From Reclinomonas americana ATCC 50394 (Eukaryota), in assembly GCA_048213135.1 (NCBI GenBank), contig PS015015.1, positions 1 through 63,412 on the forward strand: a stretch of 63,412 nt of DNA. The letters are read 5' to 3'. Under the pieces are notes generated by a model. It was not told where the DNA came from. It saw nothing but the letters and a program-made list of their open reading frames with translations, and made no database searches. Position 1 is the stretch's first letter. The number at the start of each line of letters is the position of its first letter. Shown here piece by piece: positions 1 through 63,412 of this stretch. The translations under genes were made by a program, and so were the position numbers.

Positions 1-320
1 AAGCCCGACATGGAAGAATGCCCAGCTTTTGACAAGGCAGAGGAGGAGGAAGACGATGACGATGGTGGTGGAGGTTGTGCGGCATAACCATACGATCGGT
101 GCTGTTGTTGTTGTGGAGGTTGTTGTTGGTGCTGCTGATGCGGTGGTGGTGGTTGTTGTTGTGTTGCGGGAGGCAGCTGATGATGCGGGTGATGATGATG
201 ATGATAGTATGGTGTGAACATGTAACCACTGTCCATCATGGCGGGCGCGGTGGCTACGGAGAGGCGCGCGGCGGTGGTGGTGGTGGCGGTGGGTGCGACC
301 GGGGCGACACCCGGTTCCAT
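1..320 (-). CDS. 5' part of a gene running off the left edge; His/Gln/Pro/Ser low-complexity N-terminus, unknown product
   Basis: ATG at 320 opens MEPGVAPVAPTATTTTAARLSVATAPAMMDSGYMFTPYYHHHHHPHHQLPP..., open to position 1. Confidence 0.55.
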   Translation of the reverse strand, partial: MEPGVAPVAPTATTTTAARLSVATAPAMMDSGYMFTPYYHHHHHPHHQLPPATQQQPPPPHQQHQQQPPQQQQHRSYGYAAQPPPPSSSSSSSSALSKAGHSSMSG

Positions 321-846
321 GCGCGCGAGAGTGCAGATAAGAGAAATCGATTTTCTTGGTTGGTTGCAATGGAGGATGGAGTGCAAATACCGGAATGATG
401 ACAACAACAACAAGCTGTCTTGATGACCAAGTTTACAACAACAACAACAACTTTACTAATCCAAACAGCAGCAGCTGCATGATGATCACCATCTTGAGTG
501 AGCACCAGAAACTCAGACATCACGTGAACACTGAGAGAAAAGACCATATCCAAAACATCAACACAAACACCAGTCTTGAGGCAGAAGCAGGTTCCTCGTG
601 TGCGTGTTCTGGCGATATCGATATCGATATCGATGGTCGCTGCGAGCCTGCCCGCGATCGAGCCCACAATCATCACCTTCGACTATCCCCCATGGCCATC
701 GCCCATCACCTATCACCCATCATTCTGCACTGGGTGGTCTCTCGCAAGATGCACTCTCTGTCAGATATCGCGATTTCCCGCCTTTTGAGACCGTTTGTAA
801 CGCACCGTTCCGCTGTATTAAGTCTTCCACAACTCAGATGCCATTA

Positions 847-2865
847 TTACGACAACAGCTGTGGAGCTCGGTCCAGCAGCTCCTCGATTTCGGCCTCGGA
901 GAAGGCCGAGCGCACGGCGGTCACTGTGTTGGCCCACGAGTCCGCATCGATTGGCTTGATGACGCGACGAATGTTGTGCAGGTACTGCTCGCGCTGCGGA
1001 GCATTCAGCGGCTCCAGTACGAACGTCAGCAGCTCGGTGGCCCACAATTCTCGATCCAGGTAGTAGATCTTTTCGAACGTCGGGCACGGCGCCGAGTCGC
1101 TGGGCGGCGTGAACAGCTTGCGCGCGGTCGGCATGAGGTTCGTCTCCTCCCACACAAAGTGGTCGAGCAAGTACGTCCGCACACCGGCGAATGACTCGCG
1201 CAGGCGCGTCGTCGACTCCTCACGCTCCGATGAGCCATCATGCACGGCCGCCATGGTGGCTGCCATGCGATTGAGTTCTGAGTCCGGCGCCTCCATCTCG
1301 TGGTGGTCGGTCGAGGCCTTGTCCGTCAGGTGCGGCGTGTCAGCATTCAGCAACGGGTACACGACGTCGTCCTCAAAGTGCCCGTGCAGGTGCAACAAGG
1401 TGATGAACTTGCGCCACACCTCCTGCGCCTCCTGCAGCACCGCGTTGTCGCTCAGCATCTCTGGCCGGTTGAGCATGTCGGTAAGGCGCTGCAGCCACGT
1501 GCGCATGGCCACGTGTTGCAAGAAGTTGGAGCTGAACGGCGGCTGGTACGGCACGTTGTTCTTGATCATGCGTCGCAGCTGCGCCTCGGTGATGCCGGCG
1601 GCCTCGTACAGTGGCTGCATGTGCTCGCGGGCCATGGCGGCGTACCGATGCACGTGTGTGAGCGTCGGCGGTACTGTGAGTGCGCGAACCCACGCGAGAA
1701 TGTGCAGGCGAGCGAGGGTCGGGATGAGCATGGCGTCGCAGAGAGTGAACGGGGCGCCAAAGGCAAACGGTCCCGCCGAGGTCGCCAGTCGGCCGTCCAG
1801 AGTGCGGAGGGCGGCTTGCAGCTTGGGAACCCACTCGGCCTAATTTGAGAGGAAGCAAAGGAGAGGAAGTGAGAAAAGAATGAAAACGAGAGAGAGAGAC
1901 ACATAATGGAGGCGAAGGCCGATCTCTCCCCGCCACGGCAGACAACTGAAGAATTCTCTCATCGATATTCTAACTTGGTGCGAGCCAAACATTCTCGACC
2001 TCTTCTACCACACCCTCTGCTCTCTTCTGTCTCGTGCTCTTCGCACCTGCATGCCGCTCGCCATCATTGTCCGACTGAACGCGGTGGTGAATTCGTTACC
2101 GACGAACTCGCAAAACTCCTCCAGCTCACCAGCCGGAATATCGGCCGGTCGCAGCGTCGGCTCCGGGTAAGTCCGTTCCAGCCACGCCAGCACGTCGGCA
2201 CTCTCGGTCAGCGTGCTGCCATCTCGCGTAATGACAAACGGCACAGTCTTGCCGGGATTCGCCGCCTGATACCACGCGGACTGTGACTCGTCGAGCGTGG
2301 CAACGTCGCGCCGGTCCACCTGCACGCCCTTGAAACGCGCCACCACCAGCACGCGGTACGAAAACATGCACGCCTTGGTGGTAAACATGATAAACGCAGT
2401 GCCCTCCACCGGCTCCGGAAGCGGGTGCAACACGACATTCCCCGCTGCCACTTGCTGAACCTGCTGCTGCGCAGCACCCTGCGCCTGAGAGGCCGTCGAC
2501 TGAGCATGTCCAGCAGCACTATGGGCCTGAGCCGAGGCCGACTGCACATGCTCTGCAGCTGCGTTGGCCGGCGCCGAAGCTGCATCCTGCACTTGCAATT
2601 GCTTTGCTGCGTCATTCGCATGCGACTGAGCGCGCTCAACTGCCGAATTCGCCTGAGCAGAGGCCGACTGCTGTGCACTGACTGCTGCGACGTTGGCTTG
2701 TTCGTGCGCCTCTTGCGCCACTTTCTCTGCAGCACCGCGTGCGTCGGTGACGACTGCGAGTGTGCGCGCATTCGTCATCAGCATGTGCGAGAATCAACAA
2801 CGTGCTTGGCGTGTGCGCGTTTCGTCCTCACCAGATGCGGCTTCCTTGGAGTGCAGACAGCCCAT
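847..2865 (-). CDS. N-acylated Cys-type glutathione S-transferase fused to a hemerythrin-like (HHE) domain, ~577 aa, 3 exons (2865-2832, 2753-2047, 1839-847)
   Basis: MGCLHSK start; GST-N motifs ACMFSYRV, NPGKTVP, LTESADVLAWLERTYP; GST-C LDGRLATSAGPFAFGAPFTLCDAMLIPTLARL; hemerythrin-like H..HGHFEDDVVYP..DHHE..DHFVWEE; both GT-AG introns keep the frame. Confidence 0.85.
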
Positions 2866-3340
2866 GGCTCCTCTTCAACGCGCACGATTACACACGGAAC
2901 AAGCGCTGCGATGGAGGACGCAGCGATGCGGTTTCATTAACTTCGTAAATTCGCACATGCGCTTTTTTTTTTCTTGCACGTGCACATCGGCGGGTCGTCC
3001 GGCTCTTCCTTCTCCACAAAACATCCACTCGACAGCGAACACCAGCAGCGCCCTCATGTCGTTTTCCAATTGCAATTCGCCGCAAATGAGATTCTTTTGT
3101 CCTCCGGCTGTCGAATTTTTTCACGCGAGAGAGAGAGAAAAAACCTCCACCAACACGAACCCGGCGCCTTTCCACCATAGATTAAAAGGTGCGCCCATCA
3201 TCCACCAGAGACGGAGAGAGTGTGGAGAAGAGAAGAGAGAGAGAGAGAGTGGTGGCGTTTGGATTGGTGGAAGTTGACGTTGTGATTGTGCGCGCGCGCG
3301 CTGTCACAGGAAGCAGAGTAGATCACCGTAGAAAAGCAAG

Positions 3341-5447
3341 ATGGGAAACTCGTCATCATCATCATCATCATCGTCGTCGGCGGCGCCCACGCTGTCGGCC
3401 TCCTCCTCGGCCTCGTCACACTCGTGGGCCTCACAGCAGCACCACCACAATCATCAGTCGTCGGCGCCTCCACAGCGCGCTCTCCGCCCGACGGCCGAGC
3501 ACGAGGCGTACCTGTTGCCAGCAGGCACTCGCTTTGTTGCGTAAAAAAACACGGGGCGCGAGGGGAGGGGGGAAAGATCAGTTGCTTCGAACAGAGGGTG
3601 ATGATGGTGTGGTCGGTTTCTCATATTTACCCGCCATCGCCCCTCAAATCCGCTCATTGTTGAGCTTTCTGCGGGGGTCTCATGGCACTGTTCCGGCACT
3701 CACGCACATGCATGCGTGCACGCAGATGAAGCTGGCGGTGACGGGCGGGCGAGGTTTGTGTATTTCTGCACTTTTTTGTGGCATGTGGCGAGAGATTGGG
3801 TGTTTTTTGGTCCCGCTCTCTCTCTCTCTCTCTGACTGGTGCACTGCCCTGCGTGTTGCAGCGGGAAATTCGGAGGAGCTACTGCGTGTGTTCCTGGACC
3901 CGCATGCTTCGTCGCGCTCCGAGAACAGGTGAGCTGCCTCTGCTGCTGATCTTTCATTCACGATTCGTTGCTCATCTGCTCTCTGCAGTGATCTGGACTT
4001 TGCGGTGAGCCTTCCTGAGAAGACGGCTGCATATGCTGCTGCTGCGCGCTGCTGTTGCTGTATGTATGCTCATCCCCGCCATGTATGCTATGTGCGCAGC
4101 TGCAAACAGTTCATGTGTCGGGCCACTCTTGCCGACTGCAACGTTACGCACGCCCCTGTTCTCCCGTTCTCATCCACCCACCCACTCACTCACGCACTCC
4201 CTTGTCCTTCCACAATGCAGTGTGGCAGGCGCATGCAGAGGTACCCCACTCTTTCCCCCACAAAAAACTCAAGCTTGCAGGCGCCCTGACTTGTCCGTCC
4301 CATTGCATTGCAGCACTCGTCGGGCTTCCTGCGAAGCTACTTCCGTGACGCCGTCGGCGTGATGCTCGTCTACTCGGCGTCGGATCGGGAATCTTTTGAG
4401 AGTTGCGCGCGCACTTGTGCCCCCCCCCCCCTGCGCCATCGCTGTGCTAATTCTCTTTGCGGGATGCAGTACTTGAGCTGGCTCTGGCCGCGGCGCGGCG
4501 ACAGGCGTCGCCCGATGCCATCTACATGGTGGTGGCTCACCACTGCTCGGCCGTGGACGACGAGGTGAGGGCATGCATGGTGTCGGTCATTTGGCGAGTA
4601 GCAGAGAATCAATTTTTGAAGACAACTTATTTCGTGTTGGTGTGCGTGTTTGTGCAGTGCGTGGCTGACGAGGAGGGACGGTCGTTTGCGGAACTCCGTT
4701 CGCTTCTGTTCACCTCGGTCAACTCGCGGACTCTTGTGGGAGTGGAGCACGCGTTTTTCTGGCTCACACGAATGGCGCTCGTCGCGGCGGGAGAGACGCT
4801 GACGGACGATCCCGACATGCGCATCGATCATCGCCAGCCGTCGGCTGCCGCATCGGTGGCCGCTGCCGCTGCCGCTGCAGCGTCGGCCGCAGCCGTGCCA
4901 CCAATGATGCCGGCGTTCGGCCAGACGGCGCGCTCGCCGATGGAATCGTCGACGCGAGGCTCCAGCTCCAGCCGCTCGGCAGCGTACGAACACGTGGTGC
5001 GACCGACACCAAACTGCGATTTCGGGGAGGACAGCGACGAGCTGCTGACGAATGCGCCGGCAGAGATGGTGTGTCCACTGACGCACCAATTGATGCGCGA
5101 TCCGGTGCGTTTCTCGTGCGAGCGATCGTGTCGATACGAGGTTCTGACTCTGCCGAGATTCTCTTGTCATTTTGACGATGCAGGTGGTGCTGGTGACGGG
5201 TCACGTGTTCGAGAGGAGTGCGATCGAGGCCTGGTTCAACAAGTGCTCTCGGTGCCGCAGACCTGTCACCGATCCGCTGACGGGCCAGGAGGTGGCGACC
5301 ACCCTCATCCCCGTGCACAGCATGCGGTCCCTCATCCAGTCGTTCCGAAATCGCTCACTCGACACAATGCTGCTGTCGTCGTCGGCTGCGTCCACTCCGC
5401 GCCCGTCAAGCTCCGCCAGCACAATGACGCTCGAGGCTGTAGAATAG
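3341..5447 (+). CDS. Myristoylated protein with degenerate Rab-like small GTPase domain and C-terminal U-box (E3 ubiquitin ligase)
   Basis: MGNSSS start; spliced MKLAVTGGRAGNS..., RLQLWQAHAE, SYFRDAVGVMLVYSASDRESFE; U-box EMVCPLTHQLMRDPVVLVTGHVFERSAIEAWF...DPLTGQ...LIPVHSMRSLIQSF. Confidence 0.8.
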
Positions 5448-5792
5448 CGAGCGACAACCATGGTCTGTCTCTGTATGTACTATGCTGTGAAAATCTGTGT
5501 GTTTTTCCCCCCTCTTCCGAGCCGTATGTGAAATATCTGTGAATGTGTGTGTGTGTCTGCTATGTTTGCTGAGTGGTGTTTTTAAGAGACTGAGAAAAAG
5601 TGTAGAGCACCTGTGTATCTGTACCTGTTTGTGGGGAGTGCAAGTAAAACGGTTGCCAGCACCCACTGTTACGACAACGCGCCACCTCTTTTACACTATT
5701 GCACTAAAGAAGAAAAAAAGGATGACCACGCCACCAGCTGTACCAATTACACGAAACACAACTCAACTCTCTCACTCTCCCTTACCCCTCTT

Positions 5793-6958
5793 CTAGACCA
5801 ACATGGTTGGCGATGTATGCATGAAAAATTCGACCACCTTCCACTCTGGCACCGCCAGGAACTCTGTGTCGTCGTCGATCACCTGCTGCAGTGCCATCAT
5901 GTATGTGTTGGTGCGGAGATCATTCTGCGCGGCGGCAGTCAGCTACGCGTCCTTGCACAGCAAGCATCACACACACGCATGCACCTCATGACCCTCCACA
6001 ATCTTGCCAGTGCTGTCGCGGAAGCAGTGCACTTGCTGCACCTGGAACGACACCACAATCACCGGCTTGTCCTCCACAAACTTGGCAGCCATCATCTACG
6101 CGCGGTGTGGTGAGCACACGCCCACAGGGAGAGAGAAGTGGCGACATGCACTCACCGTCAGATCGCCAACGTCCAGTATTCTGGGGTCGGGTCGCACGCC
6201 CTGCACCTCGAGTTGCTTGAGGTACGTGAGGATCGTTTGTCTGGCCTGCAAGTATCACGAGCTTCAGCACCACCACTATTGCACACACTCGCTCCCCTCC
6301 ACACACACACACGCNNNNNNNNNNNNNNNNNNNNNNNNNNNNNNNNNNNNNNNNNNNNNNNNNNNNNNNNNNNNNNNNNNNNNNNNNNNNNNNNNNNNNN
6401 NNNNNNNNNNNNNNNNNNNNNNNNNNNNNNNNNNNNNNNNNNNNNNNNNNNNNNNNNNNNNNNNNNNNNNNNNNNNNNNNNNNNNNNNNNNNNNNNNNNN
6501 NNNNNNNNNNNNNNNNNNNNNNNNNNNNNNNNNNNNNNNNNNNNNNNNNNNNNNNNNNNNNNNNNNNNNNNNNNNNNNNNNNNNNNNNNNNNNNNNNNNN
6601 NNNNNNNNNNNNNNNNNNNNNNNNNNNNNNNNNNNNNNNNNNNNNNNNNNNNNNNNNNNNNNNNNNNNNNNNNNNNNNNNNNNNNNNNNNNNNNNNNNNN
6701 NNNNNNNNNNNNNNNNNNNNNNNNNNNNNNNNNNNNNNNNNNNNNNNNNGCCTGCTGCGCACCCTTCTCCTTTTGCCACTCCTTCTTCAGGCGATCCATA
6801 ATGTCGCCAAACACACTGCCACCTGCGCCCTTTTGCTCCGCAAAGAGACGCACAGAGGAGCGACCGCCGAGCACTGACCACACAGCTGTTGTTGTTGCTG
6901 TCGTTGGTGGCGACGACTGCACGATCGTCGTGCATCGGCGCACCAGTGAAGACAACAT
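5793..6958 (-). CDS. TIM44: Mitochondrial inner membrane translocase subunit Tim44 (middle lost in gap 6315-6749)
   Basis: Presequence-like MLSSLVRRC...RSSVRLF; C-terminal exons give DPRILDVGDL, PVIVVSFQVQQVHCFRDSTGKIVEGHENDLR, EWKVVEF. Confidence 0.85.
6315..6749. other. Assembly gap (others: 11246-11698, 16836-17471, 29208-29518, 34114-34538, 44127-44181, 46385-46404, 49572-49591, 53828-53847)
   Basis: N runs; several appear too short for the missing coding sequence (Tim44 middle; starts of both the helicase and FAD synthase). Confidence 0.99.
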
Positions 6959-7383
6959 GCTTGTCTGTCATGTGTGTATGTGCAGGCATCGCAGTGAGCA
7001 GGAGGGGGAGAGAGGGAGTGTGTGCTTGGTGCACATGCACATGGCGGAACTGCAGCTTCCGAGGAACACGCAGACACGCAGACACGCAGACACAGGCACT
7101 CATATGCAAGTGCATGTCGAAGCACACAGTCACGAACAAGCAGCAGTGAGGGTGGAGATGGCGAGAGTGTGCGTGTGTGTGTGTCTGAGCAAGCACGTGG
7201 CAGCCACACATCCTCGGATGAATCCAGCAAAGGAGGAGAAGAAGGAGAAGAGAGGGAGAAGAGAGGGAGAGCACACTCCTGGTGACGCAGACGCAACTGC
7301 CACGACGCACAAACGCGCAAGACGACGAGTGGATTACGACAGGACTTCGACGTCACACCTCACTTCACTTCGCCTCACTGCAC

Positions 7384-8269
7384 TCACTCGTTGACCAGCA
7401 TCGGTGCAGCCACTCGATCTCGCGTCTCCCGATCATACAACTGCTCGACCAGTGCCAAGGCATACTCGATTGCCGTTCCCGGCGCTCGGCTGGTGGTGAG
7501 CAGTCCATCGACCACCACTCGTGCATCCTTGCGCATGTGCCACATGAGCACAAAGTGAGACCAAAAGCTTGCACGCGAGGAGAAGCTTTCCCAGGCACGC
7601 AACTGGATTCTCCGGCGCCTTGCCGGGTCGGAAGTCGGCGGCAAACGACGGGTGACAAGTGGCCGCCCGCTCGCCAATGAGTCCGTGCGTCTGCAGTACA
7701 GTGTACGGGCTGGCGCACATGGCCGCGTACAGCTTCCCGCTCTCCATCTGCGCTCGCAGCAGCTCAATGAGCAGCGCGCAGTCGCGCATGTTGTCGGCGC
7801 CCTTGAGACCGCCCGGCAGCGCAATCAGATCGTACGATTCTCCGACACAGTCGCTCAGCAGCGCATCGGCCACCAGCACAACACCTTAACATAGTATACG
7901 TGTGAGGATGAGAGCGACAATGAACACTGGGAGTGTGCGCGACGGACCACGCGAGGCAGTAATCTGTGTGTGCGTCGGTGAGTGCGTGTGTGAGAGACAT
8001 GCAGGCTAGCAGTGGGGCAAGACACGCAACTGTGGGTGTGTCGTGCACCGAGGCCACAGTGACCGTGGCACCAGCGCGTCGCAGCACGTCGATGATCGCC
8101 ACAGTCTCCATCTCTGCATGCATGCAGAGAATGAAAACACACAAGCACACACGCGCACGAGTGTCTCTCTCTGTGGCATACCCTCGGATCCATTGGCAAT
8201 GGGCACAAGTACCCGCTTCGGTGCGGCAGCAGCACTCGCCATGGTGGCCACAATCGCGCGTTTGAGCAT
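7384..8269 (-). CDS. DJ-1: DJ-1/PfpI family protein (YajL/PARK7-like), 5 exons; second ATG at 8242
   Basis: KRVLVPIANGSEEMETVAIIDVLRRAG, ITASRGVVLVAD, YDLIALPGGLKGA, AAMCASP (catalytic Cys), TTSRAPGTAIEYALALVEQL. Confidence 0.93.
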
Positions 8270-8310
8270 CGTTTTGCCCTGCTTGCGTCCTGGTCTGTGC
8301 GAGTTGTCTT

Positions 8311-11130
8311 ATGTGGCTGCTGGGCCGACTGGCGGCCTCCTCCTGTCGACTGCCTGCACCCCCACTGCAGCATCGATGCTTCTCCTTGTCACTGGCGATG
8401 CGGACGATGGCGACGCGCGCTCGTGTCGCAGTTGCGATCGTGCATTGTGAGAGAGACAGAGAGACAGAGAAGAGTGGCATGCTCAGTTGTTGGTGTTCGT
8501 GCAGCCGGTGAACGATGACTATGACGAGGAGGACGATCACGGTGATGGCGATGGCGATGACGACGAGGATGGAGAGTTCTTGGATGATGACGATCTGGAG
8601 GTTGACGATTTTGATGAGGAGGAGGGCAAGCTCGGCAAGGGAGTGGATGCAGGTGTGGCCGGTGGCAAGCCGAGTGCTGCTGCTGGTGTTGCTGGTGCTG
8701 CTGGTGTTGATGGGGACGGTGATGGTGCTGCTGGTGTGGAGGGTGGTGGCGATGATGGCGGAGCTGGTGGCGACGCTGCGGAGTCGGCTGCCGACGCGAC
8801 CAAGAGCGACGAAAGCATCTGGGAGTACTACAAGAAGCTGGTACGTGTTGCGCAGCTCGGTTGGAGTCGGCGAGACTGTTGCTTACCAGGCGCGTGCAGA
8901 CGAGAGATGTGCAACGTGAGGAGGGCGAGTTGGTGCAAATCCCGTGGCCGCCACCGCCGCTGGAGCCGAACGAGTTTGAGGAGATGAGAGACCTGCATCA
9001 GCGAATGCCGGATGTGTTTACCACAGAGCGCCTGGCCAGTTTCGCCACACGCCGTTGTCAAAACTGCCTCTGTTGTCTTTGCTCTCACGCACACCCACCA
9101 GGTATCTACATGACCAAGGAGGAGCGCGTGGTGGAGATCCTATCGTGGACCAACGATGAGGTCGCGTGCTGCACTCCCACACACGAGCCTCCTTGTCGCC
9201 TCGCCACTGACCAAATCTCCGCAGATGGACCAGTTGCAAGCCGACTACCATCAGGCACATGCACAGGAGGAAGAGGAGCAACGGTTCGAGCAAATCAAGG
9301 AGCGATACATGGAGGCCGCTGCCGCCGTGGAAAACACGTGGGAGGTATGGGCGTGCACAGAGCACAGCGCGAGTGTGTCCATCGATGATGGCTGACGGGG
9401 TGCACGACAGGTGGCGTCGAGTCACTACACGGAGGCGGAACGACTGTACACCATGGGTGTTCTCGACGACGACGGCTTCCTCAAGCCGCTACCGTCGCTG
9501 CCGGGTATGGTGTCACTATCGGGTTTTCCTTGCAGGGGTTTCTGTCTCATGGTCCCACTGCAAGCGCAGAGGGTCACAAGGCGCGCCTGCTCGATTACCC
9601 CTCGTATGGTGTGCCGCGCGAGGTACTGCGCTGGTACGTGAGACCGCACGACGAAGACATTGAGGAGCTGATGCCCGACTGGTGGGAGTCGATGGACGAC
9701 CTTGGTTACGTGGTGCCGATGATGGACGAGTTCGCATTTTTGTCTCGTCGTTCTCACCAGGCGGTGCAGACGAGGCCGCTCAAGAGGAGCACAATCGCGT
9801 GTTTCCACCCGAGCGGTTCGAACATGACGACTGGCAGTGGCCACGAGCGGCACTCATTGCTCGCTCCCGCTGGTTGCGTGCGAAAAAAGAGGGAGCGGTG
9901 CGTTTGTGCCAGTGAACAAGTCTGCTATGTTGGAAATGGTAGCTCACACGCTTCACGTCACAGTCGGCAGCCGAGCTCGAGAAGATCGCCTCCGACGACG
10001 CCATCCGACAGCTGGCCGAGGCCATGGACGATGATTCGACGCGCACGTCGAGTGTCGAGCTGTTCCGCGAGCCGCCGGTGGAGGAGCGACCGTGGCTCGA
10101 CTCGAATGTTCCCAAGTGGCGTGACGATCCCACCGCCTCCACTGCCTCGTCGGCGTCGTCGTGGCGCGGCGGCCCCACCACCACTACCGCCACTGGTGCA
10201 CAGTCGGCAACGGCGGCTCCGGAGGGCGGCAGCATCGAGAGCCTGACGCTCGGTCAGATTTTGCAAATGCCGCTGAAACACGAAACCGACGGTCTGCCTG
10301 TATTTTGTCGCGCGTACTGCTTCCGGTGCACCTCACTCATCGTGTGTGTGTGCAGAGGATCGCGAACATCGACTGCTGTGCGAATATCTGCAGCAGCATC
10401 TGGGACGCTCGCCCGCCGAAGCACACTCGCAGTACACCAGTGAGGAAGGATCACTGTTCTCTGGTTTGTGTGCACGAGCTGGGTTGCTGCTGCTGCTGCT
10501 GCTGTGGCTAACACACGGCACGCAGAGTACAACTTCATCTCGCCGCAGCAAGTGAAGGAGGACGGTGCTGCCGCCGACGACAACGACAAGACCGACTTGT
10601 CGTATGTGCTGCAACAGATTCAGCGGCGCAAAGAGGCTCGCGACGATCCCACGCGCAGCGCGCTGACTGCAGAGGAGGACGACTGGTTCGTGTCGCCGGC
10701 CACGGGCCGTCGCATCCCCAAAACCGCACTCGTGCGCCTCGGCGAAGAGGCTCTCGACGAGGCCATTGCCGAACTGGTACGCATTACCGCACACACACAA
10801 GTCGCCGTCCTTTTGGCTCACCACAGTGCGCACCCGCAGGATGAGGCACTGGAGGAGCTCAAGAGCGTTCCACCCGAGAGGCTGCAAGCCGCGACAGCGG
10901 ACGACGAAGGCGCTGACGAACAGGTCGAATCATCCAGCAAGTCGCCGCCCTCCACCGCATCCTCAGCAACGACAGAAACAACAACAACAGCAACATCAGC
11001 GCCACCTTCCCGCACTGCAGCAGACAGCGAGGCACTGGATCGCGACACAGATCGCCTGTGGAACGAGGCCATACGACGACTCACCGACACCGACAGTGAA
11101 TCATCAGCATCATCATCAAGGCGGCGATGA
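8311..11130 (+). CDS. Acidic multi-exon protein of unknown function with predicted mitochondrial presequence
   Basis: MWLLGRLAASSCRL...RCFSLSLAMRTMATRAR (Arg-rich, no acidic residues), then a chain of frame-preserving GT-AG introns to the stop at 11130. Confidence 0.65.
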
Positions 11131-11704
11131 CAATGAACGAAAGGATAAAGCTCTACATAACAATGACCGCACCCATACACAGGAGGAGAGACAGTATATC
11201 ACAACGCCAGCTGTGCACATGCACTGGTCTGTGGAAGACAAGCAANNNNNNNNNNNNNNNNNNNNNNNNNNNNNNNNNNNNNNNNNNNNNNNNNNNNNNN
11301 NNNNNNNNNNNNNNNNNNNNNNNNNNNNNNNNNNNNNNNNNNNNNNNNNNNNNNNNNNNNNNNNNNNNNNNNNNNNNNNNNNNNNNNNNNNNNNNNNNNN
11401 NNNNNNNNNNNNNNNNNNNNNNNNNNNNNNNNNNNNNNNNNNNNNNNNNNNNNNNNNNNNNNNNNNNNNNNNNNNNNNNNNNNNNNNNNNNNNNNNNNNN
11501 NNNNNNNNNNNNNNNNNNNNNNNNNNNNNNNNNNNNNNNNNNNNNNNNNNNNNNNNNNNNNNNNNNNNNNNNNNNNNNNNNNNNNNNNNNNNNNNNNNNN
11601 NNNNNNNNNNNNNNNNNNNNNNNNNNNNNNNNNNNNNNNNNNNNNNNNNNNNNNNNNNNNNNNNNNNNNNNNNNNNNNNNNNNNNNNNNNNNNNNNNNCT
11701 CGGC

Positions 11705-11821
11705 TCATCCCTGTCGCTGCTTGTGCTTGGGATCCTTCGGGCAGATGATGAAGACGCGTGCCTGGCGCTTGACCACGCGGCACATGTCGCAGATACGCTT
11801 CACACTCGCTCGCACCTTCAT
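11705..11821 (-). CDS. rpl36: Bacterial-type (organellar, presumably mitochondrial) ribosomal protein bL36, 38 aa, Zn-ribbon form
   Basis: [38 protein letters not shown]; probable 5'-UTR intron 11963-11824. Confidence 0.95.
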
Positions 11822-12047
11822 GGCTGTGTGTGTGTGTGAGAGAGAGAGCGAGAGTGAGTCAACATGTCCATGCCTCGCAGCGCATAATCGCGCACACAAG
11901 CACGCGCGCTTCTTGCTGGTGCCTGCTGCAGCTGCTCAATGACAACACACGCATGAGACGCACCTGTTGCTCTTCACACGACTGTTTAGTTGACGACGAG
12001 TTATCAATCGGTTTGATGGCCTGTGAACAACACAACAACTCTCTGCG

Positions 12048-14048
12048 ATGAGTGGGGGGAAGCTGCAGGTCTGTGCCCTGCTCTCTCGCCACCACTCACT
12101 GCCCTCTCTCGCTCACTGTTGCATCTTGCTGCAGATCACATTCAAAAGACCAGCCACAGGTGCGCACACTGTTGTCTCTCTCTCCCGCTCTCACACCTTT
12201 CTCTTTACACACACACACCGTGAGCGCAGGCGACGCAGCAGGAGGAGCACGCACAAAGCGCCGGTCAGTGCCACCCTCTCCTTATCTCTCTCACACGCTC
12301 TCACTTCACATGCACACGCACAGTCGCGTTCTGGAGGACGACGACGACGACGACAACAACAATGGCGACAGTGAAGACGAGGTGATTGCGCGCAAGCCCG
12401 CCGCCAAGCCGGCCGCCAGCAAGCCCAAGAAGGCAGCACCGGTCAAGGCAGCCGCCAGCAAGGCGAATCGCAAGCAGGCGGCGGCACGCGATGACGATGG
12501 TGAGGCTGGATCGATTACAGATGAGACGCTGGAGAGCTCGTCGGACCTCGAGGCACCACCGCTGCCACGAGTGGTGCCGCCACGTCCACCACCGCCACCA
12601 CCGCCTCCACCGCCACCGCCTCCGCCGCCTCCACCGCCTCCACCGCATGATGAGGACTCGTTGAGCGAGGTGAGTGTTGTTGCATGCAGGTGATGCAGTT
12701 CGTTCGAGTTGCTGATGGCTGGTGGTGCCAGGATGAGGATGTCAAGCTGCCGAGTCGGCGCAAACCGACGCCTGCTGCTGCTCTGGCTCCTGCTCCGGCC
12801 GCGCGGGGAGCGAAAGGGGCGGAGAAGAGCGGCGGCAAGAAGGCCGGTCGAAAGCGTGCGACCGAGTCGCCGACGACGGTGACGCTGGCGAATCCGCCGC
12901 GGCCAAAGCACACGCAGTCGCCGACGGCGTCTGGCGCCGCGGCTGCGACGACGGGGCGACGGAAACCGCCTGCGGCGTCTGTGCTGGTTCTCCCGAAACC
13001 GCCGCCGCCGCCGCCACCACCACCACCTCCACCGCCGCCTCCACCGCCGCCACCGCGGTCGTCGGGACGCAAGGTGCTGGTGGACGAGGATGAAATGGAG
13101 GTGGAAGAGGAGGAGGAGGCGGAGGCGGAGGATGAGGAGGACGGCACGGAGGATGAGTACGACAATGCTGAGGACGACGATGCCGGTGGGGATGAGGAGG
13201 CGGAAAACGATGACGACGGCGATGAGGACAGTGGTGGCGATGATGCGGCGGGTGCAGACGACTATGGTGGCGATGCACCGCGTGGCGGTACTCGTGTGTC
13301 CACACGGTCGTCGGCGGGTGGCGGCGGCGGCGGCGGCGGCGGCGAGCAGGAATGGGTGGACGTGAGCAAGATGACGCGACGACAGCGTGCCAAGTACGAG
13401 GCCGAAGTCGGACCGGCGGTGGCCGCCGATGCCTCCGGTTTCCCTGCCGCGGCCACGTCGCCCACTGCCGTCGTGCGTGGAGTGGTTAAGAAGAAAGTGC
13501 ATGCTCGTTGCGTTTTTTTGCCGCGCGTGCTCACTCACTCGTTTTCTCTTCTGTGTGCTCACCAATCACGTCGTGCAGGCACTGCGTTCTCGTCGGACAT
13601 TAGTGCCGAGGCGGCGGCGGCTGCGGCCATTGCCGAGTCCGAAATCGCTCGCCGGCGTCGACAGACGCAGGAGAAGAAAGCCGAGCGACTGAAGGAGGAG
13701 GTCATGCACAAGATCTTGCATCGATCGCGAGTCAAGCGTGGCGAAGGCCGCCAAGCCAAGCCCGCGCCGCAGCAGCAGCAGTCGGCGGGCGGAGACGACG
13801 CCGAAGCCATGGACGAAGACGACGGTGGCGACTCGCAGAGCGGCACCGCCACGCCAGCACCGGGTGGCGAAGATACTCCCACGACTGCAGCAGCAGCAGG
13901 AGCAGGAACGTCGGCCAGTCGCTTGCGTCGGCCGACAGCTGCCGATCGCGGACCATGCGTGCGCTTCATTGACCACATCGACCGTGGCAAGGTGCTGCTG
14001 TTGCCAGTCGGCGTCGAGGATGTACGAGGGTTCCTCTTTGGTTCATGA
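12048..14048 (+). CDS. INO80B: INO80 complex subunit B / Ies2-like (PAPA-1 domain)
   Basis: Spliced start MSGGKLQITFKRP; Pro/acidic tracts; DVSKMTRRQRA; ESEIARRRRQTQEKKAERLKEEVMHKIL; GPCVRFID..GKVLLLP. Confidence 0.75.
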
Positions 14049-14122
14049 TGAGCGATAAACTTTGAGGAAAGATTGCATTAGTTGTCCTCCGCGCAAAGAA
14101 CAGAGTTGTCGCGTGGGCGTGA

Positions 14123-15474
14123 ATGGTGTGTGTGTGTGTGTGCACTCCTCTCTATGCATGCATGTGTTGATGTGCACACGCGCTCATTCTCTGCACACAG
14201 TCGTCGCAGCCTCCATCGTCGCTGGCCGCAGCCGCCTCAGCTGCACATTCACAGGTGCGCACATGCACACGCATGCACACACTCTCGCTCTCACTCACAC
14301 ACATACACACATGCAACGCCGCCCACACAGCAAACAGCCAGCAATGCATTTGCCGCCGTTTCGTCAACACACACACTCTCCACTCTCACACTCTCTCACA
14401 CTCACACTCACACACAGATCAACGCCCCTGGCATGGCCGCTGCAGTGGCTGCTGCACTCGCCTCCGCCAGTGCGCGAGGACCTCAACAACAGCAACAGCA
14501 ACAACAACAACAACAACAGCAACAGCAACCTCAGACGCAACAGCAGCAGCAGCATCAGGCCTTGATGCAGGCACACCAGCTGCAACTGCAGATGCAGCTG
14601 GCATACGCACAGCACCTGCAGCACCTCAACCAGCTGGTGCCGCCCATCTTGCCCGCTCGCATGCAGTGGGATGAGGCGTTTGTGCGCGATGTGGCGCGAA
14701 CAGTGGCCGCCCGCGATCGCCCTCACCACGACACAGAGGCACCCTCATTACCGCCTCCGCCTCCGTCGCTGCGGTGGACACATGGTGCGCTCTCTGCGTC
14801 TTCTTCTGCTCCTTTCTCTCGCTTGCCACTCATGTTTTGTGGCGATTCGAGATATGATGGAGGCACGCGATCGGTATGTGGCGGGAGTGGATCTGGTGAG
14901 CGACCTGTTCAGCTCGGGCGAGATGCCGGCGCCGACGGATGTGTCGCCGCTGGCCGAGGCTGCTGAGATGCGGCAGTACTTTGAGAGGCGACTGGTCTGC
15001 GCGTGTACTCGTGGCCATGGTGTTGTTGTCGTCGTCGTGCGTGCTGAAAAAATAGCCACAGATGGATCTGGATGAGGCGTACGAGGCTGCGAGGGGCCAG
15101 TACGCGGCGGAGGCACAGCGCGATCGGGACGATGAGGTCGAGTTTCAGCGCGTGTGGGCTCGCGTGAGTGCGGAGGCGGTGACCATGGAGGTTTGTTTGT
15201 GTGGTGTCAATATGTGTAAAGTCCGGCTGCACGCTGACGCTGTGTGTGAATGCAGGAGCTGGAGGCCATGGTGGTGGACCCTGAAGTGCGCAAGTTCCTG
15301 CCTCCTGGTGTGCAATCGCTGCAGGATGTCATGGCGGTATGTGGGACTTTGTTTGTCTCTTGCTCTGGCAGATGGCAGTATCCCTCAATCTCTGTCGTCA
15401 CACAGCTGCCGAGCATGCTCGACGAGGAGCCGATTGTGGTGCGCCAGATTGGCGGCCAGGGAACAGGAGAGTAA
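14123..15474 (+). CDS. Gln-rich protein of unknown function; start uncertain (ATG 14123 followed directly by an intron)
   Basis: Spliced MSSQPPSSL...polyQ...ARDRYVAGVDLVSDLFSS...coiled coil, TAA at 15474. Confidence 0.55.
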
Positions 15475-15511
15475 AATGACCTGACACAATGGAGACAGCA
15501 GACAGTTGCAA

Positions 15512-18059
<2,548 letters not shown>

Positions 18060-18555
18060 GTTGCAAGTCACACAGTGAACAAAGTGAGTGCGTGGACTAC
18101 AGCAGCTCACTGGCGGCAAAGAGACGGAGAGGAGCGTGAGACTCAAATGTCCTGCGCAATGCAATGCATCCTCACTCTCTCTGGAGATTGACAGCTCCGC
18201 TGCAGCTTGTGAGGTTCTTGGTCTTCGCTTCTCCTGCTGTGCACTGCTTCTCTTCCCACAGCAAACGCGCGGAGTTTTCGATATTTTCTCTCCAACTTCG
18301 ACGTTCGCGATCGTTCACTCTTCTTTGCCCAAAACCGAGTTTCGTGAATGCTGCTGCTGCCGCCCCCCACATACGATCTCCAACGGCTGGTTGCTGCTCA
18401 CAACGCACTCAGCCTCGTCGGCGTGTTCGTCCCGGTTGTTTCCGTACACGTCCCAAGTGATCAAGAGCAGTTGTTCGCGAGCGACTCGGCAATCACTCTC
18501 TCTCTCACACACAACAGAGTGCGTGCGCGTGTGTGCACCGCGAGCCCCGGCACAC

Positions 18556-21500
18556 ATGGCCTCTCTGCACCAGCGCAGAGCATCGGCACCGAGCACCGCC
18601 AAACACCGCCAACAACTCTCAGATCCGCCTTCGTCCCCCGTGGGCGTGCGATTTGCCGTGCGTGCCGAGTACAAACCACTTCATGGCAGTGGTGGACACA
18701 GTGACGCAACACCGTTGTCACCCTCGCCATCCACACAAAGTTAAGTGTTCGATATGAGGATCATCACCACAGGCGCGCATTATTCAATTGTATGTTTTGT
18801 TTGTTTGTGTGCCGTACGTAGATCGGCAAAAGCGCTCGTCGTCACCGGCAGTCACGCGACCGCAGTCGGCCACTCCGACACTGCAGCGACTGGTGCCAGA
18901 GTCGACCCCGATCCCACTGCGTCGCCTGCGCGAGGCCGTGACTGCGTCGTCGTCGTCGCTGTCGTCGTCGTTGTCGTTGGAGCAGGTGCCATGGTCTCCG
19001 TTTTCACCGCAGTCGCAGCCCGTGCAGCGACCGCGTAGTTCGACTCCGTCGGAGCGCGGCAGCGGTTTCATGCGTGGCAGTGGTGGCAGCAGTACGAACA
19101 GCGGGAGTGCGGTGGCCGGTAGCCCGCTCCTTCGCGTGTCGGTGTCGAGAAGCGGGCAAGACATGCTGACCGATGCTCGCGTGTCACCGATGAAGAATCG
19201 ACCGTCGTCGTCGCCAGTGTTGGTGGCGTCGCCATCGCGTTCGGCGCTCGCTGCTCGTCGTCGCGAGGTGCGTCGTGTTTTGTGTTTGCGTTTGTTCGTG
19301 TTGCTCAACAATCACACTCTGTGCAGAGTGCCGCGAACTCGCAACTGGCATCTGCTGTCGCGCTGTCCAAGTTGCAGCCGGTCGTCATGTCGCTGAGCAA
19401 CATGGCGGTGCGAGCGGCGGCGGCCGCGGCGGCTGGTGACACGAATGGAGGAGTGCCGGCGTCGCGACTGGTGCTCATGAATCAGCAGCGTGTGACCGGT
19501 TCCACTGCACGCGAACACGCGTCGTTCATCTCGCCGGACGAGCTGGCGCTCATCACCGAGTCGGCCGCGGCGCAGGCGCCGGCAGCCAACGAGCAACGAC
19601 TGCACGTGGTCATTCCGTCGGTGTTCGGTGCGCGCCCGACCTCGGCACCGGCGGGCATGCGCTCGTCGGCCGCCCTGGCGTCCCAGTTGCGCGCAGCCGC
19701 GCGCAAGACCACTGAGTTCAGCTCGTTCGACACAGCGGCCAGCAGCGGTGTCGGCAGCAAGTCGCGCACGCGGGACTCTGTGGATCCAACCAGTGGCATC
19801 CTTGATAGTTCGCGAAAACCCGCCTCGCTGGCCACGCGCATCGGGTGGGACGTGGTCTCCACGTCGCCCACGGCGTCCCTGGCAGGCGGCGGCAACGAGG
19901 ATCCACAGGTTGGTGATCGGAGGTGCACCAATGCAGTGAGTGTTAATTTCTGTGCACACCTTCTTCGCGATGCACACAGGATGCGGCACGAAGAGTACAA
20001 CGAGAGAAAAATGCGGAAGCAGAGGCGTGGGCTCGACGGTGAGTGCTACTCTCATTGCCGCTCGATCCCCGTTCCTCACCCGTCTCACACGCACGGACAC
20101 ATCCCAGAGCACTACCCCGGTGTGTGGTCGATCTATGTAGACATTCGGCCGACGAGATTAGTGACGAGGGAGCGCAAAATCTGAGCGACATGCGTTTCTA
20201 TACACGTGGTGTGGTGCTCGAAGTCGAACTCACTGGTGAGTGGAGCACCGCACGCCAATGTGAGTGTGTGTGCACAACTCCAACACGTTATTTTCTTGTT
20301 TTTCGATCACCGCTCAGCGCTCTCATTACGACCGGACTCGGCGGTGGCAATGGAGACTGTCAGACGGCAGCTGGACTCGATGTGTGAAATCGCTCTTGAA
20401 TTCGGCGGTGACTTGTTGTACACGGTCTCTGCCAGGCGTCTAAGTGTGCTTTTTGCCGCCGACCTCAATTCCGATGGCGCCGCCGTGGAGTGGTTGCAGA
20501 GTCGCGGGCTCACCGGCACTGTTCTGCAGTCAACAGACCCAGTGGCACTGCGAGCGTGTCTGTGCAGTCTGTACATGTTGCAGTCGGTGGAGGCCGCAAC
20601 TGGTTCGCGAGCTGCACGAATCGGTGAGTGTATTGCAATGGAGTGGGAAGAGGCACCGCAGTCTCACTTCTCGTGTGTTACCACAGTGCTGAGCAGTGGG
20701 ACTCTGTGCTGCTCGCTCGTTGGCGGTGTGCACGGTGACTGGCGGCCCGAGTTCTCCGGATCCATATTCGACAACCTCGCCGCGTTGACTGCGAGTGTGG
20801 CTGCCAGTAGCACGCACCACATCGTGTACGCCGCCGAATCCGGTACGACAGCCGGTGATGCGGCATTTGTGGCACCAGGGTATGCAAGTACGGGGCGCGG
20901 GTTCGTGGCGCACGCGCTGACTTGATGATCAATAGTTCATGGACTCGGTTACTTGGCTTTGCGTGCGTGGAGCCGCAGTGTGTCGGTGATGGTCGGGAGC
21001 GTTTGCAATGCTACGCCCTCGAACCGCAGGACGACACGCAGTTGCCGCCGCGACCATCTTTTCAAGGTCAGCAGTACCTCTGTGTGTTGATCACATAGTG
21101 CCGTTTCTGACATTCATGTACATTCAGTGGCGCGCATTCCACCACGTCCGCAGTCGCCGTCGCTGTGCGTGGCACCTGTGGTCGACTTCAAGAAACTGGT
21201 CGCCCCAGTTTTCCACCCGAGTCCCGACTGCGCTGCCGTGGAAGAGGTCGAGTCGTCAATTCTGTGCATCATGTTCTCCGACGAGTCACAGACTGCCGGT
21301 GGAGAGTTGCGTGCGCGTCCTCGGGTCGATGATGCGGGCAGTCACCGTGCTCACGGATGAGAGTGTGCGCGCAGTGCAATTCGCAGTGCATTTGCCGAGG
21401 CGCAATCCATCGTGCACTCGTTGAGTGGCGTCGTGGGGCCGCTGTGTACGACGGGGGCCGGTGTGTTTGCGTACGCTCTGTTCGGCTTGTCGGTCAACTC

Positions 21501-24500
21501 GGAACCTGGTACACTTTCGTTTGTCGCCACTCGTCTGCATTTTGCACTGTTGCTTGCTCACACATATCGCATAGCACGACACCAGCGCGCCATCCTGGCG
21601 GCCGCCCGCATCGCCGATATGCTGGTGCATCATGAACTGTGTGCACCATCTGTGGGTGTCAGCTCCGGTCGCACACAGGTCATGCACGTTGGTCCCAACG
21701 AGCGTCGCGTGCTGCTGTTGGTCGGCACAGCAGTCGCCGATTCGCTGCTGCTAGCACAGGAGCAACAGACGCACGCAACGTCTTACGATGCCACCGGACG
21801 AGGTTTGTACGCTGCCGTGTGTCTCCCCTTGCCGCACCGCGTGTGCTAATGAGTCTTTTTAGCTGCCGAACTTGTGCCGTTGCCGGTGTTGGCGGATGCG
21901 GTGAGCTGTCTGTCGTCGCTGGGAGAGCCACGCATCACGGGCACTTCGTACACGCTCACTGGATCGCCACCACGGTTACTGTCGCTGCTCGGTGTGCACC
22001 CTCTACTATTTGTACTACCGCTACGCGTCTCTCGCATTCCCTCACCTCTTGCAAACAGAGCGAGCGAATCCACTGACCTGTCATTCGATGTGGAGATCCG
22101 TCGTGTGGTGGCCTCGCTACATTTCTCCGTCCTCCTCAGGCACACCCTCATTACAACAATTCGGTGCGCTGGATCGGCAATGTGCTTTTGTGCGTGCGCT
22201 TGCGTTTGTTTGTCGCCTCATCGTGTTCTCTTGGGTACGACAGTCGGACGTGAGGCCGAACTGGATTGCCTGCTCTGTGCATGGCGCGAGCTGCAATCGT
22301 CGCCACAAGCAAGGCGCGCGGTGGTGGCACTGTGTGGCGCACCGGGTTGTGGTGCGTCGAGTCTGTTGCAACGATTCGCGCAATGCGTGCGGCAGGCGAC
22401 AAATGCAAATGCATCTGGCGATCCCACGGTACGTTTCTGTGCAGACAAATTTGTGTTAGTTCTGCCTCGCGATCTTTTCCAAACACATGTATTTCGTGTG
22501 CATGCAGGATGCGGCGGCTGTGGTTCCGCTCCTGTGCTCCTCGCGTGAGCTGGCGCGCACCGACGATCCACAACCGTACGGTGCATGGTGGCCAGTGTTT
22601 ACTGAACTGCTTGATGCAGTGCACGCAAGGTTTGTCGACGTCGAGCGAAAGCAGCCGCGTGTGTGAGAATGAGAACTCACCTGCGTGCCTCCACAAGATC
22701 CATGTCACTTACCAGACGTGCTAGCCGCCCATCTGACATGGACACAGCGGTCATCTCCGATGTGCTGGACTCTGCAGGCCTGCTGCAGTGGGCATCGCTC
22801 CTCAATCCAGTGTTGGGAACCGAGTACCGCGAACACCCGGCGCTCCCTCTGCTTTCCGACGAGGCGCGTGTCGAGTGGCAGAATGAGTTGGCGGTGGTGC
22901 TTCTGGACTTGTTGGCCAACCGCGCATTCGAGAATGTCGGGCAGTATGTCATTCTGTTCCCGCGGGCCCACCTCATGGACGCCTCGTCGCAACAGCTGTT
23001 GCAGAGATTTTTCGCGTTCGAGTGGGCCACCGCGAAGCTCGGTGCGCGGACAACCACCAAACGGATGCGGTTCCTCGCTGTTGTGCACGTGGGCACAACG
23101 TGGGAGGACCCAGAGCGGCTGCCGACAATGGTGGCGAGCGAGGTCAGCACATTTCTGGCGCAACCCGCCAAGAATGTCAAGGTGTGGACTTGTCGTCGCG
23201 CAGAGAGTAGCAAGTTCGCACGTGTGGCTCACATGGTGCGCGTTGCCGTAAGCAGTTGCTTCATGTCGGCGCACTCGACATGTCGTCCACCGCCGATTAC
23301 ATGTGCCGCGTCACGGGTGCCGAAGTGGTGGCCGAAGATGTGAGTCCTGTTATTCGGAGAGATGCACGAGTTGAGCTGTGCTATGGCCACGGTCTGACTG
23401 TTGAAATGTGCGCATGTGTGTGTGTCAGGCTCTCGATTTCGTGTGGCTGCACTCGCGACGGGGATGGCCTGTGCGACTGGTAGAGACCGTTCGGTTTCTG
23501 CAACTCAATGGGCGAATCGCCGTCGAAGAGGGCGTGTGCAAGGTGCTGCACCGCTCTTGTCTTTCTCTCGCACGCACATCCCTGCTGCTCGTCTCATCAT
23601 GGGAATGCGCGCAGTTAACGCCCTCACATGTGGCAAGCGAGGTCCCTGACGAGTTTATCACTGGTCCCGTGGAGGAAGGATTCCGCGGTCGCTTCGACGC
23701 TCTGCCGGCGTTTACACAGCAAGTCCTTTGCGATGGTTTGCAAAATGGCGTGTGCATTCGTGTTCTTTTGCCAACAAGTGTGCTCATCGGCGCAACCGCA
23801 GCGAGCGTGTTTGCCGACGCGTTCCGCATCTCGTCGTTGTGTACGCTCCTGGTACGCGTGCCGCTCGCGGAGGGGCAGGTGGTGACCAACGATGCCGGCC
23901 TGCGTGAGCGCACTCGTCGCGCACTGGAAGAGGGTGTCAATAGTGGCGTTCTTGTGGCTGTGTCGCGTCGCGCTTCTGTTGAGTCGCAGTTTTATTGTGC
24001 AGCACCACTTACTCCGTCGGCACTCACGCTTACGCACAGGATGCCGAGTACATTGTGCGCAGCTCGTGGATACGGAGCGCACTCAATCGCCTGTCGTCTC
24101 CCCTTCGCGTATTCCAGTTGCACGTCACGGCCGTGAAGTCAGCACTTCGCGCACTCGCCACACCACACGCCGGTGCCGACATGGTGTTGTTGGCAAGTGC
24201 GGCTCATCACGCATACGCGGCCCTCGAGCTGCGCTTGACCGAAATCGTAGACGGTGCGGCAGTCCCCTTGCTGTATTACGCTGTCGGAGACAGTCGCTCA
24301 CGCCTCGACAAAAAAATAGATGCGCAACTCGCCAGTGTGTTTCTGCAGGTGTTTCCGCACGTGGCCACTCTCGGCCGATTGCTTCTTGCCAGCGACGACG
24401 CGTCCTCGGCTCGTCTGTTGTGCACGCGTGGCCTCGAGTTCCTGTTGCATTTCCGCGCGCGTACCAATGGTGAGTGTGTGGCGGCGCGGTGACGTACTGC

Positions 24501-26512
24501 GCTGCAAGATACGCCTTTCTGACTGCTGTTTGGCGTGCAGAGACGGCCACACGTATCGTCGATGCCAGTGTGCGGTTACGCTGTGTACAAGCGGCGTGTG
24601 TGGCACACATTGGTGCACTGAAGGCCCATCAGGTGTCTCCATCTGCACTGTTGGGCGAGTGCTGGATGATGCTCGACGAGGCTACGGTGCGGATCGTACC
24701 GCTTCTTGTTTGTTGCTCTCTTTGGCACCACTGACGAATCACGTGACGCACGCACAGGAGGACATGCCGGAACTATGGCTGGCCGTCATGACCACATTGT
24801 GGTACTGTCAGGCGCACTCGGACGACGAAAATGAACGCAGAGCGGCAACCGGTGCGTGGATCGAGTTGCAGCAGGTGCGCCCACGCCCACGACGCGGTCG
24901 AAAAGGCGATGTGGAAGACGAGGAGGCGTCACTGCCGCTGCCATTTTTGTGGATCACCATGGAGCAGGCGTCGATACGCGGATCGCTGCAAGAGGCTGCC
25001 GTCGCCTTTGGCAGCATCCTCGATCTCTCGTCAGCAGGCCGACTCACGGTGTCGTCTGAGGTGCCGTTGCTTCGCGAACCGTGGCTCACGTCACGTGCCC
25101 TGGCCTCTGTCACCTTTGTGCACCTCGGAAACTTTACGGCCGCACGGGAACTCGCCACTCGCTGGTGGGTAACGAGTGAGCGTCTTATCTCTGCAAATAG
25201 CAGCTTCTCACCTCTCCGTGGTGCGTCGTGTCATGCACAGTCAACAAGAGATGCACGGCAGTGCATCGCAGCCGCCGTCGATCCAGAGCGCGCACTCGCC
25301 CACCGTGATGCACGCAACACTGTTGGTGGCCTACACACTGGCTTCACTCGGCGAGTGGTCCGCCGTTCGGCAGTGCGCGGTGGCCGGCATTGTCGCCTCG
25401 CGAAGGCACCACTGGCACACGTGGCGTCGTGCCTTTCTGCATTTCGGTCTCCTCACCGAGTACCTTCGTCGCCTCTCTGGAGGTGCGTGCAGTGAGGGTG
25501 GTGCGCCGTGTGACTCGCCGTTTCGTTGACTGCTCACTGCGCATTCGCAGACGTGGCAAGTGCAGCCGTGGAGAGTGGCGTGGCGTCGGAGCTGTTTGTG
25601 GAAGATGGTGACGACCGGCGCGCCGTTCTCCGTCGCATGTTGGACAACGTGTCGCTGTTGAAGGGCACCCAGGTGCACATCCTTCCTTCCACAATTGCAG
25701 TGTGCTGCCTATTATATCTGACACCACATGCGCAGCTTTCCTTGTGGCTGGCCCCAAGCATGGCGGACGTGCTGGTTCGCGAGGACTTTTTGAGTACGGC
25801 ACAGGATTTGCTGCTGGAGAACATGGCGATCGCCACTCGCTGCGAATGCTCGCACCTTCCGCGGGCCATTTTCATGATGCGCCTCAGTCACGCCTCAGCG
25901 GTGCGACTGTTGCACGCCATTGACGATTCGTATGACGCCACTCTGGTAGACACTGGCGACTGGAGCACGTGTGTTTTCTCGGCCTCGGAATGGTACGACA
26001 CGTATCGCGTGCTGCGCGACGGCCTGCAGCAGTGCGACAGCGAGGTGCAGTCGCCGCTCACTACCAGTGTGCGGTTTGTGTTGACGGTGTGCGTTCTGGT
26101 GTGGTGGTGTGCCTATCGATGCGCCACTGAGCAAGACGTGCTGGCCAAGTCCACCACTGGCAGCAAGGTCTGTGTGTTCTCCAGTCGTTGTTGGTTTTCA
26201 GCTTGCGTGCCTCCCCATTCACACTCTTCTCGTGGTGGCGGCACACAGAAACGACGACGTCGCCATGTGCCGTCCATGGAGATGGACGACTCGATGATTG
26301 AGGATGCATGGGGGTCGCAGCCGGTACCGCTGCAACACTTGCGTGGCGAGTTGATGCGTGACCAGGTTGTCGACTTTGACGACATCAGTGGCCTGCGTCA
26401 CCTCAAGTGGATGCACTTGACGCGATCGCTGTTGTCACAGATGGCCACGCCATTCTCAAGCATCGGCACACGCGCAAACGGTGCACGTGGAAAACACGGG
26501 GAACAATACTAA
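18556..26512 (+). CDS. Soluble adenylyl cyclase (ADCY10)-like protein: Ser-rich N-terminus, two degenerate class III cyclase domains, AAA/STAND P-loop domain, helical C-terminus
   Basis: EFGGDLL..LSVLF; GTLCCSLVGGVHGDW; YALFGL; SVGVSSGRTQVMHVGPNERRVLLLVGTAV; TVGREAEL...VVALCGAPGCGASSLL; LFPRAHLMDASS; many GT-AG introns. Confidence 0.75.
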
Positions 26513-26651
26513 GTAATAATGAAGATAAGTTTTGTAATCCACATACAAATGACAGACAGTGTGAGAAGGAAAAATGAGTAGAGTAGAAAGTAAGGGAATA
26601 GTTAACGAGACACCGCTGGTCTTAACAGCGCGGATCCGTCACTGGGCATAA

Positions 26652-29004
26652 TCATGCTTTCGGGAACGCAGTGCCGGGCTTGGGAAGCGCCGGCGCAGCT
26701 GGTGGCTGTGCACGGCGTAACCGAGCTGAGGTGGGAGAAAGAGACTGAAGGTGAGCAATTTGCTTCATCATTTGTTTGCCCACGCAGCAGAGCGACACAC
26801 CTTGGCACTTGCCCACCGCCTTCACCAACTGGTCTGGTGCAGCGGACGCACCAAAGTCGCCGCTGTCACAAATGTTGACCAGCTGCTCGTACTTGTAGAT
26901 GAAGAAACGAGCCTGCTGGCACTGCCGAGCCGCAATTGCTGACATTTGTGCGCGTGGGCACACAATTGACTCCATGCGCTTCAGTCCAAACAACCGCCGT
27001 CGCACGCGATGGCAGTCGGGTGTCGGATATTCAGGAATCACTGGTTCCGCTGGCTTGGGTGCCTGCGGCATCGGCGGTGGCGGTGGCATGTACGGGAATG
27101 GCATTGGCTGGTACGGGAACGGCATCTGCAGAAGTAGAAAGTGAGCAGCCGAGTATACGGCACGCGCAGATGAGAGAGCACAGCAGACTCACCTGCGGTG
27201 AAGGGTCGTCCATCGGGGGAAGCCGGTCGATCGCTGCGTCGCAAGCACGTGAGACACACTTATTGATCACTGCACGTTTGGGAAGGCAAAAAACAACTCA
27301 CGTGCAATACCGAGACGGCAGCGGCGGTACATGGAACGCAGGCGCTGCACGTGCTGCTGGAGGTACACGCATCGGCGGCTCGGCGGGAAGTCCGAGCACA
27401 CGAAGCGCGCTCGGCGGCGAGCCTCGGTCAGGTGACCGCGGATCAGACCGCAGGCGGGCACCATACCGCCGTCGGCGTCACCGTCACTGGGACCGAAGCG
27501 GCTGCGGCTGCGACGGCGGCGCCAGCGACGCTCTTGGTCGTTGTCGAAATCGCCGTCATCTCGTCGTGGGCGGCGGCGACGGCGGAGATCGAGTTCGCCG
27601 CGCTCACGCGCACGACGAATCGCACGGCGGACGGCACGACGGGCAATGCGATTCACGACCCGGCGCAGCCATCGCTTGCTCGGCCGCGAGCGGCAGCGGG
27701 GCTTGGGAGCAGCGGGTGCTGGCTCCTCCGGCTCTGATTGCGGCTTTGGCTCCGGTTCCGGCTCAGGCTGCTTGGCGGGTCGAGGCTGACGTTGGGGTTC
27801 CGGCTGTGGCTCCGGCTCATTGTCACGAATGTCAATCACCGCACCACTGTCGCCCAAGCCATTGCCGTTGTCGTCCGAGAGGCGTGGCATCCGTCGGCGA
27901 ATGCGGACTGTGCGTAGGTGCGTCGTCAGACTAACTGCAAAGAGAACGGGGAGAAAATAACACTCGGCGACACGTACCGAATCCACTGTCGTCATCGGCG
28001 ACGGCGCGGAACGATCGAGCACCAAAGCACGCCTGTCGGCGGTGAATCAGTGCACCCGTCAGCATGCCGCGCAGTCGGTGGCACACGCGGAAAGCGATCG
28101 AGGAGCGATCCTTCAGGCTGCAGGCACCGCGGGCCACACGACGGAGGAGGCGAATGCGGACGCTCAGCTTGCGGCACACAGCCGGTGCGCGACGAGAACG
28201 GCGGCGAGAGCGCACGCGCTCGTCCACAATGATCACTGTGTGTGTGAGAGAGGGAGAGATTCACAGTGAGCGCGAGTGGCGTCTGGGGAGTCGACACCCA
28301 AAAAAAGGTACACACCGGGCGAGTCAATGTCGCCTCCGCGACGGCATCGATTGCGGAGGCGGCGATTGGCGGCACGGCATCGGCGCAGCAATCGCTTGCA
28401 CTGAGGTGAGCCACCGGCACCGCGTCGACGGCATGCGCGACCTGCCACACGACGAACTCGTCGCAGGCGACGCGACAGGCGACCGCAACGGCCACGGGGT
28501 TGCTCGATGTCGTCATCCTGGTCCACGTCGTCGCTGTCGCCCGCATCACCACGGAAGCGACGCATGCGTCGAGAGCGGCGCGAGCGACGAGCAAAGCGAC
28601 CGTTGGCGTTGCTGTCGTCGTCATCGTCGCCAAAGTCGCCGTCCACATTGCGGAGGCGACGGCGCATGCGGCGGCTGGAAGCACGGAGGCCGCCACGACG
28701 AGAATCACCAGCGGCGTCATCATCGCCGCCATCCACGTCACCGTCAATGTCGTCGAGGCGACGGCGCAAGCGACGAAGCAGTCGGCGCTGGCGGCGGCGA
28801 CGCGGAACCTCCACATCGTCGTCATCAGCATCGACCGCGCGGCGTCGAATCCGGCGACGGCGCAGCGGGGCATCGGGATTCGCTCCACTGTTGTCGTTGT
28901 CACCGTTGTCGTTGCTGTTGGCATCGTCACGCGCAGGCGCAGATTGCTCTGCCTGCTGCGATTGCTGCGGCCTGTCGCCCTCAGCAGTAGGGGCTGCGAG
29001 GCAA

Positions 29005-29072
<68 letters not shown>

Positions 29073-32000
29073 GACGACGACGACGACGACGACGAACGAA
29101 CGAACGTAACGTAACGAAACGAAACGAAACGGAAACGGAAACGGAACGGAAACGGAACCGGTAAACCGGTAACCGGTAACCGGGTAACCGGGTAACCCGG
29201 GTACCCGNNNNNNNNNNNNNNNNNNNNNNNNNNNNNNNNNNNNNNNNNNNNNNNNNNNNNNNNNNNNNNNNNNNNNNNNNNNNNNNNNNNNNNNNNNNNN
29301 NNNNNNNNNNNNNNNNNNNNNNNNNNNNNNNNNNNNNNNNNNNNNNNNNNNNNNNNNNNNNNNNNNNNNNNNNNNNNNNNNNNNNNNNNNNNNNNNNNNN
29401 NNNNNNNNNNNNNNNNNNNNNNNNNNNNNNNNNNNNNNNNNNNNNNNNNNNNNNNNNNNNNNNNNNNNNNNNNNNNNNNNNNNNNNNNNNNNNNNNNNNN
29501 NNNNNNNNNNNNNNNNNNAGAGAGAGAGAGAGAGTAGAGAGAGAGAGAGAGAGAGACTCGAGTCAGCAGCAGTGGAACAACAATACTGAGAACAAAGGAG
29601 AGACGCGCAACTGTCAGCGGGGCGACCGCGGCACTTGTTGAGCCGGATCTTGAAGGCGGCAATGTCGGCCTTGAGCTCGTGGCACGCACTGGCCTCTTGC
29701 AGCGAGTCGCGCGAGTACGGGCAGTGCAGCTTGGCGCGCTCGCGGAAACGGCGAATGGCAGCTCGCAGCTTGCGGCACTTGCGGCCGCCGCGAGAACGAC
29801 GGCGCGCTGCAATGAGCCAGATGGGTGGTCAGACACCAACAACAGGAGCGACGACGATAACAACAACAAGCAAGGGCACACCAACCTCGCTTATTGCGTC
29901 GCACACCGCTGCCGGCGGCGTTGTCGTCGCCGTCGTCGCCATCTCGGCGGCTGCGGCGCTTGGCACCACACTTGGCGTTATCGCCCTCTTCGTCGCCGTT
30001 GCGGCGAGATCGACGGCGACGACCTCGGCGAGACACCTTCTTGCCGCTGTCGTCATCTTCATTGTTCTCGTCGTCGTCGTCGTCGTCACGGCGACGGCTG
30101 CGGCGACGGCGTTCGGAAGCGTTCAGCATCTGCTCGGCCTGCTTCATCTCCTCCGCCTCCTCCTCCTCTTGCTGTGCGTCTTCGTCCACTGCAAATGTGA
30201 CCACAGCACGTGAATGATAGGGGGGGCTAACAGGGCACGGAGAATGGTGGCGGGGAGACGCACCGTCGACTCCGTTCTCCACGGTTTGCGTGTCGACCTG
30301 GTCCTGCTCCTGCTGCTGTTGTTGCATAGCAGCAAACGGCAGTGGAGCAAGGGTCACTGCGTACGGCAAGACAAGGAGGTCAGTACGCAAGCGTGGTTGC
30401 GTGCACCGTGCGACTGGTACTCACCAGGCGCCTCTCCGTCCATTTGTTCATCTGCAATAATACCCACCGCGAGATCAGTTACAAGACCGCTGCTGCTGGC
30501 ATTCGAGCGAGGGAGACGCAACAGGCGGCAACCAGCGTCAGAGGCATGAGATTCGTGTTGAGGTTGTTGAGCTTCATGGCTGCGGCGGCAATGGAGGGTC
30601 AGTCAGCCATCAAAACGGCGAGGGAAAACCATTATTAACACAACAAACCAGTGTGAGCATTGATGAGGTTGAGGCGAGCGTTCTCTGTTGCGTGCAGCGA
30701 GTCAGAACAAGTCCGGTATCAGTCACAGAAAGAGGGATGATGCAGCTCACCAGTTTGAAGACGCAGGTGCTCCGCAAGCGACACTGTATTATTGCACACG
30801 GTACACAGTGAGAAACTGGAATACAGGATACAAGCAGTGTCCGCCAAATACGCAACAGAAATTGCGAGTCTCACGGCGGCGAGCAGCGCGCAGGCCGGCC
30901 ACAGCGGCACGCAAGCGACGGCACTTGGTCTTGGCGACATTGGACTGCGGCAACAGACAGCATTTGAGTTACTCATCACGTGAGGGAAAATCATGTCGTC
31001 ACTCTACAAACCTTGCGCTTGCACGTGCGCTTCGTCGTCTTGCGAAGTACCTTCAGCGCGCACTTGTAGATCCTGCCGCACGTCTTCTTGCGCGAGCATT
31101 TCTTCAGGCGTTTCTGTTGCACGGCAAGCACCACGAGTGAGCAGTTGGCGGGGATGCGCACAACAACACCTTGCGCAACTGAGATGCGAGCAGAGATGGC
31201 ACGCTTCGGGCTCTTCTTGCGCAGGCGCTTGGCCACTGCGTGGCGCACAAAAAACAGCAAACGTGAATCCTTCGAGTGGGGTTGCACGTACACGTACACG
31301 CAAGTCAACGTACCTCGGCGGACGACCTTGCGGCACCGCTTGCTTGCTCGCTTCGCCTTTCGGGCTTTCCTCGCCCTCGCCCTCGCCCTCGCCTTGCGCC
31401 TCTTTTCGGCTTCGGAGTCACTCTCGTCATCGTCGCCGTCTTCGCCATCGCCACCGCGGCGTCGGCGGCGGCGACGGAGGCCCTTGCTGTCGCCATCCTC
31501 GCCGTCGTCTTCACCGTCGCCACCACGGCGCTTGCGAGCGGCACCCTTGCCGCCCTCCTCGCCGTCGTCTTCACCGTCGCCTCCGCGGCGCTTGCGAGCG
31601 GCACCCTTGCCACCTTCCTCGCCGTCGTCTTCACCGTCGCCGCCGCGGCGCCTGCGAGCGGCACCCTTGCCGCCCTCCTCGCCGTCGACGTCGCCACTGC
31701 GACTCTTCCCGACACCGCCCTTCTTCTTCTTGTCGGCAGCGTCGTCATCGTCGTCGTCATCATCACCACCGCGACCGGCGGCTCGGCGCTTGCCGGCGTC
31801 GCCTCGGCGTCCGCCGCTCTTCTTCTTGCCGTCCTCGGCATCGTCGTCGTCGTCACCGTACTTGTCGACGGTCTTGCGGAAATCGTCGAGCAGCTCAGCA
31901 GCCTCGCGCTGATCGCGCGGTGACCCGCGCAACGCCTCCTTCAGGTCCTTCATCAGCGACTTGTCAATGATGCGCTCCGTTGAGTATTGCACTGCACAGG

Positions 32001-33531
32001 CCATGGATGACGTGTGAGACAACAGTGCATGCAAGGCACTGACGGGGTAGAGGCGACCAACCGTCCTCGTCGCGGAGTGCCGGAATGTGTCGGCGCAAGT
32101 GGGCAGCTGCAAGTGGGGCGGTGCAAAGTGAGCGAGTGGCGAGCAAGTGAGCGATGGCACGGGGGATGGACACACGAACCGAAGCGGCGGAACGAGTCCT
32201 TGATGCCTGGGAGACACAAAAGACATGCATGTGAGTAAACAGCGAGGTGAAGCGGCGATGACTGCAACAGTAGGCGTACCGCAGCGGAGGGCAGCCGCTG
32301 TTATGCAAACGAAAAAAAATGAGCACAATCCATTCGAGCACATGCTTGAACTTGTCACACTACGCTCACCGAGACGATGCATGCGGACGCGCAGCAACTG
32401 GGTCTGCATCTTGGCCACGCGAGCGTTCTTCCGCAGCTCCTTGACGAGCTGACGCGTGCGCTTGGTAATGACCGAAGAGGGCTTCGGTCCGACCGCTGTT
32501 GTTCTCCACGAGTGAGCCACAACACAACCACACATATTGGACGGTGCGTTATTCGCACCTGCACGGGACATTGCCACACGCAAACGGCGATGGCAAATGG
32601 CGGCCTGACGCCGCGTCTGGCGCAGTTGGTCGACCACACGCTGCAGCGCCTGTCGCTGCCGGTCGACCAGACGACGCTCCTGATCGAACTGGCGAGCAAA
32701 GTTCTCCTGCGCCTCCTGGAACCGGCGCTCCAGCATTTGCAGGCGGCGCTGCGACAAGTGATACGCGCGACGCATCACTTGGTTGGCACGCTCGAGGCGC
32801 TGAGCATTGACCGTGGAGTCCTTATTGTTCCGGTTCACATCGCTCAGCTTGTCTCGCAGCTGCGTAATCCGCTGACGCATCGCCTCAATCTCTTGCACGC
32901 GGGCAGCCAGCTGCACACAGATAGATGAGTGAATCACCTCCACCAGGCGGACGACAGATCGTACACGGAGGAGACCTTTTCGCGCAAGTCTTGCAGCTGA
33001 CCGGCAAACGCATTCGTGCGCTGCGAGATGTCCTGCCCCGAGTTGCGCAGTCGCTGATTCTCCTCCCGCGCTCGCTGCAGATCAGCACGCGCCTCCGCCA
33101 GTTGCGACTTGACCACATACTGCTGCGTGCTCATCTGGCTCAACTCTCCCTGCGTCTCGCGCAGCCTCTGCTCCAACGAGCGCACACGCCGTGCGTTGGC
33201 CGACAGCACGCCCGCCCACGGGCCATCCGCCTCCGCCAAGTCTACACACAAGAGACGCGTCAGCCGTGCCACACAGTGCGCGCACACACACAGAGAGAGC
33301 GCAGGCAATGCAACTCTCAAACGTGGCCGCCGACACATCCGCCTCCTCCAGCAACACCAGCGGATCCACTCGCTCATCGTCTTCCACAAACTACAGCACA
33401 GACGCACACACGATGAACACACACACGCAGAGACTCTCCCTCACACTGAACCACCAAACCTCTGTCGCCTGCACACACGCACACAAGAGCAGTGCCAGCA
33501 GTGGCAGCAGCAGCCACTGCTGCGCCCTCAT
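26652..33531 (-). CDS. Very large secreted protein (roughly 1400-1500 aa, estimate): signal peptide, coiled coil, alternating Arg/Lys-rich and Asp-rich blocks, five 4-Cys modules
   Basis: MRAQQWLLLPLLALLLCACVQA signal peptide; an unbroken chain of frame-preserving GT-AG introns joins ORFs 32934-33422, 30991-32943, 29614-30390, 28233-28814, 27931-28236, 27267-28025 and 26652-27125; gap 29208-29518 falls in an intron. Confidence 0.75.
29008..29070. repeat. (GA)n microsatellite, intronic, flanking gap
   Basis: ~31 perfect units. Confidence 0.9.
31497..31690 (-). repeat. 60-bp coding tandem repeat, ~3.3 copies (GGDGEDDGEEGGKGAARKRR)
   Basis: gccgtcgtcttcaccgtcgc recurs at 31501, 31561 and 31621. 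Confidence 0.92.
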
Positions 33532-33642
33532 CTCTCTCTCACACACACACGCGCGCGTGCTCACAAACAAAGCTTATGTGCGAGGTTTGAGGGGGAAGAG
33601 CGGCCTTTCTCGTGCTTTCCCACTGTGGAAAAAAGTGTGAAT

Positions 33643-33672
33643 AGATATCCACGGCTCGCGAGCCGGATATCT
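33643..33672. promoter_or_regulatory. Imperfect 30-bp palindrome in the 223-bp spacer between two divergent secreted-protein genes
   Basis: agatatc-ca-cggctcgcgagccg-gatatct with a perfect 14-bp palindromic core; function inferred from position only. Confidence 0.4.
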
Positions 33673-33754
33673 CACCTGGCATTGTCCGCTCGCTGGATTT
33701 CTTTTCCGTTCAGTCACTCTCTCACACACACAACCCAAACAAACGATCGAGAGC

Positions 33755-34113
33755 ATGCGGAGTGGGTGGCTGCTTGTCACACTCGGCATGCTTGCGCTGC
33801 TGCTGCTGCTGTGCTTGAGCGCAGCACGAGCAGAGGAGGAGGAAGTTGCGCACTCTTTTATATGTGTGTGTCTCTCTGTGTGTGTGCGTGACACACTCAC
33901 ACACACGTGCGCGCGCAGTTGGAACAACAAGGAGAACAGTACGACTTGGAGACACACGACACAGACGACGTTGGCGAGGAATGTACGTGACCACAAACAC
34001 ACACACTCGTGTGTACTCGTTCTCTCACAACACACTCTCTCGCACACACAGCGTTTGTGGAGAGTGGGCGTCGTCGTCGAGTCAACTCGTGGGCGCGCTC
34101 TGTGGTGAACCTA
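33755..34113 (+). CDS. 5' part of a secreted protein (truncated by gap)
   Basis: MRSGWLLVTLGMLALLLLLCLSAARA signal peptide, acidic pro-region, then (spliced) VGEESFVESGRRRRVNSWARSVVNL. Confidence 0.7.
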
Positions 34114-34624
34114 NNNNNNNNNNNNNNNNNNNNNNNNNNNNNNNNNNNNNNNNNNNNNNNNNNNNNNNNNNNNNNNNNNNNNNNNNNNNNNNNNNNNNNN
34201 NNNNNNNNNNNNNNNNNNNNNNNNNNNNNNNNNNNNNNNNNNNNNNNNNNNNNNNNNNNNNNNNNNNNNNNNNNNNNNNNNNNNNNNNNNNNNNNNNNNN
34301 NNNNNNNNNNNNNNNNNNNNNNNNNNNNNNNNNNNNNNNNNNNNNNNNNNNNNNNNNNNNNNNNNNNNNNNNNNNNNNNNNNNNNNNNNNNNNNNNNNNN
34401 NNNNNNNNNNNNNNNNNNNNNNNNNNNNNNNNNNNNNNNNNNNNNNNNNNNNNNNNNNNNNNNNNNNNNNNNNNNNNNNNNNNNNNNNNNNNNNNNNNNN
34501 NNNNNNNNNNNNNNNNNNNNNNNNNNNNNNNNNNNNNNGGTAGTGTGCTCTCTCTCCCTCCTCCTCCTCTCTCTCTCTCTCTCGCTCGCATGCACAATGA
34601 TCTCACAAGATGCGCGCACGCCAG

Positions 34625-37600
34625 AGCGGAAGAGGCCGTGGGCCACGCGTCGGCGCAAAGTCAGGCGTTCTTGGAGGCTGGTACGTGTCTCGCTCACTCC
34701 CTCCCTCGCCTTGTGCGGGATGCGATATGCTCAATTTCGTTTCCTGCGCGCAGCACGATTGCTGATGGGCACCGAGCTGGACATGCGAGCGCAGGAGTTT
34801 GTGTCGTTTGAACAGGATCTCGCCCAGGCGTTGCAGTGCTACGTGCTGGCGATTGAGGTGATGCGTTGTTCTTCTGTGTGTGTGCGGGGTGAAGCCAGTG
34901 AGTCACCGTGTGCGATGGCAGGTGCAAGAACGCAATGGACGACTGACAATGGTCGGCAATCTGTACACGGAAATGGGCGAGGCGCTGATGGTTTGTGTGC
35001 ATGTGTGTGTGTGTGCGTGTGGCAAGGGCGGATTCTCGGTAATCATTGTTTTGTGGCACATTTGCAGCGATTGGGACACCACGCCGATGCCGCTCTGCAT
35101 TTTGAGAAAGCGGCCACGGTGTTCTCGTCCGAGCTGCAGCACTCGCTGTCGATCTCGTGTCTGCAGAGTGCCGCGTGGTGTCGTACGCGTGAAAGTTGCG
35201 TGAGCTGCCCTCGTTGTGTCGGTGTGGTGTTTTGAGTGGGTGCTTATCGCCCTCGTGATGCACACACAGAGGACTACGAGACGGCGGTGACTCTGCTGAT
35301 GCGCCTGGCGCAATTTGCCGAGGAGTTGCCGTCGTCGTCGGGCGCATCGCTCTCCACTGGCGGTGGCGCACTCGATTTTCAAGAAGTGGTGGCCGTGCAG
35401 TGCCGCGTCTCGTGCTTCCTTCTCTTTCTCATTCTGGTTCGTCACGGTCACAACGCGTGATCGTCACTGCTTTCGCTCACTGTTCGATCGTGGACGCGAG
35501 TAGAAGTTGGAGGCCAAGGCACGCACTCTGCTCGCCGAGCTCAAGGTGTACATGACTGTGCGTCGGCGGTACGCTCTCATGGACAGCCTCCTTGTGCTGC
35601 TAGACACGATTCTGGTGCGTCGCCTCTACTACTCGGCTCACTTTGTCAATCGCACCTCAATCGTCCCTCTGCGTAGGATGCTTGCGAGGCTCACGACACG
35701 TACACCCTGACGGTGCTGTTTGACGACGTGGCGGAGGTGCTGTCGCCGGAGCAGATTGAGTTGTATCAGGAGGTGCAGCATGTGTTTGAGAATCCGGCCG
35801 ATCTCGAACTCTTTGACGACGATCATGCGCTGTATGGACCGGGTGCGGAGACGCGCCTGTCAACCAAAGCCAACAATGCTTCCACTGGCGGCGGTATGCA
35901 TGCGCGTGCACGCAGCTCGTCGCGGTCGTCGGAGCTGCGCCGTCAGCCGTCCGAGTCTGGCATGTCGTCCAACCGCAGCAGCGCGGACGACGGGTCGCAG
36001 AATGGCAGCCGGCATCGTGGCACATCAGTGTCCAGTGGCCTGAGCGACGGTGAGGTGGTGGCAGGAGCGGCGGTCGAGATTGCTGCTGCTGCCGCCGCTG
36101 CTGCCCAGGAGGCAGGCAGCTCACGGTCACGGGGTCTCTCGGCGCCACCCAGTCGAGCACCGGACGGTGGACAGTTGCGTGAACTGCTCGTGACGGTGTC
36201 CCTGCTCGTGCTGACCTGTCCTCTGGCAGGTCGGGTGGCGCGGACGGAGTGTTTGCGCGTCCTCGATCACGTCTGGTCGACAGCGTGGCGGCTGGAGCAG
36301 CCGCGGCTGCGGCCGATGTGCAGTCCGTCAGGTGAGTCGGGAGGAAGCCACGTTGTGTTTCGCACATTGAGCTCACATCCGGTGCAGTTCTCGTTCGTCG
36401 TCACAGAGCCCGGCGGATGAGATGTTCCGGCGGAGTACACCGTGCGTCAGCATCAATAGGCCTTTGTCGCATGTCTCCCCTGCTCACTTGCGTGCACAGA
36501 ACGGATCACTTGAACGAGCAAGGAGGGCGACGGTTCGTCACTTCTGCTCCCCTCTGTTTGTTTCTTCGATCACCAGCCTCAAACGATGGTGTGCGCACAG
36601 GCCATCCACACCCTCGGCGACGTGTGCCGCAGAGAGTGGCACGCCACTCGCACGCTTCCCCCCGGACGATCCGGAAGGTGGTGGTGGTGGTGCTGGTGGC
36701 GGCGGTGGAGGTGGACGTGCGCGAAGCTCGTCACTGTTATGTCGTGGTGTGGTAGCAAAGGCACCTAAAAACCCCCACGTCAAGCTCACTGCGTGCTCCG
36801 CTTCACAGAAGCAATGCCAGTGCTGGTGCTTTCTCGGCGGCCAGTTCTCTGGGGTGTGTGGGCGCTCATTCTTGTTTGTGCGTGTATCTCTTTTGTGATC
36901 TGTGATGACTCATCATCACTGCCCGCCACACGCAGAGATGTTCCTGCCTCCAACACTGGATCGCGGCAGGGTCGCAAGTTGCGCACCCTGCTGAGAATGG
37001 AGCACGTTGCGTGTGAGATACTGAATTGTGACACCCGCATTGTAGGAATGCTTCCGGTCTTTCGACGGATCCCGACAATGAGGACGAGCAACCGATGGAC
37101 AACGTCAATGACGAGAGCGGCGAACGGTGTGGCATTCCTTCGTCTTCCGCTGTTTTCAAGCTCGGATTTGCTCACGCATATGGGTACATTTGCAGGTGCA
37201 ATCCGAGCTCGATAATCGTGGCTCCTGCAGATGGCAACAACGCCGCCACGGGCAGGTGAGACGACATGCTTTCCTTTGCCACACACGCGGTATGCTCACC
37301 TACTCTCGTCAGCGATGTGGGCACCAGCGCAGTCCTGAGCGAACAGTTTCGTCGCCACTTCATTTTCTTTACCGCCAATCGCGTCCTCTTATCATCTTGC
37401 TTTGTGCAGGCCTGTTGCCGAGGCACCAGAAAGGTGTGCAGAATACTATTGTGCGGACTTCCGCTGCGTACATGTCCTCATTTCTTTGTATTTGCACTCG
37501 TTCAGTCAAGCTCGTCCACAATCGCCGTCATCTCCAGTCGTTGCCGCTCGCGTGCTCATTGCCCCTTCGTTGACGCCAGCTGCTCGATCGCCACACACCA

Positions 37601-40600
37601 GTTACGTGCCATGGGCAATCGCTCACCTGCTGTGTGATCGCTCACTGCTCTCCCCTCTGTGTTTGTGTGTACGACGCAGCTCCCGCACGGCCGAAGCAGC
37701 TGGCGCCTGTGAAGCAGCGTGACACCACACACAGTCCGCAGCCTTCACATTTGTTTACGAAGCAAGTCGTCCGCAGCGTCGATTTCCAGCACACACCCGT
37801 CACTGTGGCCACGCAGCAGACCATGGTGTCGGCCGGTAAGTCAACCTTTTTTCCCTCTCTTCCGCCTGTGTGTACTCACTCACACCACTTGGATGGTGCG
37901 ATCATGCAGGATCGCCAGTGAGTCACATGCGCCATCTGAGCGAGGTCGACACGTGGAGTTCGTCTGCGTCGTCCGGCAGCTCAGCCGCCTTTACACACGG
38001 CGATATGCTGGCGGCACTGCACGCCGATTCGCTCGATGTGGATGTGGCAGATGCGGAGAACGTCGTCGGCTCGGTGGCGCTCATGCATGTGGCGGCGCCT
38101 CATTCTCCCTCGTTTGCTTTCCGCGACCACAAGCCGTTGTCGCCCGTCAACAATGCGCCAGCGTCTGGCCTTCGATCTCCGACATCACTGGAGAATGTGT
38201 CGATTGTGACGCAGGATCAGTCGCGTGCCGAGTGCGTTGCCATGAACGCGCCTCGTGCGTCGCCATTGAGCGAGATCACCAACATGAGTTCCCGTGTGCC
38301 TGGCGCCATGTCCAGTCCGCGCGAGGAGCCCGGAAGCCCACCGCCGAGATCGGCTTCGGCAGGCTCGGAGCCTTCTGTTCGTTCGCCACCCTCACAGTCG
38401 CAGCAACAGTCGTACTCGTCGCCACCCGCACCACCCGCGGCGTCGCTTCGTGCGGCCAGTGGCTCCCCGCCGGCGGTGCCGCCGGCAGGACTGGCCTCGC
38501 CGTCGCATGTGGCGGTGTTGGTGGTGGCCTCTCCACGGCCAGCTACTCCACCTCCGTCGCCGCCAGTGGTCACGGTGGTGGCGTCTCCACCAATGTCCGA
38601 CGACGCGGCGGCCAGCGCACCTCCGTCCCACTCGACTGCGCCATCGTCGCCCATGCCGGTGTCGCCCATGCCCGCCGCCGAATCTGTGCCGTCTCCAGTG
38701 CCCTCAGTTGACGAGACGGCGCCGTTGTCTCCAGAGGACCAGACAGCCTCGGCCACGGCAGCCGAAGCAGCAGCATCACCAACAACAGCTGCGGCGGCGG
38801 CGGCGGCATCAACGGCATCGTCGGTCATGGATGACTTTTTCGGATTTGCACCCGTGGTGCCGGCAAAACAGCAGTCGAGCCCGCAGGCAAGCCTATTCGG
38901 CGTTGTCTCCGTGCTGCCGCAGCCGGAGCTGCATCGACAAGAGTCCGACGGCCGCCTCACCATGCGCGATCCGTTCGACGACATGTTCGACACTGGTCAC
39001 GAGCAGGCGGTGCTGAGTGCCGCCGCACAGGATGTTGTGTCGCAGGCGTCTGGCGCTGCTGCTGCTGCTGCTGCTCCGCCAGAGGAGCTTGTCATGTCGC
39101 CGTCCGAGTGGCACTCGGATGTTGGCTCTGACCTGACGCCGCAGTCAATGTCGACGTTTGGATCGCCGACTGCACCCGTTGGCGTCTCCACTGCTGGTGC
39201 TGCGGCCGCGTCCCTTCCCGCTCTCTCCGCTGGTGATCAGCCTGTGTCACCGGTGCCGACGTTGGACTTGTCGCGTGTCTCGAACCCGTCTGCCGGACCA
39301 CCGCCACGGCCGGTGGTGCCTGTGCCGTCCAGTTCGGTACAATCGTCGGCCGGTGCTCCGCATGACGATTTGGCCATGGTGCTCATCACACCAAAGAGTC
39401 CTGCGCCTCCCGACACTCCGCATTCCGCCTCCCATCCCGCCAATTCCAGTGTCGTTGCGTGCTGTGCTTGCATGCCGTGGTTAACAAACAGTGACACTCA
39501 TGCTTGCACAGTCGGCGACGCCGCGCTCCGCACGACTGGAGGCCGGAATCATTGATTCATCCGACGAAGAGGAAGAGGAGGAGGAGGAGGAGGAGGGTCA
39601 TGGAGCAGCAGTTACCGCAGAAGACGACGAGCACGCTGCGCTCACCAGCGTCGCCACACCGAAGAAGCTTGTGGCGGAGCGATCGGTTCGACTGTCGCTG
39701 TGCATGTGTATATGTGTCTCTGCATGTGTTGCTCATTGTATGTTGCTGGTAGCCGCCGCGTGATGCCACCGCCGCCGCGGGCACGCCACCGACCGCCGCC
39801 GCCGCAGCGCCTCTGGTTTGTCCTTCCTCTTGTGTCGTTTCTCTTTGCCATTGCATTCTTTCTAACTCGGATGATGTGCAGTCGGTCACGCCGGGTGGCG
39901 AAAGTGCCAAGTTGCTTGAGGTGTGGCCAGTGTACGCGCGTACTCTTGTGTTCTGTGTATGGGCGGGCGCTGACACATGCGTCTGCGCTGCAGATGGCTA
40001 CGCGACTGGAGAACATGGACAAGCTGTTGTCGTCGCTGTTGACAGCGTCTCCCGACGGATCTCCGTCACACGCTCGCAGTCGAAGCGAGCAGCTACCGAG
40101 CAATGCACTCGCTACTGCGGAAACGGTTTGCCTCTGTAGATTGCAGTCATGCATTCCGAGCGTCTTCTTCTCACGCGCTGGCATGTGCTGCACAGTTGTA
40201 CGCCGGCTCGTCACTCGACGATGTCACGTCGGAACAGTTCCTGCGCGACGAAGCAGAAGCTGAGGCTGCCGCAGCCTCCCTGTCGCTCGGCTCCTCCTCT
40301 GCAGCGCCGCCAGTGGTACCGTGGAGTGCGGGAGCGGTGAGTCTTACACGTCATGTCCGTGGGCTGTCGATGCAGTCTGGCACTCACACTGCGCCGTCGT
40401 CTGCAGTCGCAGACACCAGCCAAGATTGGTGCGCTGGCGCCACCTGCTCCGAGCAGTGACGCAGAAGTTGCGCATATTCATCTCGCCCAGCGCAGCGTTC
40501 ACCAACTGATCTGCGTGTGTGTGTGTGTGTGTGTGCGTGCAGACGCTGGAGCGAGTATTTGTTTCACCGCGCGAGGCCGCAGAAGCAGTTGCGGCAGACT

Positions 40601-43600
40601 TCCTTCATACCTCTTCTCATCTTTTGCTCACACTTGGTGTTGCGAGTAGTTGGGCGTGCTGCTGACGGACTCGGAGGAGGATCTGTCTGGTGATGAATCG
40701 GAGGGCGGCGCGGCCGAGTCGAGCGAGGAAGAGGATTTGCCGCCGGACGCGGGTGTCATCATGAAGTCTCCATCAAGCACGACGACGGGTACTCCCCGAT
40801 CGCCACCTTCTGGCACACCACGATCGCTCATGGCTGCTGCGATGGCCGCCGGTGTGCTGCGCTCGCCAACCAATTCCTCGTCGGTGAGTTGTCTCGCTCG
40901 CTGCAACGCACCACCAGCATGCATGCCTCACAATTGTGTATTCTTTCGTAGCCGCGCTCCCAGCCAGTGGTCAAATCGATTCAGCCACTGACGGGTATCG
41001 GTGGCATGACAGCTGGGCCGGTGAGCTGCTGCTGAGTGTGTTGATTTGTCGGTTGCTTTCGTATTCATTGTCGTTGCGTGCAGACGGTGGGCACTCCCGG
41101 CACCGCTTCGTCGCCGGTTTCGAATGTGCTCGTGGCTCCGCCCTCGTCACAGCAGCTGTGGTCGCCTCCGCAGAATCGGGTTTGTCATTGCGTTCCTCTT
41201 CTGACTTGTGTCACGAGACTCACGTGCAACGTGGCGTGCAGCACATTGCGGATGAGTCGATGGACTCACTGCATCCACCAGTGAAGCATTCACCCTCACC
41301 CGGCATCGCGCGAGGCAAGCACTTGTCGCCGTCGCAAATGTCCGGTGGCTCGCCCGGTTCTCTCTCGTCGGTGCGCATCGCCGTGACAACGCTTACTCGC
41401 CTGTTCAATTCCCGCTCATCATCTCATGTTGTCATTTCCCATCGCGCAGCTGCAACTGAGTCCTGCCAACGTGCACGGCAGCGGCGGCAAGGTTTGCAAC
41501 ACGCGTACTTGTGTGGTTGGTATGTGCAATTGTGTTGTTTGCTTATTTCTGTGGTAGACGGGACAGGCGGTCTCCACCGTGACACCACCGCAGCCGGCTT
41601 CGTACCTCGCTGTTGCGTCGCTCTCTTGCTACATTGTCGTCACGTGCTGGATGCTGACGCGAACGTGTAAATTTGCGCGCAGGTTCCGTCCGACACGTGG
41701 GAGAGTCCAGCGGCACCGGGCGACGCCGCGGAGGGTGGCGCAGCAGCAGCACCGAAGCCTGCAGTCGCTGGCCGTGGCCAACATGCGGCGCGTGGACGCC
41801 TGTCCTTTGGCACGAGAGGCAAGAATGCAGGATCTGTGACTCCGCCGCGCATGCAGACGATTCCAAAGCCAGTGCGTTCGCGCACGCCGTCCGATCGCAC
41901 TCCGCCGTCGTCTGCACGCGGGGCCACGAAACCGACCGAGGCTGGCGCTGCGGGCGCGTCGACCACGGTCGGCTCGCTCTCCGCCCGAGCCTCCACCGAG
42001 CGACGAGCGACGCCATCCGGTCGCGGTTCCTCAGCACAGCCACTTCCTCGGCCACCATCGCGTACCGTGTCGCCCTCGGTGCCAGCCGCCGACAAGCGTC
42101 GCCCTGTAGGCACCGCCGCTGCTCGTCCTCCTTCTCGCTCTGCCGCAACTGGTACGGTCACAGTGGCGGCCTCGCAACTCCTGACGCCCACTGCGGGCAC
42201 CTCCGCAGCGGCGACTACTCCGTCCACTGCGACGGCGGTAACAGCGGCGACTGGTTCTGCGACTCGTCCGCCGCGCGTTTCGCGGGCACGCATGTCCATG
42301 TCACCACAGCCTGGGCATCCGGATCGCAAGGCTGCGGCTGCAGCTGCGGCCGCCAACCTGCTGTCGGTTGGTCAGTCGCCGACGCCGTCGGGCCGTCTGT
42401 CAGTGCCGGTGACGGCGGCCGCGGCCGGTTCGTCGCAGTCGCCCGCGCCTCAGGCAGCCGCTGCTGCCCGGCGCACAGGTTCACCCGCCGTCGGCCAGTC
42501 AGCCGGCAAGCGTCCGCCGTCGGTGACGTCGCGTGCATCACCGGCACCTGCAGCTCCGCCGGCAAAGAAGCCGCGACCGCCACCACGCCCAAGACCGTCA
42601 AGCGCCGCACAGTCGTCGCCATCACTCAAGCATTCGGATGGCAGTGAGATAACGCGCTCGCCTCCAACGCAGTCAACCACTGTTTCGTACTTTGACACTT
42701 TCCCCTCCCTTGTGCTTTGCGTCTCTACTCACTCGCCAGTGACACAGGTGTCTGCTGGCTTGAGACCGCCGAGTGGATCGCGACGTACGGCTACTCCGTC
42801 TCCGGTGCCGACCGTGCGCATTACCGAATCGTCGCCACTGCGGCGACCACCACTGGCCACCGACGCCAAGCTGACGACAACGACAACTACAACAACAACA
42901 ACAACAACGGCGTCCTCGTCGTCTGCGTCATCACCGACGGCGTTCACTGGCGCCAACGATTCTCTCCCCACCAAGGAGCCGCTCGGATCCACTCTCGGGG
43001 TGGCGGAGCGGACGGCACGAAGCACAAGTGCGCCGCGCTCATCGTCGGCCGCCACAAAACGAGGTTCGTTGCTTGCTCTTTGTTGTTTTTTTCCCAATCG
43101 CACCTCTGTCTCACCGATGCGCAGTGCTGGCGTCGTCCCCTCGATCGACCATGTTGAGTCCGCGCTCGCAGTCGTACTTGCCTGCCTCGCTGGAGGAGCA
43201 AGAGAAGCGACTGCTGGCGGTCACTGAGTCGATATTTGGTACCGATGTGGCGCCACTGGTGGTGTCTAGCTTTGAGGCTGCGGCTTCGGGCGAGCTGGAC
43301 GAACCCAAGACCGACATTCTGCCGCCAGAGCCGCCTACTGTGGTTCCAGGCATTACGGATGAGGAGGCACCCAGCAGCAAGCACTCGCGCAGTCCACTGC
43401 CGTCGCCACGTCGTCGGCTTTCACCGGGCGAGAAAGCGGCGGCGGCCAAGGCGAGCAAGGTGCGACGGACGCCGAATCCGTGGCTACCTGCTCCATCCGT
43501 CAAGGTCGAGGTCGCCAGCAGTGGCGGTGTGATGGTGATTCCGCCGCCGCCAGTGACAACCACGACTACTGCGACTGCAGCAGAGTCGGTGCCGGCGAGT

Positions 43601-44818
43601 GATCCGGCTCCGTCGTCGGCGACAGCGTCCGCGGAGGAAGGCACGACAACGATCAGCATCCCCTTGCCGACGCCGCGCCAAGTGAGGCCGGCTGTCCTGG
43701 CGCCAGAGTTGGCAGCCGCGGTGGCGGCGGCGCGCAAGGCGCGTCAGGACCAAGCGGTGCCGTCGATTCGCAATCCGCGCGCACAACGCGTTGTCACGGA
43801 CGACGGCAAAGTGGTGCGTGAGCTCACTCGCTGTCTGCTCTCTGTATTCGATAATGTTGTTTTTGACGCTGGTGTCCGTGTTGTGACTGCAGCAACACCT
43901 GCTCTCTCGTTCTCGCTCGACTACGGGCGCACAGCGCGCCACTCCAGAGTCCACCAAGACGCAGGTGAGTGGGTGTGCGCGTTTCTGCTTTTGTGCTATT
44001 CATTGTGGTCAACTGAGAAACATGCACCACAGCCCGAGTCGCGTCAGCCACGATCGCCGTCGGGTAGCCCGTCCACAACAAGCGCCGCAACGGCGCGCGC
44101 ACTGGCCCCGCAGCTGTCGCCACCAANNNNNNNNNNNNNNNNNNNNNNNNNNNNNNNNNNNNNNNNNNNNNNNNNNNNNNNGACCTCACCGCGCTTCGTC
44201 CACAAGGACCAGTCGCCGCGGCGTGTCGTGGTCGACCCGTCGCCGCAGGTGTGGCTGACACCAGACGGTCGCCAGTCGGAGACGGCTCTCGTCGATCGCG
44301 ACATGCCGACCCCAGTGACAACCGGCGAGCAGTCGCCCACGTCGTCTGCCGATGGCGGCAGTCCGCCGCAGGCACAGCTGCGAGCATCGTCCACACGCCC
44401 GCTGGTCACACCAACGCCAGTACCGCTGCTGTCGACCATTCCACAAAAGCCGTCGGCGCAGCCGCCTAAGTTGTACGTGGCGACCACCATCACGACCACC
44501 AGCAACCCGGGCTCCTCGGGAGATGCCGACAAGTCGGATCCGCCGCCGCTGAGCGCTCGCCGCACTCCATCCATGCAGCTGCAGGCCGGCGAAGGTGGCG
44601 AAGCGAACGGCAGGCGCAGCGTCGTGCCACGGCCAAGCACGGCAAACGCCACCACAGCCGTGCCGCAGATGATTGGTTTCCAGAGGAGGCAGCCGGCTCC
44701 GTCGCCGACGGTGGTGATCTTGTCGGTGGAGTCGCAGCCGCTGCCGCTCCCGCAAATCGTGCTGGACAGTCCGTCGTCGGCGGCCACTGCCGCCACAGCG
44801 GCGGAGGATGAACGGTGA
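34625..44818 (+). CDS. HAP40: HAP40 (F8A1)-like protein, 5' end in gap, apparently continuing into a very long Ser/Pro/Ala-rich disordered C-terminus (could be two genes)
   Basis: AEEAVGHASAQSQAFLEAARLLM; NLYTEMGEALMRLGHHADAALHFEKAA; DYETAVTLL; CRVSCFLLFLIL; LDTILDACEAHD..VLSPEQ resemble HAP40 (34625-35800); downstream exons can be chained in frame. Confidence 0.7.
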
Positions 44819-44848
44819 ACGAAACCAATAATGTAAACACTCTGCATA

Positions 44849-46384
44849 TTATCGTTTGACCACGTCGCCGTGCTCGGTGGTGACGAGCTCGCCACCAAAA
44901 CGAGAGGGATCGTTCAGTTCGGGCGGGATGGCCTGATGCATGCGTCGCAACAACTTGCGCAAGTCGCTGGCGTACGCACAATCCAGCGTGAGGAACGCCG
45001 TGGCGTGACCAACGACGCCGGCGCGACCCGTGCGCCCAATGCGATGCACATAATCCTGCAGCGCCTCTGGCATGTCAAACAGGACGACCAGCGTCACGCC
45101 GCTGACGTCGAGTCCGCGGCTCGCCAAGTCTGTGGCCACCAGCACGTCTACCTTGCCTGCATGACACGACAAGGTAAGGACTGGGAAGTGGCACTCTGCG
45201 ACCTGCCACGGTCTCCCGCACCTTCACGAAACGCACGGAGCACACGGAAACGGTAGGCTTGTGTCAACTCGCCGTGCAGAGGAGCCGCGTGGAACTGCTC
45301 CTCACGCAGCCAGCGAACAACGATGTCGACCATTTCGTGATTGTTGCAAAAGACCAGCACCGGCGGCGCTGGTGTGCGACGAAGGGTCTCCAGTAATCGG
45401 CGCTGTCACCGACTTGTGAGTTAGGAGAAACACACAACGTGTGTGCACACACACACAGGTGTCAATAGCAAACCTTCTTGTCTCTGCGCTGCACAAACTC
45501 CACATTCTGAATAATGTCGAACGAGGCCAGCGACTTGTCGCCCACTTCGATGATGACCGGGTCGCGTGTGGCCGCCCGCGCCAGTGCATCCAGTCCAAAC
45601 GGCAGCGTTGCCGTCATGAGAATGGACTGGCACGTGGAGGTGGCCGACACCAGCTGCGTCGGCTCACTCGGCATGTGAACGGCTCGCAGCAACTGGTGGA
45701 GCACACGACGCACTCAGCATCAAACAGTGACAACTGGATTCACAGCGCGTGGCCAAACCTCGTGCACATCCTCCTGCATGCTGATGTCCAGCATGCGATC
45801 GGCCTCGTCTAGCACCAAGTAGCGCACTCTGCTGATCGGTAAGCCACGAGGCAACACAGCAGCAACGCGACGTGCACGCGACGCAACTCGGCCAGCGAGA
45901 TCAGCGATCGGCGAACGAAATCCAGCAGCCGCCCAGGCGTGGCGCACACCATATGACACCCATGCGCCATGGCCGCCAGCTGCGACGACTCAGGCACTCC
46001 GCCAACAACACCCACCATGTACAGCGGATGCGGAACTGTCGCACGAATGAGCAAGCATAGCGAGGGCATGCTCAGCACGAGGACGACGACGCACTGGTGG
46101 ACAACAGCGTGCGTGCCACATTGTAGATCTGCTCGACCAGCTCACGCGTCGGCGCCAGCACCAACACACGCGGCGACGGCACCGCAGTCACATGCCCGAC
46201 AAACATCGCCGGCTGCTCCTCCACCAACCGACACAACGGAAGCAGATACGCCACGGTCTTGCCGGAGCCCGTCGGCGCCGTCGCCAGCACATCGCGACCG
46301 GCAAGCACACACGGCACAGTCTGCATCTGCACAGGCGTCGGCACCTGCGCTCCCATGCTCTCCACCAGCACTCGCACAGTCGTC
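44849..46384 (-). CDS. DEAD-box RNA helicase (DDX59/DDX41-like), 5' end in gap
   Basis: [60 protein letters not shown]. Confidence 0.93.
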
Positions 46385-46404
46385 NNNNNNNNNNNNNNNN
46401 NNNN

Positions 46405-47516
46405 TGTTGCTGTTGCTGCGGCCGGAGTTGAGCACACCAAGCCTGCGCCGCATGAGGAGGAGGCAGAGCGCGAGGAGGGGGAGAAGAGGGTGACTCATTG
46501 GGAACGAGTGACGAGTGGAGCGGGGTTGAGTGAGGCGTTGCAAGCCAAGGTGCACGCAGCGTGCGCGGTCATTCGTGAGAGCCTGGAGCGCTTTGAAGGG
46601 TGCGTGCCTGTGTGTGTGAGTATGTGTGGTGTGAGAAAAAGGATTCGTAACGAATCTGTTCGAATCTCAGTCCACGAGGCTTGGCCTTCAGCTTCAATGG
46701 TGGCAAGGACTCGACTGTGCTCTTACATCTGGTCATGGCCACACTGGCTGCGGAGGTTACGCAACTCACACATGCTCTTCTCTCTCACATCTCTGTGTGC
46801 TGACTGTTTCCGTAGGGCTCCGATTACCGGCAAGTGCTGTTTTTCTTCATTGACAATGAGCAGAACTTCCCCGAGATGATTGAGTTTATCGAGAACACGG
46901 ACCGCGAGTGCGTTTTTCCTCTCTCATCCACGGTGTTGTGTTTGTGTCGCTCACGTCGGGGTTGCAGGTATTCATTGCACTTGCAGAACATTAGCAAGTC
47001 GCTGAAGGAAGGCTTGAAGGATGTGCTGGACAGCAGGCCTGGCCCGTGTGGTGTGTTCATGGGCACAAGGAGAACCGATCCGTACTCGGGTGCGTTGTCC
47101 TCGCATGCGTGTGGGGCCTATGTGGTGTGTCCTTAATGAGTTATTTTGGGGGGGTAGAGAAACTCGCCGTGTTTCACCCAACGGATGCTGGCTGGCCGGC
47201 GTGCACGAGGATACATCCGATTCTCGACTGGAGCTACGCTGATGTGTGGGAGTTTTTGAGGAGTCTCTCGATCCCCTACTGCTCGTTGTACGATCGGGGC
47301 TACACGAGCATTGGTGGCGTGCACAACTCTCGTCCGAACCCGGCACTCCGCATCTCCGGCCGCGTGTCGTCTGCCTCCTCGTCGTCCTCTTCACTGTCCT
47401 CCTCCTCGTCATCTTCTGGCGACGAGGACGACGACGAAGCAGCGATGCCCAAGTATCTACCAGCATATCTACTGGAAGATGAGGAACTGGAGCGCGACAG
47501 TCGCGTGAAAAAGTAG
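46405..47516 (+). CDS. FAD1: FAD synthase (PAPS-reductase-like FMN adenylyltransferase), 5' end in gap
   Basis: [76 protein letters not shown]. Confidence 0.93.
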
Positions 47517-47682
47517 TAATAGGCAACTTGACTCCACCATCATTGGTTTGCTGTTGTTGTTGTTGTTTTGTTTGCGTGTGTAACAAGTTTGCATGTTGTG
47601 CAAGAGATCCTACATTTTAATGAACTCTTTTTGTGCACATGCACGTATTACACGCGGACTCGCCGATCACGCTCCTTCCCCG

Positions 47683-49540
47683 TCACCGAGCACTGAATGC
47701 GGATGGCGGCGAACCAGGTGCCGCCGGATTGGAGTGCGGCGGCGAAAACCGTGGGACACCCGCACGCAGACGATGGTACGCACCGGCAGGCTCCGAGCGC
47801 GTTGGCGACGTCGGCTTGTGCGGCGGTGACAGCTGATGTGTCAGGCGCATCGGCTGATGTGGGAAAGGAAAGGAAAGGAAAAGGCTTTGAGCTGACGATG
47901 ACTAGAGTGGGGAGGAAGAGCGGCTACGATAACGCACCACATGTCGCAGGAGGGAGCTGGGGACTGGGGGCTTGGGATCCTCAAACGCCATGGGCTGGCT
48001 CGACAAGAACGGCGGTGCCGGCTTCATGGGCCAGCGGAATTGCTGCACGATCAATCTCCCCTGTCAGCAACAACAACAACACGATGCGCAAGTGAGAGGC
48101 TGTGCCCAAACGCAACATATTCGACTTTGGCGAGTCCGACTTGATCCGGGTGAATGTAGGAGAGGAGTTTTTGTGCGGGAGTCGGCTTGATCTTCAGCTC
48201 CTGAATCATCTTGGCCGAGGAGCCGAATGCCGGACGGCACTCCGGCTGCGATAGAGGCAAAGGGTGAGCAAAGTCGGGTCAATCAACTCTCGCGCGCACA
48301 AGGAGAACAAGAACGAAACAGGTGGCGGTGGTGGAAGTGGGTCCTGCAGGTAGGAGAACAGTGGCTGTGGTGTGGTTGCAATCTCGTAGCCCATCTTCGT
48401 GGCAATGCCGAACGGTGGTGACTTGGGATTCGGCGAGGCAGGTGGTGAGGGGCGCGGATCAATGTACTGTGCACACAAACATGCACAAGTGTCAGTCACT
48501 TTGTGTATCAACAACACTCGCACACACACGGATGCGTTTACCGTCAACAAGTGACTGGCGTCGGTCGGCGGCTTGTCTTGCTCGTAGCCCATGGGTGAGC
48601 CGACGCCAAAGGGTGGGCGTGCCGCCGGCTGGTGTCATCATCAGCGAACAGTCACAACATCGACAACAACAAGTACAACAGAAACTCACCGGTGTGTGGT
48701 CGTCCTTGATCTCTCGCAAGCAGGTGAGCAAGTCGCCGGATTCGGGCTTTGGCGTCTTCACCTGCCAGCTTTGATGGGAGCTGAACATGAACGGCGGTGG
48801 TGGCTTGCGTGCCCTCGACCGCGGCGACAGGACATCATTCACCGCCCGCGCTCCAATGGCCTCCACTTGCTCCGCAAAGTAATCCTCCAGCGTCTTGCGC
48901 TTCTCCGCCAATCGTCTGTGGTGGCATGTGTAAGTGCTTGTACTCTTCCGTCTCGGAAACAAACGGGCCACGCAACTGCTCCTCCATGGGACTGTGCGTG
49001 ACCTCGGCCAGCGTGTCGGAGATTCGCCGCGGTGACCGTGGTGGCGGCTGTGGCTCCTCGTCCGCGCTCTTGGCAGCATCTCGCCACAGAGTACTCGCTC
49101 GTCCAGCTGCGGAGAGAGAGTGAGTGAGAAAGAGTCAGGAGAATGTGCGCGCAGATAGATACTCACTGACAGCTGCGCGCGTGGCCGTCGGCCGCACGAC
49201 CGGCGCAAACAAAATCTCGCGACTGCGCTTGACACCCGTTGGACTGCGCGGCGAGCCCGCCGATCGCGGACTGCGGCTCTTATCCAACCTGCCCCCAGGA
49301 AGAAAAAAAGTCAATGTCCGTGTGCAAATCAACCGTCAACACTCACGTAGCAGGCACTGACCGGTCTAGAATGTCATTGAGTGGCCGCGGCCCAGAAGCC
49401 GGCGCCCGAGTCGGTGACTCATCCGCAGTCGATGACAGTGCCGATGGTCTTCGCCGGCCTCGCAGACTCTGATCAATCTCACTGCATTTGTCGACACACA
49501 ATCATCATTAGCACAATGAGTCATGGCAGAGAAGGAAGGA

Positions 49541-49571
<31 letters not shown>

Positions 49572-50062
49572 NNNNNNNNNNNNNNNNNNNNGGGGGGAGG
49601 GAGAGAGAGGCAGAGAGAGAAGAAGAGTATCCTGTGTCTCTCTCTCACCTGTTTGTTGGAGGTGGTCCTGTGGGTGAGGGCACACGAGTACTGCGCACGG
49701 CCAACTTCTGCAGTCGCGTCATGGCATCGGGCGACAGTGCGCCGTGTCCTTGATGCTTCCGCTCCACAATGAGCGACTGCGCGGAGGAGGCCACCGAGAC
49801 CATACTGCTCGAGTCCTCTGCGCGTCCACTCACTCCACTGTCCACGAGCACAGAGCCCATGGACGAGGCCATGGTGCTCTCAGAGTGCACAGTGCGCGCT
49901 GTGTGTGTGAAAGTGTGTGAGTGAGAGTGGCGCGGCTCTCGTCCAGAACTCAAAGTAATGTGTGTGTGTGTGCATGTGTGATGTGCTTGTGTGTGTGTGC
50001 GTGTGTAGAGCCGCACCTGAGAGAGGCCCAACATCGGCCGCAGCACTGCGCGGAGTCAGCAT
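47683..50062 (-). CDS. Ser/Pro/Arg-rich protein with five ~30-40 aa PPFG..M..E..LLxY repeats; unknown function
   Basis: Manual splicing from MLTPRS (50062) to TGA at 47683; repeats lie in 47930-48810. Confidence 0.6.
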
Positions 50063-50247
50063 TGCAGTCGTGATGACTGTGATGAATGATGAACCTGGAT
50101 GAGGAACTGTAAAAATTCACCGTAGGTAGACAACCCGCCGTGGACAGTCGTTTTTATCGGTTTCAGGCACTTGTTGAGAGGGTGAAAAGCTGCTGTTGAT
50201 CACCTCACCGCTCTCCTCGCTTTCTCTTTCTCGGTGCATGGGCTGCG

Positions 50248-52336
50248 ATGCGCGCCGATGATAGCGCGGTGACAATGGCGGCGTCGGCGCGAGGCTCTGG
50301 CACGCCGGGTTCGTCTGCTCGCGATTGGGGCACGGCGCGGTCGCTTCAGGAGCCAGTGGGGATGTTTGCGGTGGCGCCGGCGACGGCAGCGCGTGGTTCG
50401 TTTGCGCGCGCGCCGCCACTGAAAGCCGGCGGCAAGTCGGAGCGGTATGATGCAGCACCGACTCATCAGTTGGCCGCCACTGGTGAGTTGAGCGACAGAG
50501 AAACGAGTGAGACGAAAGAGGGGGAAGAGAGACGGGGGTGGTCAGAGAACAAACAGAGAGGAAAACCAGTCGCGATTCTCTCCTCCCCATCTTTTTCGAT
50601 ATCGTACTACTGTGCCGACCGACCTGGACGCAGGGAGTGGGAGCCGGGTGGTGGAGTGCGACACGCTGCCTCGCGTACACAACATGAGCGGAAGCAACAA
50701 CACCTCGCCGAACAAGACGCCATCGCGCCTGATGGCTCCACTGCCGAGCACGCTGCGATCGAGTTCACCCGCGGAACCCACCGACAGTCACGACTGGGCA
50801 TCAGCACCTGCTGCAGGAGAGGCGCTTTCACGCACGCTACCGTCGGTACTGAAGACGCCGATCAAAGGCACAGCGTCCCCGGGCGTCGCCAGGGGTCACC
50901 TGACGTCACAGTTTGGCACGGGATCCATGCCGCCCGTGGACAACCGAGGCCGCGGTCCGGCTCTGCACGCACTGACACGCACCGACTCTGGCAGCAACCA
51001 CCACGGTGATGGCAGTGGCGGTGGCCACGGCCACGGACAGCAGCTACCCGCGCCGAATATGACACGATCGCGGAGTCGGGATCCTGAGCCAGCAGGCCGA
51101 GCCGGCAACTTGTCGCCGGTGATGTTTGATACTGACCGATCCAAGTCGTGCTCCCCAGTGCGTGAGAAGCAGCGACTCAAGGTACCGGTGCACATGTGGA
51201 GTGTGGATGCATCACTGCGTTCTCACAAGCTGCGTTGACAGGAGGAGCAGGAGCGGGAGGACTTTGAGACGCTTCGTTTGCGCATGTTGCACAACAAGGC
51301 CGAGCACTCTGGCCGAATTCGCTTGCAGGACCTCGAAGCGTGGCACGCCAACATGCCGAACCAGCGAGCCAGCATCCGCTTGGTGTTTGAGAAACAGGTA
51401 CGGCCAGGGCTAGTCGGTTGTGTCGAGAGTGAACAAGTGCTCACGTTGGTGTGTGCACGCAGCAACAATTCAAGCACTTTGTCGACGGGGTGAGTGACAA
51501 GAGAGTGACACCGTGTTGCTGCTGACCGTGGGTCTCACCGCTGCTCATACATGCACACAGCATCACCAGGAGCAGCAACGGATGCACGATGCAGTAGAAG
51601 AGGCCGAGCACCGACACGAGATGCGACGACATGACAGGCATCACGGCGACGAGTTTGAGGACGCTCTGCTGACGGTGGACCAAAAGGCCCTAGCAGGCGC
51701 CACCAAGCAGGAGATCACCGTCTCCTCCCTCGAGTTGACTTCGCGTCTGCGTCGACTCACCGCGCCGCACATTGCGCGCCAGATCAGACACCAGCGCCAC
51801 AGGTGCCCATCACCGCATTTGTTCTCTTCACCTCACACTCCGCCTTGACACACTCCCCTTGCCATCTGCACAGCCGCGTCGATGCAAGCAACAGCGAGAC
51901 GATAACGCTCGACTCACTGCTCAACCAGATACGGCAGCCGAGTCCCACTACCGGTCACCGCCTCGCCGTGTCACCACCGTCGCCCACCCAACTGTTGCTG
52001 CCGCCGCACGAGGACGGCTGCGAGGACGACGATGCCACGCCACATCCCACAGAACCCACACCAGCACCTGCCGTCACGACCACCACCACTACCACCAACA
52101 CCGTGCACTTCTCCACGGGCCCACCATCTCCCACGCCGCTGCATTGGAATGGCATCAGACCAGTGGCTGGCTCGTTACTCGCCGAACAGCAGCAACAGCA
52201 ACTCTTGCAACTCAGACACTATCAGCAACAACAACATCAGCAACAGCAACTAGCGCAACACAACAGAGGCTTAGGAGGGCAAACGAGCCCAACACGATCA
52301 CCACTGCGCTCGTACTTGGAACGGGCGCGGACATAG
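50248..52336 (+). CDS. Hypothetical protein, disordered, with a central helical segment and Gln-rich C-terminus
   Basis: Frame-preserving GT-AG introns join ORFs 50248, 50507, 51278, 51513 and 51803; no family recognised. Confidence 0.55.
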
Positions 52337-52470
52337 ATAACTAGCCAGCTTCTGCACAATATAACGAAACTTGTACTCGCGTGTGTAATGCATGGTGTTA
52401 TAGACAGCGAGTCACACGAGAAGAGAAAGGGCGTGAGGGGCATCGCGTGGCCTCACTCCTCACATGCTTG

Positions 52471-53582
52471 TCAGTTTCGCAGCGAAACGAGGACCTCATC
52501 GAACACACGCTTCGGTGCATCGGTGAAGAACATGGTGGCGAACACGTGCGTGCCAAACACCGGGTGGCTCAACACCTTGCAGCAGCCGAGCTCGACCACG
52601 TCCATGCCAAAATGCACGTAGCGATCGTCGGTCTCGAACAGCGTCGTGCTCGTGTGCGCTCCACGAGCCTGCGCACCAGCGTGTGAGTCACGGGCAGCAA
52701 GCTCCCTTTTCACAGGAATAAAACGCAACAGGTTGTCCACAGCCGGCATCAATGTAATCGGCCCAGTAGCCCTGCTCCTCCAGCGCCGCCACCAGTCGCG
52801 ATCCGAGACGCTCAAACTGCACTTGGCATGTCAGCCTCATTCACAACACTATTCTCATCACCAGACGACGACGCAACATTCTCATACAGCCGCTCGCGCT
52901 CCTGCTCAACCTCACCGCCCCACGTACTCATGTCGTGCGCGGTCCGTTGTGAGACAGTCGCCACTGTGAGATCGGTCACATCGCGATCCGGGAACAAGTC
53001 GGCCAGATCGCGGCGCACGTGGCGCGGGCACGGGAACGACTTGAGCTCGACCTGCACACCGCATGCAGACTTAGCGTGCGTGCACGTCGACAGCGTGCGC
53101 ACGCTGCTGCACGCCCACTCACCTCCGTGTCATTCTCCACCACGTCGACCACAAACGGCTTGTCGACGTGGTAAATGAGGGGATTATCCTCGGGCTTGAT
53201 GGTCGGCAGCTCCATTCCTGACGGCACCGCAGGTCCCACCGCCTCAGTCGCCTACCCGACACACCACAGAATGAGCAACAGAGTGATGAGCGCGCTTCTT
53301 TTGGTGAGCGGCAACGCAACACGAGCAGCGCGCAGCCACGATCCCACAGCCACTGCCGGTGCAACGACAGGTGTCACCACAGACGGAGGAGGGGCGCTGC
53401 GCACAGAAGCACCAGCGGCCTGACGCGAGGCTGCACACAAAAGATGCGATCAGTGCGCGTGTGTGCATGGAATCCTCGACCGCGCGTGTGTGCACACCAG
53501 CAGAGGGAACTCCCGTCACTGGTGCCTCACGTGTGAACAAGTTGCGAGTGCCGTTGCGTAGGGCCTGAGCAGCGCGTCGCAT
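52471..53582 (-). CDS. MMADHC: Cobalamin trafficking protein CblD
   Basis: VELKSFPCP..DLFPD..TVSQRT..DMSTW..EVEQERE; GYWADYID; TLFETDDRY; LGCCKVLSHPVFGTHVF..FTDAP; presequence-like N-terminus. Confidence 0.92.
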
Positions 53583-53632
53583 GCGTGTTTGTGTATGAAC
53601 GAAATGAAGAGGACAAGGACCAACCAAGTTCT

Positions 53633-53934
53633 TCATTCATCATCGTCGTCCTCATCAGCATCATCGTCGTCTTCCTCCGAGTCCGACGACGAGTCAAACA
53701 ACGAGAATGAGATGCGCGCCACTGCAGCATCCGACGACGCCACACCCACAGTCGCTCCCGAGCTGGCCCACGGACCAACAGCCGCAGCCGCCGACGTTGC
53801 ACCTCCAGCACCACCTGCAGCAGCTGANNNNNNNNNNNNNNNNNNNNCCAGCTCCTCGTCCAGCGCCTCGGTCTCGCGTCGCATGCGCTCCAGCTCGGCC
53901 GCTGGCACGTGCACGGAGTTGAGCGCGCAGACAA

Positions 53935-53968
<34 letters not shown>

Positions 53969-54151
53969 CGCGCGCGCGTAACTTGCCGCCCACAAGGCCG
54001 TGATTTCATTGTTCAGCGACTGTAACCGCGTGAAGAGCTGGCTGAACTGGTGCCCGTGAAAGTGCTGCGTGAACTGCGACGAGTCCAGTGTCTGCCGCAT
54101 GAGGTCCTCCAGCTGCCTGACCTTGGCCACGAGCTCGTCTTTCAAACTCAT
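53633..54151 (-). CDS. Small coiled-coil protein with acidic tail, unknown function (contains a gap)
   Basis: MSLKDELVAKVRQLEDLMRQ...; intron from 53982; ends DDDADEDDDDE. Confidence 0.55.
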
Positions 54152-54206
54152 GATTGAAGAAGAACGTGTACGTGAGGTCAATCGATCGCTCAATCACTAC
54201 TTTGCA

Positions 54207-55741
54207 ATGGACCACAGCGCAGAGTGGCTCTCTGAGTTCTTCTCGTGGCTCGGCGCACACCGATGCACCACAGACGTTGCGCATCCTTGTCTCTCTCTCT
54301 CTCTCTCTGTCTCCTCTGTGTGTGTGCAACTCACTGTGTGTCAGGCGGTGCGACTTGCCGAGTTTGAGGTCGCCGAGGACGTGCGTGTGCGTGGAGTTGC
54401 AGCTGCGCGACAACTCACGCCCGGAGCGGCGTTTGTGCGAGTACCACGACGCCTGCTCTTGTTCTGTTCGCGACGGAGAATGCGCGAGGTGGCGCCACTG
54501 TTGGTGCCAGTGATTGACAAGTTGAGTTGCATGGCGAGGCAGGAACATGCAGTAGGCGCCATGCATAGTGACGTGTCACGTGCAGGCATGCAGCAGAGTT
54601 GCGACCGGAGACTGCACTGGCTCTGCTGCTGTTGCATCAGCGATCGCTGGGGGAAGCTGCGCCGTTTCGCATGTATGTGGAGTCGACGCCGGCGACGTAC
54701 ACCTCGCTGGCGTACTTTACGCGGGAGGAGATTGTGCGTGGGGGACTGGTGCTGCCGCATGCGGTGCAGCAGGCGTTGCGGTACAAGCGACGAGTGCGGG
54801 AGGTGTGGCGATCGCTGTTGCCGATCATGGCCGAGTATGTGCCGTCGGTGTTTGCCGAGCATGTGTGCTCGCCGCAGTGGGTGCGCTGGGCCTACTGCAC
54901 GGTCATGACGCGCTCGTGTCACATGCGAGTTGGCGCCGACTCGCTGTTTCCGCACGGTAACGACATCTGGTGCCTGGTGCCGATGGGCGACATGGTCAAT
55001 CATGCACCGCACACTGGCGTTGCGTCGTCGTCGTCGGCTGTGTACTATTTCTCCCTCTCACACACACACCCTCACTCGTCTGCAGTCGGGCTGCCACTAC
55101 AACGACGTCACGCAAGAGTACGTGTTCTCGGCGGGCCGAGTGTACGAAGAGGGCGAGCAGGTCTACATCACCTACGGCGACTACGACAACCTCAAGTTGC
55201 TGAAGCACTACGGTTTCGTGCTGGACGACAATCCCGACGAGTGCGTCAAGGTGCGACCGCGCGACGTGCTTCCCGACGACGTGAGCGCCGCCACCATGCA
55301 GACGCTGGAGCAAAACGGATGGATGACACCGTTGCGTCGCTGTCGCCGGCAGCTTGTTCGCATCTGCATGCGCCGTTTTGTAACACTCGTCCGTGCAGCA
55401 AGTGGACACTCAGCGCCACTACGTGCGGCGAGGAGATGCTCAAGGCGCTGCGAGTGATCTTTGGCCGCAGCAACGCAGCGCGCGTCTGGCAGCACGTCCG
55501 CCAGGTGGCCGAACGCCACCTGCACCTGCTGGAGAGCAACGAAAGCCCCGCCATTGACGGCGATGCCAAGGGCGAGGGGGAGGAGGAGGAGGACGACGAC
55601 GACAGATCGCTCGACGAGGGGCTGGAGCACGCAGCCGACGAGCACGAGATGCGACTCGGAATGCTGCGAGCGTTCCGCCACTCCCAGGCCGCCACCTTGT
55701 CGGCGCTCATCCGCAACATTGACGCCGGCGCGGTCTCATGA
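54207..55741 (+). CDS. SET-domain protein methyltransferase, LSMT/SETD3/SETD4-like
   Basis: VRGVAA; WAYCTVMTRS; CLVPMGDMVNH; GEQVYITYGDYDNLKLLKHYGFV. Confidence 0.9.
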
Positions 55742-55794
55742 CGCTCACAGAGCGCGTGTAAAATATAGTCTCGGTGGTGTACTCCTGCAACGTC

Positions 55795-56952
55795 TCACAG
55801 ACTCATGGTGGCGAAGAACATGAGCAGCAGGACCACTGGCGCCGCCATCAGTCCGCGCTTGCCGCGAGGTGTGGTCGACACGTGCACGAGTGCAGCGGGT
55901 ATCAGCACAGCTGCCGAGCTCCACACCAGCGACACGAGCCGCAGCAGGGTGGTGAAGAATGTGGCGACGCCGGTGGGGATTGGCGCCACGAGCAGATTGC
56001 AGAGGGCCAGCGGCAGCAGCGCATAGCCGACCAAGCTGAGTGTCCGCGAGTACACCATGTCCTCACGTCCGAGCAAGCGCAAGACGGCCGACACCACCCA
56101 GCATCCACAGAGCCACACACTAATCGGCCACGATACCGTCTGCGCAGCGCACTGGGCGGTGAGGGAGAAGAGGGGGCATCGGAGAATCAACACAGTATTC
56201 ACGACGCACCGCCTTTTGGTTCGACACCAACGAAAAGATGAGGAACAGCACCGAGAAGAGCGGCCCCCAAAAGTCGGCCTCGGCCAGCTTGACGGCACTC
56301 TCCAGATCGGTCTTCAGCGGCACCACCACTCTCATCACCTTGGCCACAATCGCTTGCGGGTCAATGTCCAACTCCTCCCTGCAAGAGAGTCAGCGCGATC
56401 GCCCGACATCGCTGAGTGGAGATCGCACGCAACAGCAGCGGTCCCTCGCCCGGCGGTGTGCCATTGTCAAAGCTCCCCGTGGGCTCAGGACTCGTGTCCG
56501 ACAGCATGTACGAGTAGCCCTTCTCGGGCCAGAAGATGTTCCTGACGCGACCAAACACTGAGGAGGGAAGTCAGGTACTGTGCAGCAGAGGAGAGCACGA
56601 TCATCATACACACACACACACACCACCATCGTTGTTGTCGGAGATCGCATTGCCGTTGCCGAGGCCACCACTGCTGCTGTGACCGAGCGATCCTCCTCCA
56701 TTGATCATCGGTGGCGGTCCCGAGTGAGCGTACCCTGACGAGCAAGCAGGCAAGTGAGATCGCCTGTCATCCACACACACTCTCACACACACAAGCACCT
56801 TCCTCGGCCGAGATGAACTCCAGCGATGAGGTCGCAGACAACTGACCACCGCCCACTGCCGACAAGTCGCTGGACGATCCCATAGCGGGTGATGGTGATG
56901 CCGATGAGTGTGAGTGCATGCCCGTGTTGGGCGATCGGAGCGCTGCACTCAT
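55795..56952 (-). CDS. YIPF4: Yip1-domain Golgi membrane protein, YIPF4-like
   Basis: PLLEELDIDP..IVAKV; DFWGPL; VSWPISVWLCG; LSLVGYALLPL; LMAAPVVLL. Confidence 0.85.
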
Positions 56953-57033
56953 CGCTCGTTGACGAAGAACACGTGCCGAAATGGAATGCATTTTCGTCAA
57001 CCTTACAAACATCATTTCTCGTTCTCGCGTTTT

Positions 57034-58743
57034 TTACTGATTGGCCGTCGTTCTGAACCAGGTAAACATCTGTGGAACAATAGCAGCAGCACGCTGGGTG
57101 AGTTTTCACAGTTCCGGGCATTTGCGCGAATCGTACGCAACGGCTCGTCTCCGAATGTTGACGGCGGCCAGCACGAGGAGGATCTCGGTGAAGAAAAAGA
57201 CCACCTGGCCGACGGTGACCACCTGCACCATGCCGATGCAAAAATCGATCAACACCAGCGCAATGTACAGCGTTAGTAGTCGATGCATGTCGCGGAACAC
57301 CACGTAGCCTGCACATTGTGCGTGTGTGAGGCGGCATGAAGATTAGCGAAAAGAGCGTGCGTGGGAGACACGCAACAGGCGGCTGCCGTGACGCCGACGG
57401 CCACGGATACGTAGCCAATGACCCAGGAAGCCGGCTGCGATTCTGTGCCCACGCGGATGACGTGCGGCGCTTGTTTGTCTGCAACCGGTGTGAGATGCAT
57501 TGTCGCTCGATCGCCTGTGATATTGAACGACAAACCAAAGAACAAGTACGCCAACACGCCAATGCACGCCACAGCCAGGCAGTAGAAAGCCACCTTTTGC
57601 TGAAAGACTGTCGAAAATTGAATGGCATCTGCGGGGAGACGTCAGTGATGACCGAGAAGAGGCTGCGGGGGAGGGCAACGCACCACGAATGGATGGCTGG
57701 GAGAATACAACAAAGGGGCGCGACAGATTGAGAGCGCCGGCACCCGCAGCTGCCCAGGTGATCCACGTCAACATTACACACAGACGCATGCGTGAGTGGA
57801 AGAGAGAGAAGCACTCCAAACCTTCCTGCGCCTCGGAATCGGACGAACTCTCGTCATCCGACTGATCCTCGTCGCGTCGATCGTCTCCTGCGGCGCCACC
57901 GGCCAGCTTGTTGAGCTGCATACCCAGGTACAGCTGCACACCCACCGCTGCAGTGAGAAGAGAACGACAAGGGAGTAATGAGAGGCAAACACGCAAGACC
58001 TTGTTGTTCGGTTCGACAATCTGCGATGGAATCGCACGGTCGTACGGGCATCGCTTGGCCGCCGCGCCGTGGAACAACATGAATGGTGGTGGTGGTCGTT
58101 GCTGCAGCAACACGCAACCTCAGCATCGACTGTTCAACAAGCAGCAACGAGTGTAGCTCACACACATACACACCTCGTCATCGTCAGCCTCCTCTGTTCG
58201 CGCAGCAGCAGCAGCAGCAGCGCCCGCTACCGGAGCTCCCGCCACCACAGCCGCCACTCCAGCTACAGCTGCACCTGCTCCCGCCGGCGGTGCGCCGCCC
58301 TCGCCCACTCCCGGCAGATTGCCACCAAACATGGCGGGCACTTGGAACGAGCGCATCATGTGCGGCGGTGGTCCGTCGCCCGCCACCGACACAGCCGGCA
58401 GAGGCGGAGGCGGGGCCGGCACATCCGCAAAGGTGGGCGACAGCAGCGCACCGACCGCTGCCGATGAGCTGCGTGGTGGCGACTGACGGCGTGCACTCAC
58501 CAGCTCCACGGGTCGATGTGGGAGACCAGTCACTGTTGCGCGAGGGAATGAGAGAAAGAGAGTTGAGAGGGACGGCACGCTGTCTGTCTTTGAGAGACAC
58601 ACGAACCTGAGCGCGCAGGTCCAACAGGGACGGACGACAACACACTCGATTCGGGTGGAGAACCGCCAGATGATCTGTGATCATATCACACCCGTCACAC
58701 TCACGCACATGCCTCCCTCTCTCTGTCTCACACACACGCACAT

Positions 58744-58787
<44 letters not shown>

Positions 58788-59074
58788 CGTTCTCTCTCCC
58801 CACTCACACACTCTCTCTCACTCTCTCACACCCACTCACTCTCCTGCCCGCAACACACACGCAACGAGTCACCACTGCTGCCACCTCCAGACATGCCACT
58901 GCCACCCACACTGGGATGTCTGAGGAGAGCACTGGTGGCCTCCTCTGCGGATGGTCGTCGCGGTGGACCACGACTGAGACCGCTCACATGCACCGCAGAT
59001 GAACCAGGCGAGGAAGTCGCACTGCCGGTGCTGCTGGCGAGTGACGGGTTGCCGCGTGGTGAGCGATCCCCCAT
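57034..59074 (-). CDS. Hypothetical membrane protein: disordered N-terminus and ~4 C-terminal TM helices
   Basis: Hydrophobic segments VAFYCLAVACIGVLAYLFFGLSF, WVIGYVSVAVGVTAACYVVF, LLTLYIALVLIDFCIGMV, VVFFFTEILLVLAAV; start uncertain. Confidence 0.6.
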
Positions 59075-59662
59075 CTCACTCTGACTCGACGTCGCAGCTG
59101 CGATGCGCAGGTTCGACGATGTCACACAGGACTTTGCCGTGCAACTGCGCCGTCAGCTGTGCACGTCGTAGTAGTGTGTTTATGCAGTGCAGCTACGTGT
59201 AAGCAAGGCAGCGATCACTTTTCTTGCTGCGCGTTGCGAGGTCTCGCGACGTCGACGTCGACGTTGCAAATCGAACATCTTCTCTCCCGAGGCAAGAGAC
59301 CGCACAGCGCACCGTATGCGGCTACAAGCGTACGACTTGAGCAGGCCCAAATGCGCCGAATACGCTGCCTGCTTGCCAAGCCATTGTCGACGTCGCGATA
59401 TCAGTTCGAATTCGATCGCGAATTCGCGACACAGTATCACAAGAGCCGGTTCCACGATTCATGCGCCACCACACGCCATCTACAACACACGTACCAGTAC
59501 CGAGTCTGAAGCCAATAAAGCGGACCTCGCTCACTGCAGTCTGTCGGATGCACTCCGAGACTTCGACAAATTGCATTGTGTTCGGATCTTTGTTGCCGCA
59601 GTTTTCGCAACTAACTTCTCACACACAAGGCACAAGAGAGCGGCCACAGTCAGAGAAAGTTA

Positions 59663-62600
59663 ATGTCGTCGCGGTCGCCTCCGCCTTTACTGGTGGGCGA
59701 CGGACGGTCCACGACTCCCACCTCGGTGACCTCGTCAGTGCTGCAGTCGCACTCGTCGCTGCCTCCGCAGGCTCCACTCGCCGCGCGTGGCAGTCTCGCT
59801 CTGGTGGGCTCTGCGGACACAGGCGCAGGCAGCAGCAGTGGTGGTGGTGGTGAGCGACCCAGCACACCAGTGAGTCAAGGCGCACACTCGGGAGGCGGCG
59901 GTGCAGCAGCAGCGCCTCAGCGCAGTGATTCGCTGCGTGGAACCCTGACGCAGGTTCGTCTCTCTCTCACACACACGCACTCTCCCATCCACACATGTGT
60001 GTCTCTTTCATCTCACAGGAGGAGTTGGAGGGCACCGATCGCTTTCTCCGCTTTGGCGATCGCATTGTGTTGATGCACGCCGACATGCGTGGCTTTATCA
60101 CCAGCGAAGGGTGTGTGTGTTGGGGAGAGAGAGCAGCTATGTGTGTGTTTGTTGTACTCACATCTAGTCATGTCTCGCAGCACGGTCGACGATCGCGTCG
60201 GTCTCACTGCCGGCACTCCCGGCAACCTGCCGCTCACGCCCTCTGGTGAGCTCCCTCCTCCATCTCCGTCTCCGCCATCTCCTCTTCGCGCTCACTGGGC
60301 GTCGCTGCGCAGATGTGGTGTACGAGTTGACTCCGATCACCTCGTACAAGGCGCAGTCGGCCTTTACGCGGCGCCTGAAGAAGGCCATTGATGACTTTGC
60401 GCCGGATCTCACGGCAGTCGGTCGCGCCGAGGTGCTGCGCTCGTTTGATGCGCGCAGACCGCCTCCGTTCCTGCGAGTGGTGCGTTCGCTCGTCCATGTC
60501 TGTGTGCGTGTGTGCCTGATATCTACGCTGCTCACCGCATTGCCCAACAGGATCAACACGAGGAGCGCCGCCTGGAGGAAGTCGGGGACGCCAACGACAA
60601 GATCGGTTCGTTCAACCTGGGCCAGATTGTCGGCACGTCGCTCGAGCTGTACAAGCGGCGTCTCGAGGGCCAGTCGAAGAGTCGCACGCTGGAGGAGTTG
60701 ATGGAGTTGCAGGTGCGCTGTTGTGCATGAGATAGTGAGGGAGAGAGAAACAAAGGCGCTCATTCACCTCGTGGGCAGACTCGCGCCGAGTCCGAGCTGG
60801 CACAAAACAACGCCGAAGACGAGCGTGCGAACGGTCGACCGGTCACCTACGGCACTGTGGTGCAGCTGCGACACGTTCGCTGGGGTCACTACGTGACCGT
60901 GCAGAGCGACATTGCGGAGACGGATGCCGCGTGCACTCGTATTGCGCTGCAGCCGACGGCCAGTTCGCGCTCCTTCTTCGTCATCTCGGCCGGCAGTCGG
61001 TTCCGCGCCGAGGGCGAGCGCGTGCAGATTGGCGACCTGGTGTCGTTCCTCAACCGCAAGTTTCGTCTGTACATTCACGCCAGCCGGGCGGCGATACGCG
61101 ACCGCTTCCGTCGTCTCGAGGTCAACGGCTCCTTTGACGAGACACACTGGCTGCTGCTGCTGTACTCGCGAGCGCGTGCGGCTGGCGACGAGGACAAGCT
61201 GATGGCTGGCGACACGGTACGCATCTTTCATCCGCAGCGCGATGGCTACGTGGCGCGCGTCGTCGGTGCACCGGAGGATCTGTATGGTTTGTTGCGCGCA
61301 TACCTATGCTCTGTTGATGATGAAAGAGTCACCTCACCACCACCACCACCACCACCACCACCACCACCACCACCACCACCACAGTCTCCATCAACGAGCA
61401 GGAGAAATCGGAACTCTCGCGACCGATCCTGCCCGAGGCCGATTTCGAGATTGAGCGTGAGCTGCCGGTGGCCGGTGGATTGATGCGCTTCGGGCAGACC
61501 TTCCGCCTGCGTCACGTGCTCACCGGTGCGTATCTGCGAGTGGAGCCAAAGGTGGTGGACGAGTCGTTGCAGCCGGCGGACTGGTTCGGCGCCGTGGTTC
61601 GCGAACGGCGCTTCACTCGCGCCCACGTGCTGCGCGATCAGAGCGACGACGACGACGACGATGACGACTATGCAGGCGGCATGGGTGGCGACGGTGACTT
61701 GGACAGCCTCGGCCTTCCGCCGTCGCCGACGTCGCTAATGTCACCGGGAGCGACTGACGATGACGCGGCGCGCATGTTTGACGATGACGATGATGATGAG
61801 GGTGGTGGTGGCATGGTGGCCTCGATGAATCCCCTGCAGCGGAATCAGCGACAGAATTCCGCACGCACCCTTGGCGTCGAGAGGCGCCGATCCATTCGCG
61901 CATCGTCCACGTCCATGGAGATTGGCAAAGGTGTGTGTGTGTGTGTGTGTGCCTCGCCAGCGATTATGATGTATTGAGTCTAACGCCGTCATTTCCCCGC
62001 AGGCTATTTTGCTCGCCGCCGTCCGAGTGCTGTGGAGGCTGCAGAGCCGATCCCAGTCGTCGACGTGTCGGATCTGGTGGTACCGGTCAAGGTCCGTTTC
62101 TCCGACGACCGAGCGGATCCCAACTGCCTGTTTGCCTTTGCGCCGCTGCAGTTTGCGGTGCGTTTTTCTCGCATGGCTGTTCGCCGCGCGTACCAGCGTG
62201 ATTTCTCACTGGTGTGCATGACGCTGCGTACGATGCAGGCCGACGACGATGGTCGCAGCGTGGTGCGAGCCGATGCTCTCGTCAGTCTGCGACACGCCGC
62301 TACCGGTTTGTACCTGTCGAATGTCGAGTCACCGATTTGTTTCCGAGGCGTTTCGCGACGCAAGCACACGTCCGCCCCGGTGAGTCCTTCACCACCTCCA
62401 TCGGTCCACGCACAATCCTGACTCGCCTTTGTCCTCTCACGCAGCTGTGCCTGTCCACCATTCCCGATCCCAACACGGCATTCCGCGCGTCGCGAACACT
62501 GCAGAGCGATGTGCAGGATCTGTACATTACGACGCTCACCATTGGAGTTGCGGCGACGTGGTGGTGGTGGCAATCGTCAGCCGTCCTTACCCACTCACGT

Positions 62601-63412
62601 GCTTGATGACACCCGACAGTACTTGGATCAACTGCGCTCGGCACTGAACGAGAACGCTCGCGATCGGCTCGTGGACTACCGAACTGCGTCGACAGTGCTG
62701 CCGCGTTTGATTCGCATGTGTACGGACAGCTCCGAGCTCGACGTCTTCAAACGAGAAGGTGCGCTTGCCTACTGCTGTTACGGGAAGGAGATTGGTGGGT
62801 GTTGACTCGGCTGGTCTCAGGTGCCCCAATTCGCTCACGGCAGATTCTGTTTCGCGAGTGTGGAGTTTCGTTGTCGGTCATCGCTGTGCGCTCTGCTAGT
62901 TGGTGCTGACCGATTGCGATAGATGTACGCGTTCCTGGCACAACTGGCCGCGGCCATCACAAACTCGCGTGATGTGGAGGCTCGTGGCGAGGCCGGCAGT
63001 GTGGTCACGGATACGCTGCGACTTGTCTTCCGGCTCATGAAGCAGATGAGCAAGCAGTACCCGCTCAATCTCTCGCTGTTCCAGCGTGACCTGCCGCTCT
63101 TGCTCGAGTTCTTTGGACGCGATGTCGGCGCCGAGGCCGCCATCATGGAACTGTTGCGTCTCCGAAAAGAAGCAGCAATCGTATCCGCGTGCAATGTTCT
63201 GACACCACCCCGCCCTCTGCTGTTTCACAGTTTCTCGAGCAACAGCCACAGCCTCGTGCGCCAGATCGACTACAAGTACATTCAGTTCTTCATCGATTTG
63301 CCTCGTCGGCGGGGCTTCACATTTGAGTTTCGTGTATGTGCGTTGCTGGCATCGTCGCCGCTCATGACTAACAAATTGAGTCTTAAAGGCACTTGCCGTT
63401 CCTCATCGAGTT
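59663..63412 (+). CDS. ITPR: Inositol 1,4,5-trisphosphate receptor-like Ca2+ channel, N-terminal part (suppressor, MIR, RIH); runs off the right edge
   Basis: FLRFGDRIVL..GFITSEG; YGTVVQLRH; FRAEGERVQIGD; LMAGDTVRIFH; GGLMRFGQTFRLRHVLTGAYL; PIRSRQILFRE. Confidence 0.9.

Follow-up and report, generated by a model that had tools for sequence, protein, structure and literature searches.

The window, by which we mean the whole stretch of 63,412 nucleotides that was analysed, comes from the draft and apparently unannotated genome of a GC-rich microbial eukaryote. Translation of the minus-strand interval 26652-33531 located all five copies of a cysteine-containing module (M1 to M5) in this locus; an earlier sequence-only reading had described them, and its peptide strings and cysteine spacings were reproduced exactly. 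Exon boundaries were read from the splice sites in the DNA, that is by sequence inference, and the resulting model consists of 14 putative exons and 1507 codons with no internal stop, all 13 introns being GT-AG and 12 of the 13 acceptors CAG. Nine of the 13 introns measure 43-80 nt. The putative exons have a GC content of 0.59-0.71 (GC3 0.63-0.83), the putative introns 0.46-0.60. A single minus-strand gene of 14 exons and about 1507 codons, with a product containing 19% Arg, is the most likely organisation. The proposed features are the following:

33447..33531, minus strand: putative exon 1, ATG at 33531, signal-peptide-like MRAQQWLLLPLLALLLCACVQA (signal peptide judged by eye), composed of CTG- and TG-rich simple sequence
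32976..33241, minus strand: putative exon 2, beginning of the coiled-coil region; GC3 0.81
32370..32910, minus strand: putative exon 3, coiled-coil region
31314..31991, minus strand: putative exon 4, phase 1-1, acidic and basic blocks in alternation
31012..31235, minus strand: putative exon 5, Lys/Cys-rich, net charge +26 over 75 residues, 5 Cys
30875..30944, minus strand: putative exon 6, KTKCRRLRAAVAGLRAARR; GC 0.71, GC3 0.74
30264..30356, minus strand: putative Gln-rich exon (Ed), phase 1-1, in-frame ATG near 30325
29886..30188, minus strand: putative exon, phase 1-1, poly-Glu, poly-Arg and poly-Asp blocks
29627..29806, minus strand: module 1 exon, phase 1-1, 180 nt; module at 29777-29631, net charge +8
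29208..29518, no strand: assembly gap, 311 N within the putative M1-M2 intron
28316..28993, minus strand: module 2 exon, phase 1-1, 678 nt; long Arg/Asp spacer, then the module at 28487-28344, net charge +20, five Cys
27978..28235, minus strand: module 3 exon, phase 1-1, 258 nt; module at 28176-28027, net charge +13
27302..27934, minus strand: module 4 exon, phase 1-1, 633 nt; Glu/Pro-rich and Arg-rich spacers, then the module at 27452-27318, net charge +9
27193..27233, minus strand: putative mini exon, 41 nt, phase 1 to 0, Pro/Asp-rich
26652..27125, minus strand: last exon; Pro-rich stretch, then module 5 at 27014-26868 (net charge +8), then a tail containing three further Cys; stop TGA at 26654-26652, then AT-richer flank

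Seven exons of the spliced model are phase 1-1, including the putative exons of M1, M2, M3 and M4, and M5 lies in the last exon; our independent reading of the splice sites agrees with the previous one in placing each module within a single exon and M1-M4 on phase 1-1 exons. The signal-peptide-like start at 33531, in line with the secreted precursor suggested before, can be joined in frame to all five modules in the putative splice model.

The link of exon 1 to exon 2 is ambiguous, several in-frame GT-AG joins being possible, and the intron between exons 2 and 3 is 65 nt long (AAG/GTCTCC ... GTGTGCAG/). Exon 4 contains a tandem repeat of a 60-nt unit (31491-31687, 3.3 copies) encoding GGDGEDDGEEGGKGAARKRR units. 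An optional 54-nt intron (31167-31114) lies inside exon 5, and the frame ends at a stop at 30994 if the exon 5 donor at 31012/31011 is not used. Exon 6 resembles helix 1 of module 1, weakly (HMM, 9.2 and 7.9 bits), and may be a sixth half module. The module 4 exon has an alternative donor 9 nt upstream. The M1-to-M2 link crosses the N gap at 29208-29518, which is bordered by (GA)n, (GAC)n and 5-17-nt repeats and which the sequence-only reading omits. Two candidates for mini exons, 47 and 27 nt long and located within 30600-30430, were dropped, their phases failing to join the next exon. In the Arg/Asp region the first codon positions are all G or C, and GC3 alone therefore does not decide the frame.

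Linkers and charge blocks

The spliced protein contains 19.0% Arg and 9.2% Asp, and in its linkers poly-Arg/Lys blocks alternate with poly-Asp/Glu blocks. The Arg/Asp spacers had been described earlier as rich in RxxR and RR, which was borne out by comparison with 500 shuffles: dibasic motifs numbered 136 against 88.8 in the shuffles, RxxR motifs 92 against 54.0, and R-x-[KR]-R motifs 37 against 13.0. This excess reflects the Arg blocks and not positioned sites. The previously reported Lys/Cys-rich block is also present, at about 31340-30875. The shortest spacer has 29 residues and the longest at least 170. Comparison of the flanks of the five modules revealed no common processing or cleavage motif; the sequences just before M4 (GGMVPA) and M5 (YPTPD) have no basic site next to them.

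Sequence of the modules

The pattern C-x17-C, x8-12, C-x16/17-C is found in the translation of 5/5 modules, and module 2 has a fifth Cys within helix 2. When the strict cysteine-spacing expression was run over the six frames of the window, nine matches were obtained, namely the five modules and four unrelated sequences; cysteine spacing by itself is weak evidence. A second regularity is the heptad: positions 0, 3, 7 and 10 are hydrophobic in both helices of all five modules and position 14 in four of them, while the remaining heptad positions in the helices are taken by basic residues, and the net charges of the modules span +8 to +20. Nucleotide identity between modules is 0.33-0.44, which is near random (0.16-0.44 at third positions), and protein identity is 18-33%, therefore the pattern has been kept at the protein level.

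Leave-one-out HMMs were built, in which one module was withheld and searched for among 1120 six-frame ORFs. The withheld module was the best non-training match for M1 (15.9 bits, E 7.7e-4), M3 (21.2 bits, E 1.5e-5) and M5 (16.7 bits, E 4.1e-4), and M2 and M4 were absent from the best nine matches, so that three of the five modules were recovered.

Predicted fold

The module is predicted to be an antiparallel two-helix coiled-coil hairpin of about 50 residues. AlphaFold2 gave for module 1 a pLDDT of 94.6 and a pTM of 0.75 with helices at 2-24 and 29-52, and for the last exon alone helices at 38-60 and 63-88 with pLDDT values of 72-78 in ten-residue blocks over residues 41-80; the helical hairpin put forward in the sequence-only reading is supported by these models of modules 1 and 5. 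In the module alignment the residue numbers of C1 and C4 and of C2 and C3 sum to 56 and 57, therefore both cysteine pairs lie on one hairpin axis, and the four cysteines sit where the C1-C4 and C2-C3 clamps anticipated earlier are expected by geometry. The helix boundaries of module 1 put the apex about 3-4 residues off the one derived from the cysteine pairs. In the folded module the hydrophobic a/d core positions 0, 3, 7, 10, 14 and 17 would be packed between the helices, the predicted clamps, C1-C4 closing the open end and C2-C3 the loop end, would be five helical turns apart, and the whole would form a rigid rod whose surface is cationic almost throughout.

A zinc-binding four-Cys module of the zinc ribbon or treble clef type could be ruled out on geometry. 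In those folds two close CX2C-type cysteine pairs converge on one metal site; here the cysteines within a helix are 17-18 residues apart, which places one pair at either end of a hairpin about 27 A long, and the two pairs cannot share one metal.

Search for relatives

None of the five modules matched any Pfam family at E<=10 and none of seven ORFs had a match above the cut-off; the same was true for ten ORFs on the plus strand, and in the coiled-coil region the Pfam coiled-coil matches were all sub-threshold. A profile of the five modules, searched against 1,835,955,588 representative proteins, gave one match at E<=0.001, which was rejected: it is a 493-aa tandem repeat that aligns to profile positions 26-49 only, seven times, with one Cys per unit. 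No match was found among PDB sequences at E<=10, the ESM Atlas yielded no usable match to the last exon, and in the JGI metagenomes a single-protein search gave 139 pattern matches, none of which was confirmed. Homologous proteins of near length were found neither for the module 4 ORF nor for the 696-aa ORF (coiled coil plus acidic/basic region) nor for the neighbouring GST_C/hemerythrin ORF, and Rfam returned nothing across the window. Among the literature matches listed for 'CX17C' there were GATA/LIM zinc fingers, LRRs, cytochromes and similar proteins, and no twin hairpin.

The predicted fold was also used as a query. Foldseek gave no PDB match at E<=0.001, and in the wide fold search with VIA-align the best Z was 8.4 and 1288 chains reached Z>=5, all of them generic antiparallel hairpins, which assign the module to no family. 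The earlier impression that no recognised family is involved thus held in Pfam, the PDB sequences and the representative proteins. The module protein is a putative lineage-restricted orphan. Its sequence family is new, while the structure predicted for the module is of a kind already known.

Discussion

As an explanation of the locus as a whole we tentatively propose, at somewhat less than an even chance, one gene for a secreted, very basic modular protein with a polyanion-binding or matrix role. Such a protein would begin with the signal-peptide-like segment, followed by about 270 residues of coiled coil and by long disordered linkers, in which five, possibly six, modules would be embedded; the modules might have arisen by ancient duplication of symmetric phase-1 exons. 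The protein is probably secreted, and its clamps would oxidise once it enters the secretory pathway. Cationic rods on a charge-patterned tether would then bind polyanions, candidates being acidic glycans, other acidic partners, or the Asp/Glu blocks of the protein itself acting in trans. The outcome could be a dense matrix, for example the core of a secretory granule or extrusome, or the material of a wall, scale or adhesive. The Arg content of 19% counts against secretion, as values this high are more typical of nuclear proteins that bind nucleic acids than of secreted proteins. Since relatives were not found in the searches, the role as matrix builder or peptide precursor is a guess.

It is rather unlikely that the locus holds two genes. 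The upstream gene, with the signal-like start, the coiled coil, the acidic/basic repeats and the Lys/Cys tail, would have its stop at 30994 or 30792-30790, and the second would start at the ATG near 30325, therefore the modules would be left without a signal peptide. The Arg-rich, mixed-charge protein carrying them would then be intracellular and probably nuclear, with hairpins that bind nucleic acid or other polyanions and cysteines that are reduced or serve redox or cross-linking functions. An in-frame stop does occur 15 nt past the exon 5 donor, the gap between exon 6 and Ed (518 nt) is far above the 43-80 nt of 9/13 introns, and Ed offers an in-frame ATG; the genome also looks compact, the next opposite-strand ORF ending 140 nt beyond the stop of the module gene, and the 19% Arg and the dense basic motifs would suit such a protein. 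However, exon 6, which lies beyond the stop at 30994, looks coding by its base composition and resembles module 1 helix 1, its donor matches the Ed acceptor in phase (phase 1 in each) and their join gives no stop, and two more phase 1-1 mini exons can be placed between them. Furthermore, four conserved cysteines at the ends of a hairpin are a signature of oxidising compartments, as in the CHCH and alpha-hairpinin folds, and their strict retention here points in the same direction.

A polyprotein cleaved at its basic sites within the secretory pathway, with the hairpins as antimicrobial or bioactive peptides and the acidic blocks as neutralising propieces, appears improbable. The signal-like start combined with cationic four-Cys hairpins, the acidic blocks adjoining basic ones and the basic motifs in excess of the shuffles would be expected of it, and the multimodular precursors of plant alpha-hairpinins (PMC7191063) provide a precedent. 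Against it, the basic motifs are accounted for by the Arg blocks, M4 and M5 are preceded by no adjacent basic site, and the modules are just 18-33% identical; the absence of a common flank motif and the unequal spacers favour a multidomain protein over a regular polyprotein. The release of modules suggested in the sequence-only reading is weakened by the same flanks and spacers, and the membrane-active amphipathic peptides by the model, in which the a/d hydrophobic face would be buried in the hairpin core and the surface would be cationic. Because the flanks share no motif and the hairpin buries its hydrophobic face, we prefer a protein of cationic rods, acting as a polyampholyte matrix or in polyanion binding, to a precursor of membrane-active peptides. 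Of the earlier interpretation, the predicted hairpins, the lack of a known family and the signal-like start are supported and the membrane-active released peptides are weakened, and its second option, a proposed charge-complementary matrix, fits better.

It is very improbable indeed that the module frames have opened by chance in repeat-rich DNA of high GC content or belong to a decayed gene. In the Arg/Asp region each of the six frames is open over most of its length, cysteine spacing alone gives four background matches in the window and database searches found no homologues, but the heptad and four-Cys pattern is kept five-fold despite near-random DNA identity, leave-one-out E-values go down to 1.5e-5, the hairpin of module 1 is confidently predicted (pLDDT 94.6), and a stop-free frame of 1507 codons has uniform GT-AG/CAG sites and exons GC-richer than the introns.

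Comparison with known systems

CHCH (twin CX9C) proteins, e.g. Cox17 and the Mia40/CHCHD4 substrates, are small proteins of the mitochondrial intermembrane space, in which a helix-loop-helix carries one cysteine pair per helix on the same face, joined by C1-C4 and C2-C3 disulfides. The hairpins predicted for modules 1 and 5 resemble them, as do the one cysteine pair per helix, the expected inter-helix C1-C4/C2-C3 pairing, and the distance between the inner cysteines (about 10 residues in CHCH, 8-12 in the modules). In contrast, the modules are CX17C/CX16-17C, with five turns between clamps instead of about three, the twin CX9C is absent from 5/5, none of the five modules matches Pfam CHCH (PF06747), and five copies stand in an Arg-rich protein of about 1500 residues with a signal-like start, compared with one small matrix-free import substrate.

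Six Cys and a bundle of four or five helices characterise the saposin-like (SAPLIP) domains, which sometimes occur several per precursor, as in prosaposin. The modules would share with them the character of small helical disulfide-stabilised secreted units, disulfides and secretion being predicted here, but they have four Cys and two helices each and no Pfam match. Charge-patterned secreted matrix precursors are also known, such as diatom silaffins and silacidins and paired polycationic/polyanionic adhesive proteins; the likeness lies in the signal peptide (signal-like here), the blocks of opposite charge and the proposed electrostatic assembly. A folded four-Cys hairpin module is not known from these proteins, they are unrelated to the module protein in sequence, and nothing here indicates mineral or adhesive biology.

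The alpha-hairpinins are described as having the motif XnC1X3C2XnC3X3C4Xn with C1-C4/C2-C3 connectivity, and their precursors as a signal peptide followed by 2-4 or 5-7 hairpin modules, with vicilin N-terminal regions and Tk-AMP-X as examples; some have an entirely hydrophilic surface and do not disrupt membranes (PMC7191063). The present modules are likewise predicted to form a cationic helix-loop-helix with four Cys, two antiparallel helices and a loop, and several would occur in one precursor behind a signal-like start that can putatively be spliced in frame. They differ in that the C-X3-C pair is absent from 5/5 modules, in their length (about 50 residues against about 30-40), in the clamps at both hairpin ends and in the long Arg/Asp low-complexity spacers; no similarity in sequence was found, and nothing here marks the source as a plant.

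That the locus represents the founding member of a 'twin CX17C/CX16C' family of coiled-coil hairpins, cationic over their whole surface and held by disulfides at both ends, duplicated on phase-1 exons in a secreted, self-complementary polyampholyte of a little-studied protist lineage, which condenses through charge pairing as the core of a secretory organelle or as extracellular matrix, or is cut into new hairpin peptides, is possible rather than probable. If the gene is real and its product secreted, the module would be a new disulfide-clamped helical-hairpin domain, simple to synthesise and assay, with a clamp spacing of five helical turns that is absent from CHCH proteins and alpha-hairpinins and in the unusual setting of a self-complementary Arg/Asp polyampholyte. 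Natural rigid polycationic rods on a charge-patterned tether would bear on granule or matrix condensation or on protist peptide defence. An intracellular Arg-rich protein would instead be a lineage-specific oddity of modest interest.

The modules and their conservation

Translation of five minus-strand intervals in the locus 26652..33531 reproduced exactly the module strings which a sequence-only reading of this DNA had put forward:

29777-29631, minus strand, module 1 (M1), net charge +8
28487-28344, minus strand, module 2 (M2), net charge +20
28176-28027, minus strand, module 3 (M3), net charge +13
27452-27318, minus strand, module 4 (M4), net charge +9
27014-26868, minus strand, module 5 (M5), net charge +8

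All five have the Cys layout C-x17-C, 8-12 residues, C-x16/17-C, and M2 carries one Cys beyond the usual four. The strict pattern occurs nine times across all six frames of the window, four of these occurrences being unrelated to the modules, and the Cys spacing by itself is not convincing evidence. With each helix numbered from its initial Cys, hydrophobic residues occupy positions 0, 3, 7 and 10 in all five modules and position 14 in four of the five, in both helices, and the intervening positions are mostly Arg or Lys (n=5). This spacing is that of the a and d residues in a two-stranded coiled coil, whose core positions, or sites beside them, are taken by the Cys.

When leave-one-out HMMs were run on the full set of 1120 six-frame ORFs from the window, the omitted module was the best non-training match for M1 (15.9 bits, E 7.7e-4), M3 (21.2 bits, E 1.5e-5) and M5 (16.7 bits, E 4.1e-4); omitted M2 and M4 were absent from the best nine matches of these searches. 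Module pairs share 18-33% of their amino acids, and their nucleotide identity is 0.33-0.44 (third positions 0.16-0.44); this low DNA identity indicates that the duplications are old and the pattern was maintained at the protein level, which is good evidence for translation of the module frames. Within the locus itself there is good evidence that the module is real and constrained.

Predicted structure

The helical-hairpin fold anticipated by the earlier reading was predicted for both modules modelled. AlphaFold2, supplied with the five modules as alignment, gave for M1 a two-helix hairpin (residues 2-24 and 29-52; mean pLDDT 94.6, pTM 0.75), and the last exon folded alone gave the same hairpin for M5 (helices 38-60 and 63-88; pLDDT 72-78 by 10-residue block across residues 41-80), the remainder of this exon being poorly predicted (mean pLDDT 59.1). 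The alignment residue numbers of C1 and C4 and of C2 and C3 sum to 56 and 57, thus both pairs fall on a common hairpin axis, like those of CHCH domains, and CX17C is exactly five helical turns. The predicted loop is offset by 3-4 residues from the apex implied by the Cys pairs, for which we infer both the Cys-Cys distances and the disulfide connectivity. A single metal site for all four Cys was rejected on geometry, since a rod of ~27 Å has one pair at each end. Zinc-binding and saposin-like readings were likewise rejected, as the features defining them are absent from the modules.

Searches for relatives

As the sequence-only reading had supposed, Pfam, PDB sequences, protein and fold searches returned no family. 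Nothing exceeded the Pfam cut-off for seven ORFs (best match low-complexity Glu/Pro, 31.2 bits vs cut-off 100), none of the five individual modules matched any Pfam family at E<=10, and PDB sequences gave no match at E<=10. The module profile had one match among 1.84 billion representative proteins (E 2.2e-7), rejected as a tandem repeat with a single Cys per unit, to which half of the profile aligned seven times; the locus's own product was absent from these results, so it is not in that representative library. Word-based searches restricted to near lengths found no homologue of the M4 ORF or of a 696-aa coiled-coil ORF, the ESM Atlas gave no relative, and none of 139 pattern matches in a metagenome scan was confirmed; thus Pfam, PDB, representative proteins, ESM Atlas and metagenomes offered no relative for comparison. 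Foldseek gave no fold match at E<=0.001; VIA-align matched 1288 chains at Z>=5, the highest Z being 8.4, and the fold matches are generic antiparallel hairpins only. All literature matches listed for 'CX17C' dealt with zinc fingers, LRRs, cytochromes and the like.

CHCH domains and alpha-hairpinins are likewise helix-loop-helix structures with two expected inter-helix clamps, but their respective defining motifs, CX9C and CX3C, are absent from the modules and neither gave a profile match; therefore the module belongs to neither family. On its sequence it is rated as a new family, though its structural kind is known, and its charge-patterned setting is unusual.

Gene model

The 14-exon model was script-assembled from independently read splice sites, which agree with the symmetric phases proposed earlier for the exons of modules 1-4. 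Its frame opens with the ATG at 33531, closes with the TGA at 26654-26652 and is free of internal stops over its 1507 codons. All introns are GT-AG, with CAG at 12 of the 13 acceptors (GCAG at 11 of these); nine measure 43-80 nt and the others 205, 378, 518 and 633 nt. Such short GT-AG introns are required throughout the locus, and the window comes from an intron-bearing eukaryote. Of the exons, seven are phase 1-1, among them the four that encode modules 1-4 (180, 678, 258 and 633 nt); M5 is encoded by the last exon, whose start is in phase 0. GC is 0.59-0.71 in the exons (GC3 0.63-0.83) and 0.46-0.60 in the introns. Pfam searches of ten plus-strand ORFs gave nothing over the cut-off. The signal-like exon consists of simple sequence rich in CTG and TG, and it could be joined to exon 2 in several ways. 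The 633-nt interval between M1 and M2 includes a gap of 311 N (29208-29518) with microsatellites on either side. Adjoining it, at 29008-29207 and 29519-29556, are a perfect (GA)32, a (GAC)n run and repeats of 5-17 nt, and the gap probably reflects unassembled simple sequence.

The continuity of the gene depends on the following region:

31012..31235, minus strand, exon 5
30875..30944, minus strand, exon 6
30783-30751, minus strand, optional candidate micro-exon, 33 nt, phase 1-1
30684-30649, minus strand, optional candidate micro-exon, 36 nt, phase 1-1
30264..30356, minus strand, Gln-rich exon Ed, with an ATG near 30325

Both micro-exons have CAG acceptors and G|GT donors, lie within the 518 nt that separate exons 6 and Ed, and encode short Leu-rich helical segments without Cys. 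If the donor 31012|31011 is unused the frame stops at 30994, and the in-frame ATG near 30325 could start a second gene without a signal peptide, placing the modules in a putative intracellular Arg-rich polyanion binder. We regard these two genes as unlikely, because the 70-nt exon 30944-30875 past the stop is coding-like (GC 0.71, GC3 0.74), resembles helix 1 of M1 and joins the next exon in phase, and the micro-exons also fit. The locus is probably a single gene.

Composition and possible role of the product

The modelled product (Arg 19.0%, Asp 9.2%, Cys 2.5%) runs from a signal-like start through ~270 residues with sub-threshold coiled-coil matches, an acidic/basic region with at least three copies of a 20-residue unit (from a 60-nt tandem repeat) and a block rich in Lys and Cys (75 residues, net +26) to the module exons, between which there are Arg, Asp, Glu/Pro and Pro-rich spacers of 29 to at least 170 residues. 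Its secretion, disulfides, single transcript and function are putative.

Since the hydrophobic residues are packed into the core where the two helices meet, the surface of the folded module should be almost purely cationic, and the module is modelled as a clamped polycationic rod, not as a membrane-inserting amphipathic helix. The cationic rods, the lack of a common flanking motif and the unequal spacers favour a multidomain protein. We tentatively propose, at somewhat under even confidence, a secreted polyampholyte whose clamped rods would bind polyanions, including the protein's own acidic blocks in trans, so that bound chains might condense into a granule or extracellular matrix.

A polyprotein from which hairpin peptides would be released, on the model of the multimodular alpha-hairpinin precursors (PMC7191063), is more doubtful even than two genes. 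Basic motifs do exceed 500 shuffles (dibasic 136 vs 88.8; RxxR 92 vs 54.0; R-x-[KR]-R 37 vs 13.0), and this excess reflects Arg blocks, not positioned sites; no flanking motif is common to all five modules, M4 and M5 lack an adjoining upstream basic site, and the very unequal spacers and the buried hydrophobic residues also argue against it. That the locus is a non-coding artefact is scarcely credible.

Neighbouring genes

The window has ~60% G+C and nine N runs, indicating a draft assembly. At 60731-61977 (plus strand) neighbouring ORFs encode, in different frames, an IP3/ryanodine-receptor N-terminal ligand-binding domain (67.6 bits) and a MIR domain (25.8 bits); this arrangement resembles the 5' portion of a split IP3R-like gene continuing past the window end. 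An uninterrupted 330-aa ORF at 847-1839 (minus strand), with no near-length homologue at E<=1e-5, encodes both a GST C-terminal domain (32.9 bits) and a hemerythrin HHE domain (35.0 bits), an unusual pairing. On the strand opposite to the locus, a 332-aa open frame without a Pfam match (25514-26512, plus strand) ends 140 nt from the locus stop, which suggests convergent genes in a compact genome.
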